IMG/VR virus record: IMGVR_UViG_3300030372_001385
Coordinates: 1-34,536 of that record
DNA: 34,536 bases
Direction: 5' to 3' (one strand)
Origin: a virus
Lineage: Duplodnaviria > Caudoviricetes
Position numbers and translations under genes: made by a program. A model generated the notes under the pieces. That model was not told the origin of the DNA. It ran no database searches and was given only the letters and a program-made list of their open reading frames with translations. Positions 1 through 34,536 of the stretch are shown piece after piece. Each line of letters opens with the position of its first letter. Position 1 is the first letter of the stretch.

Positions 1-162
1 TTCTTGATTGTTTATCATCATGGTTATAGTATGAAGGATTATATATAAATGTCAATAAGATATACACAAATTGTTTTACCCTTTGTTTATAAGGGTTCTC
101 GGGTCGATTTTTTTAATTATATGAATATTCCAGTATAGGGTTCTTTTTTTTCTTCAATTATA
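1..162. repeat. Terminal direct repeat / circular assembly overlap (left copy)
   Basis: 1..162 matches 34375..34536 except positions 23-24 (GT here, AG at 34397-34398). The overlap contains the 3' end of the glycosyltransferase gene and the amidoligase promoter. Confidence 0.95.
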
Positions 163-2966
163 TTTTTTAGATATTTCATAAAATCTTCCGAAGTTTCGAA
201 TCTGCATACAGTATCTTGGACATCTGGTTGTATTTGATGTTGTCCAATATTGATATTAAATCTATATTCTAAACCTTTTCCAAGTTGCATTAATGCTTCA
301 GAATAAAACAATAATGCTTCTGCATTATAATTACTAGGTTTTTCTAAAAAAGAATCTTTATATATTTCTATTGCTTTTTCCAAACATTCTATTGCTTTTG
401 GTGTTAATTGATTTTGATTCTGTTCTTTTTCATATCTTGCAATATGGCAATAATCTCTCAGCATCAAGAATCTTGTTAAAAGTCTATTTGGATGTAATTC
501 AAATTCTTTAAACATTAAATTTATATTTCTTGCGAATCTTCCCCTTCTTCTATTCTCGGAAAAATATCCATCATGTGCTATATTCACATCTCCAAGTAAT
601 GTACTGATTCCAACTCCATCATTCATTTGTCCTTCAACTTCTGGATGTTCATGCACAAAGCCATAAAATACTATTGAGCGATTATTTCTAAACAATCTAA
701 TTGGTGTATCTATTTTGGTATCTCCAGCATCAACTGCAAAATGGTGTTGTTTGATGGAATATCCTGCAAATATATTTGGTCGTAAATATTTATAGATATG
801 ATTTGTATCTAACAATTCTTCATCAGCATCTAACCATAAAACCCAGTCAGATTTAGCATATTTGATTGATTCATTTCTTGCTTTATCAAAGCCAATTTCT
901 AATGGTGATTCACCATTTATTATTTTTGCATTATATTGTTTAGCTATTTCTAATGTAGAATCTGTTGAACCTGTATCATTTATTATTAATTCATCTGCAA
1001 TTGGTCTTATAGATTTTAAACATCTATGCAACATATTTTCTTCATTCTTAACTATCATACAAACAGAAACAGTTTCTCTTGGATTCTGTATCACTAATTT
1101 TCTTTTTATATCTACTGGATATACTGGTTTGTTATCATGAATATAAGTTATAACCCACCAACCTAATTGTTGTTGTTTATCCATATTTATTCCACCTGAA
1201 ACCATTTTAATTTGCAGGTCTTTTTTATCTTTAAACATTTCTGCTAAATCATATCTTTCATAATTCCATAGATGTGCATATCTTTTATCTTCCCATAATC
1301 CAAATGGCACAGTTATAACAACAATTGTATCTTTCTTAAATACTTTATCGAATTGCTTTATAAATTCATCTGGGTTTGGTTGATGTTCTAATATTTCGCC
1401 AAAAAATGCCATATCATAATGCCCATTTAAACAATCAACATCATGCCCTATTATCTGATTGACTTCACCCCTTTTAAGATATTTTTCAATCATCTTTTCC
1501 CCTAATTCTGTTTCAGCATCTGATATATTTACAGAATCTATTTCAGCATCAAATAAATTAGCTAATTGTATTGATTCATTACAGATGCCACTTGCAAAAT
1601 CTAATATTCTGGGCTTATCTTTTTTATTTAGGGTTTTAAAATCTTCTAATGCTAGATTTGTTCTTGCATAATTTCTTAATTCTATATTTTGTTCCACTTC
1701 TGCATATTCTTGTCCTAATTCGATATATTTGGCTCTATAATCATGTTTTGATTCAATATATGAATAATTTTTTAAAACCTCTGTATACCCATTTAAATCT
1801 GCTCTAGCAACCTGTTTTAAAGCCATTATATCTTCTCTTTCTAATAGATGTCTACATAATCTGTTTTTATTCATAGTTTTTTCATGAAAGATTTTCATAA
1901 ATAGATTTTCCCAATCTTTTGCCATTTCATCCCAACGATATTGCTTTGCTTTTTCAAAACCCTTTTTTTGCATTTCTTTTATTCTTTCTGGGTCATTTAA
2001 TAAATTTAATGTCTGTTCAACAAAAACATCATTATATTCTGGTTCATTTTTATAATCGCCATAAATTAAAATATTGCCTTCATTACATAAAGTTTCTGGT
2101 AATGCACCAATATGTGAAGTAATCATGGGTATTCCACACATCTGTGATTCCATAGCAGTTATACAACTTGTTTCGTGAAATGCAGTTGGGTAAACATATA
2201 ATGTTGCAGTTTTATATAATTCATATAATTCATTTTTATTTAATGCCCCTAAATGTGCAATCTTACGACCTTGCTGTTGATATTCTGCAATCTTAGCAAA
2301 ACATGAATTATAAAATTGTTCCATATTAGGATGTGTATTATCATAACCTGCTAAACATAATTCTATTTCTGGGTCTTTCTCCCATAATTTTGGCATTATA
2401 TGAAATAATAAATTGTCCATTCCTCTTTCTGGTCTATTTGTATAAACAAGTCTTTTTGCTTGTCTTTTAGAATTATCTGGTTGTGGTATTAAGTTAATAC
2501 CATTTCTAGTTTTATAAAATAAATCATCACAATCTATTTGATAAATATCTTTATATTGTTGTATTTGCCAATCGCTTAAACAAAATATTTTATCAAGATT
2601 CCATAATGAGCCATGAAATTCTTTCCTTTGTTGTTTTAAAGCCACATCATGTTGCCATAATATATTTATTTTTGATTGTAATTTAGCTCTAAATACTTCT
2701 GGTATTCTTTGCCCAATTAATACATCATGTGGACATGAAGTTGCATATGCTTGAAAATCTTGCATAGGCAGATATTGCACACCTTTATATTTTTTAGTTT
2801 CTTTTGTATTACAGAATAATAAGACATGATGTCCTAATTTTGCTAATTCATGTGCCATTGATATTCCAGCAGTTTCACTTCCACCCAATGATTTTTCTTT
2901 TAAAGTTTCTGGATTCACTTCCATACCAGCACAAAATATAGTTATATCTAACTTATGTTTTTCCAA
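117..2966 (-). CDS. Multidomain glycosyltransferase: GT4 (GT-B) + class I SAM methyltransferase-like + GT2 (GT-A) + helical C-terminal tail
   Basis: GT4 motifs LGGSETAGISMAHELAKLGH, YTNRPERG and YPTAFHETSCITAMESQMCG. MTase-like ILDFASG, YDMAFFGEILEH and VITVP. GT2 motifs SVCMIVKNEE, DTGSTD, WLDADE and IAHDGY. TTG start preceded by GAGG. Confidence 0.9.
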   Translation of the reverse strand: MEKHKLDITIFCAGMEVNPETLKEKSLGGSETAGISMAHELAKLGHHVLLFCNTKETKKYKGVQYLPMQDFQAYATSCPHDVLIGQRIPEVFRAKLQSKINILWQHDVALKQQRKEFHGSLWNLDKIFCLSDWQIQQYKDIYQIDCDDLFYKTRNGINLIPQPDNSKRQAKRLVYTNRPERGMDNLLFHIMPKLWEKDPEIELCLAGYDNTHPNMEQFYNSCFAKIAEYQQQGRKIAHLGALNKNELYELYKTATLYVYPTAFHETSCITAMESQMCGIPMITSHIGALPETLCNEGNILIYGDYKNEPEYNDVFVEQTLNLLNDPERIKEMQKKGFEKAKQYRWDEMAKDWENLFMKIFHEKTMNKNRLCRHLLEREDIMALKQVARADLNGYTEVLKNYSYIESKHDYRAKYIELGQEYAEVEQNIELRNYARTNLALEDFKTLNKKDKPRILDFASGICNESIQLANLFDAEIDSVNISDAETELGEKMIEKYLKRGEVNQIIGHDVDCLNGHYDMAFFGEILEHQPNPDEFIKQFDKVFKKDTIVVITVPFGLWEDKRYAHLWNYERYDLAEMFKDKKDLQIKMVSGGINMDKQQQLGWWVITYIHDNKPVYPVDIKRKLVIQNPRETVSVCMIVKNEENMLHRCLKSIRPIADELIINDTGSTDSTLEIAKQYNAKIINGESPLEIGFDKARNESIKYAKSDWVLWLDADEELLDTNHIYKYLRPNIFAGYSIKQHHFAVDAGDTKIDTPIRLFRNNRSIVFYGFVHEHPEVEGQMNDGVGISTLLGDVNIAHDGYFSENRRRGRFARNINLMFKEFELHPNRLLTRFLMLRDYCHIARYEKEQNQNQLTPKAIECLEKAIEIYKDSFLEKPSNYNAEALLFYSEALMQLGKGLEYRFNINIGQHQIQPDVQDTVCRFETSEDFMKYLKNIIEEKKEPYTGIFI

Positions 2967-3478
2967 TTTTTACCTCTCTTTATATCATTTATTGTTTTAG
3001 GAGCAACATTATATTCTCTCGCCAAACGAGATTGCACACCCCATGATGTATCTTCTTTTAAAATTCTTTTTATTCTTCTTATAGATTGTAATTTTAATTT
3101 TCTTGCAACATTTTTTTCTGATGTCCACCATTGTTTATTTGTTCCATGTTTTTTCATATCTAAAACATTTTCACTTGGTGTTGCCCATTTTAGATTTGTC
3201 CAATGATTATTTTGATTATTACCATCTTTATGACAAGCATATTTTTTTTCTTTGGTTCTTCCTCGCACAAATGCTTCTGCAACCAATCTATGTACTTTTG
3301 CTTTTATATATTTTTTATTTGGATATAAAGTAACTGACATATAACCATTTTTATCTGGGTTCTGTGCCAATATTCTAAAATGTTGTCCTTTATAAAGTTT
3401 TAAGGATTTTACTCTACCTTTATCGGATACTAAATAATCTGGATATTGCGTTGGTCGCCACCTTTCTATGTTACTCAT
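2948..3478 (-). CDS. NUMOD4-HNH homing endonuclease
   Basis: N-terminal ERWRP..YPDYLVSDKGRVKS (NUMOD4). VHRLVAEAF...HKDGNNQNNHWTNLKWATPSEN (HNH). C-terminal HTH-like LAREYNVAPKTINDIK. Confidence 0.9.
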   Translation of the reverse strand: MSNIERWRPTQYPDYLVSDKGRVKSLKLYKGQHFRILAQNPDKNGYMSVTLYPNKKYIKAKVHRLVAEAFVRGRTKEKKYACHKDGNNQNNHWTNLKWATPSENVLDMKKHGTNKQWWTSEKNVARKLKLQSIRRIKRILKEDTSWGVQSRLAREYNVAPKTINDIKRGKNWKNIS

Positions 3479-3649
3479 GGTAATCAGTAAAGAGTAGTGC
3501 TAATCTCTTAGCTTTCTTCGTTATCTAAACAATTTTAGAATCTCTTTACATCAATAATATAATACATATTTAGTAAAATGACAATTCTTTTTCTGTTTAG
3601 CTTTATCAGTTTTATATTTTTTAAGTGATGCTGATACTACATCAGTTAC

Positions 3650-3678
3650 AAAGGGGGTTAACTTAATAACCCCACTTT
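3650..3678 (-). terminator. Hairpin, putative terminator after the major capsid gene
   Basis: GGGGTTA-TTAAGT-TAACCCC stem followed by CTTTGT on the minus strand. The U tract is short. Confidence 0.55.
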
Positions 3679-3692
3679 GATTTTGCATTGGT

Positions 3693-4640
3693 TTAAGCAC
3701 AGTCTTTAAGGACATATCCTAAATCTTTTGCAGTGATTTTTTCATCTTGATAATATTGAACTCTCAAGTTTGTAAAGTTTCTGTGGTCTGGGTCATCCCA
3801 ACTTTCGACTGCCATTGGCGAACCGAATAATGGGTTAGTCCATCTAAAACCATACATAAGTGAAGGGTTTTTACCATCTGTTTCTGGTTGTGCAAAATGA
3901 GCAATAATTGTGTCATCACCCCATACATCTGAGAAACTATCTGCTAGATTTTCTTCGCCTGTATTTATGATTGAATTACCAACATAAACATTTGGTATAT
4001 CAAATAAAGATGCAAGTAAATCTGCTGTTACAACACCTCTTTGCACATATTTGATTCTATCTAAAATATCTGCATGGCGAACTAAAGCATTATATGCTTC
4101 TCTACCGATAATCATTGTATTAGCATCATAACCAGTTTGACTTCTGATTGTATTTTTAGCTAATGCAATATCTCCAAATGGGTCGGATGTTCCTGCTGTG
4201 GATGAACTCCATTTTGATGCAACTGTTGAACCAGAACCCATATTAGAAACACTTCTTGTTTGTGAAGCAATTCTATTTTCCATATCTAACATTAAAAGGT
4301 TAACAAGATTTCTTGCTCCTTTCTCTTTTAGTTTTAATGGGTCATCTTGGTTAACTAAAGTTTCAAAATCCATTTCATCAACTAAAGCATAGTTAGTTGC
4401 ATAATATGATTCTGAACTTACATTAAAATGTGTTGTTCTTCCTTTAGTCTTTGGTGCTCTTTCAGTAGAACTTGGAATTCTAAAGAAATCGCCTTTTTCA
4501 TATTTGAAATACAAATCGCTTTGTTTATTAACATTAACGATTGGTAAAAAGTTTTGTACTATTGTCCCTTGAGGTTCGAATCCAACTACTAAATTGGATA
4601 ACGGTCTATCAATATGGACATCTCTTGCTGTTATTGGCAT
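3693..4640 (-). CDS. Major capsid protein
   Basis: 315 aa, directly after scaffold and decoration genes. N-terminal HIDRPLSNL. Strong AGGAG RBS. Confidence 0.85.
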   Translation of the reverse strand: MPITARDVHIDRPLSNLVVGFEPQGTIVQNFLPIVNVNKQSDLYFKYEKGDFFRIPSSTERAPKTKGRTTHFNVSSESYYATNYALVDEMDFETLVNQDDPLKLKEKGARNLVNLLMLDMENRIASQTRSVSNMGSGSTVASKWSSSTAGTSDPFGDIALAKNTIRSQTGYDANTMIIGREAYNALVRHADILDRIKYVQRGVVTADLLASLFDIPNVYVGNSIINTGEENLADSFSDVWGDDTIIAHFAQPETDGKNPSLMYGFRWTNPLFGSPMAVESWDDPDHRNFTNLRVQYYQDEKITAKDLGYVLKDCA

Positions 4641-4662
4641 ATTAAATCTCCTTTAATTTTTA

Positions 4663-5022
4663 TTATCCTCTAAAACCATTATGTTGAATTAACAATTGGA
4701 AGTTACTACCAGATGCACAACCTGTGATTGCTTTACCTAGCATATATTGTCCAGAAGCAACAGCAGTTGCAGTACCACTTGCAGTAACAGTTATGAAACT
4801 ACCAGCAGTAATTGTAGCACCTGCAAAGCATCTTGTTAATCCAGCAACAACGACAGTAGCATTTTCGCCAGATTTTGGTTTGTTATCTAGAACTCCTAAT
4901 ACACCTGTTCCTGCGGCAACTCTTAGTTTAACTCCGTTTGCATCATGAACATTTAAAATTTTATATTGGGCATCTGATAAATCTTCTCTAGCGACCATTG
5001 ATATATATGTTTTTTGTGACAT
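4663..5022 (-). CDS. Capsid decoration/cement protein (DUF2190-like)
   Basis: Small Gly/Ala/Thr-rich protein (GVLGVL..KP.SGE.ATV...G; AGATITAG) between scaffold and capsid genes. Confidence 0.8.
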   Translation of the reverse strand: MSQKTYISMVAREDLSDAQYKILNVHDANGVKLRVAAGTGVLGVLDNKPKSGENATVVVAGLTRCFAGATITAGSFITVTASGTATAVASGQYMLGKAITGCASGSNFQLLIQHNGFRG

Positions 5023-5041
5023 TGTTTCCTATCTCCTGTTT

Positions 5042-6529
5042 TTATTGTTGATTATAATAATCTGTTTTTAATTGTTCATCTTCTTTAAGAACTAATTCCA
5101 TTGCTTCTGAAGGGCTTTTAGCTTTACCTTTCTGTTGATAAAGTTCCATTCTTCTTGCGACTTCATCACCAGCATTTGTGTAAGGTTGTCTATCAACGAT
5201 ATACTCGCCATCTACACTTACTTCTGCAAAGTTAATTAATTCTGGTAGAGATGATACTATTTTTTCTACTAAATCGATTTGTGAAAGTTCAACCTTATTT
5301 TCTTCTTTAGTATAAGAGTAGACTTTTTCTTCGGTAGCAGAACTTAATAATGCTGTTATTTCATTTTCAAAAGAAGGTAAGATTCTTCCTGCTTCTTTCT
5401 GTGATGAAACAAATTTAGAAATTCTTGCATCTTTTTGTTTGCTTTTCATTTCTTCTAATTCAGCATTGGCTTTTTGGCATTGTTCTTCAAGTGCTTTATT
5501 GCGACTTTGAAGCTCTTGATATTCTTTTGTGATATCAGTTTCCATAAGCTCACTCTCCTTTCCAGTATAGTGTTTTTTTACTTCGCCAGTTCCAGTATCT
5601 TTACTATATAAACCTTCAATTGCTTCAAGGTTAGTAACTGCAGGGATTTCTGAACCAAGTAAGGCAACGGCTTTCAGTACTCTATCAAGTACAGAACCAT
5701 TGTTTTTGTAATTCCAATAAATTTCGGAACTTACTCTTTTATAATTTCCTCTTTTCATAGCTTCATAAACTTTTTTAGGTAGCTCTTTGAAGTCTGCTAA
5801 GAGTTTATTTCCATTCATATAAATTTTATCAACATATCCTAATGCAGGTTCTCCATCTTTCATTTCTGGTTGTTCTTCATTATGTCCTAATTTTAAAGGT
5901 GGTTCAAAACCAGTTTTATCAAAATTAGTAATCATGCCTTCTAAATCTTTTTTAGTGTATTTATCACCATTCCAAACACCAGTAGAAAAAATTTCTACAC
6001 CATTTATGTTAAATGTTTGTTCTAATTCATGATTTTTAACATCATTGCAAGTATCATCACAAACTTCTAGTTCTTCTTCACAATCGCAATCTTCGCCTTG
6101 TGAATTTTTCTTTTCCTTTTCCTCATCTTCCATTTTCTCTTCTTTATCTTCTTCTTCCATTTTCTCTTCTTTGTCTTTATCTTGCATTTCTTTTTCTTTT
6201 TCTTTGTCTTCCATTTCTTTTTCTTTTTCTTTGTCCATCATGTCTTTATCATCTTCATCTTTATTATCTTTTTCCATTTCTTCTTTTGCTTTTAAATATT
6301 CATCATGAGATGCACCCGGCATATAAAAAATGGTTTCTTTCCCATCAATTAAATGAACATGAGTATGGCTACCTTCTAATCCCATTCTAGGAGCATTTTT
6401 CTCTGCTTCTTCTTTAGATGTATATAAATCATCTTTAGCATATTTTTCTTTATGTTCATTATCCTTTTCTTCGTGGTCTGGATAATGTTCCATTTCTTTT
6501 TCTTTATTGTTTCCGTGTTGTCCCGGCAT
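5042..6529 (-). CDS. Prohead protease/scaffold (Mu gpI-like) with charged N-terminal extension
   Basis: VEIFSTG.W, PPLKLGH, PALGYV, YKRVSSEI and VALLG..IPAV..L motifs, then a coiled-coil C-terminus. Confidence 0.8.
   Translation of the reverse strand: MPGQHGNNKEKEMEHYPDHEEKDNEHKEKYAKDDLYTSKEEAEKNAPRMGLEGSHTHVHLIDGKETIFYMPGASHDEYLKAKEEMEKDNKDEDDKDMMDKEKEKEMEDKEKEKEMQDKDKEEKMEEEDKEEKMEDEEKEKKNSQGEDCDCEEELEVCDDTCNDVKNHELEQTFNINGVEIFSTGVWNGDKYTKKDLEGMITNFDKTGFEPPLKLGHNEEQPEMKDGEPALGYVDKIYMNGNKLLADFKELPKKVYEAMKRGNYKRVSSEIYWNYKNNGSVLDRVLKAVALLGSEIPAVTNLEAIEGLYSKDTGTGEVKKHYTGKESELMETDITKEYQELQSRNKALEEQCQKANAELEEMKSKQKDARISKFVSSQKEAGRILPSFENEITALLSSATEEKVYSYTKEENKVELSQIDLVEKIVSSLPELINFAEVSVDGEYIVDRQPYTNAGDEVARRMELYQQKGKAKSPSEAMELVLKEDEQLKTDYYNQQ
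6110..6275 (-). repeat. Low-complexity coding tandem repeats (about 24-27 nt, DKEKEKEM-like units)
   Basis: MMDKEKEKE MEDKEKEKE MQDKDKEEK MEEEDKEEK MEDEEKEKK in the scaffold translation. Confidence 0.8.
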
Positions 6530-6531
6530 TT

Positions 6532-6651
6532 TTACACCTCATTTATTTTACGGCATCTTGGACATTTTATTTCACAAGCCAAAATACCTTTTGTGTTTAT
6601 TTTAGCTAATAGTTTGCCACAATGCAAACATCTCAGCTCATTTATATTCAT
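6532..6651 (-). CDS. Mu Com-like zinc-ribbon protein, 39 aa (not in the ORF track)
   Basis: Hand translation MNINELRCLHCGKLLAKINTKGILACEIKCPRCRKINEV shows the RCxxCxKLL...EIKCPRC signature. Its last codons carry the GAGGTG RBS of the protease gene. Confidence 0.85.
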   Translation of the reverse strand: MNINELRCLHCGKLLAKINTKGILACEIKCPRCRKINEV

Positions 6652-6704
6652 AGATTTTATAAATGCTTTTGCTTGTTCTAAATTCTGTATTGAATTAATA
6701 GCTG

Positions 6705-9548
6705 TCATTCAGTCATACTCGCCATTGCAACTATCTCGGATAAATCGCCTTCTGTACTCCATTGAATTGGTTGGTCATCTTTTGTAAGAAATACTAATAG
6801 GGTTCTACAATTAAAATGTAATGGTGGTGTTAATTCATTTAAAGTTGCTTCATCTTCAGCTTTAATAGTTGGTTCTAATTCTGCAACTAATTCGCAAATA
6901 TCGGATGTTCTTTCATCTAATACAGCAGATAATTGATATCCAACCACAAAATCTTTTACATCTGGGTCTTCACCAATACTTCTTCTACCATAATTATAAG
7001 AACCAAGTGTTGCTGTTCTTGTTATTGCTTCTAATCTATATGGAGCTTGAACTGTTCCATTTGGTTTAATTGTGCTTCCATCTGCAACATATGGTGAAAA
7101 TGCTTCTTCAACTGCTAACATTGTTGCAGGAACTCCTTGCCCTGTTGATATTGCATTTAACATAACAGTTGTAACATTGCTATTTACTTGTGCTAAAATT
7201 CTTTTAACATCTAATCGTGACTTGGATTGCAAAAATCGTAGAAAACCTTTGGCAACTAACCCTTGCCCTATTTTTGTCGTTGATAATTTTCTTGGTAATT
7301 CTTTCCTTGATTGTTCTGCACCTAAGTCGTAAGCCATTTGATATCCATCTTTGAAGGCATTTATCAAATCATTTTTATTTTTAATTTCTAAATTATCAAC
7401 TGCATTAAAATCTAATTTGCCTTGATTCATTTTATTTTCTATATATTTTTTTACCCCTTCCATTTGCTTGGTCATAACTGCTTGGGTATTTAATAAAAAT
7501 TCATTCTCGGCTTTATTTAATTGGTCATCTATCTTTGCATAATCAACTCTTTTTTCTGCTTTTGTTTTATAATGTTTATGACCATGACAATATACAATTT
7601 CTTTATTTAATTGTGAATTATCTTTTTTTTTAGATGATAATGGATGTCCTTCTGGAAATAAATCAGTATCATGTCTTCCACTTCTGAATCTTCCTGTTCT
7701 AAGGGCAGCTAAAAAGCTATTTACTCTAGCCATTGCCCATTGTTCACTTGAACCCACACCCGGTCTTACACTTCCGGGATTTGTTCTGAAGGCTCCAACT
7801 CCTCTATCATAAACTACTTTTAATTTACGAAGTGTAACTCTCTTTGTTTTTGTATTGCCATATTCTTCATTATGCTTATCTACTTTATTTTGAAGGGCTT
7901 TATCTCTGTTATAAGTCAAAGCATTATTATCTTGCTTTTCTAATTGAGCAGATTTCATTTTTGCCCATCTTTGTCCAGCATCACCACCCCATAATGCCCA
8001 TGCTATTCTTCCATTACTTGGAAAACCTTTTTCACCGGGTCTAAAACCTTCTGCTTGTTTATCTACTTCATGTCGTGCAAAATAACTATTCATTCTTCTT
8101 ACAGTTGTTGGTGATAAATTTTCTCTATTCTTTAATTGATTAGCTCTTGTAACTCCAATTATTGTTCCACCTCTACCAAATTCAGCTCTCCATTTTAATC
8201 CTTTTTCTGCTTCTGCTTTCATGCCTTCATTCGGTCTTAAATCTATTTCTGCATAACTATTTTCTGTAATTTGTTCTATTTCTTCTTCATCTGGAGTTTC
8301 TTCTATTTCTGTTTCTGGTTCATCTGGTTTAATATCTCTTTCTGGGAAATTTAAATTTTTTCTTAATATGTTTTCATCTTCCATTGTTGGGTTTATAACA
8401 CCCTTTTGTACTGCATCAATAAATAATGTATTCAATTGTAATTTTTGGTCATCAGTCATTGGGTTAAATTTAAAATGTGGTAATTCTTCTACATTGGAAT
8501 AATTATAAGCAACCAATCTTCTTATTAATTGCTCACCCATAACTGTATGTTCTATGTCTTGTCTTAATTTTTGTATAACCCATAAGAATACATCAAAATG
8601 TATTTTTGCTTGTGCATATGCACCAGTATCACCATCTGCCATTAATCTATCTGGAATCAATATACTTCTTGCTATAGATTTGTTATAAAAATTTAAAGCT
8701 CTTTCAAAATCATCTGTTGCACTTCTGCCTGATTCTAAAAGTTGTATATCAAATTCTTCCATTCTGTGTGTGATAGAAGTTTTAGCAGTTAAGTTATCTA
8801 ATATATTTCTTAGATTCTGCCTTGCACTTGGGTCATTTGTTTTATATTTTCCAAGTACTGTTGGGTTAGCAAATCTTTCCAAATATATATTCCACATTTT
8901 TATAAGCACATCTTTCGACCAGTAACCCCTATATGCTGGTCTTAGGTCCGATGTGCCATAATGATTGCCAAATTCTTTTTGATAACTAAATATCAGAAAT
9001 TTATTTATTGGATATCTTTTATCTTCACCACTTTCTTGATAAACAACTCCATCTTTTAATAAATTAGTATATTCATCAACAGCAAATTTATAATAATGTG
9101 GTTTTTTTGTTTTTATATTTTTTAAACCAATCTTTCCGTTAAATTGCCCACTTTCAATTGTTTTGTAATTTATTTCTGATACAGAAAAGCCATAATCTAA
9201 TGCAGTTAATATTTCTAAAACATTATCTACAATATTTCCTTGCATTTTGTTAAAACAATATTCTATAAATTCTGCAACTTCTATATCTTGTTCATCATCA
9301 CTTGCTGGTATTATTTGAAAACTTGGAGCAACTGTTGCAAATTTTTTTAATGTTAAACATGCTTTTACTTGGTCATCAACTCGCATTTGGTCATACATAT
9401 ATAACCCTCTGCGACCAATTAATGTATCAGGATTATATGGGACAATATCGCCTTTTAATCCATACATCCCAACATCAGCAGATGCTATTTCATTCATATT
9501 TGGTTTAGTTTGTTCTTGTAATTTTTTTAAATTGTCGAATAAAGCCAT
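6705..9548 (-). CDS. Portal protein (DUF935/Mu gp29-like) fused through two inserted domains to a MuF head morphogenesis domain
   Basis: N-terminal ~400 aa has portal motifs (ALDYGFSVSEI, YGTSDLR, YLERFANP, GAYAQAKIH). C-terminal YQLSAVLDERTS..C and PPLHFNCRT are MuF motifs. Located after terL. Confidence 0.85.
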   Translation of the reverse strand: MALFDNLKKLQEQTKPNMNEIASADVGMYGLKGDIVPYNPDTLIGRRGLYMYDQMRVDDQVKACLTLKKFATVAPSFQIIPASDDEQDIEVAEFIEYCFNKMQGNIVDNVLEILTALDYGFSVSEINYKTIESGQFNGKIGLKNIKTKKPHYYKFAVDEYTNLLKDGVVYQESGEDKRYPINKFLIFSYQKEFGNHYGTSDLRPAYRGYWSKDVLIKMWNIYLERFANPTVLGKYKTNDPSARQNLRNILDNLTAKTSITHRMEEFDIQLLESGRSATDDFERALNFYNKSIARSILIPDRLMADGDTGAYAQAKIHFDVFLWVIQKLRQDIEHTVMGEQLIRRLVAYNYSNVEELPHFKFNPMTDDQKLQLNTLFIDAVQKGVINPTMEDENILRKNLNFPERDIKPDEPETEIEETPDEEEIEQITENSYAEIDLRPNEGMKAEAEKGLKWRAEFGRGGTIIGVTRANQLKNRENLSPTTVRRMNSYFARHEVDKQAEGFRPGEKGFPSNGRIAWALWGGDAGQRWAKMKSAQLEKQDNNALTYNRDKALQNKVDKHNEEYGNTKTKRVTLRKLKVVYDRGVGAFRTNPGSVRPGVGSSEQWAMARVNSFLAALRTGRFRSGRHDTDLFPEGHPLSSKKKDNSQLNKEIVYCHGHKHYKTKAEKRVDYAKIDDQLNKAENEFLLNTQAVMTKQMEGVKKYIENKMNQGKLDFNAVDNLEIKNKNDLINAFKDGYQMAYDLGAEQSRKELPRKLSTTKIGQGLVAKGFLRFLQSKSRLDVKRILAQVNSNVTTVMLNAISTGQGVPATMLAVEEAFSPYVADGSTIKPNGTVQAPYRLEAITRTATLGSYNYGRRSIGEDPDVKDFVVGYQLSAVLDERTSDICELVAELEPTIKAEDEATLNELTPPLHFNCRTLLVFLTKDDQPIQWSTEGDLSEIVAMASMTE

Positions 9549-9588
9549 TTGTTAGATTATATTGTATTTTTTTAAATAATACAATAAT

Positions 9589-9658
9589 AAAAGGTGGCAC
9601 TGGAGGGATATGATGATATATGTTTTGTTTGTGGAGAAACAAAATAAGTGTGCCACCC
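9589..9658 (-). ncRNA. Structured intergenic element (terminator-like, candidate antisense sRNA)
   Basis: Outer stem GGTGGCAC (9593-9600) / GTGCCACC (9650-9657) followed by a T run on the minus strand. Inner 8-bp hairpin (9623-9644) has the minus-strand loop CUCCAC. Confidence 0.55.
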
Positions 9659-9676
9659 TAAATAATTATAGCTTAT

Positions 9677-10552
9677 CTAATTCTTTATTCTATAATCTTT
9701 ATAGATTTTCCTTTCTGAACCTAAATTTATTATCTGTGGTTTGATATAAACTTTTTTACCCGATTTATAAATTCTTAGATGACCTCTTCTTGTATGTTGT
9801 CCGGGTTTCTGTCTATTAGGAAATTTATATCCGCCTTTCTTTGATTTACTTTTAAAGATATTTATATCTAAAATCTTATAAGATACTGGTGGTAATTTAC
9901 CTTTTCTTTGTGCTAATTTTATAAGATTAGAATCTGGTTTAATTTCTTCTACCTTCTGTTCTATTTTTTCATTAGATAATAACCATGTTGTATTTGCTAA
10001 ATGGTTTAGCATGAATCTTTCATCTTTATCTATTTCATCATAGCCAAAATAATTATTATTATATTCTATTTCACCCGGGTTTGGAGTTGTAAATCTTCTA
10101 AAAGGTTTTTCAGTTAAATATTCATGGTCTGAAATTCCAACCGAAAGCCAATAATAATCAGATAAAATCCATCTTGGAGTTAATTTATCAAAATGAAGTC
10201 TTTTCATTCTAATATGATTAAAATCTGGCTCATGAATTATAATCATAAAAAAATCTGTATCGTAAGTTCTATCATCTATATAATGTATAATCCACTTTTT
10301 AAAAGGTATAGCCAATTGCATTCTTCCTAATTTACCTTCTTCTGTGCTTTTTTGTCTTTCTTCCATTATATGATTAAATTCTGTAAATCCCCATTTACCC
10401 AAACTGAATATTGGGATTTTCATAATATCTGTTTTTTCTTTCTGATTGAATGGTCTGCCATTATGAACCATTTTGGCATTACCTTGAGTATCTGCACCGA
10501 AAAAATAAACAGTTTGATTAAATTTATTATTTAGATATTTATCTATTCTCAT
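9677..10552 (-). CDS. Hypothetical protein (moron-like insertion between terL and portal)
   Basis: 291 aa with its own promoter and GAGGTG RBS. Basic C-terminal motif HTRRGHLR..KSGKKVYIKP. Confidence 0.8.
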   Translation of the reverse strand: MRIDKYLNNKFNQTVYFFGADTQGNAKMVHNGRPFNQKEKTDIMKIPIFSLGKWGFTEFNHIMEERQKSTEEGKLGRMQLAIPFKKWIIHYIDDRTYDTDFFMIIIHEPDFNHIRMKRLHFDKLTPRWILSDYYWLSVGISDHEYLTEKPFRRFTTPNPGEIEYNNNYFGYDEIDKDERFMLNHLANTTWLLSNEKIEQKVEEIKPDSNLIKLAQRKGKLPPVSYKILDINIFKSKSKKGGYKFPNRQKPGQHTRRGHLRIYKSGKKVYIKPQIINLGSERKIYKDYRIKN

Positions 10553-10569
10553 TATATCACCTCATAAGG

Positions 10570-10598
10570 ATTATAATGGATTGATATATAAAAGTCAA
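10570..10598 (-). promoter_or_regulatory. Sigma70-type promoter TTGACT-17-TATAAT
   Basis: Near-consensus hexamers with a 17-nt spacer upstream of 10552. Confidence 0.8.
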
Positions 10599-11957
10599 TT
10601 AAAAATATTGTTCAGTTGTTGCTCTATTGCCAAGGGTTTCTGGCTCATCATCAAAATTATTTCCAATTATTCTCTCTATAATTGCATATCTTAAAGCATC
10701 AACTGGGTGGTCAAAACCACTTGTATCATAAGTTTCTATATTTTTTCTATCTATTGGTATTGATTGTAATGTTTCAAAAGTTATTGGGCAATCTTTGGTA
10801 AATAACAATCTTGGCTTTTCTCTATCTTCTGTACTTAATCGCATATGTAATTGTTGTGTTCCTAATATTCGGTCATTGTTTGCTTTGTGCATTACAAGCC
10901 CTGCTGATTCAAATATATCTGCAAGACTATCACCAACATTTTGTTTACCCCACATTGCTGGGTCTGCTGGTGCATAATATGGTCTTATATTGTGTCTTTT
11001 TTCTATATCATTAATTCTTTGTGCAACAATATCTGCACCCATTTGTAATCCCTTATTTGTGCCATCTTTTGTGCCTATCCATTCTTTAAAGACAATTAAA
11101 TCGCCATCACCATTTTCTGCTAACCAAATACAAGCAAATGGAGCAGTAAATCCCCAGTCAAATCCTCGAATAATAATGTCGCTTTCTGTCGGTATATAAC
11201 TATCTATCAAATGATGTTGCCCTAATTCTGGAAAACAAACACCTTCTAATTGTGAAAAATCTCCATATCTCAATGCTTGATACATTTTATTACCCTGTAA
11301 TTTTAATCTTTGTTCATAATTCGGGTCGTTTAATTTTAGATATGGGTTATCATCTAAAGTTGCAGGAATATAAAGTCTTGATAAATTGGTTTCTACATCT
11401 TTTACAATATTATAACCACCATTATTAACAAATCTTTTTCTTACCCAATCAATATTTTTTCCAACAGGCGAACCAGTACATCTTACTCTTGGAAATACTT
11501 TAGGGTTTGTACTTCTGCATCTTGAATGTAGATATAAATACATCTTTTCAGTAAAATGAGTTATTTCATCAAAATAAACACCTGCTGAATATTCTTGCCC
11601 ATCATGTTGATGTATATCATATTCATTTTCCATATGTGAAAAGAAAATCGTACCACCACTTGGAAATCGCCATTGATTACCTTGTGCTTTAAATTCTGCA
11701 CCCAATGGTTTATATATATTAAAACTATAATCAATTAATTGTCTTAATTCTTTGGTTGTTCTTCTAAATACAACTGCCTTTGCATCTCCATGATTCATTT
11801 GTCTACAAGCATCAATCAATAAAACAGATGATTTGCCCGAACCTGCCCCACCCAAATATGCGACTTCGAATATATTGCCAGTCTTTAAAAACTCTAATTG
11901 TTTTTTAGTTGGCTTCCAGATTATATTAGTGTTCTGTATCTTCGGTGATGATTTCAT
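10599..11957 (-). CDS. terL: Terminase large subunit
   Basis: Walker A GGAGSGKS, Walker B VYFDEITHF, RCTGSP, nuclease GFDWG and DHPVDALRY. Confidence 0.95.
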   Translation of the reverse strand: MKSSPKIQNTNIIWKPTKKQLEFLKTGNIFEVAYLGGAGSGKSSVLLIDACRQMNHGDAKAVVFRRTTKELRQLIDYSFNIYKPLGAEFKAQGNQWRFPSGGTIFFSHMENEYDIHQHDGQEYSAGVYFDEITHFTEKMYLYLHSRCRSTNPKVFPRVRCTGSPVGKNIDWVRKRFVNNGGYNIVKDVETNLSRLYIPATLDDNPYLKLNDPNYEQRLKLQGNKMYQALRYGDFSQLEGVCFPELGQHHLIDSYIPTESDIIIRGFDWGFTAPFACIWLAENGDGDLIVFKEWIGTKDGTNKGLQMGADIVAQRINDIEKRHNIRPYYAPADPAMWGKQNVGDSLADIFESAGLVMHKANNDRILGTQQLHMRLSTEDREKPRLLFTKDCPITFETLQSIPIDRKNIETYDTSGFDHPVDALRYAIIERIIGNNFDDEPETLGNRATTEQYF

Positions 11958-12312
11958 CTATACTTGGTTCCTCTGCTTCCATTGTTGGAACTTCAAGTAT
12001 ATTAATGACTCTATTGGTTTGTTCGACTTCTTGTTTCTCTATATAACCTCTGTGCTTACCCTGTGTTCTTAGTAGAAACATTATCGCATTGCAATTACCT
12101 GCATTTACCAGTTCCAATAATTTGCTTTCAGCATAATCTACTATTGACTCTCTTGCATCTTTTAAAGCTATTTCTATATCTTCATTATCTCTCATTCTTC
12201 TATAAAATTGTGTTCTGGACATCTGTGCTGAATTACAAATCTGTGTAACAAAACCACGATATTTAAAAACCAATTCTATTAGCTTTTCATCTGATAATCT
12301 TTTTGTATTCAT
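11926..12312 (-). CDS. Terminase small subunit (probable)
   Basis: HTH-like N-terminus, AESKLLE.V..GN..AIMFLLRT.GK.RGY motif, overlaps the terL start. Confidence 0.7.
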   Translation of the reverse strand: MNTKRLSDEKLIELVFKYRGFVTQICNSAQMSRTQFYRRMRDNEDIEIALKDARESIVDYAESKLLELVNAGNCNAIMFLLRTQGKHRGYIEKQEVEQTNRVINILEVPTMEAEEPSIDEIITEDTEH

Positions 12313-12327
12313 ATATAAACTATAACT

Positions 12328-12825
12328 CTACTTTTTACGATTACCAACATATTCATAAGAATAGGTATATTTGTTTTGTGTTCCGAAACCTGCACCCACT
12401 CTATCTGATTGAGATAAATCGCCTTGATGATTAACTTTTCTACTCTTACTTGTTATAATCCATTTAGAATCTCTTTGTCTTTGCCAAAATAATGCCTTAT
12501 TACTTGATGTATTTATAAATCTATATCCATCATCCTTATATCTTTGTGCAATTCTATTAGCAAATGTATGCCCAATATTTAAACCTTGATAATCGGGTAA
12601 TACAACCAATCTATGCCCTCTCTTAAAATTATTAACAGACCTATGTGGAAAATGTAAAACTGCATAAAATACAACAGGGTTATTTTCAAAGTAACCAATA
12701 TAGCATTTACTTGCATTGTTTACCTTATGATTCATATAGTGATACTTTCTAAATATTTCCCATTCACTTGTACTGCATGAATAGATTTTGAGGTCAATGC
12801 TTGGTCTTTTGTATTCTTTTGGGCA
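12328..12825 (-). CDS. GNAT (Mom-like) acetyltransferase domain, probably the -1 frameshifted continuation of the ABC ATPase
   Basis: Acetyl-CoA motif RLVVLPDYQGLNIG. The frame stays open upstream of the tracked ATG (12735) to the T9 run and encodes CPKEYKRPSIDLKIYSCSTSEWEIFRKYHY. Confidence 0.75.
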   Translation of the reverse strand, partial: CPKEYKRPSIDLKIYSCSTSEWEIFRKYHYMNHKVNNASKCYIGYFENNPVVFYAVLHFPHRSVNNFKRGHRLVVLPDYQGLNIGHTFANRIAQRYKDDGYRFINTSSNKALFWQRQRDSKWIITSKSRKVNHQGDLSQSDRVGAGFGTQNKYTYSYEYVGNRKK

Positions 12826-13424
12826 AAAAAAAACTCTTGTTTCTCAGTATCATAAACCCAATCTGGTTCAAGCCATTCTATTATATCTTTATGACAAGAA
12901 ACAGCTATAAATTTTTTATTTAATTTTCTTACTGCTTTTGATATTGCAAATGATGCAGTCTTGGCAACAACTCTATCTACAACAGAAGTGAATTCATCAA
13001 ATACTATTTGGTCTTTTTCTTCTAATATACATCTGGCTAAATCCATACGCATTTTTTCGCCATTGCTTAATACATTATATGGCTTTAACCATGTCCAAAC
13101 TGTACCCAATCCAACAGATGTAAAAACACCAGTTATTTCTTCTATGGTTTTTTCTTCTGGCATATTATCGATAACTGCCCCATTTGTCCATTTATGATTC
13201 TCAAAATAGAAATTAGGAAAAGCATCTTTAGCTATTGTTGTTTTACCTGTTCCACTTCTACCAACAACAATGCCAACATTCCATTCTTTATCTTCTATAT
13301 TTATATTGCCCTTAAAAGTTTCTTCTATAATGCCTGTTGCATCTAATTCATATGTATCAACAATTGCTTTGGTTCTAAATGTTTTTACAACATCTGATTG
13401 TTTTACAATGTCAAAATTCGGCAT
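12732..13424 (-). CDS. Soluble ABC-type ATPase
   Basis: Walker A GRSGTGKT, signature LSNGEKMR, Walker B IVFDEFTS, H-loop SCH. No membrane partner nearby. Confidence 0.9.
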   Translation of the reverse strand: MPNFDIVKQSDVVKTFRTKAIVDTYELDATGIIEETFKGNINIEDKEWNVGIVVGRSGTGKTTIAKDAFPNFYFENHKWTNGAVIDNMPEEKTIEEITGVFTSVGLGTVWTWLKPYNVLSNGEKMRMDLARCILEEKDQIVFDEFTSVVDRVVAKTASFAISKAVRKLNKKFIAVSCHKDIIEWLEPDWVYDTEKQEFFFAQKNTKDQALTSKSIHAVQVNGKYLESITI

Positions 13425-13936
13425 TTATATCCTAACTCCTCTATCTTCTTAAAGACCTTTTCCTGTTCTCCCTCATTGGCACACTCTACAACGACTTCAT
13501 AAACTGTATCAACACTATCGCTTAAATCTTTTAATTCAGCATCAACACCTTCTATGAGTCTTGCTAACTCTTTATCATCAAAGCCCAATAAATCTATATC
13601 AAAATTCATATCCAATAAATCGCCTATTTCTTTTTTTAATATTGGAAAATCCCATTGTGCATCCATTGCAACTCTATTATCTGCAATTCTATATGCAACA
13701 ACTTTTTCTTTTGATAAATCTTTGGCTATATGAATTGGTACTTTTTTTAATCCAAGTTTCTTGGCGGCTTCAAACCTTGTATGACCAGCAATAATAATAT
13801 TTTGTTTATCTACAACAATTGGTTGTCTAAAGCCATATTCTTTTATACTTTCTGCAACCTTATCTATTGCTTGATTTCTTCTAGGATTTCTACCGTAAGG
13901 TTTTATATTTTGGACATCTTCTAGTTTAATTTCCAT
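13403..13936 (-). CDS. ParB/Srx-like N-terminal domain protein
   Basis: IKPYGRNPR, SIKEYGFRQPIVVD, IIAGHTRFEAA and YRIADNR motifs. Confidence 0.9.
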   Translation of the reverse strand: MEIKLEDVQNIKPYGRNPRRNQAIDKVAESIKEYGFRQPIVVDKQNIIIAGHTRFEAAKKLGLKKVPIHIAKDLSKEKVVAYRIADNRVAMDAQWDFPILKKEIGDLLDMNFDIDLLGFDDKELARLIEGVDAELKDLSDSVDTVYEVVVECANEGEQEKVFKKIEELGYKCRILTL

Positions 13937-13964
13937 GTGTCTCTCCGTGTAACCTATTGTAACA

Positions 13965-14273
13965 CTATTTAAGGATTTTAGTCAAAAAATATTTTAAACA
14001 ATAATAATATGCTTCTTCCCAAAATTGTACTCTGTACTTCTCTTGCATATAATTTATACCTTTAGCATGAAGTTCAGTATGTATTTCTCTGCATAATGGT
14101 ATGCAGGTAAAATGTTTAATATTTGGTTTTTTTCTATTGGCTCCCATGCCTAAAGCATCAAGATGATGTGGTTCTGCTTCTTTACCAGTAACACAACAAG
14201 GTTGTTCACGAATAAAATCTACATAATCTAAACTTCTATCCTTTATTACTTCTTCATTTTCTACATATCGCAT
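13965..14273 (-). CDS. DUF968-like putative HNH-type nuclease
   Basis: FIREQPCCVTG..AEPHH...IPLCREIHTELH. Confidence 0.7.
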   Translation of the reverse strand: MRYVENEEVIKDRSLDYVDFIREQPCCVTGKEAEPHHLDALGMGANRKKPNIKHFTCIPLCREIHTELHAKGINYMQEKYRVQFWEEAYYYCLKYFLTKILK

Positions 14274-14568
14274 ATATCTTTTTTTTCTCCTTCAATAAAT
14301 TTTTTAATCTAATCGCCAATATATCGGCTTTATGTTCTTCACTTTTATATAATCTCAATTCATCAATAATTAAATGTCCAATTTCATGCAATAAGATATC
14401 TAATATATCAATATTCTTATAATCATCTGCCAAATAGATTGTATTTTGTTCTGGCATATATAAGCCACAGAAGTTCTTATCTGTATCTGGCTCTATTTTC
14501 TGTAATTCATCATAAGATAATTTTATAATTTTTACTGATGCTAACATATCTCCTAAATCTAGGTACAT
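14254..14568 (-). CDS. HEXXH zinc metallopeptidase-like protein (ImmA/IrrE-like)
   Basis: GLY......IYL and LLHEIGH, with downstream EEHKAD. Confidence 0.7.
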   Translation of the reverse strand: MYLDLGDMLASVKIIKLSYDELQKIEPDTDKNFCGLYMPEQNTIYLADDYKNIDILDILLHEIGHLIIDELRLYKSEEHKADILAIRLKNLLKEKKKIYAICRK

Positions 14569-14586
14569 ATAAAAATTTTACCACAC

Positions 14587-14654
14587 AAAAAAAGGGAGAA
14601 GTTATATAAATTGCGAAACCTCTCCCATGAGCCAACCCAAGAAGAAAATTGGCT
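14587..14654 (-). terminator. Double hairpin ending in an intrinsic terminator
   Basis: On the minus strand an AGCCAA/TTGGCT hairpin is followed by a 10-bp GGGAGAGGTT/AACTTCTCCC stem (one G-U) and T7. Confidence 0.75.
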
Positions 14655-15587
14655 TTAATGTTCTAATATATTATATGCTTGATATCCACCGGGTACTTTC
14701 TCACTTAATTTTTTAAGAAGTGATTTTACCTTCTTTTGTCTTCTATCTTGTGAATAAAAAGTATTATTTTCTCTTTCTGAATCTTGCCCATCAATACCAT
14801 AAGTAATATATTCGGTCAATCCATTATAAAGATTCCAAATTGTTGGGTCATGAGTATCATAAATTCGTTGTTCTTTTTCAATCAATTCCCAAATTGCTTC
14901 TGCTCTATGGGTTTTTTGTTCATCATCTACCCATTTATCTAGGGCTTTACTTCCAATCATTATAAAATCTTCTTTGCGGATATCTAATCTTGTTGTTGCC
15001 CAATTCTTGTAATTATCCATTCTTTCTTTAGCCATATTTAAACCACTTTCGATTCTTGAATAAATTGTATCTTGCATTGAATCAAAATCGTTGCCCATAT
15101 GTCTTAAAGTAAATTCTGATATTGGCTTAAAACCAACCATACCATTTTTGCATAATAATCGTAATGTATCTATTGTTACCGATACTGGTAATGAACCATC
15201 ATAACTATTTGTTACTCTGATTCTAGGTATCAAAGAATCGCCTTCTGTTTCTGTTATATCAGTTACCGAATCTGTTAAATCATAATGTTGAATAATAGAT
15301 TGCCCATTATTTTTCATCCATGATTTCATACTTACTTTATCCGGTTCATAACCTAATGTATCAATTAAGGCAGTTTCTACCCAATTAAATAAATCTTTAT
15401 TCTGGCATACCTTATAATTTGGTGAATTAACTCCCAATACTTGTTGTGTTTGTTCATTAATAACTGCCAGATAATTTGATGGAATTGCAGATATCTCTGC
15501 ATTAGTTGCAGTTGTTACTTCTGCATCTCTTACCGGGTAATCATTACCCAAAATTCCTATTTCTGTATCATATTCGTGTCTACTCAT
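14655..15587 (-). CDS. DUF932-family protein
   Basis: VLGVNSPNYKVCQN, NSYDGS....V....LRLLCKNG, TIWNLYNGLTEY. GGAGG RBS. Confidence 0.8.
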   Translation of the reverse strand: MSRHEYDTEIGILGNDYPVRDAEVTTATNAEISAIPSNYLAVINEQTQQVLGVNSPNYKVCQNKDLFNWVETALIDTLGYEPDKVSMKSWMKNNGQSIIQHYDLTDSVTDITETEGDSLIPRIRVTNSYDGSLPVSVTIDTLRLLCKNGMVGFKPISEFTLRHMGNDFDSMQDTIYSRIESGLNMAKERMDNYKNWATTRLDIRKEDFIMIGSKALDKWVDDEQKTHRAEAIWELIEKEQRIYDTHDPTIWNLYNGLTEYITYGIDGQDSERENNTFYSQDRRQKKVKSLLKKLSEKVPGGYQAYNILEH

Positions 15588-15826
15588 ATTTTTCCTCCTG
15601 TGCTTTCTTCGAAAGCTATTTTAAATGTTTTGTAATCTGGAAAATAATTTATTATCTTCCTTGCTCCTGCTTCTTCATCTTTATTTCTATAATAAAATGT
15701 TCTTGCATGAGCTATTTCAATTCCATTCTTATCATTTTTTGTAAGTCTTTCTCGACCTGCTATATTTGTATAAGTCCAGAATTTATTATTTTTTACTCTT
15801 TCTGCTAAATTCCTAAGATTTGCCAT
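15584..15826 (-). CDS. Hypothetical protein
   Basis: GAGGAG RBS, tightly packed operon. Confidence 0.7.
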   Translation of the reverse strand: MANLRNLAERVKNNKFWTYTNIAGRERLTKNDKNGIEIAHARTFYYRNKDEEAGARKIINYFPDYKTFKIAFEESTGGKI

Positions 15827-16017
15827 CTATGTTTCTCCTCTAAATCATAAAACCATGCCAAGACTTTATCTTTAGCCATATGTGGATATTCATCAGTTAA
15901 ATCTGTCCAATTTTTATTATATTGTTTATATTCTAGCCAGATTTTTTCTGCCATATCTGTATTGAGAAATTCAACCAAATCTTCTTCCCAACCAATTAAA
16001 ATATCTTTATAATCCAT
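15805..16017 (-). CDS. Hypothetical protein
   Basis: GGAGGT RBS, TAATG coupling. Confidence 0.7.
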   Translation of the reverse strand: MDYKDILIGWEEDLVEFLNTDMAEKIWLEYKQYNKNWTDLTDEYPHMAKDKVLAWFYDLEEKHRWQILGI

Positions 16018-16253
16018 TAAACCACCTCCTTTTTAGATTCTTCATCTTTCCATATTCTTGGTATTATTTCCATATTTCTATCATGTAAAAAACTTATTAT
16101 TGTATTAAGAAATATGTTATTAGTCATACTTTCTTCATCCATCTCTGGTCTATCTATCCTTAATGGATTATCTCTTAGCTCAACCAAATCTTTATATGCT
16201 TTGTAGATTATTTCTCTTGCTCTTTTTTTTGTATCTATCTTTTTAGATTCCAT
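16017..16253 (-). CDS. Hypothetical protein
   Basis: AGGAG RBS, overlaps neighbours. Confidence 0.7.
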   Translation of the reverse strand: MESKKIDTKKRAREIIYKAYKDLVELRDNPLRIDRPEMDEESMTNNIFLNTIISFLHDRNMEIIPRIWKDEESKKEVV

Positions 16254-16497
16254 TTGCTATCTCCTTTTCTAAATCATAATTTATTTTTGCTTCTTCTAAT
16301 TCTCTATGTAACCATTGGTCAATTCTGTTATAGATTTCTGATTCATCTATATCTTCCTTTATCCACCAATTTATCTGCTCGGCAGATTGTAAACTGGTTA
16401 ACCAAACTCTTATTCTTCCTGCTTGGCTTTGGCTTATATCATTCTCGATTTCCGAAAATGTTACCTTCTTCATAAAATCTTGTAATTTTATAATCAT
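16243..16497 (-). CDS. Hypothetical protein, first gene of an early operon
   Basis: GGGAG RBS downstream of a structured leader and promoter. Confidence 0.7.
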   Translation of the reverse strand: MIIKLQDFMKKVTFSEIENDISQSQAGRIRVWLTSLQSAEQINWWIKEDIDESEIYNRIDQWLHRELEEAKINYDLEKEIANGI

Positions 16498-16499
16498 AA

Positions 16500-16585
16500 T
16501 TAACTCCCTATGATGATATTGAAAATTTGAGTTTGATAGCTCATTAATTTCTGGGTTATTGAAATTAAGTTATATATCATCATAT
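16500..16585 (-). promoter_or_regulatory. Structured leader (three-way junction) overlapping a possible 27-aa uORF (16500..16583)
   Basis: 11-bp outer stem 16509-16519/16574-16584. Inner hairpins 16528-16543 and 16544-16568. Confidence 0.55.
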
Positions 16586-16589
16586 AGGA

Positions 16590-16618
16590 ATAATATAGGA
16601 ATCTTATATATAAGTCAA
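16590..16618 (-). promoter_or_regulatory. Sigma70-type promoter TTGACT-17-TATTAT with palindrome CTTATATATAAG
   Basis: Hexamers, spacer and palindrome (16603-16614) read directly from the sequence. Confidence 0.75.
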
Positions 16619-16760
16619 CAAATTATTCCAATTTAATGCAAATTGATATATATCAAATCCTATGGGTTTTATTGATATATGAAGGGTAATATATCATTTT
16701 TAAGATAACATCAAGGCAATCTATATGTAAATCAATATTAGAGGGTTTTTATATGATTTT

Positions 16761-17267
16761 CTATGATAAATCTTCTTTTTTATAGATAAATCCACATTCT
16801 TTACATTTTATTAAAACTATATAATTCTTATCGCATGATGTACAAGTATCGGTTGCTTTTTTGCCTTTTAATTCTCTTAAATTATTTTCAAAATCTGTTC
16901 TATTACTTCTAATACTCATATCTAATAAATCTAATTTTTTTTCATTGCTTACTGGTTTATCAACTAATGGCAATAATTTATATAATCTTTCAAATCTACA
17001 TTTATTAACATATTCTGGATTGCCAAGTATAAATAAACTAAATTCTTGGTATATTTTTATTTCTGCTCTGGTTGTTTCTCTTTCTAAACCTATTGCATCT
17101 AAAAATTGTTCCCAAGTTTCGCAATAACCATCATAACCAATATATGCTCTATTCTCTTTTATTCTATGCAGAATATTTCCCCTTTCTAATCTACATCTTA
17201 AAATACTTAAATTTAAAGATTGTAAATTTTCTACTTCTTCTTGCAATGTTGGTATTAATTTACTCAT
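16761..17267 (-). CDS. Hypothetical protein with C-terminal CxxC...CxxC zinc finger
   Basis: CTSC...CKEC, AGGAG RBS, follows the replication initiator. Confidence 0.75.
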   Translation of the reverse strand: MSKLIPTLQEEVENLQSLNLSILRCRLERGNILHRIKENRAYIGYDGYCETWEQFLDAIGLERETTRAEIKIYQEFSLFILGNPEYVNKCRFERLYKLLPLVDKPVSNEKKLDLLDMSIRSNRTDFENNLRELKGKKATDTCTSCDKNYIVLIKCKECGFIYKKEDLS

Positions 17268-17994
17268 TCTTCATTCTCCTTAATTCTTTTTCATAAATTG
17301 CCACCATTTGGTGGTTGTTTTCTTTTCTAGCTTTGTCCAAATATTCTTGGATGTCTTCTTGTTGGATTCCTTCAAATGTTTCTGCTTTATCGCTAAATTG
17401 TAAAGCCATAAAATTTTTTGATTTTTCATATATTATTTCCTCTTTCCATCCCTCATTCTTGAGCCATTTTTGAGGATATGGTACAAATTTTTCTTCTCTT
17501 GATTGTAAGAGTTCATTATATTTTTCTGCCAATTCTTCAGATGTTAAATCTGTTTTAATTTTGTTAAAAGCTCTTTCAGCATCTGCCTTATTTCTTTTTC
17601 TTCCAGTAATTAAATTCCAAAATATATTAAATTTATTATTAGAATTTATATTATTATGGGTATCAATATTGATAGGGGTTGGCATATCATTTTTGATATG
17701 GCTTGGTATCACATTTGTTACGGCTAATCTTAAAAATCTTTTACTTTCATTTGTATTTATATTATGTATTTCTCTTATAATATGACCGTTATTTATTAAA
17801 AGTGATATTGCTCTTTGTATTGTTATTTCAGTAACTTCAAAATTTTTTGCAAAATAGGCATTTGTAGCCCAACAATAACCTTGTTTGTTGCATAATGCAG
17901 TTATCTCTGCATAAAGTAATTTAGAAAAGGGAGTTAAATTCTTATCATATCTTACTTCAGCAGAAATAATTGCATAATAATTAGGTTTGTCCAT
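17260..17994 (-). CDS. Phage replication initiator (winged-HTH N-terminus)
   Basis: PNYYAIISAEVRYDKNL...KLLYAEITAL.NK.GYCWATNAYFA at the N-terminus and FWNL...K.DA..AF...PYPQKWL....W at the C-terminus. Confidence 0.85.
   Translation of the reverse strand: MDKPNYYAIISAEVRYDKNLTPFSKLLYAEITALCNKQGYCWATNAYFAKNFEVTEITIQRAISLLINNGHIIREIHNINTNESKRFLRLAVTNVIPSHIKNDMPTPINIDTHNNINSNNKFNIFWNLITGRKRNKADAERAFNKIKTDLTSEELAEKYNELLQSREEKFVPYPQKWLKNEGWKEEIIYEKSKNFMALQFSDKAETFEGIQQEDIQEYLDKARKENNHQMVAIYEKELRRMKNE
17625..17720. promoter_or_regulatory. Putative replication origin inside the initiator gene (three iterons plus AT-rich tract)
   Basis: TATCAATATTGATA (17661), TATCATTTTTGATA (17685) and TATCACATTTGTTA (17707), next to an AT-rich stretch at about 17620-17657. 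Confidence 0.6.
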
Positions 17995-18416
17995 TATTTT
18001 CTATGAATCCATCTTTCAAATGTTTCAGCAGTTCTTAAAACAGTTTCTACATCTGTTTCTGAACCTATATCTTGATGAAAATTAACTGCATTACCAATGC
18101 AATTTTGTCTTACAATTACAATTTGTCTTCTATCTGCTTCATTCATAATTGAATCTGTAACTAAATCTTTTATTGCATTATGTGGGTCTGGGTCTGGATT
18201 TGAATCTGCTTTTGCTACCGAGTTTAAATAAAATTTATCGCCAGATTGTTGATAACTAATTATTACTGATGCTCCAACTTCTACTGGTGTTTTATCACCT
18301 TCAAAAAACTTGCCATAATTTACCCATGATTCACCTAATTTATCTATCTGAAAACCATAAGGGCTTGTTCTTTCTATCTTTCCCCATATTTGTTTATATT
18401 TACTTTCTTCAGTCAT
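17994..18416 (-). CDS. Putative single-stranded DNA-binding protein (OB-fold-like)
   Basis: Beta-rich N-terminus, C-terminal IVRQNC...AV...VL..A..FE.WI helices, located before the initiator. Function inferred. Confidence 0.45.
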   Translation of the reverse strand: MTEESKYKQIWGKIERTSPYGFQIDKLGESWVNYGKFFEGDKTPVEVGASVIISYQQSGDKFYLNSVAKADSNPDPDPHNAIKDLVTDSIMNEADRRQIVIVRQNCIGNAVNFHQDIGSETDVETVLRTAETFERWIHRK

Positions 18417-18570
18417 TATTTTTCTCCTCTATTCTTCTTATTCTTGTAGCTTGTAATTCTATAAATTCATTTAATGTATCTAATCTATCATTTAATTTAG
18501 TTATTAACTTTGATTGTTGTTCTATCAAAGATAATAATTTTTTTAAATCATCATAATCTGCTTTTTCCAT
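18409..18570 (-). CDS. Small coiled-coil protein, 53 aa (not in the ORF track)
   Basis: MEKADYDDLKKLLSLIEQQSKLITKLNDRLDTLNEFIELQATRIRRIEEKNND with AGGAG RBS. Fills the gap between neighbouring ORFs. Confidence 0.7.
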   Translation of the reverse strand: MEKADYDDLKKLLSLIEQQSKLITKLNDRLDTLNEFIELQATRIRRIEEKNND

Positions 18571-18709
18571 TTTTATTCTCCTTTAATTTTTTTCTTTTTT
18601 CTACTGCTCTGCCATGTCTGGCTTTAGATTTTTTTGTATCTTCATGATTAGATTCAAAAAAACCTTTTTTCTTTTTTGGTATATTTCTTATTGTATGAAT
18701 CTGAAACAT
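18551..18709 (-). CDS. Small basic hypothetical protein (start revised to MFQIH)
   Basis: AAGGAGAACAAG-ATG at 18709. Confidence 0.65.
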   Translation of the reverse strand: MFQIHTIRNIPKKKKGFFESNHEDTKKSKARHGRAVEKRKKLKENKNGKSRL

Positions 18710-18822
18710 CTTGTTCTCCTTTAATATATGGCTCGGCATTGGGTTAACTCCCGGTTTGTATATATTGTTCCGATTTAATAAAGGTATATATCATCTGATA
18801 TCCCATTCTTAACCACATTTTA

Positions 18823-18886
18823 ATAATATAATATTTTTATATAAAAGTAAATAAATATTTACAAATAGATGTTTTTAATTTATCTT
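18823..18886. promoter_or_regulatory. Divergent promoter pair (genetic-switch-like)
   Basis: Leftward TTTACT-17-TATTAT (18851-18823) with palindrome TTTTATATAAAA. Rightward TTTACA-17-TATCTT (18858-18886), 7 nt before ATG 18894. Confidence 0.6.
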
Positions 18887-18893
18887 GTCTTTA

Positions 18894-19235
18894 ATGAACA
18901 TAAAAAATGATTTACACAAAATTGTACGAAATAAATTATCTTATGGACAAAGCATTGCAGAAGTTGCCCGTGAATATAATGTATCACGACAATACCTTCA
19001 TGCCTTGTTAAAAAAAGAAATGCCATTAATTAAAAAGGTAAAAGTGGATAATGATAATATAAAAGATTTGCCTATAAATCAAAGAATTAAAATATTAAGA
19101 AAAAACAAAGGCATTTCACAAATTCAATTATGTGAACAATTTAATTTACATCAACCAAGATTGTCTGCATTAGAAAGAAATGAACAGAATTCTACTTATT
19201 ATGAAAAGATAATTAATTATTTAGAATCTATATAG
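18894..19235 (+). CDS. Transcriptional repressor with two HTH domains (C-terminal Cro/C1-type)
   Basis: SIAEVAREYNVSRQYLH and RIKILRKNKGISQIQLC...QPRLSALER. Only convincing plus-strand gene, probably leaderless from ATG 18894. Confidence 0.8.
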   Translation: MNIKNDLHKIVRNKLSYGQSIAEVAREYNVSRQYLHALLKKEMPLIKKVKVDNDNIKDLPINQRIKILRKNKGISQIQLCEQFNLHQPRLSALERNEQNSTYYEKIINYLESI

Positions 19236-20022
19236 AATATTCTTTTCCTTCTACTAAACAATCATAACCTTTACTTTTATTTGGTATAAATAAATGTTGT
19301 TGCACATTAAATAAACCATTTTGTTTTTCATAAATTACTGTTATTCCTCTTTGTGATGAATCAAAAGCAGTATATAAACCATCTGGCATTTTTGTTAAAT
19401 CACACAAACATCCATTACACCAACCACCTAATAAACTGCCATCCATTTGTGTTGTAATAAACATATCAAATCTATGATGATGACCAACAATAACATTTCT
19501 ATTTGTATAATTTAAATGAACATGAGCTATATGTTTAGGTGTTATAAAACCTCTCTTTTCATGTCCATGCATAAAATATAATTTCTTTTTTCTACTAAAC
19601 GGTGTTTTTACTTCTCTTATATCAAATTTTCTAAATTCTAAAAGTTCTCTTATGCTTAATTTATTTTTTAAAAATGGAGCTAATGCACTACAAGATGACA
19701 TTATTTTTTTCTGCATTCTTTGTTCGTGATTTCCTTCAAAAAATATTAATTCTGATTTTGGGGCTAATTTTCTTAAATCATTTAGAAATTCTGTTGTTTC
19801 GAATAATTCAATATCAATATTTGAATTTGTTAAATCTGGGCTAAAACTAGATATTGGATAATAATCTACTAAATCACCACCCAATATTATTGTATCATTT
19901 TCATTTAATTTTGAGTCTTTTATTATATCCATAGCTAAAGATAATGCTTTTATATCTTGATATGGAATATGTATATCACTAAGAAATATTGTCCTCTTAG
20001 TGAAATTCTTCGTTGTCTGCAT
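19228..20022 (-). CDS. Calcineurin-like metallophosphoesterase
   Basis: SDIH, GDLVD, GNHE, HGH and GHHH motifs. Confidence 0.9.
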   Translation of the reverse strand: MQTTKNFTKRTIFLSDIHIPYQDIKALSLAMDIIKDSKLNENDTIILGGDLVDYYPISSFSPDLTNSNIDIELFETTEFLNDLRKLAPKSELIFFEGNHEQRMQKKIMSSCSALAPFLKNKLSIRELLEFRKFDIREVKTPFSRKKKLYFMHGHEKRGFITPKHIAHVHLNYTNRNVIVGHHHRFDMFITTQMDGSLLGGWCNGCLCDLTKMPDGLYTAFDSSQRGITVIYEKQNGLFNVQQHLFIPNKSKGYDCLVEGKEYSI

Positions 20023-20212
20023 CCTTCACCTTTCGATTTTTAAGCTCATTTTGGTAATAATGCTCCTGTATGTCTTGCATAATCTGGAAAATATTTCTCA
20101 TATACATTTGTTTTTTTACATCTTTTTCATATTCTTTTTGCATATGTATATTTAATTTCAATAATAAATCAAATAGATGTTCTGTGCAGATTCTAAAATC
20201 TACATCATTCAC
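19997..20212 (-). CDS. Hypothetical protein
   Basis: AGGAG RBS, overlaps both neighbours. Confidence 0.65.
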   Translation of the reverse strand: MNDVDFRICTEHLFDLLLKLNIHMQKEYEKDVKKQMYMRNIFQIMQDIQEHYYQNELKNRKVKDADNEEFH

Positions 20213-20585
20213 TAACTTCTCCTATAAAATATTTATTTAAATATTGCAGGGCTTTGCCCATCTTTACATCATTTGGTGTAAATCTAACCATATACCACCC
20301 ATAATACACAGCTTCATTATATTTGTCAATGTCTTTTAAGAACCCAGCAGGTCTTATATGTCTACCCATAACCCAAACACCACCTTCAATTTCAACAGCT
20401 AACTTTTCTTTAAGAAAAGCTAAATCAAATCTCCATCGCCTTGTTTTATGGAATCTATGTTCTCTAACAGGTATCGGCAAGCCACCAAAATCATGTATTT
20501 GTTGTAAAAGGACATCTGCCCAATTTACTTTTGGTTTCTTGATACGAATTGACTTTGACATTGGGTTCGTTGTAAGTCTACCCAT
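20205..20585 (-). CDS. PD-(D/E)XK / Vsr-like endonuclease
   Basis: EHRFHKTRRWRFDLA....LAVEIEGG....RH......KD..KYNEA...GW...RFT. Confidence 0.85.
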   Translation of the reverse strand: MGRLTTNPMSKSIRIKKPKVNWADVLLQQIHDFGGLPIPVREHRFHKTRRWRFDLAFLKEKLAVEIEGGVWVMGRHIRPAGFLKDIDKYNEAVYYGWYMVRFTPNDVKMGKALQYLNKYFIGEVSE

Positions 20586-20782
20586 CTTTCAAATCCTTCT
20601 GCCCTTTTATCGGCTATTGCATTTGCTTCTTTTTGTGCATCTGCTAATTTTTCTAACGACCTTGCAATGCTACGACTAATTTCTGCATGACCATTTCCAT
20701 TTCCATTTTGTTTCATCACAAGCCATACAATAACAACCAAAGCTGGAGCTTGTGATAACATTGCTAATAATTCAGTTTCCAT
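20525..20782 (-). CDS. Membrane-anchored coiled-coil protein (possibly lysis-associated)
   Basis: N-terminal TM segment APALVVIVWLVM, then a helical tail. Follows the lipoprotein gene. Confidence 0.6.
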   Translation of the reverse strand: METELLAMLSQAPALVVIVWLVMKQNGNGNGHAEISRSIARSLEKLADAQKEANAIADKRAEGFERWVDLQRTQCQSQFVSRNQK

Positions 20783-21071
20783 TTAATAAATCTCTCAATA
20801 ATTTATTTTGCTCTTGGCAGTTCTTTAAGTCTAACACAGAATTTATTGCATCTGTGTTTTTTATACAAAGATAACCCGATATGTCTACAGAACATTCAAC
20901 AAAACTAATTTTTGAGTAATTTATTTTTTTTGGCAAATTTTTTCCAGAATTTACGAATTTAGAACATGATAAAAGCGATAAACATAATAAACTAATAGTA
21001 ATACTCCATTTTATAACTTTATGCCATTTATGGGTATTTAAAATGCTTCTATGGGCATATTGCTTATTCAT
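20772..21071 (-). CDS. Lipoprotein, putative o-spanin
   Basis: Hydrophobic stretch ending in lipobox LLSC, further Cys residues, position after an i-spanin-like gene. Exact start uncertain. Confidence 0.55.
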   Translation of the reverse strand: MNKQYAHRSILNTHKWHKVIKWSITISLLCLSLLSCSKFVNSGKNLPKKINYSKISFVECSVDISGYLCIKNTDAINSVLDLKNCQEQNKLLRDLLNGN

Positions 21072-21312
21072 GTCTTATTTTATTTAATTCTTCGGCTAAA
21101 GAACCATTTTCTTTGTGTTCAACACGATATTTCCAATCTTGTATTTTTTTTTCAACTACTTTTTCATGTTCAAGGATTTTTATTTTATCTTTTAAAGTAG
21201 AAACTTGCTGTTCTAATTTTCCTACCTTTCGCTTTATTAAATAACTTTTTAAAACAACAAGCCCCTTACTTAATAAATTGGTAATCAAATCTGAGATGAT
21301 TTTACTAACCAT
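21064..21312 (-). CDS. Putative i-spanin
   Basis: Moderately hydrophobic N-terminus plus coiled coil, between holin-like and lipoprotein genes. Confidence 0.45.
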   Translation of the reverse strand: MVSKIISDLITNLLSKGLVVLKSYLIKRKVGKLEQQVSTLKDKIKILEHEKVVEKKIQDWKYRVEHKENGSLAEELNKIRHE

Positions 21313-21472
21313 TATTTTTTTCTTTTAATAACATTGATATTAAACCTGCAACACCTGCTATCGCTGTTGATATTGTTTGCCATTCATCTGATGAAACACC
21401 AAATGCTAAAGCAATACCAGCTAACCCAGCATATGTAGAAGGTTCTTTTAATCTATCTATTATTGTCCACAT
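21305..21472 (-). CDS. Putative holin, 55 aa (not in the ORF track)
   Basis: MWTIIDRLKEPSTYAGLAGIALAFGVSSDEWQTISTAIAGVAGLISMLLKEKNNG has two TM helices, an RLKEPST motif and a charged tail. AAGGAG RBS. Confidence 0.75.
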   Translation of the reverse strand: MWTIIDRLKEPSTYAGLAGIALAFGVSSDEWQTISTAIAGVAGLISMLLKEKNNG

Positions 21473-21502
21473 ATCTATCTCCTTTTAAAATTTACTTTAC
21501 AA

Positions 21503-21940
21503 TTATTCTTGCCAAAATGCAAGGGACATTGGAAACTCTGTATCTCCACTACTTGTTGTATTTGCATTTCTACCTTTGAATTGTACAAATGTACTTGCCT
21601 GTGTAAAAAGTGTTATATTTCCAATTACATTACTGGAATGTCCTGTACCAAATTGAAAACCCCATGTGCATCCATAATCGCCACTAAATACTAATGTAGA
21701 TGCAAAATTAGCTTGATATTTACCAAAAGCAGTTTGTGTTACAGAAGACATATTAAAATCTCTACCCTGCATTGTTCCACTTGCAGTCATAGAAAACCAT
21801 GCTCTTGGAAAATATTTTACTCTTGGTGTACCAGAATCTTGTATGGTTAATGTTGTAAAGTTTTCTTGTAGCATATTCATTTTGCTACTTGTTAAAACAG
21901 AACCAGAATTAAATCCAAATGATGTATGATATGTTGGCAT
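21503..21940 (-). CDS. Tail tip / fibre-like protein (paralog family A)
   Basis: AWF...SGT....FNMSSVTQTAFGKYQANF beta domain. Confidence 0.65.
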   Translation of the reverse strand: MPTYHTSFGFNSGSVLTSSKMNMLQENFTTLTIQDSGTPRVKYFPRAWFSMTASGTMQGRDFNMSSVTQTAFGKYQANFASTLVFSGDYGCTWGFQFGTGHSSNVIGNITLFTQASTFVQFKGRNANTTSSGDTEFPMSLAFWQE

Positions 21941-22404
21941 TATGCTGAACTTACATCTGTATCAAAAAATACAGCAGTTGCATTAACTGGGTCATGAAAA
22001 CCATGTGAATTCTCCCTAAAATTATGATGTATTACTTTTATATTTGCTACATTATCTTCATAAAAATACATAGAATATACAACTTGTGCATTGCCATTAG
22101 TTGTATCATGTGCATTTCCTAATTGATATTGTGATTTTACTGCTATTGAACCAACATTAAACTCTGAACAATTATTTGTAAATGCAATAGTATATTTGCC
22201 TGTTGCTGTTCTAGTAACTGAGCTAATATTTCTGGAAAAATTTATACCACTTGCATCATAATTTACAATTGCAATAGCTCTACCAGTTGAATGTGGTGTT
22301 CCATCTTCATCATCTACTAATGCAGTAAAACAACTTGATACTGATGACATTGCACTTGCAGTCATAGTATCTCTAAATAAAAAAGTTGGTAATCTAAACG
22401 CCAT
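21940..22404 (-). CDS. Tail tip / fibre-like protein (paralog family A)
   Basis: AIVNYD......SRNISSVTRTATGKYTIAF. Confidence 0.65.
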   Translation of the reverse strand: MAFRLPTFLFRDTMTASAMSSVSSCFTALVDDEDGTPHSTGRAIAIVNYDASGINFSRNISSVTRTATGKYTIAFTNNCSEFNVGSIAVKSQYQLGNAHDTTNGNAQVVYSMYFYEDNVANIKVIHHNFRENSHGFHDPVNATAVFFDTDVSSA

Positions 22405-22867
22405 TTGTTGGGTACCCCACTAATACTCCAAATCTGCATTGAGCAACATCTGTATTACCAGAATCACTAGCTCTCCAATATATTGTTGCATTACTGCCTG
22501 TTTGTGTTTGGCAACCAAATTGAAAGTTTCTGCCTTCAGCTCCACCATCTTTAACACCTTGAAAATTTATAGCATTAAATTGTGTTTGATATGGCACAGT
22601 ATAATTAAATGTATATGTTCCAACACTTGGAAATGTAACTGATGAAATGCCTTGCCCGAATATTTGCAAATTTTGTCCAACTCCAAAAAAATAAATTGTC
22701 TTTACTGGTCTACCATCAAAAAATGGAATATTAGATTTACTGCCTTGTGCTGTATGCCCAACAGTTTCTTCTGTATTTAATATTTCGGCAAAATTAGAAT
22801 AATTATTATTTAAAGCCGTACTACTTAATTTTTGTCCAACTGTATATGAAACATCTTTAAAAGCCAT
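22394..22867 (-). CDS. Tail tip / fibre-like protein (paralog family A)
   Basis: GQGISSVTFPSVGTYTFNY. Confidence 0.65.
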   Translation of the reverse strand: MAFKDVSYTVGQKLSSTALNNNYSNFAEILNTEETVGHTAQGSKSNIPFFDGRPVKTIYFFGVGQNLQIFGQGISSVTFPSVGTYTFNYTVPYQTQFNAINFQGVKDGGAEGRNFQFGCQTQTGSNATIYWRASDSGNTDVAQCRFGVLVGYPTNGV

Positions 22868-22886
22868 AATTACAAATATACTCCAT

Positions 22887-24479
22887 CTATGCTAATTTAC
22901 CAGCATCAGAATCTAATACTCCCAATTCTGTATCATTTAATTCAAATATAGTAAAGTTGCCAACTGCTAGACCATGACCAACTGATAATTCCATTGTTAT
23001 AGTCTGTGAATCTATATCAATTTGTTTACCTATTAATGTATATGGTTCATCATTTAAATTTAAAGCATCATGTGTTACATAAATTAAATCACCTAATTGT
23101 TGTTGTAAAAATTTTATTGGTGTAGTTATTGTAAGTGCTAATTCTGGTTGTCTTCTTCTTCCAACAATTCTTTGAGCTAGATTTAATGCACTTCCAGAAT
23201 CTACATACCATATTAAATTATTAGTTGGTTGTTTTGCTATTCTACCAAAAGAATTTACAGATGCAGTATTTTCAAAGCTAATTGTTTGTCTAAATCCAGT
23301 AACACTATTTGATGCAACTGTAAAAGATATTGGAACTGTGAATTGATTACACATATCATTGGCATCACCTTTTGCTGTAATACTAATAATATCGCTATTT
23401 GTAACAGTTGCACTAAATGATTCAACACCAGTAATATTTCTAATAAAGAATATTTTATTGTCTGCTTCTACATAAATAGCACTATCGGTAATTTCTGCAA
23501 TATTTTGTAATGCTGATACATAATTTGTTTCAAAAGGGAAAAAGGCATTAGAAACTATAGATTCACTACCTAAACTATTTTTCCATGATAACCAAGATGT
23601 ATAATTTATATCTGCATTAGCAGTAGAAGTTGTATTATCTAATTTAGCTCCATAAGAATTACTTGTTAATATATCAAATGTTAAGTCTGCTGGATTCCAT
23701 GTAGAACCAACAAAAGTAGCTCCTTGTTGTGATGTTGTATCAGTAGAAATATTTATTTCGGATAATCTATCCATCTGATTTTTAAAATTTAGTGTTGTCT
23801 GACCTTCATTATAATCAGCATTAATTAATTTGCCTTTTGCAATACAAGCAAAATCTATATGAGAAGGATTAAATTGATAACCATAATTTATTTCGCCTTC
23901 TTGTCTAAATTTTGTTCTATCTTCTATTATTTCATTCATTAATTTACTAGCATTTTCAAGAATGACATTATAACCTTCTGCAACAACATCTTTATAAGTT
24001 TGATTAACAACAGGAAATTTTACGACTCTGTCTGTAAATATAGAATTATTAAAAGTAAATTGTTTTACAATACTTCTTGGGTTTGTAGATTTCTGTTGTT
24101 CTAAAAAGAATGGTGTTAAATCATGCCCTAATCTACATTCTGACTTTACAATTGTTGCTAAATCTATTGGTCCAACTTCAGTTGCAAAGTCAACACCTGT
24201 CATTGTTAGAACTTCTACAGTTGTGGCTACTGTTACAGAGCCGACTGCTGTTTGGAAGTCAACTCCATCCATATCCATTATTGGCTCAGTTGCTATAGCT
24301 CCATACCCTTGATATGGATTTTTATGCCAATAACCTAATTTTATATCTTTTCGTTCTGGTGGCAGACTTGTATAGTAAATAGAAAATTCTTCTAAAGATG
24401 GTGTTCTTTTCTTTTTATCTGGTGGTATAAAATGATAAGCTGATTGAGCTAATTGTGTACCAACGAAACTTCCGAGCAT
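22887..24479 (-). CDS. Tail tip hub / minor tail protein
   Basis: 530 aa. ALQNIAE.....IYVEAD.KIFF, SVNSFGR and QLGDLIYVTH are typical of hub proteins. Confidence 0.65.
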   Translation of the reverse strand: MLGSFVGTQLAQSAYHFIPPDKKKRTPSLEEFSIYYTSLPPERKDIKLGYWHKNPYQGYGAIATEPIMDMDGVDFQTAVGSVTVATTVEVLTMTGVDFATEVGPIDLATIVKSECRLGHDLTPFFLEQQKSTNPRSIVKQFTFNNSIFTDRVVKFPVVNQTYKDVVAEGYNVILENASKLMNEIIEDRTKFRQEGEINYGYQFNPSHIDFACIAKGKLINADYNEGQTTLNFKNQMDRLSEINISTDTTSQQGATFVGSTWNPADLTFDILTSNSYGAKLDNTTSTANADINYTSWLSWKNSLGSESIVSNAFFPFETNYVSALQNIAEITDSAIYVEADNKIFFIRNITGVESFSATVTNSDIISITAKGDANDMCNQFTVPISFTVASNSVTGFRQTISFENTASVNSFGRIAKQPTNNLIWYVDSGSALNLAQRIVGRRRQPELALTITTPIKFLQQQLGDLIYVTHDALNLNDEPYTLIGKQIDIDSQTITMELSVGHGLAVGNFTIFELNDTELGVLDSDAGKLA

Positions 24480-24500
24480 AGATTAATTATATACTATTAT

Positions 24501-24821
24501 TTAAAACTGGGTAATTTCAAAGGGTAATGTTGCTGTTGTTCCAGAACTTTTTACGATAGTTACGCTATAACCTTTATTTGTATGCATTGGTGGAGCAAAA
24601 AACATTGGTTCATCTTGAGCACCACTAAAATTATCTCTTGTTACAACCTTATTACCAGAAGCTACTATTGTACAATTACTTATACTAATATTATAATTAG
24701 CTCCAGAAACCATTGGTGTCAAATCAATAAGTGTAGAATATATACCAGCTACAGCAGTAGAAAAAACTACTGTTGTTGCACTTACGGCTACTGCTCCTGT
24801 TGCTACGACTGTTTGTGCCAT
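24501..24821 (-). CDS. Small virion structural protein (putative)
   Basis: S/T/V/A-rich beta protein in the tail operon, AGGAG RBS. Confidence 0.6.
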   Translation of the reverse strand: MAQTVVATGAVAVSATTVVFSTAVAGIYSTLIDLTPMVSGANYNISISNCTIVASGNKVVTRDNFSGAQDEPMFFAPPMHTNKGYSVTIVKSSGTTATLPFEITQF

Positions 24822-25258
24822 TATCTATCTCCTAAATCATTATCCCATATTGCTTTAAGCTCTTCAACTGTAGAAGCTGATTCTATTTCTGCTTTTGCTG
24901 GAAAATCTCTTAATTTATTTTTTGTTTTTACAATTTCAGAAGTATCATCTCCTGCTTCTTGCGCTCTCATATATTGAATATCTAATTCTTGAAGTTTTGG
25001 TATTCTTGCTGTTCTTATTTTATCTCTCCAAACATCTTTAGCAAGTGTCATATCTATTATTGGATTCATGTCTTTGTCACAAGACCAAGCATTTCTAAAA
25101 TCATTATCAAGTTCATCAAGTTGTGTTCTATCTATAATTTTTGCCCCTTTTGGACAATCTTTTACAGCAACTTCTTCTATTGTTAATCCGGAGTTATTTG
25201 CTGGTACACATATTGCCATAATTCCATTTTCTTGATTATAGATTATAACTTTTGACAT
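24821..25258 (-). CDS. Tail fibre assembly chaperone-like protein
   Basis: FRNAW...IDM..AK...RDKIR.AR.PKL..LD..YMRA.E...K.KLRD.P........TVEELKA.W. Confidence 0.7.
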   Translation of the reverse strand: MSKVIIYNQENGIMAICVPANNSGLTIEEVAVKDCPKGAKIIDRTQLDELDNDFRNAWSCDKDMNPIIDMTLAKDVWRDKIRTARIPKLQELDIQYMRAQEAGDDTSEIVKTKNKLRDFPAKAEIESASTVEELKAIWDNDLGDR

Positions 25259-25274
25259 AAATTAAATATACCTT

Positions 25275-25700
25275 CTATGATGTGCTAAAACAAGCTATTG
25301 AAGCATTAGAACAATCAACTGCATTATTTGCATTATCTCTATTTGATAATCTAACTGATTCAACTCTTTTAAAACTTGCTGGGTTTGCATCTCCCTTCAT
25401 ACATAATGCAGAAATATTATCACTATCTCGCATAGACATTCCAACACAACAATAATCATCATTTGGTAGATTATTTGTATAATTTACTGTATAATCACCA
25501 TTTCCATTATCTGTAATAGTTGAAACATTAAAATCATCTTCTATTGCTGGTGTTCCTGTACCATTAAAAGATACCCATGCAAGAACAATATTTTCTTTTA
25601 TTGCAGATTCAGTTTTTGCTAATGTTACATTCGAATCAGCAATTTTATTAGTAGTGATTACACCATCTTCAATTCTATTTAATCTTCCTGCTATAGGCAT
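25275..25700 (-). CDS. Short tail fibre / receptor-binding protein (family A domain)
   Basis: DG.IT..KIAD..VT.AK stem and AWVSFNGTG...I.DDFNVSTITDNG.GDYTVNY head. Confidence 0.7.
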   Translation of the reverse strand: MPIAGRLNRIEDGVITTNKIADSNVTLAKTESAIKENIVLAWVSFNGTGTPAIEDDFNVSTITDNGNGDYTVNYTNNLPNDDYCCVGMSMRDSDNISALCMKGDANPASFKRVESVRLSNRDNANNAVDCSNASIACFSTS

Positions 25701-25703
25701 TGT

Positions 25704-26003
25704 TTACTCCTTTGGATATTTATCTTTTACAGCTTTAATAGTTGTTTTCCAACCATCAATACCATTGTGATACAAATCATCTAATTGGTCTTCAATACTT
25801 GGGTATTCTTTTTTTCTATCTCTTTGATATTGTAAAGAATCATAGATTGTTTTTAATTCTTCTTGTTTTGCTATAATCTGTTCACCAGTAATATTATTAG
25901 GGTTATCATCATGCCAAATAATTTGGTCAACACCATCTCCATTAACACTTACTTGTGCTTTTGGGTCTAAAGCTAAAATTGCAGATATAACATCATAATT
26001 CAT
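25704..26003 (-). CDS. Tail fibre chaperone-like protein
   Basis: YQRDRKKEYPSIEDQLDDLYH...DGWK..IKAVKDKYPK, a motif I recall from aquatic phage fibre partners. Confidence 0.65.
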   Translation of the reverse strand: MNYDVISAILALDPKAQVSVNGDGVDQIIWHDDNPNNITGEQIIAKQEELKTIYDSLQYQRDRKKEYPSIEDQLDDLYHNGIDGWKTTIKAVKDKYPKE

Positions 26004-26013
26004 ATTTTTCTCC

Positions 26014-26643
26014 TTATCCTGCTATTTCAAAAGCAGTTAATGTTCCGACTCCTCTACCTGTAAAACTTGAATCTGAATCATTAAAACAAGCATTAAATCT
26101 TAATGCACTACCAGTATGCATTCTTATTTGTAATTTGTAAGTAGTAGCACTTGTTGTGTTTGGTGAATCTAAAAAACTTGCTCCCATAGGTGCAACCTTA
26201 TCTGAATTACTAGCTGGAAAAACACCACCTTGTGTAGATTCAACTCTATTTGCACTATCATCATCTGCAATTGCTATTGCTGTGCTACCTCGTAAAAATC
26301 TAATATAAAACATTTCATTAGAACCTAACTGCACATTTGTTACTAAATAAATTTTACTACTTGTTGAACTAGGTGTAATTGTTACTGAAAATCCAGTTAC
26401 ATCTACAAAAGTAGTTTGTGTAGTTGTTGAGAATACATCTGTCTTAGTTGTAGATACTACTTGTAAAACTTTACCAGCAGTTATAGTTTCTGATGCACCC
26501 AAATCAATTGATGTGCCATTTACTGTAACACTATCATTAGCCAATTTTGCATTTGCTATACTTCCTGCTAATTTATCATTTGTTACAGCTCCATTTTCTA
26601 TTTCATTTGCTCCAATAATTCCTATTGCTCCTGCTATTGCCAT
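26014..26643 (-). CDS. Short tail fibre / receptor-binding protein (paralog family B)
   Basis: GKVLQVVSTTKTD...TGFSVTITPSSTSSKI...FLDSP.TTSATTYK...LTAFEIAG. Confidence 0.7.
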   Translation of the reverse strand: MAIAGAIGIIGANEIENGAVTNDKLAGSIANAKLANDSVTVNGTSIDLGASETITAGKVLQVVSTTKTDVFSTTTQTTFVDVTGFSVTITPSSTSSKIYLVTNVQLGSNEMFYIRFLRGSTAIAIADDDSANRVESTQGGVFPASNSDKVAPMGASFLDSPNTTSATTYKLQIRMHTGSALRFNACFNDSDSSFTGRGVGTLTAFEIAG

Positions 26644-27146
26644 TATCCTGCTACCTCTATTGCTGTAATTGTTGATACAGTTCTTCCATCTTCATCATTT
26701 GTACTTGTATGGTCACGACCACTTCTATTCATAGTTGATGTAGCAAAACCATTACTTGCCCAAACCCATCTATAAGTTGTTGCAGAAATTGTTGCTGGAG
26801 AATCTAAAAATGAACCTGCCGCAACATCAATTTTCCATAGATTACTTGCATAACCACCACCTTGACCTTGCGACATTCTAATTCTAGTGCTTGAAGCATC
26901 ACCAAGTAGTATATCAGTTGTTCCTCTTTGTAATTTCATATATGTTACATTATCAGCAGTTGAGCCAATACACATATTCCATAAAACTAAAATATTACTA
27001 TTACTAAATTTTGGTGTAATTGAAACACTTAAACCCGTATCTACAAAAGCAGTTTCAGCTGGTGATGTTGTTGTAAATGTATCTGTTTTATTAGATGTAA
27101 CTACTTGAATTACACTTCCAGTTTCTACTAACCCTTGTAATGCCAT
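26643..27146 (-). CDS. Short tail fibre / receptor-binding protein (paralog family B)
   Basis: GSVIQVVTSNKTD...TGLSVSITPKFSNSNI...FLDSPAT.SATTYR...ITAIEVAG. Confidence 0.7.
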   Translation of the reverse strand: MALQGLVETGSVIQVVTSNKTDTFTTTSPAETAFVDTGLSVSITPKFSNSNILVLWNMCIGSTADNVTYMKLQRGTTDILLGDASSTRIRMSQGQGGGYASNLWKIDVAAGSFLDSPATISATTYRWVWASNGFATSTMNRSGRDHTSTNDEDGRTVSTITAIEVAG

Positions 27147-27547
27147 TAGATTTTTAATATAAATGGGTCTGATGCTTCAAAATTAACAGTTACAGTACCA
27201 CCATCTGGTGTAGCAGGAAACCCAACTCCTTCTGATTGAATAAATAATAATGGACTTGTTGATGAATTAGCTGTTGAAATAAATAATACTACTGCATTAA
27301 TAACTGAATTAACTGCAACAGATGGTATATCAATATTATCTGCATCTAATCTACCAGATGATACTGCAACATTTGATAAAGAACTACTTGCAATTCTAGC
27401 ATTTACAGGAATGTCATTTAACATATCATGTCCTGCATCAAATGTATAAAGTGTAGTATTAACAAGTGTAACTCCAATTGTAGCCGTTGCTAAATTAATA
27501 CTACCAGTTGCAAAGAATTGTCTTGCTGTATCATAAATATGTGCCAT
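27146..27547 (-). CDS. Minor tail structural protein
   Basis: YD..RQ.F..G.I.L....I.V.LV....YT...H...P.TPDGG.VTV, located in the tail operon. Confidence 0.6.
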   Translation of the reverse strand: MAHIYDTARQFFATGSINLATATIGVTLVNTTLYTFDAGHDMLNDIPVNARIASSSLSNVAVSSGRLDADNIDIPSVAVNSVINAVVLFISTANSSTSPLLFIQSEGVGFPATPDGGTVTVNFEASDPFILKI

Positions 27548-27568
27548 GTTTAAATTCTACCTTTGTTA

Positions 27569-27943
27569 TTAAATAGTTTCAAATGTAAGTGTGCCTGAAT
27601 ATAATTGTCTAAAATAGGGTTGCACAAATTTATTAAATGGTTCTTGCACCCCTGTAATTCTTACTGTATAAAAGCTATTAGGAAAGGTGTCATCTTCTAT
27701 AAATCTTAAATCAGCTCCTGTTTCAAAAAAACTATTTACAATGCTTACATCTGATGATGCAACTAATGTCATTGGTATAGAAAAAGAACGATATCCACTT
27801 GCAGGTGTAATATAGGTAAATAAAGAACCACCTTTTGTTCTTATATCTTTCTTATCTAATATTTTATTGAATGTATAACCATATCCAGCAACTTCATCTA
27901 ATGTTATATATCCAGAATTTGGTATGCCAATTAACATTGCCAT
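27569..27943 (-). CDS. Distal tail protein (probable)
   Basis: 124 aa directly after the tape measure, ends YSGTLTFETI. Confidence 0.6.
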   Translation of the reverse strand: MAMLIGIPNSGYITLDEVAGYGYTFNKILDKKDIRTKGGSLFTYITPASGYRSFSIPMTLVASSDVSIVNSFFETGADLRFIEDDTFPNSFYTVRITGVQEPFNKFVQPYFRQLYSGTLTFETI

Positions 27944-29745
27944 TATCTTGCCTTCCTAAAATTTAAAGTAGTTGTGCTTCCACTTTGACCTAAATTATTT
28001 AAAGCTGGAAGTATTTTCTGTTGTGTTAAATCTACCCAAAATGACATTGGTTTATCTGTAAGTGCTTTATCTATACTTGCATTTGGTAATATATTTACAA
28101 CTCCTATAGATTGCATACCACCCAACATTTCATTTGGTACAATTGTACCTGCACTATCTGGAACAAATAACTCAGGTCCTCTCTCTCCAACTAATGATGG
28201 TTGATTAAGTGGTGGTCTACCACCATCTGCAAATGGACTTATTTTTTTAAGTCCTTTTGCTACACTTCCAATACCCTTTGTAAATCCACTAATTATTCCA
28301 CCTAAACCTCCACCGATACCCATTCCGAATCCACCCATACCTGCTGGACCCATGCCTACGGCGGCCATAGCTATTCTTAAAGCAATTAATCGGGCAATCA
28401 TTATTGCGACTTGTTGCACAATCATTCTTGCTAATCCTTTAAATATGCTTTTTAAACTATCCATAAAATTTTCGCCATCTAAAACTGCATTTGCCATTGC
28501 TAATCCAACATCATCAATAGCTGTAATAACATTATCTGCAACAGTTTCACCAAATTTTTTAGCTTGGTCTAATGTGCCACCTTCTTTAGGAAATGCCTCA
28601 TCAAATGCTTCCTTAAATCCTAATCTTAATCCTTCTTCTGCTTGTTTTGCATTAGCTCCAAATTCTGAAAGTGCTTGGCTTGCACCTTTTGTTTTTTCTG
28701 CGGCGGCTTCCATGCTTGGTGAGATACCAGCAATATCTGCTCCTAAAATACTTGTTGGTGGTTCAAAATCTTCAATAACTCCAAGTAATTCTTGTACTTT
28801 CTTTTTTCTATTTTCTAATTCTTCTTCACTCGGAATATCTTCATTAAAAAGTTTAATAAAGAAATTTCTTAATTTATCTCCAACATTAGTAAGACCTCTT
28901 ATTTTATTTCTTAAATCTTGAAAGAAATCTATAATTGCTCTTATTGGGCTAAATAAAATTGTAAAAGCAATGCCTAATAAATCTATGGATGTTTTTAAAA
29001 ATCCAAGTAGAGGTAATAAAGAGATTCTTACAAAATCAAATAATACTGTAAATATTGGTATTAATACTTTACCAATTGTTCTTCCTAAACCTATAAATAC
29101 ACTTTTTAATCTTAATAAAGCATCTTGAAAATCTTCGGCTTGTTTGGCTTCTACTTCATTAAAAGTTATACCAAGTTGTTCTGCTTCTTGCATTAAATCT
29201 TTGATGCCTTCTTTACCAGTTATTAATATTGGTACTAAATCACCACCACTTCTACCGAATAATTCCATTGCAAGTGCCGTTCTTTCAATTGGGTTTTCCA
29301 TATCTTTAAAAGCATCTGCGGCATCAAGTAATAATTCTTCAGCATTTTTTAATTCGCCATTATGTTTTCTTACTGCAATACCAGCTTGTGAAAAAGAACG
29401 AACTGATGTCATCAATCCATTATTAGCATCATTTACTCTTCTTGATAATATTCTTAAAGATGTGGCGACAGTAGACATTCCTGCTCCACCAATTTCTGCG
29501 GCGAAAGTTAATTGTGATAATGTTTGTGCAGTTGTACCAATTCTTGTTGCAGTTTTTGCAAAATCATCACCTGCACTTGCGGCGGAGAAAGCTAATTTTG
29601 TAAAGGCAGCACCTAAGGCGGCGACTGCTAAAGCTGTACCATTTAATAATTTACCGAATGAACCTAATGAGCCACGAAGTTTATCTAAACCCTGACTTGC
29701 TTGGTCTTTAAGACTAACGGCTAAAGATATTTTATTGTCTGCCAA
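27943..29745 (-). CDS. Tape measure protein
   Basis: 600 aa, helical and Ala/Gly-rich. LAMELFGRSG..L.P.L and FADGGRP......LVGERGPELFVP. Follows the chaperones, TTG start. Confidence 0.9.
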   Translation of the reverse strand: MADNKISLAVSLKDQASQGLDKLRGSLGSFGKLLNGTALAVAALGAAFTKLAFSAASAGDDFAKTATRIGTTAQTLSQLTFAAEIGGAGMSTVATSLRILSRRVNDANNGLMTSVRSFSQAGIAVRKHNGELKNAEELLLDAADAFKDMENPIERTALAMELFGRSGGDLVPILITGKEGIKDLMQEAEQLGITFNEVEAKQAEDFQDALLRLKSVFIGLGRTIGKVLIPIFTVLFDFVRISLLPLLGFLKTSIDLLGIAFTILFSPIRAIIDFFQDLRNKIRGLTNVGDKLRNFFIKLFNEDIPSEEELENRKKKVQELLGVIEDFEPPTSILGADIAGISPSMEAAAEKTKGASQALSEFGANAKQAEEGLRLGFKEAFDEAFPKEGGTLDQAKKFGETVADNVITAIDDVGLAMANAVLDGENFMDSLKSIFKGLARMIVQQVAIMIARLIALRIAMAAVGMGPAGMGGFGMGIGGGLGGIISGFTKGIGSVAKGLKKISPFADGGRPPLNQPSLVGERGPELFVPDSAGTIVPNEMLGGMQSIGVVNILPNASIDKALTDKPMSFWVDLTQQKILPALNNLGQSGSTTTLNFRKAR

Positions 29746-29746
29746 G

Positions 29747-29908
29747 TTATTTCCTCTTTTGATGCCTATATTGTATTTTTTTGACTAAATAATTTACTTC
29801 ATTAGTCGTTAATTCTAGGCAATCACTTTTACTCCAACCATATTCTATTCCAAACAAATCATATATATCTAAATATCGTTTGTTTATTAACTCGGTATCG
29901 CCAAAAAA
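29747..29908 (-). CDS. Tail assembly chaperone GT extension (reached by -1 frameshift)
   Basis: Slippery T TTT TTG at 29908-29902. The -1 frame reads FGDTELINKRYLDIYDLFGIEYGWSKSDCLELT. Confidence 0.8.
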   Translation of the reverse strand, partial: FFGDTELINKRYLDIYDLFGIEYGWSKSDCLELTTNEVNYLVKKIQYRHQKRK

Positions 29909-30147
29909 TAATTCATTACTTCCGTAAATGCAGACATCTCTGCAATAGTTGTATTTTCTGCAACCCAATTATCTGCAATTTCATTATCTTGTTGTATTGC
30001 ACATTGCACAATAATAACAATATCAGAAAATGCTATATCATTTCCTATTTGTGATAAACCTTTGCCCAGTTTATCTTCTATCGCAAGAATGGATTTAGTT
30101 TTGGCAGGTTTGATATCGAATTCCGTACCACCTAATGTGAAAGTCAT
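29887..30147 (-). CDS. Tail assembly chaperone G
   Basis: Between tail tube and tape measure, AGGAG RBS, slippery site near its end. Confidence 0.8.
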   Translation of the reverse strand: MTFTLGGTEFDIKPAKTKSILAIEDKLGKGLSQIGNDIAFSDIVIIVQCAIQQDNEIADNWVAENTTIAEMSAFTEVMNYFLAIPS

Positions 30148-30156
30148 GCTTTTCTC

Positions 30157-31113
30157 CTAATAACTAGCTTGTGTATTTTGTAATGTAAATCTTACAGAAT
30201 AGCTAGAACTTGTATCATATTCTCCATTTCCATCATATGATGCTGTGATTCTTCCTGCACCACCAATTGGGAATGAAAATGCCGTATAATTTGTTTGTGG
30301 CATATCAATAGTTAGTTGGTTATTTTTACTACCACCAATATCACCACCTGTTAATGTAAATAAAAATCTTTGTCTTGTTTGTGCTTTAAAAATATCTGAT
30401 TGTGTTTCATTACTGAAATCTTGGTCACCTGCAACTGTTACTGTTCTAAAGCCACTTCTTTTAAGTTTAGCTTCAGTCTTTTCACCATTAAGAGTTGGAA
30501 CCCCTTCTATTGGGTTTGTTAATGTAATTGTTGCAGATTCAAATTCACCATTTGCACTACCACCAACTTGTAAAGAAACTGTATCCCAAGTAAATGGGTC
30601 TGCATCTATATAACTTGGTGTTTGTTTTGCAATTCCACTTGCTGTTCTAGCATGAATTGTTGCAGTACATTCTGCGATTGCACCTGCTGTTAAATTAATT
30701 TGCAATGTATGTATTTGTGCATCTGTATATCTAAAAGCATCGCCAACACTTTTATATACTTCTATTGTATATGGTGGCAATGCTACTGTTTCATCAAAAT
30801 CTACTTGTCTTGGTAAAAATTCATGGATTGCGGCAGAAGTAGAAAAGGTAGTTGATGATTGTCCACATACACCTTTTAAAAAATGTCCTAAATAAATTGG
30901 ATGTGGTTCAAATATAATATCCCCAGTAATATTTTTAATGCCAGTAATTGTATCTGGATTATCAAATAAACCTTTTAAATTCTCAGATTGTAATGGTTCT
31001 ATATTTTCTGTTAATGATTCGCTTTTAAATGGCACATATACTCTATTAGTTGTTGCTGTTCCAGCACTGCTTTGTAAACTTAGTGATATATAGCCACCAA
31101 TTCCGTAGCCCAT
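30157..31113 (-). CDS. Major tail (tube) protein
   Basis: 318 aa, S/T-rich, P..SESL....E motif, located before chaperones and tape measure. Confidence 0.85.
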   Translation of the reverse strand: MGYGIGGYISLSLQSSAGTATTNRVYVPFKSESLTENIEPLQSENLKGLFDNPDTITGIKNITGDIIFEPHPIYLGHFLKGVCGQSSTTFSTSAAIHEFLPRQVDFDETVALPPYTIEVYKSVGDAFRYTDAQIHTLQINLTAGAIAECTATIHARTASGIAKQTPSYIDADPFTWDTVSLQVGGSANGEFESATITLTNPIEGVPTLNGEKTEAKLKRSGFRTVTVAGDQDFSNETQSDIFKAQTRQRFLFTLTGGDIGGSKNNQLTIDMPQTNYTAFSFPIGGAGRITASYDGNGEYDTSSSYSVRFTLQNTQASY

Positions 31114-31114
31114 G

Positions 31115-31291
31115 TTAATTTACCTCTCTTGGCTTTTCGCCTGTTTTAATTTTACCTTTTTTAACTTCGATTGCAATATTGCTTTCTATAAGTGATTTTG
31201 CTAATTCTTTTGGCAATTCTATTGTTTTGTTTAATTGAGATTTTCCAAAACCAATAATTGATATATCGCCAACTATAAATTTAATTTTCAT
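31115..31291 (-). CDS. Small hypothetical protein, 58 aa (not in the ORF track)
   Basis: MKIKFIVGDISIIGFGKSQLNKTIELPKELAKSLIESNIAIEVKKGKIKTGEKPREVN. TAATG-coupled and fills the gap exactly. Confidence 0.7.
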   Translation of the reverse strand: MKIKFIVGDISIIGFGKSQLNKTIELPKELAKSLIESNIAIEVKKGKIKTGEKPREVN

Positions 31292-31731
31292 TATTCTCTA
31301 ACCTCGCATTGTAATCTTAATGATACTCCTTTAAAGAAACCTAAACCAGATGTATTTTTTTGGTTGTCATAATTGCCACCAAGAAATCTGGTTACTAAAA
31401 CAGTATCGGATATTGTTCTGTTTTCTTTCATAACTTCTTTTACTTTTCCTAATAAAACATCACGATTACTTGCTCCATCTAAATTTTCCAAACTAAAATC
31501 ATAAATCCATAATTCAATAGTTAAAAATGTTCTAAATGGTTTTGTACCACCGATTAATTCATCTTCACTTGGTGTTTCATAACTATCTAAATAAATACCA
31601 ACATATGGGCAAGAATCTGTTCTTATGGCTTCTGGTGGTTCAATCTCAACGAGTAAATCTTGTGTTCTAGCATCATTATTTAAAAGTGTTTTTATTGCCT
31701 GTTCTATGCCAAGATAATCAATTATAGCCAT
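31291..31731 (-). CDS. Tail completion/terminator protein (probable)
   Basis: 146 aa with CPYVGIY, located between neck genes and tail tube. Confidence 0.65.
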   Translation of the reverse strand: MAIIDYLGIEQAIKTLLNNDARTQDLLVEIEPPEAIRTDSCPYVGIYLDSYETPSEDELIGGTKPFRTFLTIELWIYDFSLENLDGASNRDVLLGKVKEVMKENRTISDTVLVTRFLGGNYDNQKNTSGLGFFKGVSLRLQCEVRE

Positions 31732-31746
31732 AAATTAATAATATAC

Positions 31747-32175
31747 TTATTTACGAGTTAATTCCACCAGATATTGTTGCATTTCTTGTTTTGCAAGTTT
31801 TAATGCTTTATCTGGTTTTGGTAGCATTTTTCTTTGTGGTATATTGCCATCACCAAATTCGTGAAATTCAGAATAAAATACTGGAGAACCAACAACAACA
31901 GTATCATTGCCTTTTAATTCATACATAAAACTTGCTCTTAAATTTCCAGTATCTACAAGAATTCTGCTACTGCCTTTTCTTGCAATTGCATTTTCTGATA
32001 ATGGTTCCCAACCTTCGCCATCATTTGATTCTGTTTGAAAGTTTTTATTTACAAGATTTAATAATTTTATGCCAATTCTTTTAAGTGGAACTTGCGGATT
32101 TTTAATACCTCTTTGCACAACATTTAATTTATTTTGTATTTGTTGTCCACCAGAACTTGTTAATTTTAAAGACAT
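31747..32175 (-). CDS. Virion morphogenesis protein (Mu gpG-like)
   Basis: GEGWEPLS, ILVDTGNLRASF, VVVGSPVFYSEFHEFG...IPQR. Confidence 0.85.
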   Translation of the reverse strand: MSLKLTSSGGQQIQNKLNVVQRGIKNPQVPLKRIGIKLLNLVNKNFQTESNDGEGWEPLSENAIARKGSSRILVDTGNLRASFMYELKGNDTVVVGSPVFYSEFHEFGDGNIPQRKMLPKPDKALKLAKQEMQQYLVELTRK

Positions 32176-32673
32176 TTAATAAAAAGGATTCCATTCTTCA
32201 TCTTTTACTGCATCATATTCATCATTTAATCTATCAGAATCTATTTGTTGTAATGTTTCATCAAGCATTGTAAATGTTGGGTCATATTGCATAGTATTAC
32301 TAAATATTGTATCGCCAGAATTATAAACCAATAATTCACCAGATGATGTAACTAATCCTAAAGTACCTTCATTTAATTTATTTAATGTATCAATAATATA
32401 TTTTTTTCTTTCTGCAACCCAAGCATTTTGGCTCCCCACCTCTTGAGTGAAAAATCTCTCCAGAATTTTAACTAAAGAATATTCGGTTGAAAGAGTTGTT
32501 ATCATAGGTGGGGATGCTGAAAATGGTAATGTGTAATTATTAGCAAGATAACCATTAATTTCGTTTTCTGCTTGGTCAATATAAAATGCAATACTTGCAC
32601 TATTAACTGATGATAAACTCCCAACTCTGGGATATAAATCTTGAACATTTGCAACTGTTGTATAGCTAGGCAT
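32176..32673 (-). CDS. Head-tail adaptor (Mu gp36-like), start revised to MPSY
   Basis: Y.TV..V...Y, I.QAE.EINGYL...Y.LPF...P. An extended -10 (TGtTATTAT) lies 6 nt before ATG 32673. Confidence 0.75.
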   Translation of the reverse strand: MPSYTTVANVQDLYPRVGSLSSVNSASIAFYIDQAENEINGYLANNYTLPFSASPPMITTLSTEYSLVKILERFFTQEVGSQNAWVAERKKYIIDTLNKLNEGTLGLVTSSGELLVYNSGDTIFSNTMQYDPTFTMLDETLQQIDSDRLNDEYDAVKDEEWNPFY

Positions 32674-32772
32674 AAAGATATAATAACATAGAGATTTTAA
32701 TAATTGAATATAATCAATCATTTTATTCATTATCTCTCTTATATGGGTCATTTACAGGGTTCTGGTGGGTTA

Positions 32773-33261
32773 TTATCTTCTTTTGATTATCTTGATTGGG
32801 GGATTAAAACTCCAACCATATTGATAATCTTTTTCAATTAATTTTTCATAGTCATCAGCTCGATTATATGAAGATATTAATTGATGAGTTGTTACTTTAT
32901 GTTGTCTGTATCCATCATATAGCATTTTATAATAATATTGACTGGGTGTTTCTAATCTGGTTTTATTTCTTGGTGTCATAATATAAAACATCATCTTACC
33001 TTTTTTGGTTTTTATATATTGCTTTTCATAAAATGTTGGAAAACCCTCAAGAATATCTAATGATTTTTCGCAGTCTTTAGATATATCCCAAATTGTACCA
33101 ATAACCTTATCTTTTTTGTTTCCTGTAAAATCAATATCTGCAACTCTTCTAAATTGTAATAGAAATTTGTAAAGAGTATAATTACCCAAATATTTAGCTT
33201 TTGGGCATCTCATTGCCATTGATTCTTGATTGGTATTCATACCATAGGCGAAATATAGCAT
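32773..33261 (-). CDS. Gamma-glutamylcyclotransferase (GGCT/AIG2-like), start revised to MLYFAYG
   Basis: YFAYGMN....M..RCP.A, LDILEGFPTFY and PSQYY motifs. GGGAG upstream. Confidence 0.9.
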   Translation of the reverse strand: MLYFAYGMNTNQESMAMRCPKAKYLGNYTLYKFLLQFRRVADIDFTGNKKDKVIGTIWDISKDCEKSLDILEGFPTFYEKQYIKTKKGKMMFYIMTPRNKTRLETPSQYYYKMLYDGYRQHKVTTHQLISSYNRADDYEKLIEKDYQYGWSFNPPIKIIKRR

Positions 33262-33262
33262 A

Positions 33263-33508
33263 TTAATTATATCTCCCGGATTCAATAAGAAAGCCATTCT
33301 CTATCAATGAATTGATAAAAGAATCTGCATCATCTGTATCAATAATAGTTTTATCCCATAAGTATATTCTTTCTGCTACTGATTTCATATAATTTTGTGG
33401 AATATCGTGATGATTGAATATATCTTCCATCATCTTTTCTACTGCCATATCTGGGGTTTTAGAAATAATATAGCTTTTTCCCCATTTGTAAATTGTAATT
33501 TCTTTCAT
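33263..33508 (-). CDS. Hypothetical protein within the amidoligase cassette
   Basis: GAGGTG RBS, TAATG-coupled to the amidoligase. Confidence 0.7.
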   Translation of the reverse strand: MKEITIYKWGKSYIISKTPDMAVEKMMEDIFNHHDIPQNYMKSVAERIYLWDKTIIDTDDADSFINSLIENGFLIESGRYN

Positions 33509-34362
33509 TATATTGTCACCTCATTTTCTGGATTTAGTTCTGCTCTTCTGTTTAGAAAGTATCTGTATGAATCATTTGATAATCTTCTTTTGAAAAGTTG
33601 GTCAAATGAATTTTCTGCTTTCATGGCAGGAGATATTGCTTTGTTTGCTTTTGCTTTTTTGATGGCTAATTCAATCATTGTTTCTAGAAGTTCAATCCAT
33701 TTTTGAATTTTTAGAAAATCTTGTGATGAGGAATGTTGTCTGAATTCGATTGTCCCGTTGCTCATGAAGTTTGTTAAGTTGATTGCTGTATATCTTGTTC
33801 CGTGTACCTCTGTGTGGATTTCTCTAATTGTTTGGCATCTGTTTAATGCTTTTGAATATCTTTTTAGTGGTGATGTTCTTGCATTTCTTAGTCTTAATTT
33901 GTAATCATTTCTTTTAGCCCAATTTGATTTTCTTCTGCTCATTGGAAGAATTGAATTTATATCATCTTGAAATTTTGTATATGTGATTAAAAGATTTTTG
34001 ATTGCTTTTAGTTTTTGGTCTGGAGTAAGATTTGCATCATCCATTGCTTTATCGATTCCAAAGTGGATGTGAAGTCCGGTTGATTTGTTAACCTTTGTAA
34101 TTTCGTTTGAGTTGAACCAATCTGTAATCTTTTTTAAGTCATCAAGATTTTCTAGGATTGGTGATACCAATTCAAAGTCATTTCTGTAATCAGTTTCAGT
34201 ATTGATTGAAGAATCGTAAACCATTTTCCAGTGATTTCTTGTTGAGTGGTTGTAATTTTCTGATTGAATTAAAACCTCTGTTTCATTAGTCATTTTGTTG
34301 GCTAATGTTGCTCTATCAATTTTTGATATGCCTTCTATTTCTATTCCTTTTGTTATTTTCAT
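33508..34362 (-). CDS. Putative amidoligase (COOH-NH2 ligase, glutamine synthetase-like fold), start revised to MKITKG
   Basis: GIEIE, WK.V.DSS, ELVSPIL, NKSTGLHIH, RY.AINL and GTIEFRQH. AAAGGAGAAACAAG-ATG at 34362. Confidence 0.9.
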   Translation of the reverse strand: MKITKGIEIEGISKIDRATLANKMTNETEVLIQSENYNHSTRNHWKMVYDSSINTETDYRNDFELVSPILENLDDLKKITDWFNSNEITKVNKSTGLHIHFGIDKAMDDANLTPDQKLKAIKNLLITYTKFQDDINSILPMSRRKSNWAKRNDYKLRLRNARTSPLKRYSKALNRCQTIREIHTEVHGTRYTAINLTNFMSNGTIEFRQHSSSQDFLKIQKWIELLETMIELAIKKAKANKAISPAMKAENSFDQLFKRRLSNDSYRYFLNRRAELNPENEVTI

Positions 34363-34374
34363 CTTGTTTCTCCT

Positions 34375-34536
34375 TTCTTGATTGTTTATCATCATGAGTA
34401 TAGTATGAAGGATTATATATAAATGTCAATAAGATATACACAAATTGTTTTACCCTTTGTTTATAAGGGTTCTCGGGTCGATTTTTTTAATTATATGAAT
34501 ATTCCAGTATAGGGTTCTTTTTTTTCTTCAATTATA
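34375..34536. repeat. Terminal direct repeat / circular assembly overlap (right copy)
   Basis: Matches 1..162, giving a unit genome of about 34,374 bp. Confidence 0.95.
34400..34429 (-). promoter_or_regulatory. Sigma70-type promoter TTGACA-18-TACTAT with palindrome TTATATATAA
   Basis: Perfect -35 hexamer upstream of the amidoligase. Duplicated at 26..55. Confidence 0.7.

Follow-up and report, generated by a model that had tools for sequence, protein, structure and literature searches.

What is the function of a minus-strand sequence of about 70 nt that lies between a variable gene and the portal gene of an uncultured marine phage, and that is complementary to the leaders of genes elsewhere in the same genome? 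The initial annotation of this locus, made from sequence alone, proposed a two-site antisense RNA directed against the phage's own early leaders. The window, which is the whole stretch of DNA analysed (34,536 nucleotides), is a near-complete phage record (95%) with 30% G+C, and its minus strand holds almost all of the genes. Comparison with relatives reveals a fixed core (portal, head, tail, terminase and replication initiator) and variable cassettes of small genes situated between the core genes. The cassettes typically each lie behind a TTGACA-type promoter-like site, and the inferred transcripts start with ATG. They are termed early by inference from promoter type and gene content.

A DNA search of 50,697 annotated phage records gave short chance matches only, the closest portals there being at ∼31%, and GTDB genomes gave a single weak portal match. 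Tyrosine integrase and serine recombinase domains were not found in five genomes, three of them at least 90% complete, nor was an antirepressor found among the 57 proteins of the window; these phages may have a plasmid-like lysogeny. The sole clear plus-strand gene (18885–19235) has two helix-turn-helix parts and is divergent from the replication cassette. A terminal repeat of ∼165 nt is present at 1–165 and 34372–34536, though the record is classed as linear, and its two copies differ at two bases, just before the amidoligase leader. A 949-amino-acid multi-domain glycosyltransferase/methyltransferase is encoded at 117–2966 behind the capsid gene and is found in most relatives.

Fold, strand and relatives of the element

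The minus-strand RNA is predicted to form a closing stem of 9 bp around a 50 nt interior, which has one firm and one weak inner hairpin (−17.3 kcal/mol, z −4.35, 0/200 shuffles). The stem described in the initial annotation is thus upheld; the U tail described with it amounts to four U residues in the window and is absent from a second clade of relatives. The plus strand also folds (−21.8 kcal/mol, z −4.07), and as both strands fold, the strand was assigned by a G-U bias in relatives and by the −10 box. The element has no Rfam match near the gathering score. One of four RNA runs, a marine metatranscriptome, contains contigs of the phage, mostly at least 99% alike. None covers 9515–9715, and these contigs are unable to show small RNAs, ends or strand and are hence neutral; the end of one of them, at 10563, lies 2 nt away from the start inferred for the gene 9 transcript (a single study). 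Coordinates of the features are listed in Table 1.

Table 1. Features of the element, its surroundings and its predicted targets in the window
Feature	Positions	Strand	Remarks
Predicted small RNA, ∼70 nt	9589..9659	−	5′ end near 9659; from fold and family
5′ arm of closing stem, GGGUGGCAC	9650..9658	−	From fold and relatives
3′ arm of closing stem	9592..9600	−	Runs into four U (9592–9589)
Anti-RBS segment, UUGUUUCUCC	9633..9642	−	CUCC predicted unpaired
Second segment, mirror of leader 5′ ends, AUAUAUCAUCAUAU	9601..9621	−	Continues into a second anti-SD sequence, CCCUCC
−10 box, TATAAT	9665..9670	−	5 nt before stem; no good −35 (best 3/6)
Gene 9	9677..10552	−	291 amino acids, no Pfam family; variable cassette gene upstream of element
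Portal promoter-like site, TTGTAT-17-TATAAT	9546..9584	−	7 nt before portal ATG; message predicted leaderless; binds the RNA poorly (−4.3 kcal/mol)
Target 1, amidoligase cassette	34362..34429	−	Promoter-like site 34429–34400; accessible binding −15.5 kcal/mol
Target 2, replication cassette	18709..18851	−	Promoter-like site 18851–18823; leader GGGATAT-CA-GATGATATAT; RBS GGAGAACAA
Target 3	16572..16618	−	Promoter-like site 16618–16590 and leader 5′ end; binding −12.7 kcal/mol
Target 4, gene 9 leader, GAGGTGATATAATGA	10549..10598	−	Promoter-like site 10598–10570; −11.3 kcal/mol, shuffle p 0.09
Target 5, RBS GGAGAAACA of gene starting at 15826	15826..15838	−	−9.1 kcal/mol
Further leader start, ATGATATAT	16689..16697	−	9 nt match; weak promoter-like site ahead

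Relatives carry 29 distinct versions of the element, 19 in a portal clade and 10 in the second clade. Ninety-four loci with the portal N-terminus reduce to 45 distinct upstream regions. Where portal identity is at least 72%, 19 of 20 distinct regions have a purine-rich/pyrimidine-rich closing stem 35–46 nt before the ATG; the exception, L015, retains the loop motif and has no stem. At 54–66% identity, 25 regions have no such stem before the portal gene, and in most of them the terminase gene abuts the portal gene. In this second clade, a descriptor scan located the unit before the replication initiator gene. When the strongest stem upstream of the initiator is picked with no requirement for a −10 box or loop motif, it is the element in 9 of 10 second-clade sequences and in none of 9 portal-clade sequences; L086, L089 and L103 enter the set of 29 via a scan that demands a −10 box. 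No unit was recovered at 22 of the 40 second-clade loci, many of which appear to end before the initiator gene. Pattern scans added no new member, and a candidate in L176 was dismissed as a chance match.

Stem sequences diverge between versions and yet pair. Changes on both sides are present in 12 of 32 hand-anchored columns, and a clean C-G to G-C swap is seen between L019 and L122. The pair table was anchored by hand on stems picked for pairing, and its 219/219 paired cells are therefore by construction; automatic alignment misplaces the 3′ arms (39% column identity, 0 pairs by RNAalifold). Wobbles embedded in the stems comprise 17 G-U and 3 A-C, an excess that fixes the RNA as minus-strand sense. 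Fold z scores range from −1.5 to −5.7 and loops from about 20 to 65 nt, and the inner hairpins vary among relatives from none to two. The anti-Shine-Dalgarno (anti-SD) core is kept and predicted to be open across the 29 versions, its C-rich part in nearly all, and the remaining loop bases diverge.

In 18 of the 29 versions the stem is preceded, at a distance of 2–9 nt, by a −10 box with 5–6 of 6 matches, against an intergenic background of 7.7%. This points to a promoter of the element's own, and the origin by processing from a 3′-UTR that had been proposed is not supported. Six further versions have a −10 box only 15–24 nt upstream of the stem, and the −10 is of the extended type in 8 of 29. 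The −35 sequences of early promoters (TTGACA, TTGACT or TTTACA) are present in none of the 29. The element is always at the end of a cassette. With its pairing stem, fixed strand and upstream −10 box, the unit resembles a small gene that was relocated in its entirety. To judge from these sequence properties, the element is real, conserved and RNA-like.

Several observations pertain to the surroundings. Gene 9, which has homologues in seven clusters and no family, directly precedes the element in the window, L110, L118, L119 and L122, whereas in L112 and G001 gene 9 is part of another cassette. An extra anti-SD word, CACUACCUCUUUU, lies between the −10 box and the stem in L123 (8714–8733) and L021 (349–364) and resembles a single-stranded 5′ extension. 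Further long-loop stems at the ends of cassettes or capsid genes (L118:8911–8980, L118:15171–15223, L134:20524–20588 and L080:12962–13026) are possibly second members or leaders. All 45 distinct portal upstream regions, from both clades, have a sigma-70-type site ending ∼7–10 nt before the ATG, and portal genes appear to be leaderless in both clades. The small terminase gene displays a similar leaderless-like pattern.

Complementarity to early leaders

Complementary segments had been listed in several minus-strand leaders, and all were found: a 14 nt match at 16585–16572; ATGATGATA (34395–34387) and GGAGAAACAA (34373–34364) in the amidoligase leader, at a spacing of 13 nt compared with 14 in the element; GATGATATAT (18795–18786) and GGAGAACAA (18719–18711) in the replication-operon leader; and GGAGAAACA (15838–15830), the ribosome-binding site (RBS) of the gene that starts at 15826. 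The amidoligase transcript is inferred to start at ATG 34395 with ATGATGATA, has GGAGAAACAA as RBS and has an in-frame, Shine-Dalgarno (SD)-led start at 34362. The replication leader matches over a longer stretch than had been noted, GGGATAT-CA-GATGATATAT, which gives 17 bp with a 2 nt bulge; predicted binding is −12.4 kcal/mol at 18804–18786 and only −6.1 kcal/mol at the RBS. For Target 3 the match becomes 12 nt if the RNA begins at ATG 16583. The gene 9 leader, which is in the same transcript unit as the element and matches its CCCUC part, had been overlooked. Targets in the window are 0.9–25 kb from the element.

Shuffled controls, recommended in the initial annotation, show predicted pairing with four early leaders to be far better than chance: with opening costs counted, the summed binding is −51.8 kcal/mol, against −27.5 ± 4.6 kcal/mol for shuffled loops (0/200). 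This sum covers four of six blind-defined leaders of the window and omits the one at 16697 (weak promoter, 9 nt match) and one within the terminase gene. The gene 9 leader alone has p 0.09 against shuffles. When 6866 windows of the minus strand are ranked, the top one falls inside a tail gene and is followed by the amidoligase leader and then the replication leader.

Of 21 leaders, 13 have a 5′-terminal ATG that shares its reading frame with the SD-led start, so the second segment of the RNA would cover a possible leaderless start. Possibly such leaders allow dual leaderless and SD-led initiation, or specify N-terminal isoforms. Inferred early transcripts that start with ATG are found in the window at 34395, 16583 and 10565, and among leaders of L022, L112, G001, G003, L113 and L118. 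A leaderless open reading frame of 27 codons (16583–16500) ends 2 nt before a start at 16497, where translational coupling is possible. TGATAT words, together with a TTGATATATATCAA palindrome, are clustered at 16500–16720 downstream of the replication genes; this cluster is possibly an origin or operator.

Loops and leaders also change together among relatives, and three loop types are found: UUUCUCC, ACCUCC and UUCCUU. In UUUCUCC phages the tag GGAGAAAC is present at 30 of 105 cassette starts and at none of 91 core starts, and in ACCUCC phages at none of 97 cassette starts; GGAGGT or GAGGTA is found at 25/97 cassette starts of ACCUCC phages compared with 7/105 of UUUCUCC phages, all of these being counts over related phages and therefore not independent. 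UUCCUU phages have GGAGAAAC at 5 of 47 cassette starts, every one in L115 and L117. These two are discordant, with GGAGAAAC at 5 of their 14 cassette starts and UUCCUUUCC as loop. Each loop type is confined to one region of the portal tree, and the RBS co-change thus represents about two events. The covariation with targets that had been suggested as a check is seen as matching changes of loop and leader, but with about two events and with L115/L117 against it. At a finer scale, RBS matches of second-clade phages, GGAGGTTAGATA (L096), GGAGGTACA (L082) and GAGGTAAAAA (G008), add to the case for co-change.

Perfect matches of at least 9 nt are present at 22 of 219 cassette starts and 2 of 187 core starts. 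Cassette genes generally have stronger SD sites than core genes, so that any anti-SD loop favours cassettes. In 17 phages, pairing with the element's own phage is preferred at cassette starts (p 0.001), with p 0.78 at core starts; the top-ranked phage is the element's own in just 3 of these 17. For promoter-defined leaders in 11 lineages, own binding is −19.1 and foreign −15.1 (permutation p 9e-5).

In four lineages the leaders open with four different words, each mirrored by the 3′ part of the loop of that lineage: ATGATGATA in the window, TGATGTT in L022 and L008, ATGGTTAAT in L118 and L119, and TGGTTAAGTT in L122. The 5′-end tag and the RBS site are in the order required for antiparallel pairing. 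The 5′-end match exceeds shuffles in only 4 of 11 lineages (window, B, G and H) and is absent in seven, and the 12 nt 5′-end score of lineage B comes from a leader that begins with the RBS itself; in G007 leaders the 5′-end tag expected from its loop was not found. Two-site pairing is predicted in the window and in lineages B, G and H but is not supported as a feature of the family.

Readings of the element

Seen in the sequence are a stem kept by changed pairs, a strand, a −10 box, an exposed C-rich loop, complementarity to leaders, and restriction of that complementarity to cassette genes. The element probably specifies an independently transcribed, trans-acting antisense RNA that blocks translation initiation on several early cassette mRNAs, one RNA acting on many. 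The host RNA polymerase would start at the first bases of the stem, and the end-to-end stem would stabilize the RNA, which could accumulate as infection proceeds and the early messages are turned over. CUCC may seed on GGAG, and pairing would then extend over the private RBS tag of the phage; in some lineages the second segment would cover the 5′-terminal AUG of the leader. Translation initiation on these early messages would thereby be blocked, and core messages would escape, having no tag or being leaderless. Of two possible roles, that of switching early genes off after a delay in the course of a single infection is mildly favoured over one maintained in a carrier state. The core of the initial annotation, a short RNA with an anti-RBS loop and an upstream-pairing segment against the phage's own early leaders, is supported by the conservation, the strand bias and the matching changes.

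The strongest rival is pairing in cis: the element would form the 3′ end of the message of the upstream cassette and fold back onto the RBS of that same message. The constant position at cassette ends fits this, as do the two matching leaders of L122, both in cis, and the CCCUC segment of the window and of L110, which matches the gene 9 leader (−13.9 and −20.3). Starts tagged with GGAGAAAC are also denser in the cassette just upstream of the element (11/23, against 19/82 elsewhere, in eight phages). However, 19 of the 30 tagged starts are in other cassettes, the best targets in the window belong to other operons, the window and L110 retain UUGUUUCUCC with 0/1 cis target each, and a −10 box directly ahead of the stem would be useless in a 3′ tail. 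An action in cis only is therefore unlikely. That −10 box could instead indicate a structured 5′ leader or attenuator of the downstream gene (portal or replication initiator), with the loop masking the start of that gene, as it points into this gene. In L144, L103, L082, L092 and G007 the element comes immediately before an SD site and the initiator gene, and the L103 loop matches the downstream SD site over 9 nt; for some second-clade phages a leader role is conceivable. As an account of the element generally it is improbable, since in the portal clade, and likewise in G008, L096, L134 and L089, a separate promoter-like site lies behind the stem, the portal message is predicted to be leaderless and to bind poorly, and loop changes track the leaders of distant cassettes.

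A terminator or stabilizing stem might insulate core genes from cassette read-through, its loop being a functionless inverted relic of a leader; an inverted relic had been among the alternatives of the initial annotation. A G-rich/C-rich stem at a cassette end with four U residues in the window would suit such a role, and leaders are repeated modules of which inverted copies could arise. Loops of ∼20–65 nt and the missing U run of the second clade are at variance with the short-loop GC hairpin and U run of an intrinsic terminator, and a terminator scan did not call the element. The anti-SD core, kept and predicted open across the versions, and loops that follow current leaders also speak against a mere relic, and the whole reading is improbable to the same degree as the leader reading. 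That the shared words are DNA operators (TGATAT half-sites) for a phage helix-turn-helix protein, and not sites of RNA pairing, is very improbable: four of five relatives have a match to the divergent helix-turn-helix gene, and TGATAT words, including a palindrome, cluster at 16500–16720 and 18786–18801, but the element's copy is antisense and in pairing order in every matching lineage, the G-U bias marks a single strand, and the words sit at inferred transcript starts and ribosome sites and vary between lineages. A plus-strand gene of 44 amino acids (GGAGG, then ATG at 9610), another earlier alternative, hardly merits belief. The reading frame and its SD site exist, but the frame is shifted and cut to 19 amino acids in L110, whose portal is 97% identical; an antisense SD-led frame is absent in 20 of 29 versions and of unrelated lengths in the others; and the product has no Pfam match. 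An integron-like DNA hairpin was also considered and rejected, no integrase having been found in five genomes.

Known phage RNAs and biological meaning

The C4 RNA has icd-ant as its target. As described in the sources cited, C4 of phages P1 and P7 (RF01695) is about 70–77 nt long, has an end-to-end stem and three conserved stems, P1–P3, is released from a precursor by RNase P, and governs lysogeny and immunity through an antirepressor operon; of its two pairing segments, an exposed one lies over the RBS, and the other, which varies and confers specificity, binds upstream (PMC5320573, PMC2864571). The element resembles C4 as so described in its length of ∼70 nt, its end-to-end closing stem, and, as predicted in the window and lineages B, G and H, its combination of an RBS segment with an upstream-pairing segment. 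It differs in having no conserved three-stem core (inner hairpins 0–2), in a likely promoter of its own in place of RNase P release, in targets spread across several operons instead of one antirepressor operon, and in its context, phages in which no integrase was found in five genomes. The C4 covariance model found nothing in the window with an E threshold of 1, nor in three narrow regions with the threshold relaxed to 10. The best reading is therefore C4-like logic without membership of the C4/CI families.

The P4 CI RNA is described as being cut from the transcript it controls and as pairing with flanking seqA and seqC, which leads to termination (PMC4825925). Like CI in that account, the element would be a short phage RNA with two segments that pair with the phage's own leader, and in the second clade it stands in front of a replication gene. 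Unlike the flanking CI targets, its matches are at the translation starts of distant messages, and an SD match downstream of the element is found in only some second-clade phages. In icaR of Staphylococcus aureus, the 3′-UTR is reported to pair with the 5′-UTR within one message (PMC3868564). The element shares with icaR, as described, a C-rich anti-SD motif downstream of a gene and complementary to an SD region, but has a −10 box before the stem and most of its matches in other operons. The sar and OOP RNAs overlap their targets. The source consulted names one target for each of P22 sar, lambda OOP and aQ, RNAs that repress genes of their own phage by pairing (PMC12197685). Predicted pairing with the phage's own genes is common to these RNAs and the element; the element, however, overlaps no target and matches many. 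Each phage antisense RNA against phage genes that is described in the sources cited has one target or one operon. No RNA family of the present type was listed in the literature searched, within which the phage structured-RNA catalogue (PMC10690425) was covered in part.

A one-to-many RNA that acts on exchangeable early genes via a shared tag would, if true, mean that the early-to-late switch and the exclusion of related phages can be achieved in a new way, and would explain the extended RBS found on cassette leaders and missing from core genes. Under either role, shut-off or carrier state, a close relative that carries the same tags and enters as a second phage would be silenced as well. The natural loop and leader variants, such as those of the window, L118 and L122, are ready-made cognate and non-cognate pairs. 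Perhaps, and this is put forward more tentatively, one mobile small RNA gene reads a private leader tag (5′-terminal AUG and extended RBS) and silences all variable early cassettes at both initiation sites, thus serving as an infection timer and as lineage-specific superinfection immunity without an integrase. If true, such a regulon would be a protein-free counterpart of a repressor-operator system, with a specificity that is rewritten as the tags drift.
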